Below are positions 1 to 64,000 of a stretch of DNA of 64,000 nt, piece by piece. This DNA is from Candidatus Aenigmatarchaeota archaeon (GTDB lineage Archaea > Aenigmatarchaeota > Aenigmatarchaeia > QMZP01 > QMZT01): positions 96,229-160,228 of the forward strand of contig CAVSBQ010000002.1 in assembly GCA_963726265.1 (NCBI GenBank). The letters run 5' to 3'. Position numbers and translations under genes: made by a program. The notes under the pieces are model-generated. The model was not told where the DNA came from. It did not search any database and saw only the letters and a list, made by a program, of their open reading frames with translations. Each line of letters begins with the position of its first letter. Within the stretch, counting starts at the first letter, position 1.

Positions 1-575
1 TGCCGCTTCTTTATGCATCTGAGAAGCGAGGGAACGTCGTGCGCGTCCATTATGTTTACACAGAGGCCGAGCGTGGCGAGCGTATGCGAATCCGAGCCCA
101 CGACCATCCCCGCATCGGTCTTCCTGAAAAGCGAGGCCGTGAACCTGTTGTTTATCATGTCGATGTTCAGGGCGTTGAAGATTTCGACGGCGTCCGCACG
201 GAAAGCGAGCCTTTTCAAGCCCTCACCTCGTATGTCGAAGGGATGCGGCGCAATCGCTATGCCGCAGGCCTCGTGGATTTTTTCAACCGTTTCTTCTACG
301 CCGAGGAAATTCGCTACGGGCTCGCTTATGCCCAGCGCTATGAGATGCCCTTCCCGCGTCTGCAATTCCACGCCGGGGATGAAAATGATGCCCTGCCTCT
401 TCGCCTCTTTGCGGGCGGCGTCCCATGCCTTTGTCGTCAGGTGGTCGGTTATCGCAACTCCGTCCAGGCCAAGCGCCTTCGCATGCCTGACTATGTCTTC
501 CGGACTTGGAATGCCCTCGAAGGGGATTTTCGACCCCCTGGAATGGCACGAATGGCAATGTAACTCGAATCTCAT
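1..575 (-). CDS. PHP-domain metallophosphoesterase (3' end runs off window)
   Basis: Not in the ORF track. Manual translation from ATG 575 gives MRFELHCHSCHS...GLDGVAITDH...FIPGVE...GHL...APHPF...AVEIFN...GSDSH, the full PHP motif set. Confidence 0.85.
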   Translation of the reverse strand, partial: MRFELHCHSCHSRGSKIPFEGIPSPEDIVRHAKALGLDGVAITDHLTTKAWDAARKEAKRQGIIFIPGVELQTREGHLIALGISEPVANFLGVEETVEKIHEACGIAIAPHPFDIRGEGLKRLAFRADAVEIFNALNIDMINNRFTASLFRKTDAGMVVGSDSHTLATLGLCVNIMDAHDVPSLLRCIKKR

Positions 576-689
576 GAGCAATCCCCTGATTCGTCTGGAT
601 TTATCCGGGTAGATGATTGGTAATGTATTTATTTATATCTAAACCATATTTTTTATAAACAGACGTAAAACAGGCATAAAGGTGGTTTT

Positions 690-1403
690 ATTATCAGAGT
701 TCCCGAGCACATAGGCATAATTCCAGACGGCAACAGGCGCCTCGCCAGGCGCCTCATGAAAACGCCGTGGAAGGGCCATGAATGGGGCGTGGAAAAGATA
801 AAGAGCGTCGTGGAGTGGAGCAGGGAGCTCGGTGTAAAGGTCATAACGTTCTACCTTCTTTCGCTCGAGAACCTGGAGAAGCGGCCGAAGCGCGAAATCG
901 GCTTCCTTTTCAGGCTCGCCGGGAAGGAAATGGACAGCATACTCAGGGACGAGAAGCACATGGTTCACAGAAACAAGGTGAAGGTCAGGTTCTTCGGCAG
1001 GCTTGAGCTGCTGCCGGCGGAGCTGCAGGCGAGGATGCAGGAAGTGATGGACAGGACGCAAAACTACTCGGACAGCTTCCTGAACCTGGCGATTGCTTAT
1101 GGCGGCCGCCAGGAGATACTCGACGCGACGAGGAAGATCGCCTCGGACGCGAAAAGCGGGGCCATCGACCCGGAACGGATAAGCGAGGCGATGTGGAGAC
1201 GCTACCTCTGGACGGACGGCTTCGCGGACCCCGACCTCATAATCAGGACTGGCGGGGAGAAGCGGCTCTCGAACTTCATGCCCTTCCAGACTACGTATTC
1301 GGAACTCTTTTTCATGGACAAGTTCTGGCCAGAGATGAGCAAGAAGGACTTCACGGCAGCAGTGAAGGAATTCGGCGACAGGCAGAGAAGATTCGGGAAG
1401 TAA
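690..1403 (+). CDS. uppS: cis-prenyltransferase (polyprenyl diphosphate synthase), copy 1
   Basis: Motifs HIGIIPDGNRR (708-740, upstream of the track ATG 756), LSLENL, AIAYGGRQE, PDLIIRTGGEKRLSNF and C-terminal RRFGK. The start must be ATT 690 or ATC 693 because of an in-frame TAA at 666. Confidence 0.9.
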   Translation: MIRVPEHIGIIPDGNRRLARRLMKTPWKGHEWGVEKIKSVVEWSRELGVKVITFYLLSLENLEKRPKREIGFLFRLAGKEMDSILRDEKHMVHRNKVKVRFFGRLELLPAELQARMQEVMDRTQNYSDSFLNLAIAYGGRQEILDATRKIASDAKSGAIDPERISEAMWRRYLWTDGFADPDLIIRTGGEKRLSNFMPFQTTYSELFFMDKFWPEMSKKDFTAAVKEFGDRQRRFGK

Positions 1404-1446
1404 CCGCTGGTTTTCTGTTTTTAAAACAGCCTGACAAAAAAGCATC

Positions 1447-2154
1447 ATGACGGCGGGTCTCCACATAGGCATAATCCCTGACGGCAGCAGGCGCTGGGGC
1501 AGGAAAAACGGCAAAGCACCTTCATGGAACGGGGCGGAGGCAGGGGAGACGGTGGAGGAAATCCTCAAGCACATTCTTGGAAATTACCCTGAAATAACCG
1601 AGATCACCATATGGGCCATGTCCACCGAGAACTTCAGGAGAAACAGCAAGGACAAGCAAAGGGTTTTCAGCCTCATAGAGAGCATGGGGAAAAGCCTGAT
1701 GAAAAGGGAAAACGTAATCCATGAGAACAAGATAAGGGTAAACGTTTTCGGGACCAAATTCGACGAGGTTCCCGGGTCGCTCAGGAAACTCATAAAGCGG
1801 ACGACGGACGAGACCAGGAACTACGGCGACAGGAAGCTCAACATCGGCCTCGGCTACGGCGGCAAGTTCGAGATAGTCATGGCCGCCATGAACCTCGCGA
1901 AAAAGATAGAGAACAAATCCATGTTCAAGACCGACATACCGGAAAAGGTCTTCGAAAAGTTCCTGATGGTGCCGAGGCCGCTGGACCTGATTATCAGGAC
2001 TGGCGGAGAGAAGCGGCTGTCGGGTTTCATGCTTTACCAGGCCGAATACGCCGAGCTGTTTTTCAGCGATACGCTCTGGCCCGACTTCTCAACAAAGGAG
2101 TTCGACAGGATAATGGGCGAGTTCAGGAAAAGGGAGAGAAGGTTCGGCAAGTGA
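1447..2154 (+). CDS. uppS: cis-prenyltransferase, copy 2
   Basis: HIGIIPDGSRRW, AMSTENF, GLGYGGKFE, LDLIIRTGGEKRLSGF, RRFGK. Confidence 0.9.
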   Translation: MTAGLHIGIIPDGSRRWGRKNGKAPSWNGAEAGETVEEILKHILGNYPEITEITIWAMSTENFRRNSKDKQRVFSLIESMGKSLMKRENVIHENKIRVNVFGTKFDEVPGSLRKLIKRTTDETRNYGDRKLNIGLGYGGKFEIVMAAMNLAKKIENKSMFKTDIPEKVFEKFLMVPRPLDLIIRTGGEKRLSGFMLYQAEYAELFFSDTLWPDFSTKEFDRIMGEFRKRERRFGK

Positions 2155-2220
2155 TGCGTAATTCATGTAAGCAATTTATTCTTGCACACCCCATAGTTAT
2201 AATTACGGAATGGCTGCAGC

Positions 2221-2835
2221 ATGGCATACAACTTCACCTTTGACCTTTCGAAATTTTCCCAGTCCTTCTTCCAGGACATAGCAAAATTCTCGGAAAGGAA
2301 GAAACTGCACAAGAGGGTTGGCAGCAGCGCCAGGTATCTTGTCGAGAAGTTCGGAGTCCGCAAAATCACGGGCCTTCCCGTCTCCGACGCGCTGATGATA
2401 ATAGAAGACCTCATGGACAGCTACATAAAGAACCTCTCAAACAGGGAGCGCTTCCTCAAAACCGACAGGCGCGCGCTCATGCTGCCGCACTGCTCGCGCA
2501 AGTTCATGGACAGCCGGTGCAAAGCCAGCTTCAATACGGAGATGTCCTTCTATGAATGCAGGCGGTGTTCGCCGGACTGCGGCGTTAACAAGGCGTCTGC
2601 GCTCGCGAAGAAGAAGGGCTACGACGTCTACATCCTTCCGGGCGGCTCCTGCGTCAAGAAGATAATCGCCGCCAAGAAATACGAAGGCGTGGTCGGCGTC
2701 GCCTGCTGCGAAGAGATAAAGCTGGCGAACTCGCTACTAGATGCCCATAAAATCCCTTCTCAATCCGTACCGCTTATCAAGAACGGCTGCTCGGGAACCA
2801 AGTTCAGGATGGAAACGCTTGAAGCGGTTATGTAA
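2221..2835 (+). CDS. DUF116-family Cys-rich protein
   Basis: Pattern LPHC...C...CRRCSPDC...PGGS...VGVAC...PL..NGC. Confidence 0.75.
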   Translation: MAYNFTFDLSKFSQSFFQDIAKFSERKKLHKRVGSSARYLVEKFGVRKITGLPVSDALMIIEDLMDSYIKNLSNRERFLKTDRRALMLPHCSRKFMDSRCKASFNTEMSFYECRRCSPDCGVNKASALAKKKGYDVYILPGGSCVKKIIAAKKYEGVVGVACCEEIKLANSLLDAHKIPSQSVPLIKNGCSGTKFRMETLEAVM

Positions 2836-2894
2836 TTGAGCGAAATCCTTTATTAACACGAAAGAAATTTAAAACTTCCTTTTAACTAAATATC

Positions 2895-3320
2895 ATGCAA
2901 AAATATGCAAGAACAGGGCAAACAAAACCTCCATATGCTGGATGCATCGACCATGTAGCAATTGCTTTACCAGAAGGTTTACCCACCACGGACACTTATG
3001 CTTTACTTGGTCAAATTTTGGAAGCGCACAAACAAAAACCATTGACTATAATGCTAGACAAAGCGACAGTAAACCTTTTTTATACACAAGGGGCAATGCC
3101 AGAAGAGAGCAGAGAATTTTTTGAAACCCTAAAAGGCGAAGGATTAGACATCCAGTTTAAGTCAACTGTGGGATTGTTTGGCGAGCATGAAAAAAAGTCT
3201 TTGAGGAAAAATTATTTAGACACTTTAGATTTTAGACACATGAATAACAGAAGAACGACGACAATCTGGATGCCCGGCGATGTAATTCTTACTAAAAAGA
3301 AAAAGACCACCAAAAACTGA
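2895..3320 (+). CDS. hypothetical protein (AT-rich ORFan)
   Basis: 141-aa ORF filling a gap; TATA-like AATTTAAAA about 25 nt upstream; composition differs from neighbours. Confidence 0.6.
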   Translation: MQKYARTGQTKPPYAGCIDHVAIALPEGLPTTDTYALLGQILEAHKQKPLTIMLDKATVNLFYTQGAMPEESREFFETLKGEGLDIQFKSTVGLFGEHEKKSLRKNYLDTLDFRHMNNRRTTTIWMPGDVILTKKKKTTKN

Positions 3321-3394
3321 AGCTCCAAATGGGGGTTTTGATTCCGCCAAAAACTAATTATAAAAGATTAAAAGAAGTTTTGCGATATTAAAGC

Positions 3395-3634
3395 ATGGAG
3401 CAGCTAGTGACCATAGGCATGGTCGTCATTTTTATCGGCGTCGCCATTGTCATAATCGGTTCGCTGCTTGGCGCGGGCGGCGATGGCAAGGGAGGCGCGA
3501 AAATCGCGGTCGGCGGCTTCATCGGGCCAATCCCCTTCGGCTTCGCGAATGACAGGCCGCTGCTCTACGTGGTCATGGCCGTCGCGGTTGCCATGTTCAT
3601 TCTTTCGATCCTGCTCAGCCAGAAGATGATTTAG
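3395..3634 (+). CDS. DUF131/TIGR00304-type small membrane protein
   Basis: Two hydrophobic helices around a GGFIGPIPFGF motif. Confidence 0.75.
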   Translation: MEQLVTIGMVVIFIGVAIVIIGSLLGAGGDGKGGAKIAVGGFIGPIPFGFANDRPLLYVVMAVAVAMFILSILLSQKMI

Positions 3635-3715
3635 CGCGCCTAGGCTCTTATTTTTATATCTTGGCTACAAAAAATAAACAATCCATTGGGGGATAAAGGA
3701 CTTGAGGGTTTTGGC

Positions 3716-4435
3716 ATGATGGCAAGGCAGACCGCAAAAAAAGCGAGAATCTGGGACGTCGTGAACGGCACTTTTATCAAGAAGGAAGGCTTCGAGCCGA
3801 GCGTCGTCAGGACAGGCCTTGGCGAGGAGATATCCAGGGTCCGCTTCCTGGGCACGGTCGTCTCCAAGTTCGTCGCGGAGGACAGCAAGTTCGCGAGCGT
3901 GACCATCGACGACGGCTCCGACACCATCCGCCTCAAGACGTTCAAAACGGCGAAGCCGCTCGATGCCCTGAACGTTGGCGATATTGTCGACGTCATCGGC
4001 AAGCTGAGGGAATACGAAGGCGAGAAATACATGATACCGGAAATCGCCAGGAAGATCGCCGACCCCAACTACGAGCTCATGAGGCGGCTAGAGCTGGTCT
4101 ACAAGGAAACGGGCATGAAGAAAACGAAGGAGCTTGCGGATAAAAACAAAAACATGGAGCCCGAACAGCTCAGGAAGGAAATGCTCGAAAAGCACGGCCT
4201 AGAAACTCAATGGATAGACATGTTCGTAGGCGGGAAAGGCAAGGAAGGAAAGGACAAGGGAACGCTGAAGAAGCAGCTCCTGCAGGCCATCGAGGCCTCG
4301 AAGGACGGCATAGTCTATTCGGAGCTTGTCAAGAAGGTCAAGGCGAAGGGCGCGGACATCGAGACTGCGGTGGACGAGCTTCTCAACGACGGCATATGCT
4401 ACGAGCCCAGCCCCGGCAGAATAAGGAAGATTTAG
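3716..4435 (+). CDS. RPA2/RPA32-like ssDNA-binding protein (OB fold plus C-terminal winged helix)
   Basis: SRVRFLGTVV, TIDDGSDTI, VDVIGKLREY and C-terminal ELLNDGICYEPSPG. Confidence 0.8.
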   Translation: MMARQTAKKARIWDVVNGTFIKKEGFEPSVVRTGLGEEISRVRFLGTVVSKFVAEDSKFASVTIDDGSDTIRLKTFKTAKPLDALNVGDIVDVIGKLREYEGEKYMIPEIARKIADPNYELMRRLELVYKETGMKKTKELADKNKNMEPEQLRKEMLEKHGLETQWIDMFVGGKGKEGKDKGTLKKQLLQAIEASKDGIVYSELVKKVKAKGADIETAVDELLNDGICYEPSPGRIRKI

Positions 4436-5061
4436 GCCTTTTCCGTCTGAAGTCTGTTTTTAGTTCTGGTTGAATCGATGGCTATGTGTATTCTCTGCAA
4501 TGCGGTTACGTTCGTGAGTATCGCCAGCATCACGATTATGTAGGTCAGGTAGGATAGCCTGAAAGCCGCGAGCAGGATGCCCGCGAACAGGATTATCAGG
4601 CGCTCGCCCCGCTCGAGCAGGCCGCCCGTTATTTCCTTGTCGCTCAGCTCCTTCTCCTTCGCAGCCGCTTTCGCATAAGTCGTCATGAACGAGCCGCAGA
4701 AGAAAACGAATATCCACACGTAGGCGGGCACGTAGAAGTCTGGCAGGTTTATGAACAGGAGGCCGAGCAGTATGATGGCCTCAACATACCTGTCCATTAT
4801 CGTGTCCAGATACGCTCCGAGTTTCGTGACCTTGCCCATCACCCTGGCGACAGAGCCGTCCACGAAATCGAGAAACGCCGACAACAGCAGGAACGCGGCT
4901 GCTATCAGGAACTGCCTGTCCAGGATGAAATAAAGCGATACCAGGGTCGGCAATATGACCAGAAGCGTCCAGCTGTTGGGCGACAATCCCAGCTTCGAGA
5001 ACGCCATGCCCACCTTTATTGAAAGGCCTGAGAACACTTCGCGCTTCCTGTAAAGGACCAT
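4432..5061 (-). CDS. CDP-alcohol phosphatidyltransferase (probable archaetidylinositol-phosphate synthase)
   Basis: Signature DFVDGSVARVMGKVTKLGAYLDTIMDR; lies downstream of ino1 on the same strand. Confidence 0.9.
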   Translation of the reverse strand: MVLYRKREVFSGLSIKVGMAFSKLGLSPNSWTLLVILPTLVSLYFILDRQFLIAAAFLLLSAFLDFVDGSVARVMGKVTKLGAYLDTIMDRYVEAIILLGLLFINLPDFYVPAYVWIFVFFCGSFMTTYAKAAAKEKELSDKEITGGLLERGERLIILFAGILLAAFRLSYLTYIIVMLAILTNVTALQRIHIAIDSTRTKNRLQTEKA

Positions 5062-5122
5062 CCGGCACACAACCCCTTATTGATTAATTATTCCCCGGCT
5101 CTAGTTAATCTTTGGCTTTCGC

Positions 5123-6226
5123 TTAACGCTCTCTTTCACCTTTGATGAATTCTTCCACCATCTGCTGCGCCACCGAATCGGGGAACTGCTGCGGAGGATG
5201 CTTCATGAAATACGCCGATGACGAAAGCAGCGGGCCGCCAATCTGCCTGTCCTTCGCGACTTTGATGCATCTTATAGCGTCGATAACTATGCCGGCCGAG
5301 TTGGGCGAGTCTTCTACGGACAAGCGAAGCTCGAGTTCAATGGGCACGTCGCCGAACTTCCTGCCCTCCATGCGGATGAAGCAGACCTTGTTGTCGTTCT
5401 GCCATGGCACGTAGTCGCTCGGCCCTATGTGTATGTTTTCGTCCTTCATCCTCACGGGCAGCTGCGACTGGACGGCTTCCGTCTTGGAAATCTTCTTCGA
5501 CTTGAGCCTGGAGCGCTCCAGCATGTTGAGGAAGTCGGTATTCCCGCCCGTGTTGAGCTGGTATGTGCGGTCGAGCTTGACGCCGCGGTCGGAGAACAGT
5601 TTTGCCAGGACCCTGTGCGTGATTGTGGCGCCGACCTGCGACTTGATGTCGTCGCCGATTACCGGAAGGTGCGCGCTCTCGAACTTCCTGGCCCACTCGT
5701 GATTGGATGCGATGAAAACGGGCATGCAGTTGACGAAGCCGCAATCCGCTTTCAGCGCGGCTTCCGCGTAGTATTTTGTCGCCTCTTCCGAGCCGACGGG
5801 CATGTAATTCACCAGGACGTCGGCCTTCGTCTCCTTCAGGACTTTTGTCACGTCAATCGGTTTATCATCCGAGACGATGAACGTCCTGTCCTCAGGGTAG
5901 TCTTTCATGTGGCTCGCGATGCCGTCGAGAGCCGGGCCGCGCATGACCGTCACGCCAATCCTGGGCACGTCTCTGCAGAAGACCTTGGTGCAGTTGGGCT
6001 TCGCGAATATCGCCTCGCCCAGGTCTTTGCCAACCTTGCGCTTGTCGACGTCGAATGCCGCTACGGGCCTTATGCTCGTTATGCCATACCCTCCCAGCAC
6101 GTTGTGCATGAGCCCTGGGACCAGTTCGTCGTTCGAATTGACATGCTTGTAGTAATACAACCCCTGTATCAGGGATGAGGCGCAGTTACCCACGCCGGCG
6201 ATTGCCAACCTTACTTCCTTGACCAT
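5123..6226 (-). CDS. ino1: myo-inositol-1-phosphate synthase
   Basis: [44 protein letters not shown]. Confidence 0.95.
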
Positions 6227-6331
6227 CAAACCACCACCTGAATTATAATTCCTTGAGAACAGTATTTTACACTGATAAAATATTGTGCCCGCGCATATAA
6301 ATGTTTTATATTCATAAAATAACTAGATAAC

Positions 6332-6631
6332 ATGCCTTTCAGTAAGCTCGCGCTCAACAACACGTCCGATTGCCTGTGGCCCTACATACTCAGGATACTC
6401 AGGGACGAGCCCATGCACGCCTACGTGCTGCGCGGGGAGGTCGAACGCCGCTTCGGCTTCCTGCCGGGCAACGTGACCGCCTACCGCGTCCTCTATGCGC
6501 TGAAGAAGAAAGGCTACGTGGATAAGACGAAGGACGGCATGAAGCAGGTTTACAGCATAACGCCGAAGGGCAAGAAACTGCTCAGGGAGGCCGTCAGGTT
6601 TTACCGCGAGCGCACGAGAATGCTGAAGTGA
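6332..6631 (+). CDS. PadR-family transcriptional regulator
   Basis: [13 protein letters not shown]...[13 protein letters not shown]...YSITPKGK. Confidence 0.85.
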
Positions 6632-6687
6632 AACGCTGGAAATTATTTAAATTTGGCCTACAAGTAGATTTGTATGAGGTGTCGCTG

Positions 6688-7569
6688 ATGGAGAAGGGGA
6701 CTCTGAGACTTAAGGTCGGCCTGGCAGAGATGCTCAAGGGCGGCGTCATAATGGACGTCGTGAGCGTCGAGCAGGCCAGAATCGCCGAGAAGGCTGGCGC
6801 TGTTTCAGTCATGGTTCTCGAGCGCGTCCCGGCGGATATCCGCAAGGCCGGCGGGGTCGCGCGCATGGCCGACCCCAAGAGGATAAAGGAAATCATGGCT
6901 GTCGTCTCGATACCCGTGATGGCGAAATGCCGAATAGGGCATTTCGCGGAGGCGCAGATTCTTGAGGTCTTGGGAGTCGATTATATTGACGAGAGCGAGG
7001 TGCTGACGCCGGCCGACGGCGAAGCGCACATCGACAAGTTCAAATTCAAGACGCCGTTCGTGTGCGGCTGCCGCAACCTCGGCGAGGCGCTGCGCAGGGT
7101 CGCGGAAGGCGCCGCGCTGATCCGCACGAAAGGCGAACCGGGCACGGGCAATATAATCGAAGCCGTGCGCCACATGAAGCTCGTGAATTTCGAAATAAAG
7201 AGACTCAGCACGCTCAACATGGCACACCTTCGCGACGAGGCCGCGGGCATGCACGTGCCTTTCGACCTGGTCAGGATGGTCGCGGAAAGGAAGAAGCTGC
7301 CCGTGCCGAACTTCGCGGCAGGCGGGATAGCGACTCCAGCGGATGCGTCGCTCATGATGCAGCTTGGGGCAGAATCCGTCTTCGTAGGATCAGGCATATT
7401 CAAATCCTCCGATCCTTTGAGGCGGGCGAAGGCAATAGTCGATTCGGTGACGTATTTTGACAAGCCCGAGCGCATCGCGAAGGCCTCGACTGGCCTGGGA
7501 GAGGCGATGCAGGGCATAGACATCTCCACAATGAAGCAGAGCGACTTCATGCAGAGCAGAAGTGAATGA
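6688..7569 (+). CDS. pdxS: pyridoxal 5'-phosphate synthase lyase subunit
   Basis: [40 protein letters not shown]; SD GAGGTG before ATG 6688. Confidence 0.97.
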
Positions 7570-7607
7570 GCAAAGCGGCATTTTCACAGAGGCGTAAGGT
7601 GCTGGTT

Positions 7608-8183
7608 ATGATTATCGGGGTTCTGGGCCTTCAGGGCGATTTCGACGCGCATAAAAAAGCGATAGAAAAGCTCGGGGCGAAATGCAGGGTCGTGCGCCAT
7701 CCGGAAGATTTCGAAAGGCTCGACGGCCTGATAATCCCGGGCGGCGAGAGCACGACGATAACGAAGCTTATTTTCCGCCACAAGCTGGTGGAGCCGATTT
7801 CCAAATTCTACATGAGCGGCAAGCCGATCTTCGGGACGTGTGCGGGCATGATAATCCTCGCGAGCAAAATAGAAAACCACCCGAAGCAGTTCAGGTTCGG
7901 CTTCATCGACATCGCGGTCGCTCGCAATGCGTATGGCCGCCAGATAGACAGCTTCGAGGAGGACGTGGCAATACCGAAGCTCGGGAAGAAGCCGTTCAAG
8001 GCGGTTTTCATCCGCGCGCCCATGATAGCGAAGATGGGCAAGAACGTCCAGTCGCTTGCAAAGCACAGGAAAGAGCACGTGCTGGCGAGGCAGGGCAAAA
8101 TCCTCGTATGCTCCTTCCACCCGGAGCTGACGGATGATACGAGAATCCACAAGTATTTCCTGGGGATGGCGCGGAAAGCTTAA
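7608..8183 (+). CDS. pdxT: PLP synthase glutaminase subunit
   Basis: GVLGLQG, PGGESTT, GTCAG, RNAYGRQIDSF, FHPEL; alternative start at 7566. Confidence 0.97.
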   Translation: MIIGVLGLQGDFDAHKKAIEKLGAKCRVVRHPEDFERLDGLIIPGGESTTITKLIFRHKLVEPISKFYMSGKPIFGTCAGMIILASKIENHPKQFRFGFIDIAVARNAYGRQIDSFEEDVAIPKLGKKPFKAVFIRAPMIAKMGKNVQSLAKHRKEHVLARQGKILVCSFHPELTDDTRIHKYFLGMARKA

Positions 8184-8214
8184 AGCATTTTCGCAAGCAT
8201 TACTTCGCTAAATA

Positions 8215-8457
8215 CTATTCATTGTGTTCCCAAAGTGCCAATTCTACTCCAGGTTTAAGCAGAGTAATTTTTGCCTTCTCAAGCACGGTTCCTCTATCAT
8301 AAAATTGAGTTATTGCGCATCTAACTTCGTTTTCGGTGATGCCATCTTTTAATACCTTTTCTGTTCCCTGATAAGCCCCGTAATTTGTCGCAATAAACGC
8401 TAAAGAAGTTAAGAATATAGGTATGCCTAATTTTTTAATACTTTTGGATATGTACAT
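8215..8457 (-). CDS. hypothetical protein with N-terminal hydrophobic segment (AT-rich)
   Basis: ATG 8457 preceded by GGTGA SD; 80 aa. Confidence 0.5.
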   Translation of the reverse strand: MYISKSIKKLGIPIFLTSLAFIATNYGAYQGTEKVLKDGITENEVRCAITQFYDRGTVLEKAKITLLKPGVELALWEHNE

Positions 8458-8546
8458 CAATTCACCTGTAATTAACTTGAAAGTTAATTTTATAAGTATT
8501 GGGTAATGCACTTGCATCTAGTCTGATAATTGGAAAATTGGAATAC

Positions 8547-9131
8547 TCAAAGCCTGACGTTTTTTCTGGCTTTCCTTATGTAGAGCAGCGAAACCGCCAT
8601 CAGGATCGCGCATGCCGCGAAGCCTACGATGTGCAGATATGGAAGCGCAAAAAGCTGGGAAAGCTGAGGCAGCGCCAGCGGAGAAGCGGCCTCTGCCGCC
8701 TTGGCAGCAGCGTCTGCGGCGAGGATGCCCTCTTCCATTGCAGGCGCGGCCATGCTCCTGGCCGATGCGCCATAAGCGCCCATGTTCAAAAAGAAGTTTT
8801 TAGCGAGGTCTAGGCCGATCGCTATGAACGCGAGCGCGGAAACCCCCAATAGAATCCACACCCTCTTGTCTTCCGGGTGCAGGATGCCCCTTCCCTTCCT
8901 CGTCAGCTCGTAATACTTCCACTTGTGACCCTCGTCCATCTGGACTATGAGGCCGACAGCGACGAGGTTTTCAAGGTGCTCCTTTATGGTCGAGACGGAC
9001 ATGTTGAACTGTTTGGCCAGCTCGCTGAGTGTCTTTCTCCGGCGGTCGAGAGACTTGATGATGTCGACACGGGTTCCGGAAGCGAGAGTCCTGAAGACCT
9101 CGCGGTCGAGCGTGATTTTTTCGTCAGGCAT
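8547..9131 (-). CDS. ArsR-like wHTH regulator with C-terminal transmembrane helices
   Basis: FRTLASGTRVDIIKSL...TLSELA...HLENLVAVGLI...WKYYELT followed by two hydrophobic helices. Confidence 0.85.
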   Translation of the reverse strand: MPDEKITLDREVFRTLASGTRVDIIKSLDRRRKTLSELAKQFNMSVSTIKEHLENLVAVGLIVQMDEGHKWKYYELTRKGRGILHPEDKRVWILLGVSALAFIAIGLDLAKNFFLNMGAYGASARSMAAPAMEEGILAADAAAKAAEAASPLALPQLSQLFALPYLHIVGFAACAILMAVSLLYIRKARKNVRL

Positions 9132-9223
9132 GAATAATCTTTGGCCGCAGTGTTTTAAAATGCTTCCCTTTCTTTCGGCCCGGACCGAAAAAATTAATAA
9201 GGCCGGAGGATAAAACTAGTCTT

Positions 9224-9724
9224 ATGAGCATGAAAATAAGCAGGATCAGCAAGAAAATTGACGCCAAGAAGCTTGTCATCTCTCTTGTGATATGCCAGTT
9301 CGCAGGCGTGCTGGGCTCGCTGTTCACCATGCCGAAAATCCCTACATGGTACGTGACGCTGGTGAAGCCGGCGTTCGCGCCGCCGAACTGGGTCTTCGCT
9401 CCCGTTTGGACCACGCTTTACGTCTTCATGGGCATCGCGCTCTACCTGATATGGAAGAAGGGCCTGAAAAGCCACAACGAGATGATGGCAATATACGTCT
9501 TCACGCTGCAGCTCGCGCTCAACATCCTATGGTCTTTCCTTTTCTTCGGCCTGCAGTCGCCGTTCTACGGCTTCGTCGGCATTGTAATCCTCTGGCTTGC
9601 GATAGCGGCGACCATATGGCATTTCCACGACCTGGACGCAAGGGCCGCTTACCTTCTTGCCCCGTATATAATCTGGGTCAGCATTGCGGCAATCCTTAAT
9701 TACGCCATCTGGATGCTCAACTAG
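9224..9724 (+). CDS. tspO: TspO/MBR tryptophan-rich sensory protein
   Basis: WYVTLVKPAFAPPNWVFAPVWTTLY, QLALNILWSFLFFG, LLAPYIIW. Confidence 0.95.
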   Translation: MSMKISRISKKIDAKKLVISLVICQFAGVLGSLFTMPKIPTWYVTLVKPAFAPPNWVFAPVWTTLYVFMGIALYLIWKKGLKSHNEMMAIYVFTLQLALNILWSFLFFGLQSPFYGFVGIVILWLAIAATIWHFHDLDARAAYLLAPYIIWVSIAAILNYAIWMLN

Positions 9725-9767
9725 AATGTCAGATTGCATTTTTTAAGCCAAAAACCATCAGGTAATC

Positions 9768-10301
9768 ATGAAGCGCGCCAGGACCGCTTCCAAAAAGAGA
9801 CCGCCCAGACGCAAGCTTCCGGAGGCAGACGAAACGCTCGCCAGGGCAAAGGGCATCGAATGCAGGAAGCATGCGAAAATGTCCAGGCAGGAGCGTCTGC
9901 TTCTCGCTTCCATAGCGCTGCTTGTTATCATTCTCATGGCGCTTTCCATGTATGCCGACAGGATCGCTTTGCAGGTCAGCATCGCCAGCCAGGCATCCGA
10001 GTGTTTCTCGGTCCAGCATATCGGCTCATCGGCTGAATGGAGCGGCGGCAGCATAGCCATGGTGACAGGCTTCGAAACAATAGACCCATGTTATGCGATT
10101 ACTTCTATCGATGCGGAACAGAAGGGAGACATCATAAGCGTGGACATAAGAACGGAGTCCGGCGGGCTCTGCGTCCAGTGCTTCGGCTACAGGCGTGTCG
10201 AATACGAGCTGGCCTCGCCGAGAATGTCAGGAAACCTTAGAATCGACGTTTACGTTGACGGTGTGCAGAGCCACCAGATGGCTTTACCTCTTCCTGCGTG
10301 A
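9768..10301 (+). CDS. hypothetical membrane-anchored protein
   Basis: Basic N-terminus, one TM helix and a Cys-containing beta-rich domain; start uncertain. Confidence 0.6.
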   Translation: MKRARTASKKRPPRRKLPEADETLARAKGIECRKHAKMSRQERLLLASIALLVIILMALSMYADRIALQVSIASQASECFSVQHIGSSAEWSGGSIAMVTGFETIDPCYAITSIDAEQKGDIISVDIRTESGGLCVQCFGYRRVEYELASPRMSGNLRIDVYVDGVQSHQMALPLPA

Positions 10302-10568
10302 TTTCCTGCCGGCTTTTTGATATTGTGGCTCTTCTGCCTGGAAAGTCGGGATGGCATACCTGTAAACCGCCGCACCCACGACCATCGCAACATAAATGAT
10401 CAGCCATATCAACACGAAAATCAGCACGAGCACGAACACGACCATGCTCATGTCCACGATGTGGGGCAGCAGCAGGAAGAATATGGCTGCCGCGAATATG
10501 AGGGCTATGACCGCTATGAACGCGGCGCCGCTCAGATGCAGGAAATGCTTCTTTTTATGGAAAAACAT
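10284..10568 (-). CDS. hypothetical membrane protein
   Basis: Two long hydrophobic segments. Confidence 0.65.
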   Translation of the reverse strand: MFFHKKKHFLHLSGAAFIAVIALIFAAAIFFLLLPHIVDMSMVVFVLVLIFVLIWLIIYVAMVVGAAVYRYAIPTFQAEEPQYQKAGRKSRRKR

Positions 10569-10592
10569 GCCTATCGCTTCCAGACAATTAAT

Positions 10593-11636
10593 CTATGCTT
10601 CAAGGATTAAATAACCAAACTGGTCCGTTATCCCGCGCAACGGCCTCGCGCAACTTTCGAGGAAGGCTGCATAGTCCTTCCTTTTGTCCACGGTCACGCC
10701 GGTTTTCTCCAGCAGGCCTACCGCTTCTTCCGCTTCGTAAGCCCTCTGGTCCATCAGGATGCCGCGCTTCCTGAAGAAATTGTAGAGCATTTTCAGCTCG
10801 GGCTGAGTGAAGAAAATGACCGCCTTTTTATCCCTTATCTCCAGCAGCTCTGTCATCCTGCCTCTTTCGATGTTGCGGAATTTCATCTTCTGCGCGGCCT
10901 TGGCGAGCATGTCGAAATCGACCGCGTATTCGCTGTGGCCGAAGACGCCGACCCTGCCTTTTTTCCGGGGCTTCTGTGATTTCTGCAACGGCGGAGAGGA
11001 ATGCTCGCAAAGGAACATCTTGCCGCCTTCTGCGAGAAGCGGCCTCGCCCTGCCGAGTAGCCTGAGCGCGCCGTAATTGAAGTCCGAGACTTTCGTCAGC
11101 TGAAGCCCGTAAAATTTGATGAGCGAAACCGCGTCGTAATACGCGTCGCTGTCGCCTTCCCTGATTCTCGGGCTGTAAAGGCTCATGTTGACTAGCGTGG
11201 GAAGGTCAGCGACGACCTCGTTGCATATGATGAGGTCGAACTTGCCTTCATAGTCGAATCTCGTGAACATGGTCTTCTCGTCAAGGAAGTCGCCCAAGGC
11301 GAACGAGAACCTGCGGTCCCTGAAGCGCGAGCGGAGGTGCTTCATCACTTCGAAGGAAATGTCGCAGAACGTGTAGCTGAAGCCCGCCTCGCTTCCGAGG
11401 CTGTCGCAGAACGCTGCAGCGAGATCGCCAAGCCCTGGTCCGATTTCGAGGATGCGCGGGTTTGGCGGGAGCGCGAGCCTTTTGGCGAGTATCGCTCCGT
11501 ACGCCAGGCCTGATTTCGTGAACGCATTCGCCGACCTGAGCATGTGCGAGACCGTGAGCTCGTTGTCTATCATGTCAGCCGCGCTGCGCAGGCTCCTGTA
11601 ATAACCGTCGGTCCTGTTGACGAAAATTTCCTTCAT
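10593..11636 (-). CDS. class I SAM-dependent methyltransferase (MidA/NDUFAF7-like motifs)
   Basis: Motif I ILEIGPGLG, FCDIS, FDLIICNEVVADLP. Confidence 0.8.
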   Translation of the reverse strand: MKEIFVNRTDGYYRSLRSAADMIDNELTVSHMLRSANAFTKSGLAYGAILAKRLALPPNPRILEIGPGLGDLAAAFCDSLGSEAGFSYTFCDISFEVMKHLRSRFRDRRFSFALGDFLDEKTMFTRFDYEGKFDLIICNEVVADLPTLVNMSLYSPRIREGDSDAYYDAVSLIKFYGLQLTKVSDFNYGALRLLGRARPLLAEGGKMFLCEHSSPPLQKSQKPRKKGRVGVFGHSEYAVDFDMLAKAAQKMKFRNIERGRMTELLEIRDKKAVIFFTQPELKMLYNFFRKRGILMDQRAYEAEEAVGLLEKTGVTVDKRKDYAAFLESCARPLRGITDQFGYLILEA

Positions 11637-11673
11637 AAACGTATTTAACATTAGCCGCGGAAATTAAATTGAT

Positions 11674-12234
11674 ATGCCCCAACCTTCTCAGATAAAGACG
11701 CGCGTGGAAAAGGCGACGAGGGAAGCAGTCGAACTCGAGAGGTCCTCGGACGACTTCTCCATAAGGGTCGCGGTCGATTTCTCCAAAAAACCCGTGCCGC
11801 TTAGTTCTGGTCTAAGCTTCGTCGACAAAATCCTGAGCGGCATATCCACCTTCAGCGTTGCTGTCGAGATGCCGCAACAGGCCGCGGACGAGGAACGGCT
11901 GATCAAGAATGCTGGCTTCGCCTTCGGCGAGGCGGTGAGGAAGCTTTACGATAAAAGGAAGGCCAGGGAAACGGCGGCCCTGATAAAGTCCGAAGGCAAG
12001 GCAATGTGCATGCTCGCCATAGGCGCGAAGCGCCAGCCGGGCGAGGCGAACCTGCAGATAATAGGAACGCCCGAACGTGGTTTCGAGCCCGACAGGTTCT
12101 TCATCTTCTTCGACGGCTTCGCGCAGGGCATGGAAGCGGAGCTCAACCTGACCGTGAACCTGGCCGGAGGAAAAACCCAGCTAGGCATGATAACCAGAAC
12201 GTTCTCGGAAGCGCTGAAGCGGATTCTGGGCTAG
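11674..12234 (+). CDS. degenerate imidazoleglycerol-phosphate dehydratase (HisB)-like protein lacking the metal-binding histidines
   Basis: By-eye collinear similarity to IGPD over the full length; the protein contains no His (see findings). Confidence 0.6.
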
Positions 12235-12428
12235 GCGCGGCTTCTCACAAAATTGCCGGCCGACCTGTCATGCGTCTTTTCCGCATCTTTCGTGAACAAG
12301 CAGCCCGGAACTTCGCCGGCCTCGCGGTGATGCGCTATGCATTCGCAGCACATCCCCTTGCGCGAGCAGCCGGGGTAAGAACAGGTGCAGCGCTTCAGGT
12401 TCTCCTTGCGGTTCGCGCATTCCTTCAT
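12231..12428 (-). CDS. DUF6485-type small Cys-rich protein
   Basis: C...[21 protein letters not shown]...VPGCLF...EKTHDRS. Confidence 0.8.
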
Positions 12429-12436
12429 GCAAAACC

Positions 12437-12640
12437 TCACTGGTCCATGCCCGCATCGGTGTGCTGTCTCTTTTTTCTGAACAAATTACCGAGCTTCTTG
12501 TAGAATGGTTCCTTTTTCCCTAAAAGCGCATCCCTTGTATCAAAATACTCAAAAAAACCAGATATCCCGCCAATTCTGATGTAATCCCAAAGGCTGCAGC
12601 CCATGATGCTGTCGCCACGATTTATCTTTCCGTATCCCAT
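12437..12640 (-). CDS. small hypothetical protein
   Basis: SD GGAG inside the upstream gene; tightly packed in an operon-like run. Confidence 0.5.
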
Positions 12641-12642
12641 GT

Positions 12643-13107
12643 TTATCTCCTTTCGTTTCTTCCGGAGAATTTTTTAATCCGGCCTCCGGCTGTTTTCTTC
12701 TTTTCTGCCTTCTTTTCGGTCTCTATGCCTAGCTGGCCTTCGATTTCCCTGAGGAATTTCTTGTCAGGGAAGCGGATGTCAAGGCTCCTGTGGCCGCGAA
12801 GGTTCGCATACCGCTCCTTGTCAAGCGTTATGAAAAAGTCCCTCTTCGCTTTCATGTGGTTCACGAGTAGGACGAGGTCGCCGTGCTCCGCGAGGTTCAG
12901 GTCATGCTGCGGTCTCGCGAAGACCATCTGCCTGAGCGTGTCATAAATCTTCTCCTCGGTTCTGCTGAGCGTGCCAAGGTCCCTGTTCAGGTTCTGCGCG
13001 TGGAAAAGCCGGAGCTTGCCTTCTTCCTCGAGTTTCTTGAGCTGGTTTATTACCGGATGCCTGTCGTAGAATATCATGGCCGAATGGTCCATGGTTATGC
13101 TTACCAT
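12643..13107 (-). CDS. PIN-like domain protein (divergent)
   Basis: ITMDHSAMI resembles hhhDTNhhh; GDLVLLVNH...RDFFITLDK resembles D..hhA.A....D.hhT.D. Confidence 0.55.
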   Translation of the reverse strand: MVSITMDHSAMIFYDRHPVINQLKKLEEEGKLRLFHAQNLNRDLGTLSRTEEKIYDTLRQMVFARPQHDLNLAEHGDLVLLVNHMKAKRDFFITLDKERYANLRGHRSLDIRFPDKKFLREIEGQLGIETEKKAEKKKTAGGRIKKFSGRNERR

Positions 13108-13243
13108 ATTATCACCGTCTTATCACCGTCTGTAAAATTCTTGGAAAGAAGATTTTTAACCTTATTTTAGCCTCTGTTCTGGTATTAGCCCGTTTTCCCG
13201 CGTTTTCCGCGTTTTTTTAAGCCGGCTGGGCAAAATTATAATC

Positions 13244-13450
13244 ATGGCAAATGCAAGCGCCTGGGTAGTGATTCTGGTCGTGGTGGGGGCTATAGTGCTG
13301 GCTGTCGGCGTAATAGGCGGCTACCTGGCCTCGCTTTCGTCTCCCGAATACTTCCCCGTGTGGATGTTCGTAGCATTTATCGGGATAGTACTCGCCCTGG
13401 CCGGGATCGCGATGGGCATGGGCAGTAAGCCTGCTAGCAGCAACCACTAA
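13244..13450 (+). CDS. small two-helix membrane protein
   Basis: Two TM segments; TATA-like TTTTTAAG about 25 nt upstream. Confidence 0.7.
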   Translation: MANASAWVVILVVVGAIVLAVGVIGGYLASLSSPEYFPVWMFVAFIGIVLALAGIAMGMGSKPASSNH

Positions 13451-13504
13451 ATTACATTTCTCTTTTGCATGGTTTGCCTAGTCTTTTTCCTGAAAGCTTA
13501 AAAT

Positions 13505-13695
13505 CGATATACGTCGCCTCATTTTTATCGCTCACTTCTGCCGCTTCCCCTCTCTCACCAACGGGTCAAATTCAAAACAACCCTCACTTTTGATCCAAAA
13601 ATTATTTTTCATAAAATATATAATTTAGTATATATTTTAAATTATATCTATCATTAAAAATATTTTAAATAAAATATATTATTTTATATATAATT
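13505..13695 (+). repeat. left arm of ~200-bp imperfect inverted repeat (AT-rich inner half)
   Basis: Anchors CGATATACGTCG, GCCGCTTCCC, AACCCTCACTTTT and TTTAGTATATATTTT recur in the same order on the minus strand at 15148-15009. Confidence 0.65.
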
Positions 13696-13728
13696 AAGTA
13701 TAGATAAATAATGTTCCATTTTCCAGGA

Positions 13729-13764
13729 GTTTAAACATCCGTTTAAACGGCCGTTTAAACGTCA
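13729..13764. repeat. three GTTTAAAC units at 12-bp period, containing a perfect 22-bp palindrome
   Basis: GTTTAAACATCC GTTTAAACGGCC GTTTAAACGTCA; CGTTTAAACGGCCGTTTAAACG at 13740-13761 is self-complementary. Confidence 0.85.
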
Positions 13765-13791
13765 TCAAAAACAGAGGCGATGCTATCTGGT

Positions 13792-14328
13792 TTATACATC
13801 TTTAAAGGCCTTTTCAATAAGCTTTCTTTTCTGTTCTTTTCCCATCTGTGTATATATTTTCGTTGTTTCCAGCCGTTCATGGCCCAGCATATCCTGAACG
13901 ACGTCTATTCCAACCCCCATGTTAACCAGGTGGGTCGCATAGCTATGTCTAAGCGTATGGGGATGCACCTCTTCAGGTGCCCGGATGCCCGAGATCCTGG
14001 CATACTTCTTAATTATGTTCCTTATTTGGCGGTCTGAAACCGGGAATAATGTCGATGTTGTCATGTTTTTGATATAGTCACGCAATTCCTCTGCGAATCT
14101 GTCATTTGGTATGAAAACGAGCCTGTCTTTCGAACCCTTCCCCTGAACCACCTTTATCATTTTGTTTATGATATCCACGTCATCTTTTTTAAGGTTCATG
14201 GCCTCTGAATTTCTAAGACCCAGATGGAAAAGGCACTTAAGAAGCATGGAATCTCTGGGGTTCTTTGCAGCCCCGACCATGGCCCTGAATTCTTCCAAGG
14301 TCAGAAATCTTGGCAATTTGCGCGCCAT
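13792..14328 (-). CDS. Xer-like tyrosine recombinase, catalytic domain only (178 aa)
   Basis: GLRNSE (R), GKGSKDR (K), HPHTLRHSYATHL (HxxR), LGH and TTKIY (Y) all present; begins at the LPxxL linker with no N-terminal core-binding domain. Confidence 0.95.
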   Translation of the reverse strand: MARKLPRFLTLEEFRAMVGAAKNPRDSMLLKCLFHLGLRNSEAMNLKKDDVDIINKMIKVVQGKGSKDRLVFIPNDRFAEELRDYIKNMTTSTLFPVSDRQIRNIIKKYARISGIRAPEEVHPHTLRHSYATHLVNMGVGIDVVQDMLGHERLETTKIYTQMGKEQKRKLIEKAFKDV

Positions 14329-14379
14329 TTTATCAGTTTAGTATTTGTTTTGACCATTATATAAAGCTCAGTGTGTCGA

Positions 14380-14407
14380 ATTTCCGAAAATAAGTATTTT
14401 CGGAAGT
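14380..14407. promoter_or_regulatory. 11-6-11 inverted repeat upstream of the recombinase (dif-like site or operator)
   Basis: ATTTCCGAAAA TAAGTA TTTTCGGAAGT, arms 10/11 complementary; just upstream of the recombinase TATA box (TTTATATA on minus strand, about 14359-14366). Confidence 0.65.
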
Positions 14408-14514
14408 AGGGGTTCTGAAGCTAAACGTGTTTTCCCATGGGTTTTTCGGCCGGATAGGCCGTCCCACCAGGTAAAACATGGTTAGAAAAACAAATGTCTG
14501 GAATAAGACTAAAA

Positions 14515-14877
14515 TCACGCAGGTTTTTTCTCGGCTTTCTTTTCCTTCTTGACAGGCTGCTTGGCCTGCTTCCTGCACTTGTCCTCGACCTGGATAAGTT
14601 TCTTCTTGACGGCCTCCATGTTGTGCGCTATGTCCCAGCCGTCGTCGGTCAGCTTGACCCCCTTTATGCGCCCCTTTTTGTCAAAGACTACCAGGCCCAT
14701 GACCTGCAGGACGTCGAGGATCTTTATCGTGTGCGAATACGTGCAGTCCGCTTCCTTTGAAAGGATGGTCGCGTAAACAGGCCCTTTCGCCGTCTTCAGC
14801 GCGAGCAGTATCCTAGCCGGTTTCTCTCTTAAAAACAAGTCTTCCAATATCGGTTTATCAACCGAGAGTTCTGCCAT
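14515..14877 (-). CDS. winged-helix (MarR-like) DNA-binding protein
   Basis: LFLREKPARILL...YATILSKEADCTYSHTIKILDVL...GLVVFDKKGRIKGVKLTDDG; Lys-rich tail. Confidence 0.85.
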   Translation of the reverse strand: MAELSVDKPILEDLFLREKPARILLALKTAKGPVYATILSKEADCTYSHTIKILDVLQVMGLVVFDKKGRIKGVKLTDDGWDIAHNMEAVKKKLIQVEDKCRKQAKQPVKKEKKAEKKPA

Positions 14878-14949
14878 GTTATATTTTATAACAATTAGAA
14901 ATATAAACGTTATCTATGTATTAAAACCGCTATTTTTTCCCAAATAGTT

Positions 14950-15148
14950 TATAATATATATTTTTTATTAAATTTATTTTAATATATTTTTTTAAAAATA
15001 TAATTTATAAAATATATACTAAAAAATATAGTTTGGACAGTTTTCCAGATTTTCACAAAAAGTGAGGGTTAAAAGCGGAAGTGAGGCCTCGAAGCGAGGG
15101 GGTGCGGGAGGCGGCCGGAGAGGAAAACGCAAAAACCGACATGTATCG
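14950..15148 (-). repeat. right arm of ~200-bp imperfect inverted repeat
   Basis: Minus-strand anchors CGATACATGTCG (15148), GCCGCCTCCC (15115), AACCCTCACTTTT (15070) and TTTAGTATATATTTT (15023). Confidence 0.65.
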
Positions 15149-15198
15149 GGCATGTTTTTGAAAAAAAGCCTTACCGAAAACAATTGGCAGTAAACGGC

Positions 15199-17547
15199 TC
15201 AGATTTCAGCTATCTTGGTCACGCCGTCGATTTCCTTGTCGCGCTCGAGACGATAGGTCGAGCCCGTGATGTAATCCGACAGCCGCTCCTCGTGCGTTAT
15301 CAGGAAGACCTGGTCGATGATGTTTTCCATCTTGTCCCTGAGAACTGAGCCGAAATGCTCAATGGCGTTCCTGTCCAGGTTGTGCGTCGGCTCATCCAGA
15401 ATCAGCCAGCGCAGGTTCGGCGTGAACGCGAGCGAGAACGCGATCCTCAGCGCGAGCGACGCGAGCGAGCGCTCGCCACCCGACACGGCGTCCGCGTTAA
15501 GCCATCCCTTCGCCGCCTTGAGCTGAAGAACATAATCCTTGTCGACGAGCATGCGTATCTCGGAGAAGTCTCCGTATGGATAAAGCTCCTCCCATATCTG
15601 GTTCATTATGTAATTCACGGTCTTCAGGAACTCGTCCCTCAGCTGGTCCTGCGTGCTTCGAAGGACAGAGATGAAAACGTCCATGGATACCGTGAGCTTC
15701 TCGTATGCCGCAACGTCCTTCTTGTAGCGCAGGAACGTGTTCCTCTGCACCTCCAGGTCGCGCAGCGCGGCGGTTTTCTCCTTCACCATCTCCTGCAGGG
15801 CGTCGAGTTTCGCCTCCAGCGACCTTGAGCTTCCGACCGCCTCCTGGAGCTCGGCTCTCAGCGCCTTTATGTCCTTGCCCTTCGTTTTCTTCGCAAGCGC
15901 CTTCCTGTGCTTCTCGAGGCTTTTCAGCTGCTTCGCCAGCTCGCCTCTCTCCTTATTCAGCGCTTCGAATTCCTCCTTCTCCCTGAGCAGGCTTTCATCC
16001 CTCGCCATCTTCAGGCGCATTTTTTCGAGCAGCTGCCTGGCGCGCTTTTCCTCCGCCTGCCTTTTCTGTATGTCAGCGGCGATGCTACCGACTTCCTTCA
16101 TGAGCATGCCGATTTTGTCCTCGCTGTCCTTTATCTTGTCCCTGAGCGGGTCAAGCTCCTTCAGCTCATTCCTCAGCTCCGAGTATTGCCCGATGCCATT
16201 CTTGAAACCCTCGATTTGCGCCGCCTCTTTCGCTTCGTTTTCCTTCGCCTCCCTGAGCCGCAGGTCTATTTCTCCCATGTGCTTCAGCCTGTGCTCCAGC
16301 AGCTCTTTCTTGCGTTCGCCCGTCAGATGCGACTCGCAAACGGGGCATTTGTCTCCCGCGCCTTTCAGCTCGGACAGGCCTTTCTCCACAGCCTCCCTCT
16401 CCGCGGCGAGCGCGTATAATTTTTTGCGGAGCGCGTCCAGGCTCTCCAGCATCTCGCCCAGCTTCTTGTCCGGGTTTTCGCCGAGCGCGGCCTCGAGCTT
16501 CTTCAAGCGCAGCTCGTTTTCCTTGCCCGCGGAGAGGCGGAGTTTCGCGTCCTTTATCTGCTCGCGGAAAAAATGAATCCTCCCGTTCTTGGTCGCCACG
16601 CCATCGCGCAGGATGCGTATCTCGCTCTCGAAGCCCTCGAGCCTCGCCTCCAGCCTGTAGGCTTCGCTCTTCGCCTGCTTCAGCGACTCCGGCGTCGTCT
16701 TCGCGGTTCCCCTGACCTTCAGCTTCCTGCTCTCGAGCTGCCTCTGCATCTCCGCGATGCGCGAGCTGAGCGAATCGCTTTTCCTGACTATGTCGTTAAG
16801 CATCCTGTCGTCGGCCTCGTATGTCACGACCTTTTCCGACAATCGCTTCCTTGCACGCTCGATGGCCGAGGCTTCGGAATTCAGCTTTTCGGCTTCGTTT
16901 TTTTTCCCAGCCAGCGTTTTTTCGAGATCGCTTGTTTTCTCCTCGAACCTGCGCCCCTTCATGTCCTCGACGACCCTGAGCATCTCCTTCCTCCGCTCGA
17001 AAAGCCTGTTGCGTATCGAGACCGCCTTCTCCCTCGCCGTCTCGTAGCGGTCGAGCTTCAGCATGGCGTCTATCTGCTGCATGCGCTTTCCCTTGGGAAT
17101 CTGGAGGAAATAGTCCAGCGCGTTCTGCTCCGAGTAAACCGCGCGGGAAAACATGTCGTAATCCATCTGGAGGACGCGTTCGACTTCGCGGCTCACGCCC
17201 TGCGGGTTCACCTCGAGCAGCTTGCCGTTCTCGCGGATTTCAGCGGTCGTCGTCCCGCTGTCCCTCTTGACCACCCTCTTCACGGAGTATTTTTTCCCGT
17301 TCGCGGCGAACTCGACCTCCACCGAGGCGGAGTCTTTGGAGCTCGGCTTGGACATGATGAGGTCGTCAAGCGAGAGCTTCCTGGAGCCGAGCGCGGAGAA
17401 CGTGCCGAAAAGCGCGAAAGCGATTGCTTGCATCACGCTCGTCTTTCCGGAGCCCATGATGCCGAAAAGCGCATTCACGCCTTTGGAGAATTCGAGCTCC
17501 GAGTTGAGATGCGATTTCCAGTTGACGAGCCTGACGCGCGTGATCAT
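15199..17547 (-). CDS. rad50: Rad50/SbcC-family ATPase
   Basis: Walker A GIMGSGKTS, long coiled coil with zinc hook CPVC, signature VSGGE, Walker B/D-loop LILDEPTHNLD, ITH; start ATG 17547 (MITRVRLVNWKSH). Confidence 0.92.
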   Translation of the reverse strand: MITRVRLVNWKSHLNSELEFSKGVNALFGIMGSGKTSVMQAIAFALFGTFSALGSRKLSLDDLIMSKPSSKDSASVEVEFAANGKKYSVKRVVKRDSGTTTAEIRENGKLLEVNPQGVSREVERVLQMDYDMFSRAVYSEQNALDYFLQIPKGKRMQQIDAMLKLDRYETAREKAVSIRNRLFERRKEMLRVVEDMKGRRFEEKTSDLEKTLAGKKNEAEKLNSEASAIERARKRLSEKVVTYEADDRMLNDIVRKSDSLSSRIAEMQRQLESRKLKVRGTAKTTPESLKQAKSEAYRLEARLEGFESEIRILRDGVATKNGRIHFFREQIKDAKLRLSAGKENELRLKKLEAALGENPDKKLGEMLESLDALRKKLYALAAEREAVEKGLSELKGAGDKCPVCESHLTGERKKELLEHRLKHMGEIDLRLREAKENEAKEAAQIEGFKNGIGQYSELRNELKELDPLRDKIKDSEDKIGMLMKEVGSIAADIQKRQAEEKRARQLLEKMRLKMARDESLLREKEEFEALNKERGELAKQLKSLEKHRKALAKKTKGKDIKALRAELQEAVGSSRSLEAKLDALQEMVKEKTAALRDLEVQRNTFLRYKKDVAAYEKLTVSMDVFISVLRSTQDQLRDEFLKTVNYIMNQIWEELYPYGDFSEIRMLVDKDYVLQLKAAKGWLNADAVSGGERSLASLALRIAFSLAFTPNLRWLILDEPTHNLDRNAIEHFGSVLRDKMENIIDQVFLITHEERLSDYITGSTYRLERDKEIDGVTKIAEI

Positions 17548-17776
17548 ATCCAACCCTCTACCCAATCCCCAATGTCGTGGTACGAAACAATACTGTAGAA
17601 AGATTGATTCGGGAATTTTTAAGTTTGGAGGGAGTTTTTTTCCGGTCCGCACGTCCTATATATTATAATGCATAATTTTTATTAAAAATATATAAAAAAG
17701 TATATAAAGGCCCTGCGGAAAATAATATGCAAACACGATAGACAAAAAGAATCGCAATGAAAACAGGGCGTTGCTT

Positions 17777-18127
17777 ATGGCATGCAGTTTGAATTTCAGC
17801 AATTGGGTGCAGGACGATAGTGTGAAGGAATATCTGGGACCTGGCAAAAAAGATGCGTTTATGGGATTGTATTTGAAAAAGATATCAGCCTTCTTCCCGC
17901 CAGTAATATTCTATCAGATTGAAGGCTCGGCTGAAGCCAGCCTCGACCTGATTCCAAGGCATGAATTTCCCGCCGACCTTGAGCACTTGCAAAGGCTCGT
18001 GTGCCGCGGCCACAAGGATGACGGAAGAGGAATTGTTGGAACATGCAACGGCTGCCCCTACAGAGAGAATGCGCTGTCTGCGCTGCCAGAAGGCGGCTCT
18101 GACAAACTGGTGAGGTTTCAGGACTGA
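17777..18127 (+). CDS. hypothetical protein with CRGH and CxxCPY motifs
   Basis: Best ORF in the gap; upstream AT-rich promoter-like region. Confidence 0.5.
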   Translation: MACSLNFSNWVQDDSVKEYLGPGKKDAFMGLYLKKISAFFPPVIFYQIEGSAEASLDLIPRHEFPADLEHLQRLVCRGHKDDGRGIVGTCNGCPYRENALSALPEGGSDKLVRFQD

Positions 18128-18228
18128 CTCTGAGGCCCGCTCTGGCATTTTTTTAATTATGCCTTTTGCCGTTTTGCCGCCCCACGTTTATAAACCAAAA
18201 CCGCATATAATCAACATATCTTAGGGTG

Positions 18229-19578
18229 ATGCCGATAAGCGAAAAAGTGTCTGAAAAAACGGAGAGACAGGACAAGGTTGACAGACAGGAAAAGGCCGAC
18301 AAGCTTGAAAAAGCCGGAAGGGTTGAAAAAACCGAAAAGGCGGGCAAGGCGGAAAAGCTGGACAGGAGGCTCGTTCCCGATTTCAACATAGGGATTGTCG
18401 GCCACGTTGACCACGGCAAAACCACGCTTACCGAAGCGCTCACTGGCAAATGGACGGACACGCATTCAGAGGAGATAAAGCGCGGCATATCCATACGCCT
18501 CGGCTATGCCGAGATGACGGTTTACAGATGCCCGAAATGCAAGGACGCGAAAATGTATTCGCTCACGCAGAAATGCATCAACTGTTTTTCCAGCTGCGAG
18601 CCGGTGCGGACCATCTCGTTCGTCGACGCGCCGGGCCACGAGACGCTGATGGCGACCGTGCTTTCGGGCGCGGCGCTCATGGACGGCGCCCTGCTGATAA
18701 TCGCGGCCAACGAGGAATGCCCGCAGCCGCAGACGCTGGAGCACCTTACCACGCTGAACATCGTCGGCATACGCAAGATAATAATCGTGCAGACGAAAAT
18801 CGACCTGGTCACCAAGGAGCAGGCGCTCGCGAACTACATGCAGATAAAGGCTTTCGTCAAGGGGACGATAGCCGAGAACGCGCCCATAGTGCCGATATCC
18901 TCGAGGCAGCGCGTCAATCTCGACGCGCTTGTCGAAACGATCGACCACGTCATGAAAGTCCCCGAACGCGACCCGAAGAAGACGCCGAAGTTCCTCATAG
19001 CGAGGTCGTTCGACGTCAACAAGCCGGGGACGGCGATAGAGAAACTCGAGGGCGGGGTCATCGGCGGCTCGCTCACGCAAGGAAGGCTGAAAGTCGGCGA
19101 CGAGATTGAAATAAAGCCCGGCATAAAGATCAGGGAAAAATACGAACCCGTCAGGACGAGGATTACCGGCCTGCAGAAGGCGGGAAAGCACATGGAGGAG
19201 ATAGAGCCGGGCGGCCTCGCGGGCGTTTCGACCACACTGGACCCTTACCTCACGAAATCCGATTCGCTTTCCGGCAGCATCGCCAGCATACGCGGCAAGC
19301 TGCCTCCGGTGATCGAGCGCATGCGCATCAGAACGACGCTGTTCAAGAGGGTCGTGGGAACCAAGGAAAGCATGGAGGTCGGCGACCTCAAGACGAAGGA
19401 CATGCTCATGGTCACGCTCGCCACGATGAGGACCACGGGCGTGGTGATTTCGGCCAGGGCGAATGACGTCGACATACAGCTCAAGAGCCCGCTGTGCGCG
19501 GACAAGGGTGAAAAGATCGCGGTGTCGAAGCTTTTCTCCGGCAGGTGGAGGCTCATAGGCTACGGGGAAATCGCTTAA
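18229..19578 (+). CDS. eif2g: translation initiation factor aIF-2 gamma subunit
   Basis: GHVDHGKTT, HSEEIKRGISIRLGY, zinc-knuckle Cys, DAPGHETLMATVLSGA, PQPQT, RWRLIGYG. Confidence 0.97.
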   Translation: MPISEKVSEKTERQDKVDRQEKADKLEKAGRVEKTEKAGKAEKLDRRLVPDFNIGIVGHVDHGKTTLTEALTGKWTDTHSEEIKRGISIRLGYAEMTVYRCPKCKDAKMYSLTQKCINCFSSCEPVRTISFVDAPGHETLMATVLSGAALMDGALLIIAANEECPQPQTLEHLTTLNIVGIRKIIIVQTKIDLVTKEQALANYMQIKAFVKGTIAENAPIVPISSRQRVNLDALVETIDHVMKVPERDPKKTPKFLIARSFDVNKPGTAIEKLEGGVIGGSLTQGRLKVGDEIEIKPGIKIREKYEPVRTRITGLQKAGKHMEEIEPGGLAGVSTTLDPYLTKSDSLSGSIASIRGKLPPVIERMRIRTTLFKRVVGTKESMEVGDLKTKDMLMVTLATMRTTGVVISARANDVDIQLKSPLCADKGEKIAVSKLFSGRWRLIGYGEIA

Positions 19579-19672
19579 TATAAGCCGCGCCCCGCCGCCG
19601 AAAAGATTTAAATAACAGAAGCGATAATCAAATACACGCAAATCATAGTGCATTTAAATTTGGAGGTAAAAC

Positions 19673-20083
19673 ATGGCAATAATCGGCCTGAGTTTCAACT
19701 CGGTTGAGGCGAAGAGGGACAAGGAACAGAGGATCAAGGCGGAGATAAAGGTCAATTCCGTGCCGAGGATAAACAACATAAAAGAGGTTACGATTTCAAC
19801 GCTCGGCGACAAGAAGGTGCTTTCGCTCGACTTCGATTTCGTCACGACATACGACCCGAGGGTCGGCGAGATAAAGATCGGAGGCGACTTGCTCTACATG
19901 ACCGACGACAACAAAGCGCTGCTCAAGCAGTGGGACAAGGAGAAGAAAATCCCGGAGAAGCCTTCGTTGGAGATTCTGAACTACCTGTTCAGGAGATGCC
20001 TGATAAAGGTTTCCAACATCGCCGAGGACCTTCAGCTGCCGCCGCCGCTTCCGATGCCGACGGTGAAGCCGAAGGAGAAATAA
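19673..20083 (+). CDS. conserved archaeal protein, possibly SecB-like fold
   Basis: Alternating beta-strand pattern, then a long helix and QLPPPLPMP; strong SD GGAGGT. Fold assignment is inference. Confidence 0.6.
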   Translation: MAIIGLSFNSVEAKRDKEQRIKAEIKVNSVPRINNIKEVTISTLGDKKVLSLDFDFVTTYDPRVGEIKIGGDLLYMTDDNKALLKQWDKEKKIPEKPSLEILNYLFRRCLIKVSNIAEDLQLPPPLPMPTVKPKEK

Positions 20084-20150
20084 ATTCTTTTTATTTACCC
20101 TTTTCTCTATTTTTATTTAGATTATTTTACGCAGCATAGGGTGGGATTCC

Positions 20151-20708
20151 ATGGCAAGGGAAATCGAGATAAAGTTCGCAGTAGGCAACGAAGAGAGGAT
20201 GCTGCAGAAGCTCCTGCTGGCAGGCGCGAGGAAGGCTTCCGAAGGCTTCGAACACAACATCATCTTCGACGACGGCGAGCTACGAACCAAGGGAATCCTG
20301 CTGCGGCTGCGCAAGAGCGACGAGAAAAGCGTCCTGACGTTCAAGACGGCCATACGCAAGGGCGAGTTCAAGGTGGCGGACGAGACCGAGATCGAAGTTA
20401 GCGACTTCCAGCGCGCCAGGGAAATCCTGGAGGGGCTGGGCTACGAGGTCTGGTGGATTTACGAGAAGCAGAAGACGACGTTCGTCCTCGGCGACGCGAA
20501 AATTTCGCTGGACAGGCTGCCCTTCGGGAAGTTCATCGAAATCGAGGGTTCCGAAGCCGGCATACGCAGCGCAATAATGAAGCTCGGCCTGGACCCGAAA
20601 AGAGGGATAAAGGAAACTTATCTCGAGCTCTACCAGAGCCGATGCAAGGAGAAAGGAATGGAGATGGAGAACCTCATATTCTGGAGGAAGACGAGGATGA
20701 GCCTTTGA
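20151..20708 (+). CDS. CYTH-family (class IV adenylate cyclase-like) protein
   Basis: EIEIKF, LLRLRK, LTFK, ETEIEV, YEKQK, FIEIEG. Confidence 0.9.
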   Translation: MAREIEIKFAVGNEERMLQKLLLAGARKASEGFEHNIIFDDGELRTKGILLRLRKSDEKSVLTFKTAIRKGEFKVADETEIEVSDFQRAREILEGLGYEVWWIYEKQKTTFVLGDAKISLDRLPFGKFIEIEGSEAGIRSAIMKLGLDPKRGIKETYLELYQSRCKEKGMEMENLIFWRKTRMSL

Positions 20709-20711
20709 TAT

Positions 20712-21305
20712 TCAGCGGAGCAGGGCCCTGATTTCTTTCAGCAGCAGCGGAAATTCCTTGTAACCAGCCTTCTCGTTGAAGTGGCCCGCGCCTTTGATAA
20801 TCCTGATTTTTATTCCCAGATTGTCGGCGATTTCTTTGCCTCTCGCGACCGGGAGGTAAGGGTCGTTGTCCGCATGCCAGACCTCGAAGTGCCCGCAGTT
20901 CTTCGTTATCTTCTCCCAATCAAATCCCTGCGCGAAAAACGAGCGGTTTATCACGTCGAACTTTTCCCTGCCGACATCTCCCAGAAAACCTGAGATGAGG
21001 AACGCGGCTTTTATCGGTCTTTCCATAGATTCGATTTTTTTCAGGACGAAGGCGCAGCTTATGCTGTGGCCGACGAGAATGGTGTCTGGCCCGATGTGCC
21101 TGTCCAGCTTTTCGAGAACCTTCAGCCAGTTTTCCAAGCTCTGGCCTTCGGGCGTGGGAAACGCTGGAACGAAAGCCTTGCAGCCGTATTTCCCGAGCGC
21201 TTGCCCGAGCCACTGATACCAGTTCTCGTCCGGACGGCCATACGCGCCGTGGCAGATGATGATATTCGACTCCATGTGATTCGCCGCGATGACATAATCA
21301 GGCAT
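20712..21305 (-). CDS. RBBP9/YdeN-family alpha/beta hydrolase
   Basis: HG...NWYQWL, ILVGHSIS, DNDPY, GAGHFN. Confidence 0.9.
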   Translation of the reverse strand: MPDYVIAANHMESNIIICHGAYGRPDENWYQWLGQALGKYGCKAFVPAFPTPEGQSLENWLKVLEKLDRHIGPDTILVGHSISCAFVLKKIESMERPIKAAFLISGFLGDVGREKFDVINRSFFAQGFDWEKITKNCGHFEVWHADNDPYLPVARGKEIADNLGIKIRIIKGAGHFNEKAGYKEFPLLLKEIRALLR

Positions 21306-22062
21306 GATGTTTTATGCTATCCTTTATCACAGCGGTATTTATATTCCATAACTGCCGCAGCCTTTTCCCGAGGAAGGGAAACCATTCCCCGTTTTCATTA
21401 TGCCTCTGCTCCGGGCTGTAGGCGAAATCCATGTCACGCCCTTCAACCCTTTTTCCGCCGCGGATTGCACGCATCACCGGTATGAAGTTTATTTCCCAGT
21501 GGTCTCCATAGGGCCCGTCATACTTGGTAAAATATTCTGAGCTTTCTCTGCTAAATGCCCTCGGCCCGAAAAATATGTCCATGTCTCTTCCAGTGCAGAT
21601 TTTCCAGACAAGATTGCCGACAGGCTCCGTTATTCTCTGGATAGCCGGGCACGACGCTTCCTTGAGCGAACGCCTCTCGGCAACGACGATATCGACCCCG
21701 TCCTCCAGTATCGGCTTGGCCATCGCGTCTATGCTGTCTAACAGATTGACTTTCTCCAGTTCGGTCAGCACTATGACCTTCCTGCCGCTTTTATAGGCGC
21801 TGAGGATGGCCTTCCTTTTGCCCGGCCCTGATAATGAGCCTTCCTGCCGGCCGATGGAAAAACTGACTCCCAGACTTTCCATGTAATTCAGGAAACTTTC
21901 GTCCGAGCCGCCGTCGGAGACGAAAACGTCGTAGCCAAGTCCCCTGGCCTTTTCCAGGAACTGCCCGGCCAGCTTCATCCTGCACTTATAGCCTGCCAGG
22001 CTTGGATTGTAAAGGGAAACGGCAGCTATTGCCACGTCGCCGGCATATTTTGCCCCTTTCAT
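21298..22062 (-). CDS. GT-A fold (family 2-like) glycosyltransferase
   Basis: VFVSDGGS, DIVVAER, FGPRAFS. Confidence 0.6.
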   Translation of the reverse strand: MKGAKYAGDVAIAAVSLYNPSLAGYKCRMKLAGQFLEKARGLGYDVFVSDGGSDESFLNYMESLGVSFSIGRQEGSLSGPGKRKAILSAYKSGRKVIVLTELEKVNLLDSIDAMAKPILEDGVDIVVAERRSLKEASCPAIQRITEPVGNLVWKICTGRDMDIFFGPRAFSRESSEYFTKYDGPYGDHWEINFIPVMRAIRGGKRVEGRDMDFAYSPEQRHNENGEWFPFLGKRLRQLWNINTAVIKDSIKHHA

Positions 22063-22131
22063 GATAGCATCCTGGTTTTACTTTGGAGCAAAATTTTATA
22101 AAAAGTTGCTGTTCCTTCACTCGCTGATGCG

Positions 22132-22344
22132 CTATCTCCTGACGAGGCGTATGTCCTCGCCCGTGACAGTCTTCCTTCCAGCGTGCTTCGCGAACTTGAC
22201 CGCATCCTGGGCGATTTCGTCGGCGATGCCTTCGATCACCACTGCGAACTCCTTCATCGCGGATTTCGAGACGCGCTTCGCCCCCGCGTCCTTGAGGATG
22301 CGCTCGAACGGCGCCAGCGGAAGCCGCTGCTTTTTTTCAGACAT
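22132..22344 (-). CDS. archaeal histone (HMf family)
   Basis: [19 protein letters not shown]...[17 protein letters not shown]. Confidence 0.97.
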
Positions 22345-22577
22345 TTTCTCCCTCCCTGAAGCATAACCTAAAAAGGCTTGTGCGTTCTTTAAATTTGCCC
22401 ATAAATGCTTATAAACTTTCTCCGCGGGTTCGGGGAGCTAAAAAATCTTTTTTTCGCCGTTTGGGCATGTTCGCACGCACGCTGAAAGTTAAAAGGAGCG
22501 AGCAGAGACTTTATTTTTCTTGAAAGTTTATAAAGATGTTTAAACATAATCTATAATTAAAACTTCGGAGGTAAACT

Positions 22578-22718
22578 ATGGCACAAGCATATTGCGTCAA
22601 ATGCAGGAAAAAAGTTGAAATAAAGAACGAGCAGAGCGTAAGACTGAAGAACGGCAAGCCTGCAAAGAAAGGCATCTGCCCGGAATGCGGCACAAAGGTA
22701 TTCAGGATCGGAAAGTAA
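22578..22718 (+). CDS. DUF5679-type basic zinc-ribbon protein (46 aa)
   Basis: Below the ORF-track cutoff: MAQAYCVKCRKKVEIKNEQSVRLKNGKPAKKGICPECGTKVFRIGK; SD GGAGGT, upstream TTTATAAA, downstream T-rich tract. Confidence 0.9.
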   Translation: MAQAYCVKCRKKVEIKNEQSVRLKNGKPAKKGICPECGTKVFRIGK

Positions 22719-22824
22719 AACCCATTTCCTCTCTTTCCAGTTTTGATTGAAAATTAAAACTGTTTCATTGTCCTTTTTCTTTTATTCTTAACGGTATTTT
22801 AGCCCATTCGCCCAAATACGTATT

Positions 22825-23520
22825 ATGGATGCCCTCTCCTTCTGCAACGTGACGGTCCATCTCGGAAAAGTGAAGGCGCTTGACAACCTTTCATTCTCCG
22901 TCAGGGCGGGTGAAATTTTCGGCCTCGTGGGCCGGAACGGCTCAGGCAAAACGACCGCCCTGAAGGTGCTCTGCGGCCTCGTGAAGCCGAAGGAAGGCTA
23001 TATCCTCCTGGACGGCCAGAAGGTAAGCGTCGACAGGAAGGAGTTCAAAAGGCTCATAGGCTACTGCCCGCAGGAAAACAGCTTCTTCGAAAAACTGACT
23101 GTGAGGGAGAACATGGAATATTTCGCCAGGCTTTACGACGTCGAAGGCACCGCCGCAAAGCTCATGGAAAGCATCTCGAAATCCCTCTGCCTGGATGCCA
23201 GGATAAACGACATGGCATCCGGCCTGTCCGGAGGCATGAAAAGAAGGCTGAACATCGCCTGCGCCCTCATGCACGAACCGCAGATACTGCTCATGGACGA
23301 ACCGAGCATCGAGGTGGACCCGGTTTCCAGGGGCGAGCTGTGGAAGATGATAGAGATGATAAACAGGCTCGGGACCACCATAATAATCTCAAGCAACCAC
23401 ATGGAGGAAATAAACTACCTTTGCAACCGGGTGGCCTTCCTGGAGCAGGGCAGGAAGCTCTACGAAGGCGACACCCGCGAGGTCATGTCAGCCCTGCATT
23501 CAAGGGGCTTCGGGCCGTGA
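22825..23520 (+). CDS. ABC-2 type transporter ATP-binding subunit
   Basis: GRNGSGKTT, LSGGMKRRL, LLMDEP. Confidence 0.95.
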   Translation: MDALSFCNVTVHLGKVKALDNLSFSVRAGEIFGLVGRNGSGKTTALKVLCGLVKPKEGYILLDGQKVSVDRKEFKRLIGYCPQENSFFEKLTVRENMEYFARLYDVEGTAAKLMESISKSLCLDARINDMASGLSGGMKRRLNIACALMHEPQILLMDEPSIEVDPVSRGELWKMIEMINRLGTTIIISSNHMEEINYLCNRVAFLEQGRKLYEGDTREVMSALHSRGFGP

Positions 23521-23530
23521 TGGCGGTTTT

Positions 23531-25228
23531 ATGTCTCTAAAAAAACTCATTTATTTGCTGACGAAGGACACGGGGATTTTTTTAAGGGACATAAGGAGCT
23601 TCATGCTGCTTTTCCTTACGCCTATATTCATAGTCATCCTTGTCGGCGTGGCCTTCCTGAGCACGCAGCCTAGCAACGTCCCGATAATAATCTGCGGAGA
23701 AAGCAGGAGCGGCCTTTACAACGACACCGCCTTTGTCATGAAAAATTCCGGCGTCTTCGACGTCAGGGAATACGAGGGCAACTGCGACGAGGTGATTTCG
23801 CAGAACATAAAGAATTCCATGGTCAGGGCTGGCATCATAATACCGCCCGAAGGCCTGAACATGACGGTAAGGATTCTGATCGACAACACGAAACCGGTGA
23901 GCGCTTACATACAATCCTATTTCAACCTCATCACCAAGGACCTCTCCCAGAAGCTGATAAACGCCATGATAGGAGACATGTGGTCGAACACGCAGAACAT
24001 TTCCGGCGAGATTGACAAAACCCATGCCGAGCTGGTTTCGAGCGCGGCAACGCTGAATTCCGTTGCCGCGGAACTGGACACGAAAAAAAGCGAGGTTGAG
24101 GATGCAGCAAGGAGGCTTTCAGCCGTAGAGCTTGCAAAGGTGAACGTGGAAACCTCCCTGCTGACGCTGCAGGGCATCAAGAACAGCGCGGTGTCCATCT
24201 CGTCCAACATAAACAGCGTCGACCAGAGGATGCAGGCGGTTTCCAGCAGCGTTTACTCCATGAACCTGAGCCCGCCGCTCCAGGCCATGATAATTGACAA
24301 CATAACCGCCGCGCAGAACAGCCTTATGTTGGCAAGGAGCGGGGTCAACGACCTGGAATGGAACATAAACCGCACGAAAACGAATCTCGAGGGCTCGGAA
24401 AAAATCCTGGATGACGCGGACGTGGGCACGCTTGGGCCCAAGCTGAACGGCATCGCCACCTCGCTTTCGCAGTCATCGTCGTCCGTCAGGAAAATAAGGG
24501 ACGACATAAACGCCCTGGCGGACAACCTGCTGGCCGCAAAGGGCTTGATTACGGATTCCATGCAAAAATACAAGCCGGAGTATTCCGAGCCCGTGAACTC
24601 GGAAATAGCGTGGTATTTCGGCAACAAAAGATACATAGACTTCGTCTTCCCGACCATCCTCGTGATGATACTCATGCTGATGTCCACTTTCCTGGCTTCG
24701 ACAAGCTTCATCAGACAGAGGAGCACGGGCCTGCTCAAAAGGATTTCGATCTCGCCCACAGGCATGAACTTCCTGCTGCTAGAAAGGATGATGCTCAACG
24801 CCATAATATCTCTGATACCGCTGCCCTTCATCCTGGCCGCCGGGGTGCTAGTCCTGGGCATAAGGATAAACATCTCGAACGTGGTGCCCATAATTTTCAT
24901 CTGCGCCATCCTGAGCCTGGTTTTCGTGCTGCTGGGTCTCATAATAGCAAGCTTTTCGAAAACCGAGAGCACGGCAATCCTCGCATCGCTTATAATCGTA
25001 ATACCGATGATGTTCCTGTCCGGGACATTCACGCCCTACGAGGCATTCCCGCCGCTGCTGAAGCAGGTGGCCGTTTCCATGCCCATAACCATTTCGGCAA
25101 GGCTCATAGAAGGGCTGACGTTCTACGAGCTGCCGCTTCCCATGATGGGCATGCTTGTTGCGTATCTTTTCGTGTATATCGTGGTGGCGGCAATCGTAGC
25201 CAGACTCGTCATGAAAAGAGGGCTTTGA
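23531..25228 (+). CDS. ABC-2 permease with long extracellular coiled coil (YhgE/Pip-like)
   Basis: N-terminal TM helix, heptad-rich middle, C-terminal TM block with MFLSGTFTP. Confidence 0.85.
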   Translation: MSLKKLIYLLTKDTGIFLRDIRSFMLLFLTPIFIVILVGVAFLSTQPSNVPIIICGESRSGLYNDTAFVMKNSGVFDVREYEGNCDEVISQNIKNSMVRAGIIIPPEGLNMTVRILIDNTKPVSAYIQSYFNLITKDLSQKLINAMIGDMWSNTQNISGEIDKTHAELVSSAATLNSVAAELDTKKSEVEDAARRLSAVELAKVNVETSLLTLQGIKNSAVSISSNINSVDQRMQAVSSSVYSMNLSPPLQAMIIDNITAAQNSLMLARSGVNDLEWNINRTKTNLEGSEKILDDADVGTLGPKLNGIATSLSQSSSSVRKIRDDINALADNLLAAKGLITDSMQKYKPEYSEPVNSEIAWYFGNKRYIDFVFPTILVMILMLMSTFLASTSFIRQRSTGLLKRISISPTGMNFLLLERMMLNAIISLIPLPFILAAGVLVLGIRINISNVVPIIFICAILSLVFVLLGLIIASFSKTESTAILASLIIVIPMMFLSGTFTPYEAFPPLLKQVAVSMPITISARLIEGLTFYELPLPMMGMLVAYLFVYIVVAAIVARLVMKRGL

Positions 25229-25258
25229 AAAACGGCATTCTAAAACGGGAAGATGATG

Positions 25259-26155
25259 CTATCTTTTATTTTTATACCACTCCACCATCTTCTCCAGCTC
25301 GCTTTCGAAATCGGCATTCGGCTTGTAGCCCAGCTCTTTCGCTTTCGTGACGTCGTAGTTCCTGTTGATGGTCAGGACTTTGAGATACGCTCCCATCCCC
25401 TTCATGCCAGCGACCAGGCTCACCAGCCAGTAAGGGAGGATTTTCGGCCGTTTGCCGAGAAGCCTTACCAGCTCGCTTGCGAATTCCATGAACTTCACCG
25501 GCTCCTCGTCCGCGATGTTGTAAACGCCTTCGACATTCGTTTTTAACGCGAGCCTGAACGCCTGCGCGGCATTCGAGATGTGGGTCACGTGAGTGAGGTT
25601 GTTGGTGTTGGGGATGGGGAAGCCCTTTTCGAGCAGCTTAAGGTTCTTCAGCCACTGCGGCGAGCCGGCGCCGTATATAGGCGCTATCCTGAAAATGACG
25701 CTCCGGATGCCGGCATCAAGAATGAGCTTCTCTGCCTCGAGCTTAGACCAGCCGTAGAAGTTCTCCGGGCTTGTTGGATACGATTCGTCGGCCATGCCGG
25801 TGATTTCGCCGTAGACCGAGACGCTCGAGGAAAAGATGATTTTCTTCGCATGGGGGCAGGCTTCGAGAACCGCCCTCGTGCCCTCGACGTTCACCATGAA
25901 AAGCTCGTCCTTCGTTTTAGTGTATGAAACCATGCCCGCCAGGTGGACTATCGTGTCGATGCCTTTCGCCGCCTTTCTCAGCCCGTCCAGCGTGTCAGGC
26001 TTCGTTATGTCGCCTTCGATAATCCTGCATTTGGGATAAAGCTTCTTCGCGTTCGCATAATCCTGCGCCAGCACCGCTATGTCCTTCCTGAGGCCGGCGA
26101 TTTCCCTCATCACGTTTAAGCCTAGGAAGCCGGTCGCGCCCGTGACCAAAAGCAT
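25259..26155 (-). CDS. NAD-dependent epimerase/dehydratase
   Basis: VTGATGFLG, HLAG, SSVSVYG, YGWSK. Confidence 0.92.
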   Translation of the reverse strand: MLLVTGATGFLGLNVMREIAGLRKDIAVLAQDYANAKKLYPKCRIIEGDITKPDTLDGLRKAAKGIDTIVHLAGMVSYTKTKDELFMVNVEGTRAVLEACPHAKKIIFSSSVSVYGEITGMADESYPTSPENFYGWSKLEAEKLILDAGIRSVIFRIAPIYGAGSPQWLKNLKLLEKGFPIPNTNNLTHVTHISNAAQAFRLALKTNVEGVYNIADEEPVKFMEFASELVRLLGKRPKILPYWLVSLVAGMKGMGAYLKVLTINRNYDVTKAKELGYKPNADFESELEKMVEWYKNKR

Positions 26156-26185
26156 ATTTATATCTAACTTTCCCAATTTAAAGCT

Positions 26186-26959
26186 ATGAAAATCGGCAAA
26201 GTCGAGGCATACCTGCGCGAGACCATCGAGAAGGACGGCGTCGTCTTCTTCGGCCTCATAGACCCGATGGACGAAAACAAGGGGAACCCGCTGAAATTCG
26301 CGAAGGTCTTCGACGAGGCAGGAGCGGACATCATACTCATAGGAGGCTCGATAGGAGCCGAAGGAGAAACGTTCAACAACGCCGTCAAGCGCATAAAGGA
26401 GGCCGTCAGCAAGCCCGTCGTGCTCTTCCCGGGTAATATCGGCGGCGTTTCCAAGAACGCGGACGCGCTCTATTTCATGAGCCTGCTCAATTCCAACAAC
26501 CCTTACTGGATAACCGGCGCGCAGGCGCTCGCCGCGCCCATGATTGCAGCGTCGAAGCTGGAAGCGATTCCCACTTCTTTATTGATAATCGAGCCGGGCG
26601 AAACGGTCGGCTGGATAGGAGAGGCGAAGCCCATCCCTTATCACAAGCCCGACATCGCCGTCGCATATGCGCTCGCAGGCAAGCTGCTGGGCCAGAGGGT
26701 GACAATTCTGGAAAGAGGGTCTGGCGCGCCCGGGCCGGCGTCGCCGGAGATGTTCAAGGCGGTCAAGGAAGCTGTCGGCCATCCGGTCATATGCGCAGGC
26801 TCGAGCAAGACCATGGATGACATAAAAACCACCATAATGGCCGGCGCGGACGGCGTGCACATCGCGTCGCTGGTTCAGCATGCCGAGGACCCGCTGGACA
26901 TGGCGAAGAAGCTGGTCCACTTCACCAAAGGCGTCGGGAAGGAAAAGCTGAAGAAATAA
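26186..26959 (+). CDS. geranylgeranylglyceryl-phosphate synthase family (group II-like, divergent active site)
   Basis: LIDP, IGGS, LFPG, ADALYFMSLLNS.NPYWITGAQ, TVGWIGEA, LERGSGA. Confidence 0.9.
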   Translation: MKIGKVEAYLRETIEKDGVVFFGLIDPMDENKGNPLKFAKVFDEAGADIILIGGSIGAEGETFNNAVKRIKEAVSKPVVLFPGNIGGVSKNADALYFMSLLNSNNPYWITGAQALAAPMIAASKLEAIPTSLLIIEPGETVGWIGEAKPIPYHKPDIAVAYALAGKLLGQRVTILERGSGAPGPASPEMFKAVKEAVGHPVICAGSSKTMDDIKTTIMAGADGVHIASLVQHAEDPLDMAKKLVHFTKGVGKEKLKK

Positions 26960-26975
26960 TTCTGTTTCTTTTTCT

Positions 26976-27620
26976 TTACAAATTCTCGAGGATGTCCTGC
27001 GGATTATTGAGTATCACGTCGGGTCCGAACTTCTCCAGGCGCTCCTTGCTGTGGTAGCCATACGTGACGGCGATGAGCTTCGCGACATTCGCAGCTCGTC
27101 CGGCAAGCATGTCGACTTCCATGTCGCCGATGAAGGCGCATTCGCTGTGCTTCACGCCGAGCTTCTGCATGGCGAGCAGTATCTGCGCCGGGTCGGGCTT
27201 GAGCTTGTTTATGTCCTTCCCTCCCACCACGACGTCTACGTGCTCTCCGAAGCCGAATTGCGCCAGCAGCCGCCTGATTATGAACTCGTGCGTGTTGGAG
27301 GAGATGCCGATTTTTATGCCGCGCTTCCTCAGGCCCGAAAGCACGTCGGCTATGCCGTGGAAAGGGCGGATTTCCTTTTCCAGCTGGAGGAAGTATTTTT
27401 TGTAGGTCTCGTTGGCTATCTCGATTTCCTCCTGGCTTATGCCGAGCTCCGCGTAGAAGTTCCTGTAGTTGCCGTCGAGGACATGGGCGAACTCGTCTAT
27501 GGAATACTGGAACCTCTTGCCCATCTCCCTGCAGACCGCCTTGTAAATCTCGTATATCGTCTTCATCGAGTCCGCGATGACGCCGTCGAAATCGAATATG
27601 ACAGCTTTAATCATTAGCAT
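26976..27620 (-). CDS. HAD-superfamily phosphatase (Gph-like)
   Basis: IFDFDGVIADS, ISSN, KPDP, FIGDMEVD. Confidence 0.92.
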   Translation of the reverse strand: MLMIKAVIFDFDGVIADSMKTIYEIYKAVCREMGKRFQYSIDEFAHVLDGNYRNFYAELGISQEEIEIANETYKKYFLQLEKEIRPFHGIADVLSGLRKRGIKIGISSNTHEFIIRRLLAQFGFGEHVDVVVGGKDINKLKPDPAQILLAMQKLGVKHSECAFIGDMEVDMLAGRAANVAKLIAVTYGYHSKERLEKFGPDVILNNPQDILENL

Positions 27621-27665
27621 AAATGGGTCGAGCGCTTTTAAATTTAAGCGGCAATTAAAATTTGA

Positions 27666-28181
27666 ATGGAAAAGATGCGCATGGCGCAGCCTGCGCCGGT
27701 CAACAGCCGGCCTTTTCTCATAGGCGGCATAGACGTCGGCTACCACACGTCCATCGCCCTCCTAGACCTCTCGGGGAGCGTCGTTTATCTCGAGACCTTC
27801 GTCCAGCCGCAGAATTCCGACGTCCTCGAACGCATGACCGAGTTGGGCAACGTTCTCATACTCTCGACGGACCGCGCCAGGCCGCCGTCGCAGGCTAGGA
27901 AAATCGCCGCTTCCATCTCAGCCAAAATGCTTTTGCCAGCAAAAAACATGACCAAGAAGAAGAAGCGCGTCATAATCGAGGACTTCGCGGAAAGCGACAA
28001 AACCCTGCCGAAGCCGAGGATGAACGACCATGAAAAAGCCGCGCTGGCCTCGGCGATATTCGCCTACCGGAAATTCCGCCCGGGATTCAAGAAGCTGGAG
28101 GACAGGCTGAAGAAGGAGAATGAAGCAAACCTCGAGAAGAGGAGAAGGGAACTTTTCCTCAGAATGACGAGGGATATTTGA
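27666..28181 (+). CDS. DUF460-like RNase H-fold protein (short form)
   Basis: IGGIDVGYHTSIALLDLSG, STD, NDHEKAALASA. Confidence 0.7.
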   Translation: MEKMRMAQPAPVNSRPFLIGGIDVGYHTSIALLDLSGSVVYLETFVQPQNSDVLERMTELGNVLILSTDRARPPSQARKIAASISAKMLLPAKNMTKKKKRVIIEDFAESDKTLPKPRMNDHEKAALASAIFAYRKFRPGFKKLEDRLKKENEANLEKRRRELFLRMTRDI

Positions 28182-28194
28182 TTTATCAGACATG

Positions 28195-28452
28195 TTATAT
28201 TATCTGGCCGAGAAACGTCACGAAATAGCCGCCCTCGCAGCTCGCGACCCATCTTCCAAAAGGAAACCACATAACGTTATAGTCGCATAAAAGTTCGCCG
28301 GTTTGCTTGTCTATCGTCCCGTCTATGCTGGCTTTTTCCTGCAGCATTCTGTCGTGAAGAGTCTGGTCGTCAAGCCAGGGCGCCCAAGCCAATAATAACA
28401 GGATTGACAAAAATGCAAATACGGCAATTTTTAGGTTTCTGTTCATTTTCAT
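28195..28452 (-). CDS. small secreted or membrane-anchored hypothetical protein
   Basis: Signal-like N-terminus; WFPFGRWVASCEG. Confidence 0.6.
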   Translation of the reverse strand: MKMNRNLKIAVFAFLSILLLLAWAPWLDDQTLHDRMLQEKASIDGTIDKQTGELLCDYNVMWFPFGRWVASCEGGYFVTFLGQII

Positions 28453-28510
28453 AAATTAAAGTTATGATGCAAGTTATTAAAATTTTCTTAAAACAAGTCC
28501 TCCGAAAAGT

Positions 28511-29608
28511 TCATCTGTAATTATCGCTCCAGTATTCTTTCACGGCGTCAAAGCTTTGCCTCTTGAAGAGGGTTTCCGGTTTTGTTCTGTCTCCGCCAAT
28601 TAGTCCCCAGTGAACCGGCGTCTCCTGGCCCGGTTCTTGATAGTCGTACAAATCAATAGAGAGCCCGATGACTTTGGGGTTGTCGAGAAGGGTTCTCAAG
28701 GAATTTACATACTGCTCCTTTTGCCATTCTTCGGAATAGCCTCCTGCCCTGGGATAATTGAAAGGCAAACTATCAATATTGTCGGCGGGATATCCCATCG
28801 CCCAGACAAAAATTCCCTTGTCAATGGCAGACCATTTGTCCAAAGCTACTTTCAGATCCCCCCAGTCGTCTATTTTATCATAAAAACCGCTGGCGACATT
28901 GAAGCCGAATGCATCAAAGCTGACATCTGCTTCTATCATCCGTTCAACAAAATCCGCGAGAAGAATTTTCCCGTGGTCATCCGTGTTGTCAAGGGATTCT
29001 TCCGGCCTGAATTCAGTCGGCGTCAGGGGGATGGCAATCTTCGCGCCGGGGTCGATAGTTTTAATTAGTTCAACTTCCCATTTGATCCAGTCTATAATCC
29101 ATGCATTTGTGATATTCTCCTTTATTTCATGGCCGGCGAAATTGGATTCAAGCTCGACCAGATATACGTCAACAGTAATATTCCTTTTCTTCGCCTGCTT
29201 GACCGCCTCCATGACAAATTCGCCATATTCCTCACTGAACTCGCCATCGATATCATTCTTGTTCACCCATGCAGGGATATTTGCCGGATTCCAGGCCAGT
29301 ACGTGCAGTATGCCAATTCTCAAAACCGAATGGTCATATTCCCTTACATTATCCGGGAATGCATCAACCCAGTTCCACTGGTCATCTGCGGGTTCGAATT
29401 TTGACCAGTCATCAAGGTAAATAGGAATCGTGTTTGTGCCAAGTTCCCTGGAAAACTCGCCTCCTGCGTTCGGGCCTTCGCTGTCGAGTAGCATGAAATC
29501 GGCGTTGATTGCGGACGACTGCCCTTGCGGCCACATCTTCAGAACCGCCAAAGAAACAATTGCGATAACAGCTATTCCGATTATGAGGATTGCGATTTTT
29601 TTGACCAT
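28511..29608 (-). CDS. membrane-anchored glycoside hydrolase-like (TIM barrel) protein
   Basis: N-terminal TM helix; WSKFEPADDQWNW, PAW, GYSEEWQ, HWGL resemble clan GH-A enzymes. The nucleophile region reads IFVWAMGYP with no Glu, so activity is uncertain. Confidence 0.55.
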   Translation of the reverse strand: MVKKIAILIIGIAVIAIVSLAVLKMWPQGQSSAINADFMLLDSEGPNAGGEFSRELGTNTIPIYLDDWSKFEPADDQWNWVDAFPDNVREYDHSVLRIGILHVLAWNPANIPAWVNKNDIDGEFSEEYGEFVMEAVKQAKKRNITVDVYLVELESNFAGHEIKENITNAWIIDWIKWEVELIKTIDPGAKIAIPLTPTEFRPEESLDNTDDHGKILLADFVERMIEADVSFDAFGFNVASGFYDKIDDWGDLKVALDKWSAIDKGIFVWAMGYPADNIDSLPFNYPRAGGYSEEWQKEQYVNSLRTLLDNPKVIGLSIDLYDYQEPGQETPVHWGLIGGDRTKPETLFKRQSFDAVKEYWSDNYR

Positions 29609-29657
29609 ATAATAATGTTAAAACGTTGACATAAAGTTGATAATAATAAGGCGGGCT

Positions 29658-30822
29658 TTATTTTTCCAGAACTAGCATGCTCTCGCGAAGAACGCCCACT
29701 TTTTCGACTCTGTGACGCATGCACCAGCGCTTGTTCAGCACGAGGATGTTTTTGACATCGAAGCCGGCCTTTTCTGCGAGTTGCGAAAGAAGCAAGTCGC
29801 TGTCAACCACGCGCTCAGGGAAGCAGCCGTTGCCCACGACAATCGCCAGTTTCGCGCCCGGCTTGCACACGCGGTAAAGCTCTGAAAGCGAACGACTGCA
29901 TGTCATGCAAATACGCGTTCGCCGCCAGCGGCAGGTCGGGAAAGAGGATTTCAGGCTCGGCCTTCGTTCCGATGAAAGAGCGTATGCCGTGCTCGCCGTC
30001 GCGGCTGCCGAAGAACAGAGCCTCCTCGACCCTGTAAATCCTCGTGTATTCTATCTTGTTGAGATAAGGGGGCGAGGTTATAACGAAATCGATGGCTTCG
30101 TCCTGAAGGCGGATATGCCTGGCATCGCCTTCCTCGATGATGGTTCTGCATTTCTTCCCCCCAGCCGTCTTGTGCTTTTTGAGGTCGTGGAGCATGTGCT
30201 TTATCCTTGCGAAATAGACCTTGCGGAACGGCGGGACGGGATGCTTTTTGAACTTCAGCGCGCCGCCATCCTTGAACATGTAGGAACAGCGTGTTGCCGT
30301 GGTTATGAGCGCGAGCTTGAAGAAGTCTCGGATTTCATGGTCATGTATCGCGCTCAGCTGGTGCCTGAAGAACAGGACGTCATCGAGCGTGTGCGGATTG
30401 AAGAAGCGCCTTACGTCGCCAGGGACCATCGTCCTGTCGGGCATCTCGAACCTCGACTGCCTCAGCGAAGCGAAGGCCTCCTTTAGCTTTGCGACGTCGT
30501 AACTCCTGCATTTGACCGTGGCGGCGAAGAGCGCGAGCGGGGAGATGTCGAAACCCACGGAGTTAATGCCGCGCTCGCGGCACGCGAGGTTCGTCGTCCC
30601 GACCCCGCAGAACGGGTCGAGCACGAAGGTTTTGGATGACGCCTTGGCGTTGAACATGTCCAGGACATTCAGCACCAGGTTGCGGGAATAGCCCTCCTTG
30701 TAATAGAACCAGTTGTAGACGGGCGAAAACTTGTTGGGGACGAAGGTCGCGTCCTCGCCCCACTCGGGCCTTTCGTGCAGCATGCCGTGCATTCCGGCGC
30801 CCCTGTAGTTCTTCATGGACAT
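29658..30822 (-). pseudogene. amino-DNA methyltransferase (SPPY type) split by a 1-nt frameshift
   Basis: DPFCGVGT and ITSPPY in 30822-29900; the C-terminal LSELYRVCKPGAKLAIVVGN...LRES continues in another frame after an extra base at about 29891. Confidence 0.8.
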
Positions 30823-30880
30823 GATTTTAATTAGAGCAAGCCGATATTATAATATATAGGCCTTGGGACACTGTGATTTG

Positions 30881-31939
30881 ATGAAACCTGCAGAATCTCA
30901 ATTTTATGTCATAAAAAAAGCCGACCTATCACGGTTTATGGATTCCCTAGCCGCTAAATTCAGGGTTTTTGCGCCTTCCGAGGCGGGCGGCGAGTGGAAC
31001 TTCGCTGAGGTAAAGGCATGGGGCGACGTTGACCTGAAAGAATATATCAACACCGAATTCCCGCCCAAAAGGTTCTTCCTTCCGGACGGCGAGGTGCTGG
31101 CGGAATACGACAAAGGAGGCACCATAAAAGAGGCCCAGCTGAAGGACAGACTGGTGATTTTCGGGGTGAGGCCGTGCGACACCCACGCGCTCGACGTCCT
31201 GGACAGGGTCATGCTCCCAGGCTGCGCCGACTCCTATTCCGACTCTTATTACAAGAAGCGCAGGGAAGCGGCGCTAATATTCGCCCTCGAGTGCACGAAG
31301 GCTGGCGAACATTGTTTCTGCGAATCCATGAAAACGTGCGAGGCGATTGGCTTCGACCTGCTTTTCAGCGACATGGGGAAGGAATTCCTGGTCAAGACCG
31401 GCAGCGAGCAAGGCAAGGCGCTCGTCGCCGGGAACAGGCTTTTCAAAAGAGCCAAGATGCCGGAACTGAACAAAGCGGCGAAGACGAAGCCTGCGAAGCT
31501 CGTGTTCGCGAAAAGGCTGGACACGAAAGGCCTGGAAAGGATAATGAATTTTTCATTTCACAGCAAGGTCTGGGAAGACGCGGCGAAGCGCTGCCTTTCC
31601 TGCGCGTCGTGCACGAGCGTATGCCCGACTTGCTACTGTTTTGACATTATGCACGAGGGCAACATGGGCGCGCAGGGCAGCCTGGGAAGCGGCAGGGTGA
31701 TGAGGACCTGCAGCTACTGCATGCTGAAACCCTTCACGCGGGTGGCGGGCAACCGCTTCAGTCGCGGGCCGAGAACCGAGCGCCTGAAGCAATTCTTCTA
31801 CCACAAGCTCGTCTACGGCAAGGAGAACCAGGGCAAGCATCACTGCGTCGGCTGCGGCCGGTGCATAAAGGAATGCATGACGCGCATAGACATAACCGAG
31901 GAAATCGGAAATGTAAGGAAGGAATATGAAAGGTTCTGA
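30881..31939 (+). CDS. group 3b NiFe hydrogenase (sulfhydrogenase) beta subunit
   Basis: FGVRPCD, CLSCASCTSVCPTCYC, CVGCGRCIKEC. Confidence 0.9.
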   Translation: MKPAESQFYVIKKADLSRFMDSLAAKFRVFAPSEAGGEWNFAEVKAWGDVDLKEYINTEFPPKRFFLPDGEVLAEYDKGGTIKEAQLKDRLVIFGVRPCDTHALDVLDRVMLPGCADSYSDSYYKKRREAALIFALECTKAGEHCFCESMKTCEAIGFDLLFSDMGKEFLVKTGSEQGKALVAGNRLFKRAKMPELNKAAKTKPAKLVFAKRLDTKGLERIMNFSFHSKVWEDAAKRCLSCASCTSVCPTCYCFDIMHEGNMGAQGSLGSGRVMRTCSYCMLKPFTRVAGNRFSRGPRTERLKQFFYHKLVYGKENQGKHHCVGCGRCIKECMTRIDITEEIGNVRKEYERF

Positions 31940-32756
31940 AAGGAACGAGTATCTGCCGAGGCCGGCCGAAATAACAGGCGTCGAAGACGAAGCATGCGAC
32001 ACGAAAACCTTCAGGCTCAAGTTTAAGACAGGCGGAGCGCTTGACTTCTCGCCGGGCCAGTTCGTGCAGGTCTCGGTTTTCGGCGCGGGCGAGATACCCC
32101 TGTCCATTTCCTCGTCGCCGTTCGAGAAAGGCTATTTCGAGATAAGCGTGCGCAGGTTCGGAGCTGTGACCGAGGCGCTGTTCGGCCTGAAGAAAGGCGG
32201 CATCGTCGGCATCCGCGGCCCGTACGGCAAAGGCTATCCTGTCGAGAAGTTCATCGGCAAGGACATAGTCATCGCCGCCGGAGGCGTGGGCATCGCCGCC
32301 GTCAGCGCGGTCATAGAGCACATCATGCACAACAGAAAGGACTACGGCAAGGTGTGGCTGCTTTACGGCGCGCACTGCCCGTCCAACGTGATGTTCAACA
32401 AGAGGATGAAGAAATGGTGCGCCAACGGCATAGAGGCGATGGTGACTGTTACGGACGTGAAAGGCGAAAAATGGAAAGGCGAAATCGGCTACGTGGAGCC
32501 GCTGCTGGAAAAACTCGGCGTGAGGGCGCACATCAGCATCTGCTGCGGCCCGCCAGGCATGATGAGGGACCTATACAACGAGTTCAAGAGGATTGGCATG
32601 GCCGACGAGAGCATGTATTTCTCGCTAGAGCGCATGATGCAGTGCGGCATAGGCAAGTGCGGCCACTGCAACATAGGCAAGATATACGTATGCACCGACG
32701 GCCCTGTTTTCACCTACGCGCAACTGAAGGGCGTTACGGAGAACATCTGGGGATGA
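31926..32756 (+). CDS. sulfhydrogenase gamma subunit (FAD/NAD(P), 2Fe-2S)
   Basis: PGQF, RGPYGKGY, AGGVG, CGPPGMM, ERMMQCGIGKCGHC, CTDGPVF. Confidence 0.92.
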   Translation: MKGSERNEYLPRPAEITGVEDEACDTKTFRLKFKTGGALDFSPGQFVQVSVFGAGEIPLSISSSPFEKGYFEISVRRFGAVTEALFGLKKGGIVGIRGPYGKGYPVEKFIGKDIVIAAGGVGIAAVSAVIEHIMHNRKDYGKVWLLYGAHCPSNVMFNKRMKKWCANGIEAMVTVTDVKGEKWKGEIGYVEPLLEKLGVRAHISICCGPPGMMRDLYNEFKRIGMADESMYFSLERMMQCGIGKCGHCNIGKIYVCTDGPVFTYAQLKGVTENIWG

Positions 32757-32757
32757 C

Positions 32758-33747
32758 ATGACAAAGAAAAGCGTGAAAAAAAGGAAGCCTAAGAAAGCCG
32801 TGAAGGCTTTGAAAAAAGGCAGGGTTGTTAAGAAGAGCAGAGTTGTTGAAAGGCACGCAGCTGTCAAAAAGGTTGTAACTGTGAAAAAGGCTGCGCCAGT
32901 CAAAACTCCTGTCAAACACCCGCTCAAGCACGCGGCCAAACCCGCGGCGGGCGGCAAAAAGAAAGTCGCTTTCATAGGCATGACCTCGTGCAAGGGGTGC
33001 TTCTTCCAGTTCCTGCTGCTCGGCAGGCGGCTGGCGGACGTTTTCGAAAACGTGAACATAACGAACTTCTGGATGCTCAAGGAATTCAACGACAAGGAAG
33101 GCGAATACGATGTCGTCTTCATGGACGGCGCGGTTTCGACCGAGCGCGAGCTGGAAGAGCTGAAAAAGGCGAGGGAGAAGGCACGCTTCCTCATTGCCTA
33201 CGGGACGTGCGCATGCTGGGGAGGCATTCCCTCCATAAGGAATTATGCTTCCAAGGACTACAGGAAAATCGTCTACCCGACCGAAACGAAGCACAAGTCG
33301 AGGAGCGAGGTAACGCCCGTCGACAGGCACGCCAGGGTCGACTATTACATGCGCGGCTGCCCGGTGAACGAGGACGAGGTCTTCGCGCTCATCGCCGACC
33401 TGCTCAACAATAAACGGCCTCGTGAGAAGGATTATTGCGTGTGCGTGGAATGCAAGAAGCGCGGCATCAAATGCCTGTTCAAGGACGGCGTCACGTGCTA
33501 CGGGCCGGTCACATACGCCGGCTGCAACGCTCCCTGCCCGGCCGCCAGGACGCCGTGCGACGGCTGCCGCGGCCCGCTGCCCGACGGCAACCTCGGGGCG
33601 GAGATCGAACTGCTGAAGGAGAAAGGGGTGACCATGGACGACATCAGGATGGTTTTCACTAGGTATGCCGGCTCGGCTGAAAAGTTCAGGGAAACCGGAA
33701 ACGGCCAGGCGGAGCAGGGCAATGCAGAAGGCAAAGCGGAGGAATGA
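32758..33747 (+). CDS. sulfhydrogenase delta (small) subunit with Lys-rich N-terminal extension
   Basis: TSCKGC, GTCACWGG, GCP, CVEC, C.GPVTYAGC.A.CP...PCDGCRG. Confidence 0.9.
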   Translation: MTKKSVKKRKPKKAVKALKKGRVVKKSRVVERHAAVKKVVTVKKAAPVKTPVKHPLKHAAKPAAGGKKKVAFIGMTSCKGCFFQFLLLGRRLADVFENVNITNFWMLKEFNDKEGEYDVVFMDGAVSTERELEELKKAREKARFLIAYGTCACWGGIPSIRNYASKDYRKIVYPTETKHKSRSEVTPVDRHARVDYYMRGCPVNEDEVFALIADLLNNKRPREKDYCVCVECKKRGIKCLFKDGVTCYGPVTYAGCNAPCPAARTPCDGCRGPLPDGNLGAEIELLKEKGVTMDDIRMVFTRYAGSAEKFRETGNGQAEQGNAEGKAEE

Positions 33748-35051
33748 TAATGAGCCATAAGGGTTTCACGCTCGAAGAGCTGACGAAACTGGAAGGCCAT
33801 GCGAAGCTCAACGTGGATATGAAAGGCGGGAAGGTAAATAAGGTCTGGCTCGAGGTCTACGAGGCTTCGAGGTATTTCGAGGCCATGCTGCTCGGACGCG
33901 ATTACAGGGAGGCGCCCAGCATAACGCAGAGGATATGCGGCATATGCTCGGTCGTCCACACGCTCACGTCGATAAAGGCCGTGGAGGACGCGTTCGGCAT
34001 AACGCCGTCGCAGCAGACGCTCGACCTGCGCAAGCTTCTCCTTTACGCGAGCACCATCCACAGCCACACCGCGCACCTGTTCTTCTTCGCGCTGCCCGAT
34101 TATCTCGGCTTCAGCGACGTGATAGAGCTCTCGCAGAAGAAGCATGAGCACATCCACCTCGCGCTCGACCTGCAGCAATTGGCGAGCGACATCGTGAAAC
34201 TCGTGGGCGGCCGCGCCCTCCACCCCGTCACCCCGGTCATAGGCGGCTTCACTTCCGTGCCGGACAAGGCGAAAATCGGGGCCATAAGGAAAAACCTGGA
34301 GGCGATGAAGAAGCTCGCGAAAAAGACCGCTGAAATCTTTGCGCCGCTGAAGCTGCCCGCGCTGGATATAAAGGCTCCGCAGCTCTGCCTGAAAAAAGCG
34401 AACGAATATGCGCTTTACGACGGCACCATAACCAGCAGCGACGGCTCGTTCTTCAGAGGCGGCGACTACAAGAAGCACATAAAGGAAACCATCAGGCCGT
34501 ATTCGAATTCCAAGCATTCCAGCTTCCAGGGCGGCAGTTACATGACCGGCGCTTTGCCGCGCCTCAACAGCAACTGGAGATACCTTTCCGACGACGCTGG
34601 ATCAATCCTTGCCGCCGCCGGGAAGGCAGGCATGAAGCCTCCTATTTACAACCCCTTTGCCAACAACTTCGCGCAGGCGGTCGAGATGGTCCATTTCACG
34701 GACGAGGCGCTGCATCTTACTGAGAAATACGCGAAAGGCATGCGCGGCGAGAAATTCGAGGCGCTGCCGAAAAAGACGGACAGCGAAGGCGTGGGCGTCT
34801 GCGAAGCGCCGAGAGGCCTGCTGCTCCACAACTACGGCATAGGCAGCGACGGCAAGATAAGATACGCGAACGTCATCACACCGACCTCGCAGAACGCCGC
34901 GAGGATGGAAGACGACATAGCGGCATTCCTGCCGTCAATCCTGAAAAAGCCGGGAGCTGAGGTGAAGCTCCTCCTGGAGATGCTGATAAGGGCGTATGAC
35001 CCGTGCTTCTCCTGCTCGAGCCATTTCCTCGAGCTGAAAATAAAGACCTGA
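33744..35051 (+). CDS. sulfhydrogenase alpha (large NiFe) subunit
   Basis: L1 RICGICSVVH, EAPRG, L2 YDPCFSCSSH plus a short cleavable tail. Confidence 0.95.
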   Translation: MIMSHKGFTLEELTKLEGHAKLNVDMKGGKVNKVWLEVYEASRYFEAMLLGRDYREAPSITQRICGICSVVHTLTSIKAVEDAFGITPSQQTLDLRKLLLYASTIHSHTAHLFFFALPDYLGFSDVIELSQKKHEHIHLALDLQQLASDIVKLVGGRALHPVTPVIGGFTSVPDKAKIGAIRKNLEAMKKLAKKTAEIFAPLKLPALDIKAPQLCLKKANEYALYDGTITSSDGSFFRGGDYKKHIKETIRPYSNSKHSSFQGGSYMTGALPRLNSNWRYLSDDAGSILAAAGKAGMKPPIYNPFANNFAQAVEMVHFTDEALHLTEKYAKGMRGEKFEALPKKTDSEGVGVCEAPRGLLLHNYGIGSDGKIRYANVITPTSQNAARMEDDIAAFLPSILKKPGAEVKLLLEMLIRAYDPCFSCSSHFLELKIKT

Positions 35052-35079
35052 CGCTCTATAGCCAGAAATCCCGGGCAAA

Positions 35080-35466
35080 TCACAGGGAGGCGAGCAGTTT
35101 CCCTGCCTCCCTCGCAGCCTCTGTTTTCTCCGAGCCGAAGGGCACGCCGATGATCCTGAACCTGCGCTTTTCGGCGGCCTCGAGAATCTTCAGCATCGAG
35201 CATAGGTCGAGGTCATGCGCCGTGACGCTCCTTGTCCTTGCGAACGCGTCCGCGCCGTCGAAGAGCCTGGCCTTCTTCAGGCCCTTCACGACGTCGATTA
35301 TGACTATCTCCCCGGATTTTTCCATGTGGCTGCGGATATCGAACGGGTTGTCGCATTTCAGGATATCGAAATTACCTGCTCTGCCGCCAAGCTCGCTGCA
35401 TATTTCCAGCGCGAGCTTATCGCCTTCGCTTTCGCTTCCGAAGCACAGGGCCAGCTTTTTCATCAT
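35080..35466 (-). CDS. hydrogenase maturation protease-like protein
   Basis: CFG...GD, IVIIDVV, TAHD; adjacent and convergent to the large subunit. Confidence 0.7.
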   Translation of the reverse strand: MMKKLALCFGSESEGDKLALEICSELGGRAGNFDILKCDNPFDIRSHMEKSGEIVIIDVVKGLKKARLFDGADAFARTRSVTAHDLDLCSMLKILEAAEKRRFRIIGVPFGSEKTEAAREAGKLLASL

Positions 35467-35707
35467 CCACCTTCCTGCCTTTCCTTGCGATTCTCCTGCC
35501 TATCCTCTTCTTTATCTCATGACCCTTCCAGACGAAGTAGAAGCCCAGCAGCACGATGACGATGTAGGTCGCAAGTATGCTGGGCGACGGCGGTATGCTG
35601 AACAACGGCGTATAGAACAAGAGCAAAAGGTATGTTATGATTATCACCCCTGCCAGCCATGCCACAAACGGCAGGAGCACCTTCGAATCAACGGTTTTGT
35701 CGGCCAT
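35417..35707 (-). CDS. small membrane protein
   Basis: Two TM helices and a basic tail overlapping the next gene. Confidence 0.6.
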   Translation of the reverse strand: MADKTVDSKVLLPFVAWLAGVIIITYLLLLFYTPLFSIPPSPSILATYIVIVLLGFYFVWKGHEIKKRIGRRIARKGRKVDDEKAGPVLRKRKRRR

Positions 35708-35728
35708 AACAATACGTTGGCTTATTGC

Positions 35729-37210
35729 CTAATCAATATCGATCTGTGCCCTCTGGAGGCGGCCCGAATAGTCGATGAACACGGTCTTGATTTCAGTGAA
35801 CTCCTTTATCGCCTCTGTCCCGGCTTCGCGGCCTCCGTTGCCAGTGCCTTTCACCCCGCCGAAGGGCAGATGCACTTCGGCGCCGATGGTCGGCGCGTTT
35901 ATGTAGACTATCCCCGATTCGGCGAGCCTCATTGCCTTCATGGCCTTGTTTATGTTTTTCGTGTAAATGGACCATGAAAGGCCGTAATTTACCGAGTTCG
36001 CAATTCTTATCGCGTCATCGAAATTCCTCGCCTCGATTATGGCAAGCACCGGGCCGAATATCTCCTCGCGGGCGATGGTCATGTCCTGCGTAACGTGAGC
36101 GAAGACGGTCGGGGCGATGAAGAAGCCTTTTTTATGTTCGCTTCCGTTCAGCCTGTGGCCGCCGCAGAGGAGCTTCGCTCCCTCTTTCTTTCCCCTGTCG
36201 ATGTAGCCCAGGATTTTCGTCATCTGCCTCGCGTTTATTATCGGCCCGACCTGCGCTCCTTTCAATCCGCTGCCGACCTTCAGCTTCGCGGTTCTTTTCA
36301 GCAGCCTCTCGGTGAATTTTTTCGCGACCGGCTTTTCGAGAATTATCCTGGACGTCGCCGTGCATCTCTGGCCGGCGGTCCCGAACGCGCCCCAGAGCGC
36401 GCCGTCTACCGCGAGGTCGATGTCCGCGTCGGCAAGGACGATCTGCGGGTTCTTGCCGCCCATCTCCAGCTCTACGGAGTTCAGCTTCTTCGCCCCCTCG
36501 ACGTAAAGGCGAGTTCCCACGTCCGTCGAGCCTGTGAAGGAAAGGTGATTTATGCCCTTGTGCTTCGCTATCGCGTCGCCTGCCGCCTCGCCGGAGCCAG
36601 TAACCATGTTCAGCACGCCCGCAGGGACGCCTGCCTCTTCCAGGATTTTCACGAGCTCAATCCCGCACGCTGGCGCGTCGCTGGACGGCTTGAAGACGAT
36701 GGTGTTCCCGCACACGAGAGCGGCAGGGATTTTCCAAGCAGGTATCGCGATGGGAAAATTCCACGGCGTTATCAGGCCGACGACGCCCTTCGGCTCGCGT
36801 ATGAACATCGCGAACTTGTCCTGAAGTTCGGAGGTCGTCGTCTCGCCGAGAAGGCGACGCCCTTCGGCTGCGACGTACTTGGTTATGTCAATAGCCTCCT
36901 GCACTTCCCCCCGCGCCTCCTCAAGGCTCTTGCCGTTCTCCTTCGTGAGCAGAACGGCAAGCGTTCCTTTCCGCTGCTCCATGAGATGCGCGGCCCTGAA
37001 AAGGATTTCGCCCTTCTTCGGCGCCGGGAAAAACTTCCATTTTTCGAACGCGGCGCGCGCGACCTGCGCGGCCAGCTCCACGTCTTTCTCGTTCCCGGCC
37101 TGGCATATGAAAAGCGCCTCGCCGTTAGCCGGATTTATTTTTTTGAAAGTTTTCCCTGAAGATGATTTAACCCATTTCCCGTTTATGTAATTAAGATAAA
37201 TTTTGACCAT
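35729..37210 (-). CDS. aldehyde dehydrogenase family protein
   Basis: ITPWNFP, FTGS, LEMGGKNP, AGQRCTA, EEIFGPV. Confidence 0.95.
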   Translation of the reverse strand: MVKIYLNYINGKWVKSSSGKTFKKINPANGEALFICQAGNEKDVELAAQVARAAFEKWKFFPAPKKGEILFRAAHLMEQRKGTLAVLLTKENGKSLEEARGEVQEAIDITKYVAAEGRRLLGETTTSELQDKFAMFIREPKGVVGLITPWNFPIAIPAWKIPAALVCGNTIVFKPSSDAPACGIELVKILEEAGVPAGVLNMVTGSGEAAGDAIAKHKGINHLSFTGSTDVGTRLYVEGAKKLNSVELEMGGKNPQIVLADADIDLAVDGALWGAFGTAGQRCTATSRIILEKPVAKKFTERLLKRTAKLKVGSGLKGAQVGPIINARQMTKILGYIDRGKKEGAKLLCGGHRLNGSEHKKGFFIAPTVFAHVTQDMTIAREEIFGPVLAIIEARNFDDAIRIANSVNYGLSWSIYTKNINKAMKAMRLAESGIVYINAPTIGAEVHLPFGGVKGTGNGGREAGTEAIKEFTEIKTVFIDYSGRLQRAQIDID

Positions 37211-37343
37211 TCGCACCACCTCACACCATTCGCCGCATAGCCTGCAAAAACTATACCTGCAAATAGTTTGGTTTGGTAAATAAAAAAGGAAAGGTCCGGA
37301 AATTTTCCGGCACCTGTTTTCCGCTTGAAATGATTGAGGTGGA

Positions 37344-38378
37344 TCAGTACATCTGTATGCCGAGGTCCCTGGAGAACATCTTGTCCACTTTCTTCGTCTC
37401 CTCGGTCTTGCTGCCCAGTATGTAAGGCGAGCTGACGCCGGTTATGATGGTTATGACCTGAAGCTTTCCTTTGTATTCCGGCAGGACGCGCGCTCCCCAC
37501 ATGACCGTCGCGTCGGGATTCATCTTCTTCGAAACGGTTTCTCCTATCAGGCTCACTTCATCGAGCGTGAGGTCCTCGCCTCCGATTATCTGTATCAGGG
37601 CGCCGGTCGCTCCTTCGTAGTCGACATCGAGCAGCGGGTGGTTGAGGGCTATGTCTATCGCTTCCTTCGCCCTGTTCTTCGTGTCCGATATGCCGACGCC
37701 GATGGTCGCGACTCCGCCGGAATGCATGATCGCCTTCACATCGGCGTAGTCCAGGTTGACAAGCGACGGCTGCGATATCGTCTCTGTCACGCCCTTTATC
37801 ATGGTCGCTATGAGGTTGTCCGCGACCGCGAATGCGTCGCCTAGCGGCTTGGTGCCCGCGAGCTCGAGCAGCTTCTGATTCTCGATGACGATTACGGTGT
37901 CGCATGCGTCCCTCAGGTGCAGCAGGCCGTCCTCGGCCTTCTTTATCCTGGCGCCTTCCATCTTGAACGGCAGCGTCACTGGTGCGATGACAATCGCGCC
38001 GAGCTCCTTCGCCATCTTCGCTATCGCAGGAGCGGCTCCTGTCCCGGTGCCTCCGCCCAGGCCGCACGAGATGAACAGCAGGTCGCATCCTTTCAGAATG
38101 TCCTTAATCTGCTCCTTCGATTCTTCGGCTGCTTTTCTTCCCACGTCGGGGAAGCCGCCCGCGCCCATGCCCTTTGTCGTCTCCCTGCCTATGAGCAGCT
38201 TCTTGTGCGCCTTGGTAACCGTTAGATGCTTGGCATCCGTGTTGATGCCGACCGTGACTGCGCCCTTTATGTCCATGCCGGTGAGGCGCGTTATCGTGTT
38301 GCAGCCGCCTCCGCCGCATCCAAAAACCATTATCTTTGCCTGATACGCGTCAAAACCCTCCAATGCATCCGGACACAT
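37344..38378 (-). CDS. ftsZ: cell division protein FtsZ (FtsZ2-type)
   Basis: GCGGGGCN, NTD, GLGGGTGTG, NLDYAD, NHPLLDVDY.GATGAL. Confidence 0.97.
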   Translation of the reverse strand: MCPDALEGFDAYQAKIMVFGCGGGGCNTITRLTGMDIKGAVTVGINTDAKHLTVTKAHKKLLIGRETTKGMGAGGFPDVGRKAAEESKEQIKDILKGCDLLFISCGLGGGTGTGAAPAIAKMAKELGAIVIAPVTLPFKMEGARIKKAEDGLLHLRDACDTVIVIENQKLLELAGTKPLGDAFAVADNLIATMIKGVTETISQPSLVNLDYADVKAIMHSGGVATIGVGISDTKNRAKEAIDIALNHPLLDVDYEGATGALIQIIGGEDLTLDEVSLIGETVSKKMNPDATVMWGARVLPEYKGKLQVITIITGVSSPYILGSKTEETKKVDKMFSRDLGIQMY

Positions 38379-38417
38379 ACTCACACCCCCAATAAACCAT
38401 TCGCCGATAAAACTAAC

Positions 38418-38452
38418 ATACTATATTTATCTATTTGTCTATCTACGTATTT
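38418..38452. promoter_or_regulatory. 8-bp-periodic tract directly downstream of the ftsZ TATA box (candidate operator)
   Basis: TATCTATT TGTCTATC TACGTATT; minus-strand TTTAAATA at about 38449-38456. Confidence 0.45.
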
Positions 38453-38509
38453 AAAAATATTTGTATAGCACGCAGAAAACTTTAAAAAGCATGAAAGTAT
38501 TAAATTACC

Positions 38510-38728
38510 ATGCCTGCAGAAGAATTAAGACAGGAAAAAGTGGAAAAACCGGAGACGATGACGACAACGATAGAGGTCGAAAAAGACCTGTTTCTCAGGT
38601 TCAAGGCGTTCTGCGTCCTCAACGAGATGACGATCTCCGGCGAGATAGAGAAGCTGCTGAGGAAGCGAGTCGAGCAGATGGCCAACAAGAGCGAGTCGAC
38701 GATAGTCACTAAAGAAGCAAAAGAGTAA
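38510..38728 (+). CDS. ribbon-helix-helix DNA-binding protein
   Basis: TTTIEVEKDLFLRFKAFCVLNEMTISGEIEKLLRK fits the beta-alpha-alpha RHH pattern. Confidence 0.75.
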   Translation: MPAEELRQEKVEKPETMTTTIEVEKDLFLRFKAFCVLNEMTISGEIEKLLRKRVEQMANKSESTIVTKEAKE

Positions 38729-38776
38729 TCTGATTCAGCAAACATTTACTTTTCTTTTATTTGCAGGTATCCAAAT

Positions 38777-39517
38777 ATGAAATATGGGAGAATGAGGCTT
38801 AATCGCTACCAGTTAAAAAGTATTGAAAACTTAACTAAAGATGGCAAATCTCTGCAGCACATATCAAATATCACCGGCATAAAAAAGACGACTATTTACT
38901 ACCACACCCGAAAACTCAAAGGAAAAAGTATACAGATGCCTATCATAAGATTCGATTCGGATGAAAAGCTGGGAGAAGCCATCGGTATATTTACAGGCGA
39001 CGGTAGTTTATATTTTGAGCCAGGAAGATATCACTATCAGGTTAGGGTGCATTTCGGTATAAAAAACCTGAATTATTTGAATCATGTTAAAGATTTATTT
39101 GATGCGTCATTTGGTAAAAAATTTCTTATAAAAATGGATGGCCCTAGAAAATTTGTTTTACAGATATATTCAAAGGAAATATTTGCTTTTTTCCATGATT
39201 TTCTCGATTTCGAAAGCCGAGATAAATCAAAAAGTGTGAGTTTGAAAGAGAAATTTTTGAAAAACGAGGTCTTTGCCAAAGGTTTTCTAAGAGGTTTGCT
39301 TGACACGGATGGTACGATATCGAAAACCAAGAACGGTATAAAAATAGCCTTTTATACTTCCTCTCACAAACTAGCTCAACAGATATCGTTTTTATTGAAA
39401 ATGTTTGAAATAAGACATGGTATAACATCATCCAGAAAAGGCCAATATAATGTTTATATATTGAAAAAGGATAACAATAGAATCGTCAAACTACTAAAAC
39501 CATTTAAGGGCCGGTAG
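38777..39517 (+). CDS. free-standing double-motif LAGLIDADG endonuclease-like protein with N-terminal HTH
   Basis: GKSLQHISNITGIKKTTIYYH (HTH); EAIGIFTGDGS and GFLRGLLDTDGT; markedly AT-rich; stop codon lies inside the tRNA. Confidence 0.88.
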   Translation: MKYGRMRLNRYQLKSIENLTKDGKSLQHISNITGIKKTTIYYHTRKLKGKSIQMPIIRFDSDEKLGEAIGIFTGDGSLYFEPGRYHYQVRVHFGIKNLNYLNHVKDLFDASFGKKFLIKMDGPRKFVLQIYSKEIFAFFHDFLDFESRDKSKSVSLKEKFLKNEVFAKGFLRGLLDTDGTISKTKNGIKIAFYTSSHKLAQQISFLLKMFEIRHGITSSRKGQYNVYILKKDNNRIVKLLKPFKGR

Positions 39518-39617
39518 ATCAGCGGTAGATCGCCACCTTGGCATGGTGGAGAAACCTTGTTTCTGCAGAAAGGAAACATGGTTCCATAAGCCTCGGGTTC
39601 AAATCCCGACCGGTCCA
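39508..39617 (+). tRNA. tRNA-Ala(GGC) with 38-nt intron at position 45/46
   Basis: Acceptor GGGCCGG/CCGGTCC with G3:U70, D arm GATC/GATC, anticodon arm CCACC-TTGGCAT-GGTGG, T arm TCGGG-TTCAAAT-CCCGA. Removing 39552-39589 restores variable loop AGGCC. CCA is not encoded. Confidence 0.95.
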
Positions 39618-39688
39618 TTGCTATTTTTTCATCTGGGATGAAATAGAATAAACAATAAAAAAAAGATTGAACTCAAATGCCCAAAGCC

Positions 39689-39739
39689 TTAGCAGCATGA
39701 GCAACCGGAACTTGCCTTCTTGGACTTTTTCTTGACCAT
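39689..39739 (-). CDS. candidate 16-aa microprotein MVKKKSKKASSGCSCC
   Basis: TATA-like TTTTTAAG starting about 29 nt before the ATG (leaderless spacing) and a T-rich tract after the stop. Confidence 0.45.
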   Translation of the reverse strand: MVKKKSKKASSGCSCC

Positions 39740-39807
39740 GAAAATATTGCGCGTGAGCGTCTTAAAAAGATTGCCTTCGGATTCCGAACTTACGGTCTAC
39801 CTGCTGT

Positions 39808-41952
39808 CTACCTGCCGAAGCTTCCAAGCAGGGAAATCACGGCTTCGACCGCGGAGTTGAGCATCCCGAGCAGCTTCTCCAGAAAGTTCTTCTCGCTGAA
39901 TTCGATGGTTGCGGTGGTCGTGTGGGGATTGCCGGCGACGTCGTAGCAGCTGATTTCAAGCGGGTATTCGCCAGGCGCGAGCGCGAAACCGACTTCTTTC
40001 TTGCCGAAAACTTCGTCGAATGCCTGCTTAGCGTCTCCGATAGTGATGGTTACATTTTTAATGGCGGATTTCTTCACGTAGAGCGTGAGCTTCGCTTCTC
40101 CTTCGGCGTAATCCGTATCGTAATAGATGAGCGGCTCGTCGTAAACCTCGATTACCCTCGTTTCCGAAAGGTTCAGGCCGGCTGCGGCAATCTCGAACCT
40201 GACCGCCTTCGAACCTGCTGAGGCGAAAGAAACGGGGAGCGAGACGAAATAGCGGTTCTTAAGCATGAAGTTCGCCAGGTTATCCGTGCCGTCGACGTTA
40301 AGGTTGAAATGCACACTCTCCTCGGCCGCGCCTTTGTTGACGATGTAGGCGGACACGTTCTTCCGCTCGCCCGCCTTCAGGTATGCGGGCGCGGTGACGT
40401 TTTCCATGAATATTCTAAGGTCTGATTTGACCGTAAACGGAAGCGTGAGGACTTCTCCTTCGGAAGTGTATACCACAACATCGTTCACGCCCGTCGCTCC
40501 AGGCACGAAAGAGAAGACGGTCTGGAAATCGCCGGAGGCGTCGAATTCCTCTTTCAGGTCGCCCGCCAGGATGCCAAGCTTCGCCTGGCCGCCTGCTCCC
40601 GCGACTGATATATAAACCTTTTGCTCGTTGCCGAGCATCACGACGTCGGAATAGAGCCGCGCGGACAGCTTCTGTCCGCTGCGCGCGCTGTACTGGGTAT
40701 TGACCGTCGCGTCGACCGTCTTGAACGTGAGAGACCTCGAGTTCAGGGTGAGCGGGCAGGTGAACAGCAGGTTCTTCGGCAGGTCGGGATTGATTTTTAT
40801 TTCCCAGTAGATCTGCTCCTTTTCGCCCGGCCTCAGGATGACCTTCTTTTCCTTGTCCTCGACCTCGACGACGGCGTAATCGCCCGAGCATGGCTCGAGC
40901 ACAAGCCGGCCGACTATGAATTCGCCTGGCACCAGGGTTAGGGCCACGATGCCTGCGTCGCCTTTCCTGAACCCGCCGCTGGAGATGGTGAGGTTATAAT
41001 CCGCCTCTTTTTCGACATCGGAAAATGAAAGCGTGGAAATGTTTATCTTGTCGACGGTGAATCTCGGCTTTTCGGTCATGCCGTAGCCGTAGGCGACGAC
41101 GCTGTTGCCGAACCTGTTGTCCGTGTTCTCGCCGAACTTTATGTGCGCTGCATCGATGTAGCCTATCTCAAGCCACAGCGGGTCCACTGGAACCCATTTG
41201 CCGAGATACGCTTCGGCATACGCATGGCTCTCCCAGCCGCGCTCGCCGTAGGAATAGCCAGACACGAACTTCGCCGGTATGCCTATCGAACGCGCGAAGG
41301 CGATGAACAGCGTCGTGTATTCCGCGCACACGCCCTTCCTTCCCTCGAGGATGGACAGCGCGTCAAGCCGTTTCCCCGCGTAGGCAAGGTCGTAGTTGAG
41401 GTGGTCGTGGACCCATATCGCGAGCTTCGCCACCTTCTCGAAGTCGTCCTTAGAGTCCTGCGTTATCTCCTGCGCGAGGCTGCGGATTCCGGCGTCCGAC
41501 GACTGGATGCGCTCCGTGGGCTGCAGGTAAATTTCCACGTCGTCAGGTATGGCATACGATCCGGGCAGGTAAACCAGATGATTAGCCCTGGATTTCACGG
41601 TGCTCGGAATGCTGTAGGAAAAGGCGTTGCCGGGGTTGTCCTTCTCTATGAATCCCGTCTCGGTCCCGAACTCGTCCTTCACCTTTTCGACGTTTATGCT
41701 GACGTCCTGCCTTTCGTCGTCCTGCGGGATCTCGAGGCTTATCTCGAACCTGGTCGGGTTGCCGTTTATGCTCACGGTGCCTTCCTGCAGGATGCTGAGC
41801 ATGAGCTCGTTGACGCCGGCGGGGTTGCGCAGGACGTTGTCCTCTATGCCCTTCGCTTCCGCACGAGGAACCGCAAACCAGAAAACTGAAAAAACGGAAA
41901 GAAATAGAAGCAGAAAAACCAGCGGTCTGGGACTCCGCCACATGCCACTCAT
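39808..41952 (-). CDS. secreted transglutaminase-like domain protein with Ig-like C-terminal domains
   Basis: Signal peptide; GVCAEYTTLFIAFARSIGIPA, HAYAEAY, WVPVDP (Cys-His-Asp triad); ATGA overlap with the scpA stop. Confidence 0.88.
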   Translation of the reverse strand: MSGMWRSPRPLVFLLLFLSVFSVFWFAVPRAEAKGIEDNVLRNPAGVNELMLSILQEGTVSINGNPTRFEISLEIPQDDERQDVSINVEKVKDEFGTETGFIEKDNPGNAFSYSIPSTVKSRANHLVYLPGSYAIPDDVEIYLQPTERIQSSDAGIRSLAQEITQDSKDDFEKVAKLAIWVHDHLNYDLAYAGKRLDALSILEGRKGVCAEYTTLFIAFARSIGIPAKFVSGYSYGERGWESHAYAEAYLGKWVPVDPLWLEIGYIDAAHIKFGENTDNRFGNSVVAYGYGMTEKPRFTVDKINISTLSFSDVEKEADYNLTISSGGFRKGDAGIVALTLVPGEFIVGRLVLEPCSGDYAVVEVEDKEKKVILRPGEKEQIYWEIKINPDLPKNLLFTCPLTLNSRSLTFKTVDATVNTQYSARSGQKLSARLYSDVVMLGNEQKVYISVAGAGGQAKLGILAGDLKEEFDASGDFQTVFSFVPGATGVNDVVVYTSEGEVLTLPFTVKSDLRIFMENVTAPAYLKAGERKNVSAYIVNKGAAEESVHFNLNVDGTDNLANFMLKNRYFVSLPVSFASAGSKAVRFEIAAAGLNLSETRVIEVYDEPLIYYDTDYAEGEAKLTLYVKKSAIKNVTITIGDAKQAFDEVFGKKEVGFALAPGEYPLEISCYDVAGNPHTTTATIEFSEKNFLEKLLGMLNSAVEAVISLLGSFGR

Positions 41953-42692
41953 CCCTTGTCCTTCTTTTCGTCCCTTCTGCTGACCCATATCTCATCGAAC
42001 ATTTCTTCCTGGCGGGCGGTGACTTTCTTCTGCTGCTCCAGGTGGACGAGGGGCACGAAGTTGTTGACCACGTTCTCGCGGTCCCAGGTGCCGACCAGCT
42101 CGGAGAATTCGACTTCCTTCTTCCTGACCCTCGACAGCAGGGAATTTATCCTCGAGTAAAGGTTCTTTATCCTCTCGTTTATGTTCTCGCCCGAGATTTC
42201 TATGTCATTCCTCAGCTTCTCGCTCCTGAACTCCCTTCTCTCGTGCGCGTTCATGACCTTCCTAAGCGCCTTCACGAGTTCGCCTATGACCACGCCTCGA
42301 ACAGGCTCCCTCCTGGGCGGGATGGTGAGCGGGTTTATCTGGAACTGCTCGCCGTCGCTTACAACCGCCTGCTGGAATTCCTCCTGCATCTGCTGCTCCG
42401 CCTCGCCGGTCACCTGCTCCTTGAAGGCGCGGAGATAGTCGGATTTCATCTTGAGCAGTATGGCCGCCACCATGATATACTTGGCGGGCATGCGGAAGTC
42501 CATCTCCTTCATTTTGTGCAGGTAAACCAGAAAGCCTTCGGAAAGCTTGCAAACGTCGAGGTCCCATGGGTTCAGGCCCTCCCATGCGACAATCTCGTAT
42601 ATGATCTGTTCCCACGTGTAATCTGACCTGATGAAATCCAGAATCTTGTTTTCGTCAAGCATTGTAATCAACATGCGAAACCCGCTTTTCAC
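41949..42692 (-). CDS. scpA: segregation and condensation protein A (kleisin)
   Basis: LNPWDLDV..L...FL, AAILLKMKS, ELVKAL, FVPLVHL...V...QEEMFDEI; start may be 42662. Confidence 0.85.
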   Translation of the reverse strand: MKSGFRMLITMLDENKILDFIRSDYTWEQIIYEIVAWEGLNPWDLDVCKLSEGFLVYLHKMKEMDFRMPAKYIMVAAILLKMKSDYLRAFKEQVTGEAEQQMQEEFQQAVVSDGEQFQINPLTIPPRREPVRGVVIGELVKALRKVMNAHERREFRSEKLRNDIEISGENINERIKNLYSRINSLLSRVRKKEVEFSELVGTWDRENVVNNFVPLVHLEQQKKVTARQEEMFDEIWVSRRDEKKDKG

Positions 42693-42748
42693 GGGCTCCT
42701 CATGTTTATTATTAATATTACAGCATGCTTATTAAGATTGGATTCCGT

Positions 42749-43012
42749 TTATAATCGCTTTTCCGCGAGCTCGTAAATTCTTACGTTTTTTATCCTTCCT
42801 TCCTTTTTGAAACCCGAGAATTCTTTATTATCATTCAACTGCTCAGGTTTTCTTAGAAGATAGAATCTTATGTCCTTTGGCTTGTCTAAGATAATCATCG
42901 CAATATGTGCCTTTTTATTTTTCTCTATATCCTGCACCACATACTTTAATGCGGCCTGAAAGCCCCTTCTGAGGGGGTCATTTACCCTGATTTTTGTTTT
43001 GCTTAGTTCCAT
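42749..43012 (-). CDS. hypothetical protein (AT-rich ORFan)
   Basis: ORF filling the gap; likely start MELSKTK. Confidence 0.5.
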   Translation of the reverse strand: MELSKTKIRVNDPLRRGFQAALKYVVQDIEKNKKAHIAMIILDKPKDIRFYLLRKPEQLNDNKEFSGFKKEGRIKNVRIYELAEKRL

Positions 43013-43129
43013 GTCTAATATTTCGAGCCAAATTATAAAAGTCCTCTCACGTCCTAATTGCGCTAATCGCGCCAAACCTATAAAAACCTGGACGGACAAC
43101 ATTAAAGATAACAGTTTCTGGGGTGTGCT

Positions 43130-43525
43130 ATGGCAAAGGCTGCGAGAAAGGTTTCGAAAGCTTCAAGGGCTTCGAAGGTTTCGAAAGTTTCAAAATCAGC
43201 TAGCTCAGCGGGCGCTGGGACGGGAAAGCTCACGAAGGACGGTATCCTGAAAGTCCTGAGGAACGTGATCGACCCTGAAATAGGGCTGAACATCGTCGAC
43301 CTGGGCTTCATATACGGCGTCGACGTGAAGGGAGCGAACGTGCGCATTCGAATGACGCTCACCAATCCCGGTTGTCCCATGCACTCGATGTTCACCCACG
43401 AAGTCGAGGCAGCGCTGAAGATGGCGTTCGATAAAGTGAACGTGGACGTGGAGCTGGTTTTCGACCCTCCGTGGTCGCCTGAGAAGATGAGCAAGGATGC
43501 AAGAAAAAAGCTCGGCATTAAGTAA
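43130..43525 (+). CDS. DUF59/SufT/MIP18 Fe-S assembly protein
   Basis: VIDPEIGLNIVDLGFIY, MTLTNPGCP, VFDPPWSPEKMS. Confidence 0.92.
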   Translation: MAKAARKVSKASRASKVSKVSKSASSAGAGTGKLTKDGILKVLRNVIDPEIGLNIVDLGFIYGVDVKGANVRIRMTLTNPGCPMHSMFTHEVEAALKMAFDKVNVDVELVFDPPWSPEKMSKDARKKLGIK

Positions 43526-44249
43526 GAAAGTCGAAAGCATAATACTCGGCAGAACGAAGGACAGGCTTGTCGACGTCGTATACAGGGCTGACAACGCCGA
43601 CGACTTCGCCGGCATCGCGCGCGACAAGCTCAATTATTTTTACGAGAACCTGCTCTTCTCCGCGCTCGACCTGGGCGTGAAAAAGGGGCAGGCGCTTGAT
43701 TTAGGAACGCAGTTCGGCCTGTGCGCGCTCGCGCTCGCCAGGCAGGATTACGCCTTCGGTATCACCAGCATGCAGGACAGCGTGAAGCTCGTTGCGCTTG
43801 CGAGGCGGTTCGCCGAGAAGGACATGGTCGAGGAAAAAATCAGATGGCTCGTGGGAAGGCAGGATGCGCTGCCCTTCGATGACCACACGTTCGACCTGGT
43901 CATAAGCGGCTTCGACATGCACCACTGGGAAAACCCCGTCGCCGCGTTCAACGAGATAGAGCGCGTGACCAAGACGAACGGCGCAATCCTCATCGCCGAC
44001 CTGCGGCGCGACGCCTTCAGCGCCATGGCGCCGATTGTGAAGGCGATATCCATGCTCGCGAAGAAGGGAAGGCTTTACGATGAGATGAAGCATTCCTTCC
44101 GAGCTTCGTACAGCAGGAGCGAGGTGGCCGAGCTGCTTGGCAACTCGGGTTTAAAGAACTGCGAGACGTCGAAGGACGCCCAGTTCGTTTACGTGACGAG
44201 AAGACGGGAAAGCAAGAAACACGTGGTGGTGGAGTTTTCCCGGCAGTAA
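43497..44249 (+). CDS. class I SAM-dependent methyltransferase (degenerate motif I)
   Basis: ALDLGTQFG, LPFDDHTFDLVIS, MHHW, EIERV, IADLRR. Confidence 0.8.
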   Translation: MQEKSSALSKKVESIILGRTKDRLVDVVYRADNADDFAGIARDKLNYFYENLLFSALDLGVKKGQALDLGTQFGLCALALARQDYAFGITSMQDSVKLVALARRFAEKDMVEEKIRWLVGRQDALPFDDHTFDLVISGFDMHHWENPVAAFNEIERVTKTNGAILIADLRRDAFSAMAPIVKAISMLAKKGRLYDEMKHSFRASYSRSEVAELLGNSGLKNCETSKDAQFVYVTRRRESKKHVVVEFSRQ

Positions 44250-44329
44250 AGCTTAAAAGTCCTCATACGATATATTACATCATCATACTTTTCAGAAATC
44301 GCGCAAATCCGCGCAAAAGGTGCTGCTGT

Positions 44330-45535
44330 ATGGAATTTCCTTCGATAAGAGACGTCGACGTTGAGGGGAAGACCGTAATCATGAGGGTCGACTATAACCT
44401 TCCCCTGGACGAAAACGGCAGGGTTACGGACCACACCCGGATAAGCACGACGCTGAAGACTCTTTATTACATAATAAACAACGGCGGCAAGGTCGTTCTA
44501 ATTTCGCATCTCGGCAGGCCGAAGGCCAGAGAGGCGCACCTGAAAATGAACGTCGTCGCCGAGAGGCTTTCCGACATTATCGGCGTTCCCGTGAAGAAGA
44601 TGGACCACTGCGACGGAGCGGAGGTCGAGGCATGCATAAGGAAGATGCAGCCTGGCGACGTCGTGATTCTCGAGAACGTCAGGTTCCACCCGGAGGAAAC
44701 GGAAAAGAACGAGGCTGCCAGAGAAGCCTTCGCTAAACGCCTCGCAAAGCTCGGCGACATCTACGTAAACGAAGCGTTTGCCGCGTCCCACCGCAACCAC
44801 GCTTCGATAACCGGCATACCCAAGTTCATACCGGGCTACTGCGGCCTGAGCTTCCTCAGGGAAGTCAACATGATAAACAGCATAGTGAAGAACCCCGAAA
44901 AACCCTATGTCGCGATAATAGGCGGCGCCAAGGAGGACAAGATGCTGTGCATCGAGAGCCTGCTGCCGAAAGTCGACCGCATACTCATGGGTGGCGTGAT
45001 AGGCAACACCTTCCTTAAAGCGAAGGGGTATGAGATAGGCGACTCGAAATACAACGAAGCGCTTGTCGAGAAGGCGAAGCTCGTGCTGGAAAAGGCGAAG
45101 GGTAAGATAATGCTCCCGGAAGACGTGATGGTCGACAACAGCGGCGAGGCGGAGCCATTCCCCGTGTCCGAGGTCAGGAAGGGGATGAAGATAATGGACA
45201 TCGGACCGGAGACGATAGTCAACTACAAGAACATCCTCAGGCCCGCGAAAACGGTCGTGTGGACAGGCCCGATGGGCGTGTTCGAGAAGAAGCCGTTCGA
45301 GAAAGGAACGCTCTACATCGCGACCTTCATCTCGGGCCTCGACGCCAAGACGCTCGTCGGCGGCGGGGACAGCATATCCGCCATGAAGAAGCTCAACCTG
45401 ATGGAGAGGATGACGCACATCTCGACGGGCGGCGGCGCTTTCGCGGATTTCATAACGAAAGACGCTTTCCCCGGAATCGAGGCGGTGAAGGCGTCGTACA
45501 GGCATCATATTAATCTTCTGGAAATGAAGGGATAA
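44330..45535 (+). CDS. pgk: phosphoglycerate kinase
   Basis: RVDYNLP, SHLGRP, LENVRF, GGAK, GPMGVFE, GGGDS, HISTGGGA. Confidence 0.97.
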   Translation: MEFPSIRDVDVEGKTVIMRVDYNLPLDENGRVTDHTRISTTLKTLYYIINNGGKVVLISHLGRPKAREAHLKMNVVAERLSDIIGVPVKKMDHCDGAEVEACIRKMQPGDVVILENVRFHPEETEKNEAAREAFAKRLAKLGDIYVNEAFAASHRNHASITGIPKFIPGYCGLSFLREVNMINSIVKNPEKPYVAIIGGAKEDKMLCIESLLPKVDRILMGGVIGNTFLKAKGYEIGDSKYNEALVEKAKLVLEKAKGKIMLPEDVMVDNSGEAEPFPVSEVRKGMKIMDIGPETIVNYKNILRPAKTVVWTGPMGVFEKKPFEKGTLYIATFISGLDAKTLVGGGDSISAMKKLNLMERMTHISTGGGAFADFITKDAFPGIEAVKASYRHHINLLEMKG

Positions 45536-45567
45536 TTTCAGTTATATGTTATATGGGAGTGTGGATT

Positions 45568-46620
45568 ATGACTGTCAAGGTCGCTGTCAACGGGCCCGGA
45601 AGAATCGGGCGCAATTTCATCTGGTCATGGGCGGAGAGGAAAAAAGCGGGCAAAACAAACCTCGAGCTTGTCGCGGTGAACGGCGTGCGCGGCGTGGAGG
45701 ATGACAAAGGCGTCGAATTCTTCGCCGAGCTGCTGAAATTCGATTCGACGCACGGCCACCATTTCGAGGAGCTGCGCTGCGGACGAGAAGCGGATGGAAC
45801 GCCATGGGTGGAAGTCGAGGGCCATAAGGTTCATCTTTACAACAACCGCGGCGACCTTTCCACGCTGCCGTGGAAGAAGCATGATGTCGACGTCGTCATA
45901 GAATCGACCGGCCTCTTCAGGAAGCGCAAGGAAGTTGAAGGCCACATCAAGGCTGGCGCGCGCAAGGTGATAATCTCCGCGCCAGGCAAGGATGGCATCG
46001 ACACTTCCATCGTGCTGGGGGTGACGGACAAAATCCCCGAGCACGAGACGATAATAGACTGCGCATCCTGCACTACCAACGCCATCGCGTCAGTCACCAA
46101 AATCGTGAATGACAACTGGGGCATAGAAAGAGGGTATGTCATAACCGTCCATGCCCCGACGGAGGACCAGAGCATCTTCGATGGCAGCCACAAGGATATC
46201 CGCAGGGCGCGCTCGCTCATCAACAACATAATCCCGACCTCGACTGGCGCGGCCAAAGCGGTCGCGAAAATCATCCCCGAACTGAAGGGAAAGATGGACG
46301 CCGTTTCCATGCGCGTTCCCGGAGCGATGACGGGCTCGATAGTCGGGCTCATTGCGGACGTCAGAAAGGAAACCAGCAGGGAAGATGTCAACAGGATTAT
46401 AGAAAAGGAATGCGGCGGGCCGCTGAAAGGTGTTCTCGCATGCACGGACAAGGAAATCGTTTCGTCCTACATAATCGGCCGCAAGGAATCTGGAATCGTC
46501 GACCTGCCGCTCACCAACGTCATCGACAAGAGGCAGATAGTGGTCTGGTCCTGGTATGACAACGAGCGCGGCTACGCGAACAGGCTCGTCGACGTCGCGG
46601 AGATGTTCGGGAAGAAATAA
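45568..46620 (+). CDS. gap: class I glyceraldehyde-3-phosphate dehydrogenase
   Basis: NGPGRIGR, ESTG, ISAPG, ASCTTN, IIPTSTGAAKA, WYDNE. Confidence 0.93.
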   Translation: MTVKVAVNGPGRIGRNFIWSWAERKKAGKTNLELVAVNGVRGVEDDKGVEFFAELLKFDSTHGHHFEELRCGREADGTPWVEVEGHKVHLYNNRGDLSTLPWKKHDVDVVIESTGLFRKRKEVEGHIKAGARKVIISAPGKDGIDTSIVLGVTDKIPEHETIIDCASCTTNAIASVTKIVNDNWGIERGYVITVHAPTEDQSIFDGSHKDIRRARSLINNIIPTSTGAAKAVAKIIPELKGKMDAVSMRVPGAMTGSIVGLIADVRKETSREDVNRIIEKECGGPLKGVLACTDKEIVSSYIIGRKESGIVDLPLTNVIDKRQIVVWSWYDNERGYANRLVDVAEMFGKK

Positions 46621-46637
46621 GCGAGGAAGTGATAAGC

Positions 46638-46724
46638 ATGAGCAAAACAAACAAGAAACTTGATGCGAAGCGTCTGTCAAGGCGGAATAAGTATCCGATG
46701 CAGCATAAGGGCGGGAAAGCATAA
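46638..46724 (+). CDS. candidate 28-aa basic peptide MSKTNKKLDAKRLSRRNKYPMQHKGGKA
   Basis: SD-like GAGGAAGTGA, ATG 17 nt after the gap stop, followed by a pyrimidine tract. Confidence 0.35.
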   Translation: MSKTNKKLDAKRLSRRNKYPMQHKGGKA

Positions 46725-46853
46725 CCATCTCCAAGCTTGGCTTTTCTTCTTCGGTCATGGTTGTTTCATTCGGGTTATTAAGTTCTGCCTCTGTTTTTCA
46801 GAAACAAACGAAAGGCTTTTTAGTAGGAAAAGCAAGAGATAGAAGAGATAGCT

Positions 46854-47735
46854 ATGATTACTGTTGACAGCTCGGTTCTGAAAGAGGTCTACAAGGAACG
46901 CCCCATGTGGAGCCATAAAGGCGACTTCGGCAAGCTGCTCATCATCGGCGGCTCGAAGATTTACACCGGCTCGCCCGCGCTCGTGGCGTATGGCGCGATG
47001 GCCGCGCTGCATGCGGGAGCCGACCTGGTCATGGTCGCCGCGCCGTCGAGGCCGGCGGACATAGCCGCGAAGTTCTCGCCCAACCTCATAACCGAGCCTT
47101 TCGAGGGCGATTTTTTCACGTCCAAGCACGTCAAGCGCGCGCTGGAACTCGCGAAGAAACACGACGCGGTCGCGATAGGCCCGGGCCTGGGAACGGAGAA
47201 GGAGACGCACAGGTTCGTGGTGAAGTTCCTGGAAGGCGTCAGGAAGCCCTGCGTCGTCGACGCGGACGCGCTCAAGGCGCTGCAGAAGAAAAAGCTGCTT
47301 GACAAGTTCCTGCTCACCCCGCACCTCTACGAGTTCTATTACATGACCGGCGAAAAGCCGAAGAACGACGTCCTCGGCAGGGCGGAAACCGTGAAAAAAT
47401 ACGCCAGGAAAACGGGTTCGACCATCCTGCTGAAGGGGGCGATAGACATAATCTCCGACGGGAAGCAGACGGCGATGAACAGGACGGGCAACCCCTACAT
47501 GACGGTCGGCGGAACGGGCGACGTTTTGACCGGCATCTGCGGGGCGCTGCTCGCGCAGAAAGTCCCGCCGTTCAGGGCGGCGTGCGCGGCTGCTTACATG
47601 AACGGCAGGGCAGGCGACCTCGCCGCAAAGGAGAAACGCCCGCTCGTCGCGACGGACGTGATAGGGAAAATCCCCGAAGTCCTGAAGGACGTGCTGCCGG
47701 AGCCGGAGCACGACAAACAAGAGAAAATGGCATAA
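46854..47735 (+). CDS. nnrD: ADP-dependent NAD(P)H-hydrate dehydratase
   Basis: HKGDFG, IGGS..YTG, IGPGLG, VDADAL, LTPH..EF, GGTGDVL. Confidence 0.95.
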   Translation: MITVDSSVLKEVYKERPMWSHKGDFGKLLIIGGSKIYTGSPALVAYGAMAALHAGADLVMVAAPSRPADIAAKFSPNLITEPFEGDFFTSKHVKRALELAKKHDAVAIGPGLGTEKETHRFVVKFLEGVRKPCVVDADALKALQKKKLLDKFLLTPHLYEFYYMTGEKPKNDVLGRAETVKKYARKTGSTILLKGAIDIISDGKQTAMNRTGNPYMTVGGTGDVLTGICGALLAQKVPPFRAACAAAYMNGRAGDLAAKEKRPLVATDVIGKIPEVLKDVLPEPEHDKQEKMA

Positions 47736-47772
47736 ATGTTTTAAATTCTGAAAGCAATTCCCTTCTGATAGC

Positions 47773-48354
47773 ATGGCAAAGGTTATAGGCATCGTCGGCT
47801 CGCCGAGGGACGGGAACACGAAATTCCTCGTTTCCCTCGCTCTCAAGGAATGCGAAAAGCTGGGGCTGGAGACCGAACTGGTCCACATCGGCAGGATGAA
47901 AATCGCGCCGTGCAGCGACTGCGACAGGTGCAGGAAGGAAGGCAGGTGCGTCATAAACGACGACTTCCAGCATGCTGCGGGCAAGCTCGAGCACGCGGAC
48001 GGCATCATAATCGGCTCGCCAGTCTACTTCGGCTGCGTTTCCGCGCAGCTGAAAGCGTTCATGGACAGGACGCGCTACCTGAGGAGAAGCGAAAAGCTCG
48101 CGGACAAGGTCGGCGGAGCCATCGCCATCGGCGGCTCGCGCCAGGGCGGGCAGGAACTCGTCATCCGCCAGATACACAACTTCTATCTCATCCACGGCAT
48201 GCTCGTCGTAGGCGACGAAAAGACGCGGCATTTCGGAGGGACGGGTTACGGGAATGCAAAGGACGCGGCGCAAAACGACGAGGACGGCAAGGAAACTTCG
48301 AGAAACCTGGGCAGGCACGTGGGTCAGGTCGTGCTGAAACTGGCAAAAGAATGA
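47773..48354 (+). CDS. iron-sulfur flavoprotein / flavodoxin-fold FMN reductase
   Basis: GSPRDGNT, CSDCDRC.....C, GSPVYF, GGQE. Confidence 0.9.
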   Translation: MAKVIGIVGSPRDGNTKFLVSLALKECEKLGLETELVHIGRMKIAPCSDCDRCRKEGRCVINDDFQHAAGKLEHADGIIIGSPVYFGCVSAQLKAFMDRTRYLRRSEKLADKVGGAIAIGGSRQGGQELVIRQIHNFYLIHGMLVVGDEKTRHFGGTGYGNAKDAAQNDEDGKETSRNLGRHVGQVVLKLAKE

Positions 48355-48374
48355 AAGGCTGAAAATCAGACCAA

Positions 48375-48527
48375 TCAGATCCACATGCTGAGCCTGAACC
48401 TGCCGAGCTTGTCTTCTATCTTCCACAGCTGCTTGCACTTGGGGCAGTTCACGCTCTTCTCATTGCCTGCGTTGAAATCGTATTCGAAGCTGTGGCCGCA
48501 TGACGAACAACGAAAGTCTTCTCTCAT
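48375..48527 (-). CDS. small zinc-ribbon protein (50 aa)
   Basis: CSSC...CPKC; SD GGGTGA. Confidence 0.7.
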   Translation of the reverse strand: MREDFRCSSCGHSFEYDFNAGNEKSVNCPKCKQLWKIEDKLGRFRLSMWI

Positions 48528-48597
48528 GAATTCACCCTGAAATAATTTAGCTTTCGGATATTTTAAGGCTTGCTTTTGTTTTTTGCATTTTGCCGGC

Positions 48598-48891
48598 TCA
48601 CTGCGCACCGGTATCGGCGTGGAACCTTCCCTCGGGTATCAGCGCCCTGGATACCAGGAAACCCGCAATCACGAGGGCGACCAGAACCACGAGGCCCAGC
48701 ACAGGGCTCGCCGCGTTCTGCGTGTCATTGATAAGGTTGCCGGTGATGTTGCTTGTAATCGCTACGCCGAGGACCAGGAACATGACGACCGCTGCCAGCA
48801 GTATGCCCGCTCTTTCCACGTTCATGCTTGTTTGTTGGCAGTTAGATTTATTAGCATTTATTAGCATTTTGCGGCGCGCGGCATGCGGCAT
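48598..48891 (-). CDS. small two-helix membrane protein
   Basis: Two TM helices separated by ITGNLI; start uncertain. Confidence 0.55.
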   Translation of the reverse strand: MPHAARRKMLINANKSNCQQTSMNVERAGILLAAVVMFLVLGVAITSNITGNLINDTQNAASPVLGLVVLVALVIAGFLVSRALIPEGRFHADTGAQ

Positions 48892-48931
48892 GACACGCTC
48901 CTGTTTTAAAACTTTCGCGTAAATTATTCCC

Positions 48932-49414
48932 ATGACAAATAATTTTCTGCCTCCCAAATACGGCGAATCTATGATCTTTTATACGTGCCGCAAGTTAGGT
49001 GACCCGTTAGATGCTCAGGAAGTGTTCAAATTAATGGATGTGCACCTGAGAAAAGCGAGCCTGCCATCCGGCAACAGGAATTACCTTTTATGGGAAGGAT
49101 ATCATGGCAGAAACGACCCGGAAGGCATGATATCCGTCGAGGTCAACAAGTATTACATAACCGTAAGCTGGACGAACATAATCCCGAGGGAGATAGTAGA
49201 AGGCATAAAATTTATTTATCCCATTTATCCTGACGAACCCCCGATAAGAGCAGAAACGTTGTTTTTGAAAACGGACAAACTTTTCTGGAACGACAATGAG
49301 ATGGCGCCGCTGTGCAAGCAACCTGAACTGGAAAACCACACACGCAAATACGTAAAGCCACAGGCGCTCCCGAAGGGCAAGGGGCAAATTCTGGTCAATG
49401 AAGATTTAATTTAA
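48932..49414 (+). CDS. hypothetical protein
   Basis: 160-aa ORF filling the gap; lower GC than neighbours. Confidence 0.55.
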   Translation: MTNNFLPPKYGESMIFYTCRKLGDPLDAQEVFKLMDVHLRKASLPSGNRNYLLWEGYHGRNDPEGMISVEVNKYYITVSWTNIIPREIVEGIKFIYPIYPDEPPIRAETLFLKTDKLFWNDNEMAPLCKQPELENHTRKYVKPQALPKGKGQILVNEDLI

Positions 49415-49453
49415 ATCATACCTATATAACAATATTTAATACGTTTTCAGACG

Positions 49454-52400
49454 ATGCTTATGGAGAAATACGAGCCGCGCAGACTTCAGGAGGAGATTCT
49501 GGAATTCTGGGCAGAAAATAAAATCCCCGACCAGATCGTCCGCTTCGACCCGAAGACGCTGGGCCCGGGCAGGACGAAGTTCTATCTACTCGACGGCCCG
49601 CCCTACGTGAACGGCGTCCCGCATGTCGGCCACGTGAAAACCACGACGACGAAGGACATATGGTCGAAATTCAGGATGATGCAGGGCCACCAGAGCTGGT
49701 GGCAGCCGGGCTTCGACTGTGGAGGCCTGCCCATCGAACACGCGGTCGAGAAGAAGCTCGGCGTGAAATCGAAGAAGGACATAACCGAAAGGATAGGCAT
49801 AGACAAATTCATCGATGAATGCAAGGCCATGGCCGAAGGCAACAAAAACGTATGGCTAAGCACGTACAAGCAGCTGGGCGCCTGGCGCGGCTGGCTCGAG
49901 CCCTACATGACTTACAAGAATTATTATCTCGAAAGCGGCTGGTGGACGGTCAAGAAGATGTGGGAGAAAGGCATGCTCGTCGAAGGCGAGAAGCCGGTGT
50001 TCTGGTGCCCGAGGTGCGAGACCACGCTATCCGGCTATGAGGTCACGGATTCCTACACCGACGTCACGGACGACTCGCTCTACGTCAAATTCCCCCTGCT
50101 GGGCCAGGAGCACACCTTCCTCATCATCTGGACCACGACGCCGTGGACGCTTCCAGGGAACGTCGCCATCGCGGTCCATCCGGACGAGACTTATGTAAAG
50201 GCCAAGGTGAGAGGCGAATTTTACATCCTTGCGGAGAAGCGGCTGAAGGACGTGTTCAAGGAGCTGGAAATAGGGCATTATGAAGTGGTGGAGAAATTCA
50301 AGGGCAAGACGCTCGCCGGAATGAAATACGAGCCCGTGCTGCACATCCCCGTTCAGGAATCGCTGTCCAAGAACCCGGCAGCGCATCAGGTCATTCTTTC
50401 CATTCCCCTTTTCAAGAAAGGCGTTTCAGGCAAGCTTCTAGCAAAGGCTTCTGTAAAAACGGATGAGACGACGGAGAACGTCGAGGACTTCGTGACCATG
50501 GACGCTGGAAGCGGATGCGTGCACACCGCTCCGGGCCACGGAGAGACCGACTTCCGCATGGGCGAGCATTACAACCTTCCCAGCCCGTCGCCGGTCGACG
50601 ACGAGGGCAAGCTCACGCAGGACGCCGGGCCTTTCGCCGGCTTGTTCGTCAAGGACGCGGACCGCAAAATAATAGAATACCTCGAGGAGCGCGGCCATCT
50701 CCTCAAGGTCGTCAAGATAACGCACTCGTATCCCTTGTGCTGGAGGTGCAAGACGCCGCTTATCTACCGCCTGAGTAAACAGTGGTTCCTCTCCGTGGAC
50801 ACGATAAAGGAGAAGATGCTCAAGGACAACAAGAGCGTGAAGTGGCTTCCGGGCTTCGCCGGCGAGCGCTTCCACAACTGGCTTGAGAACGCGAATGACT
50901 GGGCCGTTTCCGTGCAGCGCTTCTGGGGCATACCCTTGCCCATATGGATATGCGAAGCATGCGGCAGCAAGGACATCATCGGCTCGCGCAAGGAGCTGAA
51001 GGAGAAGGCGATGGAAAGGATTGACGAGGACGTCGACCTGCACAAGAATTCTGTTGACAAGATTCATCTTAAATGCCAGCAGTGCGGAAAACGCATGACG
51101 CGCGTGGCGGACACCATGAACGTCTGGTTCGACTCCGGCATCTCGCCGTGGGCGTCCCTCGGCTACCCGTTCAAGAACAAGCAGCTGTTCGAGACGCTCT
51201 GGCCGGTCGACATGATATGCGAGTCGCAGGACCAGATAAGGGGATGGTTCTACTCGCTCATGTTCTGCGGGGTCGCCGCTTTCGACAGGAAGCCCTACGA
51301 GGCGGTGAGCATGACGGGCTGGACACTCGACGAGAAAGGCGAGAAGATGTCCAAATCGCTGGGCAACGTAGTCTACGCCGAGGATGCGTTAAAGGCGGTC
51401 GAGGCCGATGTCCTGCGCCTTTATTATTGCTGGTCCGTCGCTCCCTGGGACACGCAGCTTTTCTCGTTGAAGATCGCGAAGGAGTTGCGACGCGTGTTGG
51501 ACGTCCTCTGGAACACGAGCGTCTTCGCCGAAAGCTATGCCGACCCGGAGCTTGCCAAGGAGAAGGTGAACCTGAAGAAACTCGATATCGAAGACAGATG
51601 GATAATCTCCCGCCTGAATTCGCTGATAAAGAGCACGACAGACGACCTCGAGAACTTCAGGCTGCATTACGTAGGCAAGAATTTCGAGGCATTCATACTC
51701 AACGACTTCTCGCGCTGGTACATCAAGCTGGTGCGCGACCGCCTGTCGCCGTGGCACGAAGGCGCAGACAAGCGAAGCGCGCAGTTCACCGTGCTTTACG
51801 TGCTCGAAAATCTCGCAAGGCTCATGGCGCCAGTCACGCCGTTCATCACCGAGAAGATTTACAGGAAGCTTTTCTTTTCCAAGGGCAGGCCCGTGTCCGT
51901 CCATCTCTGCTCGTGGCCTAAAGCGGACGACGGCCTGGTGGACACGGAACTGGAGACGGCGATGGAGTTCGCGAAGGCGGCGATAGAAGCCGCGAATGCG
52001 CTGCGCCAGAAGCTTGAAATAAAGCTCAAGTGGCCAGTGACCGAGCTTTTCGTGAGGGCGAAGGACGAGCTCACGGAGAAAGCGCTCGTCAGCATGGAGC
52101 CTGTCCTGAAGAGCATGGCAAACGCAGAAAAGGTCACGTTCGTGAAAAGCATCGGCCATAAGGAGCACAAAGAAGGCGGGAAAACGCTCGCCTTCGAATA
52201 CGGGGAGATCGCGCTCGGCGAAGTCCTCGAGGACAAGGCGTTCGCTCGAGAACTCATGAGGACGATACAGGTTGCGAGGAAGAAGGACGGCCTGAACGTG
52301 AAGGAAAGGATAGAGCTCTGGGTCGAGGCTGAAGGCAAGACGGAGAAGATGTTCGAGCAGAGCAGGGACATGATAGCGAAGGAAGTCGGCGCGGCAAAAG

Positions 52401-52504
52401 TCCATCACGGCCTTCCGCACAAGGTCGGGATAAAGGGCACGCTGGACTTCGAGGGGAAGAAAGTCAGGGTTTATTTTGAGAAGGCGGAGAAAAGCGTAAA
52501 ATAA
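49454..52504 (+). CDS. ileS: isoleucine--tRNA ligase
   Basis: DGPPYVNGVPHVGH, WTTTPWTLPGN, VHTAPGHG, DQIRGWF, KMSKS. Confidence 0.97.
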   Translation: MLMEKYEPRRLQEEILEFWAENKIPDQIVRFDPKTLGPGRTKFYLLDGPPYVNGVPHVGHVKTTTTKDIWSKFRMMQGHQSWWQPGFDCGGLPIEHAVEKKLGVKSKKDITERIGIDKFIDECKAMAEGNKNVWLSTYKQLGAWRGWLEPYMTYKNYYLESGWWTVKKMWEKGMLVEGEKPVFWCPRCETTLSGYEVTDSYTDVTDDSLYVKFPLLGQEHTFLIIWTTTPWTLPGNVAIAVHPDETYVKAKVRGEFYILAEKRLKDVFKELEIGHYEVVEKFKGKTLAGMKYEPVLHIPVQESLSKNPAAHQVILSIPLFKKGVSGKLLAKASVKTDETTENVEDFVTMDAGSGCVHTAPGHGETDFRMGEHYNLPSPSPVDDEGKLTQDAGPFAGLFVKDADRKIIEYLEERGHLLKVVKITHSYPLCWRCKTPLIYRLSKQWFLSVDTIKEKMLKDNKSVKWLPGFAGERFHNWLENANDWAVSVQRFWGIPLPIWICEACGSKDIIGSRKELKEKAMERIDEDVDLHKNSVDKIHLKCQQCGKRMTRVADTMNVWFDSGISPWASLGYPFKNKQLFETLWPVDMICESQDQIRGWFYSLMFCGVAAFDRKPYEAVSMTGWTLDEKGEKMSKSLGNVVYAEDALKAVEADVLRLYYCWSVAPWDTQLFSLKIAKELRRVLDVLWNTSVFAESYADPELAKEKVNLKKLDIEDRWIISRLNSLIKSTTDDLENFRLHYVGKNFEAFILNDFSRWYIKLVRDRLSPWHEGADKRSAQFTVLYVLENLARLMAPVTPFITEKIYRKLFFSKGRPVSVHLCSWPKADDGLVDTELETAMEFAKAAIEAANALRQKLEIKLKWPVTELFVRAKDELTEKALVSMEPVLKSMANAEKVTFVKSIGHKEHKEGGKTLAFEYGEIALGEVLEDKAFARELMRTIQVARKKDGLNVKERIELWVEAEGKTEKMFEQSRDMIAKEVGAAKVHHGLPHKVGIKGTLDFEGKKVRVYFEKAEKSVK

Positions 52505-52512
52505 ACCGAAAA

Positions 52513-52767
52513 TCAAGGAATTTCCACTTTAAAGTTATTGACACCAAAAAACTTGTTAACCTCAGCTTCATACATCTCTTTAGTCAACGTGTACGTGGTT
52601 TTACATACCGGGCATGGTATTTTTAACGCACCGGGAGGGAACATAAGAATAACTTCAAGTAGGCTTTTGTTTCTGTAGAAAAGATGTTCCTGAGAATATT
52701 GTTTACAACCATCCTCTATTATAAAATGTTCGCGATCATCAGATATTGAAAACATCAGTTTTCCCAT
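52513..52767 (-). CDS. hypothetical protein with CPVC motif (AT-rich ORFan)
   Basis: 84-aa ORF with its own TATA-like element. Confidence 0.5.
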   Translation of the reverse strand: MGKLMFSISDDREHFIIEDGCKQYSQEHLFYRNKSLLEVILMFPPGALKIPCPVCKTTYTLTKEMYEAEVNKFFGVNNFKVEIP

Positions 52768-52864
52768 ATAAAAACAGTCAAAGTAAGTTTTAAAAACCTT
52801 AAGCTCAGTCCTCTAAACTATTTTAACCTTTTTGTCAATAATATATCAAGGACGTGCATAAAAC

Positions 52865-53101
52865 ATGGGAGCGAAAGCGGTCATCTGGCCCGTAATCGTG
52901 TTTCTGATATTCGTCGGTCTTTACGCTCTCGGCATCGTTCCGGGCTACTGGACGCTGATGATAGCCGTCATATTCATAGTGGTCGGGTTCGTCGTGGGCT
53001 TCCTGCTGCTCGGCTCCGGCCAGGAAAGCATGTGGATGGGCGTTCCCATGCTAATCCTGGGCATAATCCTGCTAATCTTGGTCTATTTTTTTCCCAGGTA
53101 G
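52865..53101 (+). CDS. small membrane protein (three hydrophobic helices)
   Basis: Almost entirely hydrophobic; host-like codon usage. Confidence 0.7.
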   Translation: MGAKAVIWPVIVFLIFVGLYALGIVPGYWTLMIAVIFIVVGFVVGFLLLGSGQESMWMGVPMLILGIILLILVYFFPR

Positions 53102-53167
53102 TCTTCCCGGGGCAGCAGTTAATTTGCCTCCTGAAAAGCTTTTAAAACCCCGGTGGCAACAAGGTTT

Positions 53168-54217
53168 ATGCTGCCAGAAAAAATCATAGGCAAACCGGAC
53201 ACGAAAAAAATAAGGGCATGGATGAGCGCGAAGGGCAGGAAAGTCCTCGCATACCACAGGGACGCGGACGGCGTCTGCTCTGCCGCTCTGTTCCTCAAGT
53301 TCTTTCCGGATTTCAGCACGCTCCCCAGGGAAGGCCCGATAATCGACGACAAATTATTCAGGGAGCTCGCGGCGAAAAGGCCGGACGTCCTCGTTTTCCT
53401 GGACATACCCGTGGACCAGGAATGGAAGAAAATCCTGAAGCTGAGGACCAAGCTGCCGAAGCTGAAGATAATGATACTCGACCACCACATCCCCGTGAGG
53501 GACATGAATTCCGACGGCGTCATCCACATAAATCCGATGTTCTGCGGGGACGTCTACATCCCTGCTTCGTGCGTCGTCTATAGCCTGCTCCAGCAAATGG
53601 GCTTCAAGATCGAGCAGTTCATGTGGATATCGCTCATAGGCATAATAGGCGACTACGGCATGAAGGACTGCGACTGGATGTTCAACGAATACAGGAAAGC
53701 CGGCATGGAGCCTCCGTGCGAATTGCTTTTCCGCGCGTCGGACATAATCTCATCCGCCATAACGCTCAAGGGAGTCGAGGGCGCGGAAAAATCGCTGAAG
53801 CTCATCGTCCAGAGCGCCCGCTTCGATGAGCTGAAAAGGTCATACCAGCTGAACAGGTGGAACACCGTCGTGCAGGCGGAGGTCAGGAAAATAGTCACGG
53901 ACTTCGAGAAAAACAGGGAAACGGTTCCGGGCAAAAGGCTGATATTCTACGAGTTGCACAGCAAAATGAACATCACCTCGATAATAGCGACCATCACCGC
54001 CGAGAAGCATCCGGACGACATAATCATAATAAGGAAAAGGTCCGGTGACAACTGGAAGATTTCGCTGCGCTACCAGGCGGGCAGCATAAGCGTGGGCGAC
54101 CTGGCGAAGTTCGCTTCTGACGGCATCGGCTCGGGCGGAGGCCATGTTAAATCTGCCGGGGCGCTGGTCAACGACTGGAACGGGTTCAGGAAAAGGGTCT
54201 TCGAATACGTCGGCTGA
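53168..54217 (+). CDS. DHH/DHHA1 phosphoesterase (RecJ-like)
   Basis: HRDADG, LD, ILDHH, GIIGD, GGGHVKSAG. Confidence 0.9.
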   Translation: MLPEKIIGKPDTKKIRAWMSAKGRKVLAYHRDADGVCSAALFLKFFPDFSTLPREGPIIDDKLFRELAAKRPDVLVFLDIPVDQEWKKILKLRTKLPKLKIMILDHHIPVRDMNSDGVIHINPMFCGDVYIPASCVVYSLLQQMGFKIEQFMWISLIGIIGDYGMKDCDWMFNEYRKAGMEPPCELLFRASDIISSAITLKGVEGAEKSLKLIVQSARFDELKRSYQLNRWNTVVQAEVRKIVTDFEKNRETVPGKRLIFYELHSKMNITSIIATITAEKHPDDIIIIRKRSGDNWKISLRYQAGSISVGDLAKFASDGIGSGGGHVKSAGALVNDWNGFRKRVFEYVG

Positions 54218-54288
54218 ACCCGAAACGCGGCGAGGGGAATGCGAATTTTCTGCCCAATATTTATATGAATATACTATTCCATGCTGCC

Positions 54289-54360
54289 CAGGCCGTACCC
54301 ACCCCCCTTCCCGGAACATTAACCGTTTGTTGGAACGACCTGAAAATCAACTAATTTTTT
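54289..54360 (+). ncRNA. candidate small structured RNA
   Basis: TTTATATG at 54260; long imperfect hairpin 54289-54342 starting at the expected TSS; T6 tract at 54355-54360. Confidence 0.3.
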
Positions 54361-54410
54361 ACACGGATGTCCTATTTGATCAGTCCAAATACAGCCGTGC
54401 ACAAGCGGCG

Positions 54411-55238
54411 TCACTCGCCCGCTTTTATGAACTTGATGTTCGCGTAGCCTTCGAAGGCGTCGTGGCTTCCGGGGTAGTCGCCGGTCGTGCTGTCGACTAT
54501 GATGTAGAATGAGTTAACGCTCTTGCCGCTTTCCAGCGTGTTCTGGAGCGTTTCGCAGTCTTCGTGCGTGTCTCCGAAGACGACGAAGTTGAACTCCTTC
54601 TCGCTGAAATAGGGCGTGTATTTCTCGAGTATGGTCTTGTAGAGCTTCAGGAACGAGTCAAGGTCCTGCTCGATATGAAGGATGACGAAGACATGGCCTT
54701 TATCCGGGTTGTAGACCTCGACTATGCTCGCGTCGAGGCCGACCGCCTCGTACATGCTGCTCAGCAGGACCGAAAAGTCGTCGCAGTCGCCTCCCATGGC
54801 CTCCCAGGTTTCGAGCGGCTCGGCTATGTAGTCGTCCTTCCTAGGATCGGAAACGTAGCGTATGTTGTTGGAAATCTCGTTGTAGATGCCGAAGACCTTG
54901 GTGGCCGGGGCGTTGGGCACGGCATACTTTACGACCGATTTCACCGCCAGGTTGCGGACCGCGGTGATGTTGACTTTGGAAGAGAACGTCTCGTCTTCGT
55001 CCATGCTCACGTTCCAGAAACATCTCCACTGTTTACGAAAAGCGACGGGCTCCTTGCAGTAGCACGAATTCTCGGTCACGTAGGCGACTTCCCCCTTTTC
55101 CGAGCACAGCCTTTCGCATTGCTGGTCAGCCGTGAGCGTCGCGCCTATGAACGTGTCCTCTATGAACTTCAGCTCAAAGGCCAGGCCGGCAAGAAGGACG
55201 GCAATAATGGCGACGAGAATCACCTTCTGCGCGTCCAT
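54411..55238 (-). CDS. membrane-anchored transglutaminase-like protein
   Basis: N-terminal TM helix; GDCDDFSVLL, GHVF, VDST. Confidence 0.8.
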   Translation of the reverse strand: MDAQKVILVAIIAVLLAGLAFELKFIEDTFIGATLTADQQCERLCSEKGEVAYVTENSCYCKEPVAFRKQWRCFWNVSMDEDETFSSKVNITAVRNLAVKSVVKYAVPNAPATKVFGIYNEISNNIRYVSDPRKDDYIAEPLETWEAMGGDCDDFSVLLSSMYEAVGLDASIVEVYNPDKGHVFVILHIEQDLDSFLKLYKTILEKYTPYFSEKEFNFVVFGDTHEDCETLQNTLESGKSVNSFYIIVDSTTGDYPGSHDAFEGYANIKFIKAGE

Positions 55239-55319
55239 ATTAAATATTGAACAGGCCTTTTATAAAAAACGGGACCAAATACAAATAAAAACACAGAAAA
55301 CAAAACCAAAGTGATTCTC

Positions 55320-56417
55320 ATGAAGGCATACGTTGCGGCCAACATCTGCGGGGTTTTCGCGTTCGACGAAAGGGGAAAAACAATTGCCAAAAAACTGTTC
55401 CCGAAAAACCCGGAAGCGATAGCCGAAAGGCTAGCCAAGGCGAGGAGTGGCGAAGTCATAGAAGAAGAACGCGCGGTCATCGATGAACTGAGGGAAGCCG
55501 GCTGCCACGAAATCGTGTGGGACAAGGTCGCGCAAATCGACGGGCTTAAAACCAGTTGCGAACTGGAGAACAAGGGCAAGGAATTCGCAGGCGACTTCCG
55601 TAAGCTCGCGCTTGAAAGCGGGTGGACGGAAAGCCAGGCCGAACTGAACGCGCTCATGACCAAGGTCAGCATAATCCTTTCGGGCAAGAAAATCAAGGCC
55701 GTCAGCAAGGACAGGGTCATAATCCAGGTCATCGGCGTCGTGGACGAGCTTGACGCCGACCTCAACTCGCTTTACGAGCGCCTGCGCGAATGGTATGGCC
55801 TGCACTTCCCGGAGCTGGGACGCGAGGTGAAGGCGCACGAGAAGTTCGCGGAGCTTATCCAAAAATACGGTGGAAGGGAACGCATGAAAGGCAGCGAATT
55901 CGCTAAACTCGCATCCCGCTCGGTTGGCATGGATTTCAGCGAAGACGATGCGGAAAGTGTCATGGTTTTTTCAAAATCGGTTCTTGAAATGACGAAAGCG
56001 AAAGACAGGCTTTCGAAATACCTCGAAGGCGTGTGCAGGGAAACGATGCCCAATCTTTCGGCCATCGCCGGCCCGCTGCTCGCATCGCGCCTGGTCGCCC
56101 AGGCGGGCGGGCTCGAGAAAATCGCGAAGATGCCCAGTTCGACGATACAGCTGCTCGGCGCAGAAAAAGCGCTGTTCCGCCACCTGAGGGGCGAAGGAAG
56201 GGCGCCGAAATACGGCGTGCTCTTCGGTCACCCGCTCATCCAGCAGGCACCGAAGCATCTCAGAGGCAAGGTCGCAAGGCTCATATCGGCGAAGCTCAGC
56301 CTCGCGGCCAAGATGGATTTCTATTCCAAGAGGGACGACAGCAGGCAGATGAAAGAGGACATGGAAAGGAAAGTGGCAGGCCTCATTAAAGGTTCCAGCG
56401 GAGATGCAGACCAATGA
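55320..56417 (+). CDS. nop5: C/D box sRNP protein Nop5
   Basis: RLREWYGLHFPEL, MPSSTIQLLGAEKALFRHL, PKYGVLF. Confidence 0.95.
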   Translation: MKAYVAANICGVFAFDERGKTIAKKLFPKNPEAIAERLAKARSGEVIEEERAVIDELREAGCHEIVWDKVAQIDGLKTSCELENKGKEFAGDFRKLALESGWTESQAELNALMTKVSIILSGKKIKAVSKDRVIIQVIGVVDELDADLNSLYERLREWYGLHFPELGREVKAHEKFAELIQKYGGRERMKGSEFAKLASRSVGMDFSEDDAESVMVFSKSVLEMTKAKDRLSKYLEGVCRETMPNLSAIAGPLLASRLVAQAGGLEKIAKMPSSTIQLLGAEKALFRHLRGEGRAPKYGVLFGHPLIQQAPKHLRGKVARLISAKLSLAAKMDFYSKRDDSRQMKEDMERKVAGLIKGSSGDADQ

Positions 56418-57427
56418 AGGTTAGAAAAAAGGATGAACACGTTGACCTGGAAAAAAGGGTCTTCGACGTGAAGAACGAACGTATGCCCAAAGGGGCATGG
56501 TGGTGGTGGTTCTGGCTCTTCTTCTTCGACAACCCGAAGGACCCCTCGAAACCCCGCCAGCTCATGATATTGTGGTCCGCCAAGAACGCGAATAAAATCA
56601 AATGCAACAACCTCGATATAAATGCGAAGCTCCCGCTCGACAGGGAAAACCTTGACGGCGCCGTTGCTGCGTGGTATTTCGACGGTGAGCGGATGCATCA
56701 CAACTTCCTTCTCGAGCAGTGCAACATAAAGGTCAGCGACAAATGCCTGATATCCGAATCCGGAACACCGACTTCATTCTCCATCGACGGGAAGAGAAGC
56801 GTGGTCAGAATAGGCGATAAATTCGAGTTCATCGCGGACGAGAAGGGCAGGCACGATTTCAGCAAAGCCAGATACCACATGAAGAATTTCGTGGGAATGA
56901 AAGGATACTCGATAATGAAGATCAACCACACGGACCTCATGGGAAAGGTCAACGGCGAGAAAATAAACGGGACCGCCTACTTTCAGAGAGTCTTCTTGAA
57001 CGCACCGGCGATACCATGGTACTGGGGCATATTCCATTTCGACGGGGGAGCCGTTATGTCGTACACCAACCAGCTAATCCTCGGGAAATCCATAAAGAAG
57101 AACATCTCGCTGTTCGACGGTGAACGGATGCACGAGTTTGACATGATGAAAGTGAAAAGGTCCGGAGGGGCGCTGCCGACGTTCAGGGTCACCGGAGAGA
57201 ACGAGCACGAGAGAATAGGATTCTCCGTCGTCTCCTACGCTCATTCCTCGTGGACTTTCCGCAAGAAATCCCGGGGCGTCATCCCGAACAAGCTCGTTTA
57301 CAACGAGTATCCGGCCACCATAACCGATCTCGAGATCGAGAACAAGGCGACCGGAGCGAAGACCACGTCAAAAGAACTCGGCAGGGCCGTTGGAAACGCA
57401 GAGCACACGACAGGCATGCTTTTCTAG
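56414..57427 (+). CDS. hypothetical beta-rich protein, possibly tocopherol-cyclase/CrtC-like double barrel
   Basis: WWWWFWLFFF and a second-half PWYWGIFHF; GTAYFQRV. Fold assignment is inference. Confidence 0.6.
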   Translation: MKVRKKDEHVDLEKRVFDVKNERMPKGAWWWWFWLFFFDNPKDPSKPRQLMILWSAKNANKIKCNNLDINAKLPLDRENLDGAVAAWYFDGERMHHNFLLEQCNIKVSDKCLISESGTPTSFSIDGKRSVVRIGDKFEFIADEKGRHDFSKARYHMKNFVGMKGYSIMKINHTDLMGKVNGEKINGTAYFQRVFLNAPAIPWYWGIFHFDGGAVMSYTNQLILGKSIKKNISLFDGERMHEFDMMKVKRSGGALPTFRVTGENEHERIGFSVVSYAHSSWTFRKKSRGVIPNKLVYNEYPATITDLEIENKATGAKTTSKELGRAVGNAEHTTGMLF

Positions 57428-57448
57428 CACACACATCAGCGCATCATA

Positions 57449-58102
57449 TTACCTTCTTTTCATAACCAGGAACATGTGGTCCTTCTCGAACGGGTCGAGC
57501 CTGACCTTTTCTAGGATTTTGAAGTGCTTCTCCAGCTTCTCGATTTCCTGCTTGTAGACGTCTTCGGGCCGCTTGACGACGTCGATAGAGCGCGCCTTTA
57601 TAGCAATCATCGCGAAGCCATCCGGCTTGAGGAAGCGTTCTGCATTGCGTATCATGATGGGGCTCTGGTCGTCGGAAGCGACGTCTTCGAACACGACGTC
57701 GACTTTCTCTATCCAGCCATACTCTTCGGGCTTGCGCGCGTCGCCGACGATTGGAACGATGTTGCCGCGCTTCTCCGCGACGGGATTGAGGTCGCGCACG
57801 CAGCGCTCCGAAATCTCGACGCCGTAGATTATCCCCTCAGGGCCGATGATGTCCGAGAAGAACGTCGAGGTCTGGCCGCTCGCTATGCCGAGGTAAAGGA
57901 CCTTTGCTTTTGCAGCAAGCGGGAAATTCTTGAGGCCGTTCGCTATCGCGGCCGCGGGTTTCGAGCGGAAAGGATTCCATTCCCTGAACTCCTGGCCTTT
58001 CACGTTTACGAGGGTCTTACAATAGGTCTTGTCGCCGGGCAGGAGGTTCTTGGTGAAAATGTGCTTCCCTTGTTTCCACACGCCTGGGAAAAGCTGGTCC
58101 AT
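57449..58102 (-). CDS. flpA: fibrillarin-like 2'-O-methyltransferase
   Basis: REWNPFRSK, VLYLGIASGQT, NIVPIVGDARKP, IKARSID, LDPFEKDH. Confidence 0.95.
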   Translation of the reverse strand: MDQLFPGVWKQGKHIFTKNLLPGDKTYCKTLVNVKGQEFREWNPFRSKPAAAIANGLKNFPLAAKAKVLYLGIASGQTSTFFSDIIGPEGIIYGVEISERCVRDLNPVAEKRGNIVPIVGDARKPEEYGWIEKVDVVFEDVASDDQSPIMIRNAERFLKPDGFAMIAIKARSIDVVKRPEDVYKQEIEKLEKHFKILEKVRLDPFEKDHMFLVMKRR

Positions 58103-58137
58103 GAAATGTTATTTCTGAAAGCCGGCTTAAAAATCCT

Positions 58138-59010
58138 TTATTTCTTTTTGCCGGGGAAGAACTTGTAACTAAGCAAAACCTGCACGAGCTTCGCCGCCAG
58201 CGCGTCTGGCGCTTTGTTGCATTTGTTAGGGCAGAGCTCGACGACGTCGAAGCCGACGATGTTCTTCCTGCGCGCGACTTCTTTCAGCAGCGCCGTGACT
58301 TCATACCAGCCGAGGCCGCCGGGCTCGGGCGTCCCTGTCGAGGGCATGATGCCCGTATCGAAGACGTCGAGGTCAATGGTTATGTAAACATTATCGGAAA
58401 GCGCGGCCACGGCCTTGTTTATCCAGTCCGTTTTGCCGTGAATCTCATGCGCGTAGAACATTTTGTCCTGCTTCGCGCTTGCGAGCTCGGACGAGTCCAT
58501 GCTGCGTATGCCGACGGAAACGACGTTTTTGACATATTTCTTGGCCCAGCCAATGGTGCACGCATGGCTAAGCCTGTTGCCCTCGTATTCGTCGCGCCTG
58601 TCGCTGTGCGCGTCGAGGTGAAGCAGGCTCATGTTCCTGAATTTCTCTGAATGAGCATGGATGGGACCGATCGCGACGGAATGCTCGCCGCCGAGCGTGA
58701 CCACGAATTTCCCGCCGGAGAGAAGCTGTTTTGTTCTTGCGTAAGTTTTCCTTACCATATCTTCCGAAGTCGCCGCTTTTATCGGCTTGTCCGTGAAGAT
58801 GCCTTTCGTGTAGACTTCCGAGCGCGTCTCAGTCTCGTAATATTCGAGATTTATGGTTGCCGCGATTAGGGCAGCCGGACCCTTGTCCGTGCCTTTTATC
58901 CAAGTGCCCGTCTTGTCGAACGGGACGGGGAGAATCACTATCCTGGATTTAGAATACCCTGAGAATTCGGGAGGCAGTTTCAGAAAATTGTGGGAGATTT
59001 CGTATTTCAT
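58138..59010 (-). CDS. speB: agmatinase
   Basis: GGEHS, HLDAHSD, SHAC, IDLDVFD, TGTPEPGG. Confidence 0.93.
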   Translation of the reverse strand: MKYEISHNFLKLPPEFSGYSKSRIVILPVPFDKTGTWIKGTDKGPAALIAATINLEYYETETRSEVYTKGIFTDKPIKAATSEDMVRKTYARTKQLLSGGKFVVTLGGEHSVAIGPIHAHSEKFRNMSLLHLDAHSDRRDEYEGNRLSHACTIGWAKKYVKNVVSVGIRSMDSSELASAKQDKMFYAHEIHGKTDWINKAVAALSDNVYITIDLDVFDTGIMPSTGTPEPGGLGWYEVTALLKEVARRKNIVGFDVVELCPNKCNKAPDALAAKLVQVLLSYKFFPGKKK

Positions 59011-59034
59011 ATTTCCCTTTGGATAAAAAACTTT

Positions 59035-59604
59035 TTATTGTTCAGGCACGACCGTCGTAATCGGCGGCACGAAGACCGCTGCGCATATCACGCTCGTCCA
59101 CAGCCCGTCTTTGTGACCTTCCGCCGACTGGGAGATGTGCATTGTCTTGAAGATGTGGCCGCTCGCCTTGTACTGCTGCCTTCTCTCGTCCCATGCCTTG
59201 TCCGCGTCGAAAGGCACGCCGAGTGTCGTCGCGAGCATCGTTGCAGCGAGGTCTTCGGCATATTCGCCCGAAACCTTGCCGGTTTCTCCGTGGGCATGGT
59301 GCTCTGAGAGATAACCGTAGTGGTCCCTGTTCTTGGGAACGGCCAGCCCTATAGCTACCGAAACGAGCCTGTTGGGCTCATTGGTGTCGTTTCTCGCCAT
59401 CACGCAGAACACTACCTGCCCCGGGTTGAGGTGCTTCAGGCCCTCTTCCTTCGTGACTATTTCGCACTTCGGCGGCAGGATGCTTGAAACGTTCACGATG
59501 TTGAAAGGAGCTATGCCCGCGTGCCTCAAAGCCATCTCGAAAGAAGCGAGCTTGTCTTTATGGACGCCGACACCCTTCACGAAAAAAATCTTCGCGGGAA
59601 TCAT
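59035..59604 (-). CDS. pdaD: pyruvoyl-dependent arginine decarboxylase
   Basis: SFEMALR.AGI..FNIVNVSSILPP, YGYLSEHH. Confidence 0.93.
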   Translation of the reverse strand: MIPAKIFFVKGVGVHKDKLASFEMALRHAGIAPFNIVNVSSILPPKCEIVTKEEGLKHLNPGQVVFCVMARNDTNEPNRLVSVAIGLAVPKNRDHYGYLSEHHAHGETGKVSGEYAEDLAATMLATTLGVPFDADKAWDERRQQYKASGHIFKTMHISQSAEGHKDGLWTSVICAAVFVPPITTVVPEQ

Positions 59605-59729
59605 TAGATAAAAATAATTACACGCGGACTTAAAAAGTTTTTTGCCGTCACGCCTGCGGCGGCATTAAAACCCGGACAGGAAACGCGGCATGGCAAAGCT
59701 TAACTATTGTTTCGCACCAAATCAGAATC

Positions 59730-60356
59730 ATGGAAGAGCTGCTGATCATACTCCAGAGGTTCGTGATAACCTTCGTCCTTTCGGTCCTGTTCGGGCTGCA
59801 GAGGCAGAGGGCGCATAAACCGGTGGGCTTCGGCACGTTCACCTTCGTCGCAATAGGATCGTGCGGGCTGGCGATAACTGCGCTCAACCTTTATCCGGAC
59901 AACCCCCTGAGCCTGCTGGGAGCGATCGTGACCGGCATAGGCTTCCTGGGAGCGGGTGCGCTGATAAAGACGAGCGACAAGATATTCGGCTTCACGAGCG
60001 CGTCGGCGGTCTGGCTTTTCGCGATATTCGGCCTTATCATCGGCGTAGGCGAATACCTGACGGGAATCATAATTTACATTATGATATGGATAGTGATAAT
60101 CATAGACACGCAGCTCAAGAAGAAGGGCATTGGCCACTATCAGCGCAAGCTGACCATCACGACCAACAGGCTAATCGACGAGAAGGAGATAGAGAAGGAG
60201 CTCGGCCCCAATTTCAAGAAGATGGTCGTCAAGGTCGACAAGAAGAACAACAAGCTGTGCGTGAGCTACCTCGTCGAGGGGACGAAGGACCAGGTCAGGG
60301 AAATCCCCGAGCGGCTTGCGAAGGACGAATGGCTGGAGTATTTTGAAATCGAGTGA
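59730..60356 (+). CDS. MgtC/SapB-family membrane protein
   Basis: GLQR, GFGTF, IVTGIGFLGAG, GFTSASAVW. Confidence 0.9.
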   Translation: MEELLIILQRFVITFVLSVLFGLQRQRAHKPVGFGTFTFVAIGSCGLAITALNLYPDNPLSLLGAIVTGIGFLGAGALIKTSDKIFGFTSASAVWLFAIFGLIIGVGEYLTGIIIYIMIWIVIIIDTQLKKKGIGHYQRKLTITTNRLIDEKEIEKELGPNFKKMVVKVDKKNNKLCVSYLVEGTKDQVREIPERLAKDEWLEYFEIE

Positions 60357-60445
60357 AACGCGACCGTGTATCGGACAGAACTATTTTGAAAATAATGCGC
60401 CGCTTTTCGGTTAAGTTTTTATGCGGGCCGGGACAAATATAAAAC

Positions 60446-61384
60446 ATGATACTCATAGCCGTGCTTATTTTCATCATCGCCCTCGCCGTGCTGATGATAG
60501 CATCCAAGTGGGTCATCGACTCTGCCATAGCGATATCCGAATATACGGGAATATCGCAGCTCGCGATAGGCTTCATCCTCATAGCCTTCTCGGTCTCCAT
60601 GCCCGATTTCATGGTATCCGTCTCCGCGACGCTCATGCAGAAGGCGCCCATGGCCATCGGAGACGCGCTCGGCTCGACCATAGCGAACATATGCCTCGTG
60701 CTCGGCGTGGTGACCCTGATGAGGAAGGTGCGTGTCGAACGCCTGCACACGCTTGAAAGCGCAGAGCTGCTGCTTTTGATAAGCATCGTGCCGGCCGTGA
60801 TACTTTCGAAAGGGGTCGTAGGCCCGATAGAGGGCATAATCCTCCTGGTGGTTTTCGTTATCTACTGCTTCTTCATCTTCAAGGACAAGTTCAGCCTCAA
60901 TATAAGGGATGGCGTTTCGAAAAAGGAATGGAGGAACGCCGGCCTGTTGTTCTTGTTCGGCATGATTCTTGTCGTGGCAAGCTCGAGTTACGTCGTTTCG
61001 TCCGGCGCCGAGATAGCGGCCTTCGTGGGCATCTCCGAAGCCGTGATAGGCCTCACGCTCATATCATTCGGCACGACGCTGCCTGAATTCGCGCTGGATT
61101 TCACGGCGATAAGGAAGGGGCAGTGCGCCCTGGCCATAGGCGACATCCTCGGCAGCAGCGTGGTCAACCTCACGCTCATACTGGGGACCATCCTGCTGAT
61201 GTCGCCGATAGGGGGCATGGTGCTGGTGGGCTACACCATACCGCTCGCCTTCATCATCATCGCGAACACCTTCCTGTTCTACAGCATGGTGAAGCACGAG
61301 GGCATCGGCCACAAGCAGGGCATAATCTTCATACTGCTCTACATAATTTTCATAATGGTAATGCTCACAAGCAGAATCGTGTAA
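60446..61384 (+). CDS. sodium/calcium exchanger family antiporter (YrbG-like)
   Basis: Two alpha repeats: SVSMPD..GSTIAN and GTTLPE..GSSVVN. Confidence 0.9.
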   Translation: MILIAVLIFIIALAVLMIASKWVIDSAIAISEYTGISQLAIGFILIAFSVSMPDFMVSVSATLMQKAPMAIGDALGSTIANICLVLGVVTLMRKVRVERLHTLESAELLLLISIVPAVILSKGVVGPIEGIILLVVFVIYCFFIFKDKFSLNIRDGVSKKEWRNAGLLFLFGMILVVASSSYVVSSGAEIAAFVGISEAVIGLTLISFGTTLPEFALDFTAIRKGQCALAIGDILGSSVVNLTLILGTILLMSPIGGMVLVGYTIPLAFIIIANTFLFYSMVKHEGIGHKQGIIFILLYIIFIMVMLTSRIV

Positions 61385-61426
61385 ACCGGGCAGATGCCGG
61401 CAAGCCGCGGGGCAAATGATTTTCTT

Positions 61427-62500
61427 CTATAGCTTCTTCGCGGATGCGAAATACCAGTTTACGCAGTAGGAAGGTATGAAAGAGGGGAAGAACTTGACGT
61501 CAGTGAAGTGCTTGTTCAGGATCCTGGCCACCATCTTGTAGGTCTGCTGGTCAACCTGCGGCCCGCACTGCAGGGTCACCATGCCGCCGCTGTTGAGGGC
61601 ATCCTTTATCTTTCTGAACAGGCGGGAGAGGTAGACCTCCCTGTCGATCTTTATGAACGCCTCGGGATGCAGCGTGAGGTCGTAAATTATCGCATCGAAG
61701 CCCTTGTTTTTGCCCAGGAACTTGTAGGCGTCGTCTATGACGACCTTGACACGCGGGCTTTTGTAGGCGTTCTTGCAGATTTTCTTGAGAAACTTCTTGG
61801 AAACTTCTATGACTTCCTTGTCTATGTCGACGAGAATGATTTTATTGGCGCCGTGGTGCAGCAGCTCGTCCGCGACCCCGCCGTCGCCGCCGCCGAGTAT
61901 CAGGATCTTGTCCATGGGTATTTTTTCCGCGACTATGGGCGAAACGAGATTGTGGTTATAGATGTAGGCGTCGTTCTCGGCGATCTGCAGGTCCTTGTCG
62001 AGCAGCAGTATGCGGCCGAAATTGTCGTTCTCTATGACGTCTATCTGCTGGTATTTGGAGCGCTTGCTGTGCAGCAGCTTCTTTATGTGGTAGCGCACGT
62101 CGAAGCCGACCGCGGAAAAACCGGTTATCCAGTCCGCGTGCTTTATCTCGAGCGGATTGCCCCTGTACACGTGGCCGACCCTGACCGTCTTGGGCTTGAG
62201 GCTTTTCTTGAGATATTCCAGAAGGGCGAGCGGCTTCTCGGGGCCTGGCGAACAGGTAAAGATGTCGATGGACGCGTGCCTTGCCTCCGGATACGTGTGT
62301 ATCGCTATGTGCGACTCGCTGATTATCGCTAGCGCTGTGACGCCTGAGGGGTTGAACTTGTGGGAATGTATGCTGACCAAGGAAAGCCCGGCTTTTGTTA
62401 TGCCGTCGCTCAGGATTTTCTCAATCTTTTCCTTGTCGTCGAGAACATCCTTAGAACAGTATATAAACTCGGCGATGATATGATGGCCAGTCGGTCTCAT
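61427..62500 (-). CDS. S-adenosylmethionine decarboxylase - spermidine synthase fusion
   Basis: N-terminal GVT...ESHIAIHTYPE..DIFTC; C-terminal SKYQQI, LILGGGDGG, VDID, DDA. Confidence 0.92.
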   Translation of the reverse strand: MRPTGHHIIAEFIYCSKDVLDDKEKIEKILSDGITKAGLSLVSIHSHKFNPSGVTALAIISESHIAIHTYPEARHASIDIFTCSPGPEKPLALLEYLKKSLKPKTVRVGHVYRGNPLEIKHADWITGFSAVGFDVRYHIKKLLHSKRSKYQQIDVIENDNFGRILLLDKDLQIAENDAYIYNHNLVSPIVAEKIPMDKILILGGGDGGVADELLHHGANKIILVDIDKEVIEVSKKFLKKICKNAYKSPRVKVVIDDAYKFLGKNKGFDAIIYDLTLHPEAFIKIDREVYLSRLFRKIKDALNSGGMVTLQCGPQVDQQTYKMVARILNKHFTDVKFFPSFIPSYCVNWYFASAKKL

Positions 62501-62802
62501 ACATATTAAATGCGCATCTGATATAAAAATTAATTATTTTTTTCTCATATCTCCTGCCGCATTTTTCTGAAAGACTGTCTTAAAATCTCCGGAAAAACGC
62601 GCGGAAAACGCAAGCCGGTTTTGAGGAGAGCTTTATCTGGCCGTTTGATGGCTTTTTGGGAAATTTTATGGGCGCTGCATATCGATTTAAAGCTTTATAT
62701 ATTAACTAATATATAATATATTATTAATTAACCAAGTGACTTTTAATTCAGCCCCACGTTTAGACGGGCTTACAGGCCCGGAAACGACGCAAAGTGAATG
62801 CT

Positions 62803-64000
62803 ATGAGCAGCCCACCGAGCAGCTATACGGCAAAGGAAATAAAGGTCATGGAAGGCCTCTCTGCAGTGAGAAAAAGGCCAGGCATGTATATCGGCTCCAC
62901 CGGGATACGCGGCCTCCACCATCTCGTGCAGGAGGTGGTTGACAACGGCATAGACGAGGCGCTCGCCGGCTTCTGCAAGACCATAATCGTGACCATACAC
63001 AAGGACAACAGCGTCAGCGTGCTCGATGACGGGCGAGGCATCCCGGTTGATAATCATCCCAAATATCCGAACAAGTCCGCGCTTGAAATCGTGATGACCA
63101 AGCTCCACGCCGGCGGCAAGTTCGACCGCGAGAGCTACAAGATTTCCGGCGGGCTGCACGGCGTGGGCGTTTCAGTCGTCAACGCGCTCTCCGAGAAGCT
63201 GGTAGTCGACGTGAAAAGGAGCGGCGAGGTCTATTCGCAGGAATATGCAAGGGGCGACCCGGCGAACGAAATCCACGTCAAGAAGGGCGCGACTTTCCCG
63301 TATGACACCGGCACCATGGTCAGGTTCTGGCCGGACAGGGAGATTTTCGAGACGACCGACTTCCATTACGACATACTCGCCGCGCGCATGCGAGAGCTCG
63401 CTTTTCTCAACCCGGGCCTTCTTATCTCCCTCCGCGACGAGAGAACCGGGAAGGTTGACGAGTTCAAGTTCGAGGGCGGCATCATTTCCTTCATCAATTT
63501 CCTCAACGAAGGCAAGATATGCATCCTCGAAAAGCCGATATACTTCTGCAAGATGAAGGGCACGACCCAGGTCGAGATAGCCATGCAATACAACACCGGC
63601 TACAACGAGCTGATCCTCTCGTTCGTCAACAACATAAACACGGAGGAAGGCGGCCTACACCTCGTGGGCTTCAAGAACGCGCTGACACGCGTGATCAACA
63701 AATACGCGCAGGAGAACGGCCTGGCCAAAAACGGCGACGAGAAACTGTCGGGCTCCGACGTACGCGAAGGCCTCACGGCGGTCATGAGCATAAAGATGAC
63801 CGACCCGCAGTTCGAGGGCCAGACCAAGACCAAGCTCGGCAACCCGGACATAAAGAACACCGTCGACTCCGCGGTTTCGGAATGCCTGAAGACGTTCCTG
63901 GAAGAGAACCCTGACAAAGCGAGGCTGGTCATGGAGAAATCCATGAACGCGGCGAAGGCCAGGGAGGCCGCCATAAAGGCGAGGGAGCTCGTGCGGCGCA
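62803..64000 (+). CDS. gyrB: DNA gyrase subunit B (runs off window end)
   Basis: Not in the ORF track: MSSPPSSYTAKEIKVMEGLSAVRKRPGMYIGST, EVVDNGIDE, DDGRGIP, LHAGGKF, GGLHGVGVS, FEGQTKTKL. Confidence 0.97.
   Translation, partial: MSSPPSSYTAKEIKVMEGLSAVRKRPGMYIGSTGIRGLHHLVQEVVDNGIDEALAGFCKTIIVTIHKDNSVSVLDDGRGIPVDNHPKYPNKSALEIVMTKLHAGGKFDRESYKISGGLHGVGVSVVNALSEKLVVDVKRSGEVYSQEYARGDPANEIHVKKGATFPYDTGTMVRFWPDREIFETTDFHYDILAARMRELAFLNPGLLISLRDERTGKVDEFKFEGGIISFINFLNEGKICILEKPIYFCKMKGTTQVEIAMQYNTGYNELILSFVNNINTEEGGLHLVGFKNALTRVINKYAQENGLAKNGDEKLSGSDVREGLTAVMSIKMTDPQFEGQTKTKLGNPDIKNTVDSAVSECLKTFLEENPDKARLVMEKSMNAAKAREAAIKARELVRR

Follow-up and report, generated by a model that had tools for sequence, protein, structure and literature searches.

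What is the role of a short tyrosine recombinase that has kept only its catalytic domain and lies, together with a co-oriented winged-helix gene, between two AT blocks in the 1.13 Mb genome of an Aenigmarchaeote, a member of the DPANN archaea? On the usual view, a tyrosine recombinase cannot clamp its DNA without a core-binding domain, and none lacking this domain is known to resolve chromosome dimers. To our knowledge, replication, segregation and dimer resolution are themselves essentially unstudied in DPANN archaea. A literature search covering few subscription journals found no description of the locus or of archaeal Xer-like enzymes without a core-binding domain, nor any of origins or dif sites in Aenigmarchaeota.

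The module occupies positions 13500-15159 of the window, by which we mean the whole 64,000-nucleotide stretch of DNA that was analysed. It forms a unit of 1.66 kb whose G+C content is below that of its surroundings, and the observation on which the original prediction was based, namely a recombinase, a winged-helix gene, AT blocks and a palindrome, was confirmed. The features are as follows.

13500..13522, no strand: distal box AAAATCGATATACGTCGCCTCAT flanking the recombinase side, repeated directly at 15136-15159; from a 12-locus alignment, conserved across genera.
13531..13591, plus strand: pyrimidine-rich outer flank with CTCACTTC (13531-38), GGGTCAAATTCA (13563-74, on this side only) and CCCTCACTTTT (13581-91); from alignment.
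13592..13712, no strand: AT block of 92.6% AT on the downstream side of the recombinase gene, with the motif TTTAGTATATATTTTA at 13624-13639; from composition and alignment.
13713..13760, no strand: inner edge of the block, where GTTCCATTTTCCAGGA precedes three copies of GTTTAAAC spaced 12 nt apart; motif conserved in relatives.
13792..14328, minus strand: short tyrosine recombinase of type A, catalytic domain only, closest to XerA, 178 aa; from profile and structure-database matches.
14354..14367, minus strand: putative TATA box for the recombinase, reading GCTTTATATAATGG on the minus strand; promoter reading from sequence.
14380..14407, no strand: dif-like core site ATTTCCGAAAA-TAAGTA-TTTTCGGAAGT, with 11-bp inverted arms and a 6-bp spacer; single in the genome.
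14515..14877, minus strand: winged-helix protein of 120 aa that has a long helix at its C-terminus and a tail rich in Lys, single-copy and phylum-wide; from model and profile.
14877..14912, minus strand: putative winged-helix promoter, with TATA box TAACGTTTATATTT (minus, 14899-14912) and palindrome TGTTATATTTTATAACA over the start codon (14877-14893), possibly an operator; from sequence.
14878..15034, no strand: AT block of 89.2% AT on the upstream side of the winged-helix gene, with an inverted copy of the motif at 15008-15023; from composition and alignment.
15058..15085, minus strand: outer flank with AAAAGTGAGGG (inverted CCCTCACTTTT) and GAAGTGAG (inverted CTCACTTC); from alignment.
15136..15159, no strand: distal box on the winged-helix side, CCGACATGTATCGGGCATGTTTTT; from an 18-locus alignment.

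The genes adjoining the winged-helix gene are those of the recombinase and rad50. As had been predicted, neither a tRNA nor viral or plasmid genes were found nearby: a tRNA scan of the window was empty, and such genes were absent from the 49 neighbouring ORFs scanned. An Rfam scan of positions 12500-16000 gave no match.

The recombinase is a XerA relative lacking the N-terminal domain. Its only Pfam match is PF00589, over residues 8-163 (E 1.4e-32, 113 bits against a cut-off of 27.1), and its best NCBIfam model is the equivalog XerA_Arch (NF040815), which covers only positions 91-259 of 263 and scores 154.3 bits, under the cut-off of 220, so that it is not a full-length XerA; the true XerA of the relative G103 scores 280.6 bits on the same model. 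The best solved relative is P. abyssi XerA (PDB 4a8e), which aligns over residues 97-276 (E 5e-41). According to PMC8138268, “simple” tyrosine recombinases carry an N-terminal core-binding (SAM-like) domain; neither Pfam nor NCBIfam detects this domain here. It cannot fit into the upstream gap either, which is too short at 186 nt, and the six-frame XerA match at the locus starts at model position 82, in agreement with the prediction that no remnant of the missing domain would be found upstream. We also considered a split XerA with a separate core-binding gene and rejected it for this genome, since none was found standing alone; the sole core-binding domain found sits in another recombinase, on contig C1.

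The shortness is uniform in the family (154-245 aa among the best 120 of 353 hits) and the catalytic set is complete. R39, K64, H124, R127, H150 and Y159 are invariant in all 32 aligned members of type A, and types A, B1 and B2 all share the HxxR motif, the second His and the Tyr without exception; the first catalytic Arg is replaced by Ser in the form found in family f6 and by Lys in one A' copy. The predicted TATA box would lie about 25 nt before the ATG, so the recombinase mRNA is probably leaderless. A search for full-length XerA gave nothing in the five genomes of this genus and a match in 16 of 40 relatives. Both enzymes occur together in at least five genomes (G006, G008, G010, G011 and G019), which argues that the short enzyme is not simply a replacement. 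In three genomes of family f13, a full-length XerA (281 bits, over the cut-off) lies 0.75-1.4 kb from the winged-helix gene.

The dif-like palindrome predicted between the two genes is indeed present upstream of the recombinase gene, and its 28 bp form the only 11-6-11 site of this kind in the 1.13 Mb genome. Among the 14 type-A loci with an upstream region of their own, the arms are intact and the 6-bp spacer is variable in nine, one arm is degenerate in two, and the palindrome was not detected in three. Other palindromes of the same geometry were found at the B1 loci (3/3) and the B2 loci (5/5, two of them imperfect). Overall, the spacer measures 6 bp, with a range of 6-7. Each of the three recombinase subtypes thus has its own palindrome. 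Because the palindrome varies with the recombinase subtype while the recognition helix of the winged-helix protein is invariant, we assign the site to the recombinase. Published archaeal dif sites are described in PMC2958812 as unique 11-6-11 repeats with conserved flanks or flanking inverted repeats, located 122-180 degrees from oriC. In our genome (G000), the palindrome lies 518 kb, or about 165 degrees, from the cdc6/ORB origin.

The original prediction had offered a chromosome dimer-resolution or terminus module as one of several versions, and this is the version that fits best. The affiliation to the XerA family, the unique 11-6-11 site, its co-variation with the subtype and its distance from the origin are consistent with dimer resolution. 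On placement at a terminus the observations are mixed: against the 165 degrees in our genome, G303 has cdc6 and the module on one 742-kb contig with just 129 kb between them, which speaks against a terminus position as a general rule, and the composition and k-mer skews of our genome place no terminus at the module. It is worth adding that the GC, GC3, gene-strand and k-mer skews are dominated by gene orientation and by one region, 725-850 kb. After masking this region, the extremes fall at about 470-565 kb and from about 1065 kb to 55 kb, which matches neither the module nor cdc6, and we therefore judged the skews uninformative.

How could an enzyme of this kind hold its DNA? One of the predicted versions was a two-part recombinase in which the winged-helix protein supplies the specificity in trans. 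In relatives, a protein of about 200 aa that we call “ECGPC” is encoded directly downstream of the short recombinases of type B; other genomes have it as the N-terminal part of a fusion with a type-A-like catalytic domain. In five further genomes of family f6 that were searched, an ECGPC-like stretch lies upstream in the same open frame; the f6 genome G303 has a 357-aa ORF with a Pro/Glu-rich low-complexity N-terminal extension and without a core-binding domain. ECGPC has no match in Pfam, NCBIfam, PHROG or the PDB sequences; in the ESM Atlas, its hits were limited to unnamed clusters and a single weak nuclease lead (0.83). The present genome has no ECGPC gene. These arrangements support in principle the idea of a modular recombinase, with ECGPC and not the winged-helix protein as the candidate partner. 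The latter part of the prediction is not supported: the winged-helix gene occurs across the phylum mostly without any recombinase, and nothing was found that ties the two proteins physically. A prediction of their complex was uninformative (score 0.00).

The winged-helix gene itself is single-copy in 262 of 301 genomes of the phylum. Within the order, the protein is 57-88% identical. All 36 sequences compared have the same recognition helix, CTYSHTIKIL. The predicted structure is a winged-helix fold with a mean pLDDT of 71. Foldseek places the model closest to AF1382 (2qvo; E 9e-6, TM normalised to the target 0.82) and to AspA (4rs8_A; E 5.4e-5, TM normalised to the target 0.79, rmsd 2.0 over 78 columns), a comparison to be read in the light of a pLDDT of just 71. 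Profile searches gave E 1.6e-6 for AF1382 and 0.077-0.27 for the AspA chains; the ESM Atlas returned only generic winged-helix clusters. The model indicates, then, a protein that folds like AF1382 and the AspA centromere binder.

Windows with at least 85% AT per 100 nt extend over 13566-13740 and 14876-15067, with peaks of 96% and 95%, the two highest 100-nt values in the 1.13 Mb. Four other places that reach 85% peak at 85-89%; those at C2:556 kb and C2:926 kb were considered as related AT elements and rejected, being in or beside low-GC coding genes. The two blocks had been described as homologous inverted elements of about 200 bp. The AT-rich brackets are real, and so is a pair of motifs whose order is inverted between the arms: CCCTCACTTTT has just two occurrences in the genome, one at 13581-13591 and an inverted one at 15058-15068, and TAGTATATATTTT likewise two, one per strand. 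The homology is limited to these motifs; the 73% complementarity of the arms over 80 nt is not by itself above what AT-only sequence gives. The predicted triple repeat downstream corresponds to the GTTTAAAC triple at 13729-13760, although the doublet GTTTAAAC-N4-GTTTAAAC at six other intergenic places indicates that this motif is not specific to the module.

A survey of relatives for gene linkage and conserved flanks gave a positive answer on both. The short recombinase adjoins the winged-helix gene in all 17 genomes of the family that have the latter and in 26 of 34 across the order, and the non-coding flanks of the module align across genera. The orientation of the module is identical in 18 of 18 loci, and the synteny with a DUF373 gene upstream is kept in the five loci checked. 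Inheritance of the layout is vertical. In other orders, a small winged-helix-like protein occupies the slot of the recombinase, which hints that this slot holds a DNA binder or regulator.

Taken as a whole, the layout common to the relatives probably represents a previously undescribed type of chromosome-maintenance locus. Within it, the reading that we favour, while giving it rather less than an even chance, is a self-contained Xer/dif-like resolution cassette set in an older AT-bracketed winged-helix locus. The module would accordingly have two layers. The older one, found throughout the phylum, would comprise the single-copy winged-helix gene with its AF1382/AspA-like fold, whose putative promoter abuts a block of about 170 bp with more than 90% AT, and a second, inverted AT block that usually lies past one more small gene; this layer may be an architectural, centromere-like or origin-associated locus. 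The second layer, restricted to this order, would be the XerA-derived tyrosine recombinase, now devoid of its core-binding domain, and the 11-6-11 core site that belongs to it, immediately before the presumed TATA box. We infer that a dimer of the recombinase binds the palindrome, that two copies of the site synapse, as on sister chromosomes or on a chromosome dimer, and that strand exchange across the 6-bp spacer would resolve dimers in the Xer/dif manner. Occupancy of the site might also regulate the recombinase's own promoter, as at res/tnpR, and the winged-helix protein and the AT blocks could conceivably take some part in resolution.

Among the other explanations, the one that keeps most weight, while still being unlikely, is an Orc-independent origin or origin-associated region, in which the AT blocks unwind, the winged-helix protein is an initiator or origin binder and the recombinase is an origin-proximal resolvase, as on plasmids. 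The AT blocks, which hold the genome's two most AT-rich windows, are conserved in sequence; the winged-helix gene abuts one AT block in 23 of 48 loci outside the order too; the palindrome TATAACAnnGTTATA is present in the cdc6-side origin region of all six genomes examined and, for 6 of 18 loci of the order, also within the winged-helix locus or close to it; and a DnaD-like helicase loader in PHROG is matched weakly (E 0.0023). However, the ORB core is absent from 13 of 18 module loci and gives stray single hits off the blocks in the rest, whereas each of six cdc6 loci has 3-5, and a canonical origin with ORBs, an AT-rich region and cdc6 is present at C2:628959-629150. The sole Cdc6_C match in the genome is at C2:627774-628055, and cdc6 lies on another contig than the module in the five relatives checked. 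Moreover, the winged-helix protein, with 120 aa, has no ATPase domain, the AT blocks are missing from 25 of 48 class loci and from family f6 despite retention of the gene, no skew switch is seen at the module, and TATAACAnnGTTATA sits in ordinary promoters too. The module resembles an archaeal oriC with its initiator gene in its AT-rich elements, inverted short boxes and adjacent gene for a DNA-binding protein, and differs from it in having neither ORBs nor an Orc1/Cdc6 gene. The predicted version of an origin with a winged-helix initiator is thus excluded as a canonical origin; the AT blocks and the winged-helix gene may instead have an Orc-independent origin-like or centromere-like role.

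The palindrome, lying beside a promoter, could be an operator only. In this case, the recombinase would be a sequence-specific repressor or DNA binder with a recombinase fold and the module a regulatory cassette, an explanation to which we give a low probability. A precedent exists, as MrpR of SPbeta is reported in PMC10516654 to be a master repressor with a recombinase fold, and the position of the site just upstream of the TATA box, the small winged-helix-like proteins that take the same slot in other orders, and the Ser of f6 and the Lys of A' at the first catalytic Arg would all agree with it. Nevertheless, a full catalytic set that is invariant in 32 of 32 type-A members and retained in B1 and B2 is unexpected for a mere binder, and the spacer geometry is that of recombination cores.

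A centromere-like partition site, in which an AspA-like protein would bind and spread over the inverted AT-rich elements and the recombinase, as in the stability regions of plasmids, would resolve multimers, is doubtful to a greater degree. It draws on the structural proximity of the model to AF1382 and to AspA, the centromere binder of pNOB8, and on the single-copy, phylum-wide occurrence of the gene; against it, the sequence match to AspA is not significant, the MarR, ArsR and Sso10a folds score almost as well, and no ParA or ParB-like gene lies beside the winged-helix gene in the window. Equally doubtful is a more inclusive proposal, a compact chromosome-maintenance hub in which an AspA/AF1382-like protein would organise two inverted, unwinding-prone AT elements as a centromere or Orc-independent origin, linked to oriC through the shared palindrome, and in which dimers would be resolved by a tyrosine recombinase of modular build with an interchangeable DNA-holding module (missing here, provided in trans as ECGPC in some relatives and fused in others). 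If this were true, it would have no predecessor either as a split or two-component tyrosine recombinase or as a defined locus of the dif/centromere type in DPANN archaea.

Very improbable is a derivation from an integrated mobile element, of which the module would be a fixed remnant without cellular function, with the distal boxes as old att sites and the inverted elements as ends. Direct repeats of about 22 bp do flank the whole 1.66-kb unit, which carries a recombinase gene and has a G+C content under that of its surroundings, yet the wide single-copy retention and 57-88% identity of the winged-helix gene, the alignment of the non-coding flanks across genera and the DUF373 synteny speak against it. 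No second copy of the unit was found in the genome, and IMG/VR contains no relative of the winged-helix protein and only recombinase relatives with at most 35% identity, save one 38-residue fragment at 55%. Least probable of all is the predicted FimB/FimE-type invertible switch with the two inverted elements as recombination sites: the recombinases are of about 180-210 aa, of paralogous types and sometimes in tandem, and the flanks are inverted elements, but the box found on the recombinase side only (GGGTCAAATT) and the neighbouring genes are oriented alike relative to the module at all 18 loci, there is only one cognate palindrome, which is central and outside the arms, the recombinase scores only 52.4 and 40.5 bits on invertase models with cut-offs of 221 and 222, and recombination of the arms with each other was rejected since their identity is 0.67 within a genome and 0.66 between genomes, that is, without homogenisation or concerted evolution.

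A whole lineage here retains XerA-derived enzymes that are catalytically intact and lack the core-binding domain, each subtype with a dif-like site of its own. This offers a natural system to address how much of the enzyme recombination needs and how a separate module can supply specificity. The AT elements and the phylum-wide winged-helix gene in turn mark a conserved chromosomal landmark in DPANN archaea. With cis elements this short and exactly defined, assays of binding and of recombination could be set up directly.

Several known systems share part of this arrangement. FimB and FimE depend on accessory DNA-bending proteins. Like the module enzyme, they are short and of the size of a catalytic domain, and they form paralogous pairs (NCBIfam NF007370 and NF007371, with model lengths of 200 and 198). 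Their sites, however, are inverted repeats that flank a switch with the genes outside, whereas the site of the module is single and its orientation fixed. XerS/difSL and XerH/difH are bacterial systems with a single recombinase whose gene is adjacent to the chromosomal core site, as in the module. Unlike the short recombinase studied here, XerS and XerH are full-length enzymes (about 356-363 aa) and FtsK-dependent. The chain of PDB 5jjv, of the XerS/XerH type, has a length of 363.

For the winged-helix protein, the best structural matches, AspA of the Sulfolobus plasmid pNOB8 (PDB 4rs8, 5k5q) and AF1382 (2qvo), are likewise small, dimer-type winged-helix proteins with a C-terminal helix. The match is significant in sequence only for AF1382, and the module gene differs in having no adjacent ParB/ParA, in being chromosomal and phylum-wide, and in encoding a Lys-rich tail.

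A further comparison is with archaeal XerA/dif, represented by P. abyssi XerA (PDB 4a8e) and by the sites described by Cortez et al. (2010, PMC2958812). In sequence, the catalytic domain of the module enzyme matches that of XerA best. Both systems have a single recombinase species, and both have unique 11-bp inverted arms around a 6-bp spacer, with conserved flanks and, in this genome, a location far from oriC. The module departs from archaeal XerA/dif in lacking the core-binding domain and scoring under the equivalog cut-off, in the divergence of its enzymes into three subtypes with their own sites, and in its setting between AT-rich inverted elements with a winged-helix gene. Its recombinase gene also adjoins the site, whereas the xerA genes of Thermococcales are not next to dif according to PMC2958812.

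The unit formed by the winged-helix gene and the short tyrosine recombinase gene spans 13500-15159 and lies among common archaeal genes (aIF2-gamma, Rad50, FtsZ, fibrillarin, Nop5, NiFe hydrogenase). The source genome (G000) is assembled in 4 contigs of 1.13 Mb in total and is 88% complete; the window corresponds to G000:C2:96229-160228. Protein relatives are labelled Candidatus Aenigmarchaeota or Aenigmatarchaeota in their source records. In gene direction, the unit is laid out as follows:

distal box
purine-rich flank with AAAAGTGAGGG at its end
AT block
14515-14877, minus strand, winged-helix gene
186-nt spacer with the 11-6-11 dif-like palindrome (14380-14407) and a TATA box
13792-14328, minus strand, recombinase gene
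GTTTAAAC, three times
second AT block
CCCTCACTTTT inside a pyrimidine-rich flank
second distal box

At 14408-14514, after the winged-helix stop codon and before the palindrome, lies an imperfect GC-rich hairpin (GGGACGGCCTATCCGGCCG...), conserved and alignable within the genus; it could be a terminator or serve as another binding site. Elsewhere in the window, downstream of ftsZ, an ORF of 246 aa with a LAGLIDADG domain (38777-39517) occupies a low-GC stretch (38001-40000, 40-46% G+C).

Among the 40 relatives from the order, the winged-helix gene was found in 34 and a recombinase match in 36. Comparing the coordinates of the two match tables by hand, we found that in 26 of the 34 a short recombinase lies at most about 1.1 kb from the winged-helix gene, and in 2 more within 6 kb; in the remaining 6 it was on another contig, far off, or not found. 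In the window's own family the two genes are adjacent in 17 of 17 cases. Of 19 loci centred on the winged-helix gene, 16 have an AT block on each side of the pair, and the other three have one block, two of them being cut by contig ends. The non-coding flanks can be aligned across genera whose proteins are 52-88% identical, with a shared set of boxes in conserved order, box GGGGTCAAATT occurring on the recombinase side only. The upstream neighbour is DUF373 in all five loci checked outside the genus and Rad50 in G000. The original observation of a linked, flanked gene pair is confirmed, and much more strongly than the window alone could indicate. An IMG/VR search returned no close relative of either gene, and no description of such a locus was found in the published literature searched. 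Relatives' contigs often end 1-2.5 kb from the winged-helix gene, frequently at an AT block (L062, L069, L070, L072, L073, L076, L080, L081, L094 and L096; also L010, L016 and L037), and the locus seems to break assemblies.

The recombinase matches the tyrosine recombinase catalytic domain only. The curated family that fits it best is XerA_Arch, where it reaches 154 bits (cut-off 220) and covers model positions 91-259 of 263; among solved structures P. abyssi XerA (residues 97-276) is closest. The structure model of the enzyme is confident (mean pLDDT 85.7). The family has 353 members at E ≤0.001, the best 120 of which measure 154-245 aa, and none of the six catalytic residues varies among 32 aligned members; this family-wide short length with an intact active site indicates a stable, selected state rather than a truncation. 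A separate core-binding gene was not found in the 88% complete G000 assembly, where the sole SAM-like domain found is part of a second tyrosine recombinase. This 365-aa protein (G000:C1:13719-14816; L002:1159-2256), on the 15-kb contig C1, has the SAM-like domain at its N-terminus and a CxxC...CxxC zinc ribbon at its C-terminus, and may belong to a mobile element. Full-length XerA-like genes (model positions ~4 to 261) occur in 16 of the 40 relatives and were not found in any of the five genomes of the window's genus, in which the short enzymes are the sole Xer-like enzymes left. At least 5 genomes carry both forms, so the short enzymes are not a simple replacement.

The palindrome is the sole site of its kind in the G000 genome. 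The short recombinases comprise three types, which share ~30% identity with one another, and each has its own site. Loci of type A, the window's type, carry TGTCCGAAAA-N6-TTTTCGGACA (TTCCGAAAA in G000 and G020) with a freely varying spacer; among 14 loci with their own upstream region, both arms are intact in 9, one is decayed in 2, and the palindrome was not detected in 3. Type B1 loci have ACGTTACAGAA-TGTATA-TTCTGTAACGT (3/3), and type B2 loci GGTTTACA...TGTAAACC with a spacer of 6-7 nt (5/5, two imperfect) plus extra half-sites. Since the winged-helix protein is unchanged across those genomes, the site co-varies with the enzyme. The recombinase TATA box follows it ~35 nt downstream, and occupancy of the site should therefore affect transcription of the recombinase gene as well. 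Two loci (L034 of G006, L036 of G019) have no B2 gene, yet upstream of their type A site stand orphan palindromes of B2 type together with extra CTCACTTTT boxes and several TATAACA palindromes; the orphan sites may be a trace of past recombinase cassette exchange.

In B-type modules the recombinase is directly followed by a ~200-aa protein with an invariant GGIxD...ECGPC motif (in G002, G018, G010, G038, G023 and G030; for example L024:82-687 in G002 and L027:89-697 in G018), for which sequence searches of Pfam, NCBIfam, PHROG and PDB give no match. Four database proteins (P0242-P0245, 364-382 aa) have this domain fused N-terminally to a type-A-like catalytic domain 50-55% identical to the window's, and one family of relatives (f6) has a single long open frame (454-514 aa) with both parts in 5 of 5 genomes searched. 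The gene was not found in G000 (assembly 88% complete). XerA and Cre-type enzymes exchange their C-terminal helices; the stand-alone ECGPC protein ends in IEKAF, as the recombinase itself does, which by analogy suggests that the two proteins could dock.

A survey of 48 loci, 47 of them outside the order and one within it, points to an older layer. An AT block of ≥88% lies directly upstream of the winged-helix gene in 23 of the 48, and in about 13 another block follows 0.5-1.9 kb downstream. A recombinase lies within 3 kb in only 4, three of these being full-length XerA genes of one family (f13). In the loci outside the order, the blocks enclose a gene for one or another of several small proteins that are unrelated among themselves, have winged-helix-like motifs and belong to no Pfam family, so the AT bracket and the winged-helix gene predate the recombinase. 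The best-supported mechanism, which we put forward tentatively, is a self-contained Xer/dif-like cassette inside an older, AT-bracketed winged-helix locus.

A whole-genome scan showed that the highest-AT 100-nt windows of the genome (96% and 95%) are the module's two blocks; ≥85% AT is reached at just four further places (peaks of 85-89%), and the two inspected fall within or next to coding genes of low GC. The long inverted repeat between the blocks (73% over 80 nt) is unconvincing alone in AT-only DNA, but two specific motifs hold: CCCTCACTTTT and TAGTATATATTTT each have two copies in the genome, one per block, inverted and in kept order. The blocks with these motifs and the palindrome are more than chance. 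In 11 loci with both arms (L040, having no anchor, was left out), arm likeness is 0.67 within and 0.66 between genomes, and slightly higher for orthologous arms (0.71 and 0.73). Selection on shared motifs thus maintains the arms, and recombination does not homogenise them. An invertible switch is therefore unlikely, the module's orientation relative to its flanks also being identical in 18 of 18 aligned loci.

Two other repeats extend beyond the module. Seven intergenic places have GTTTAAAC-N4-GTTTAAAC, in most cases shortly before a start codon (window 13729-13760; G000:C2:43915, 51862, 625120, 668745, 928410 and 1084315); this suggests a promoter or operator element shared by a small regulon, not a module-specific part. 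TATAACA-n-TGTTATA, or a permuted form, occurs far more often than expected (7 sites, against ~0.02 by a rough estimate; window 14877-14893; G000:C2:213340, 629046, 1000842 and 1009392-1009413; loci L043-L048): all 6 genomes examined have it in the cdc6-side origin, and it is also found at the start of the winged-helix gene and in a few ordinary promoters, with up to 7 copies in the winged-helix/recombinase spacer of several relatives.

Of an origin at the module, also proposed originally, the canonical form is excluded. Upstream of the single orc1/cdc6 gene of G000 (C2:627.7-629.0 kb), the region C2:628959-629150 (L043) carries the ORBs CTCCAGTGGAAAT, TTCCCATGGAAC and TTCATATGGAAC around a 79% AT stretch and is a canonical replication origin; five relatives have the same arrangement at cdc6. 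A regular expression for the ORB core matches 3-5 times in each of 6 cdc6 loci, zero times in 13 of 18 module loci and at no AT block. As to a terminus, the module lies 518 kb from the origin in the 1.13-Mb genome, or ~165 degrees, within a range published for archaeal dif sites (PMC2958812). In G303 the module is only 129 kb from cdc6 on a 742-kb contig, and in three further single-contig genomes the winged-helix gene alone is 26-187 kb from cdc6. Genome-wide skew plots gave no help in placing the module as origin or terminus; they are dominated by G000:C2:725000-850000, a region where strand bias and the skew of k-mers (GTTG, ACA) are strong and which probably holds very long co-oriented genes.

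The older layer may have an origin-like, a centromere-like or a purely regulatory role. The winged-helix gene is single-copy in 262 of the 301 genomes sampled from the phylum, and in 91 of the 98 that are of high quality; the recognition helix of its product is invariant. No Pfam or NCBIfam family matches the protein; a search with a 36-member profile hits AF1382 (E 1.6e-6), with AspA not significant (E 0.077-0.27). In Foldseek, the closest structures to its model (pLDDT 71) are AF1382 and AspA, the pNOB8 centromere-binding protein, with MarR, ArsR and Sso10a proteins close behind.
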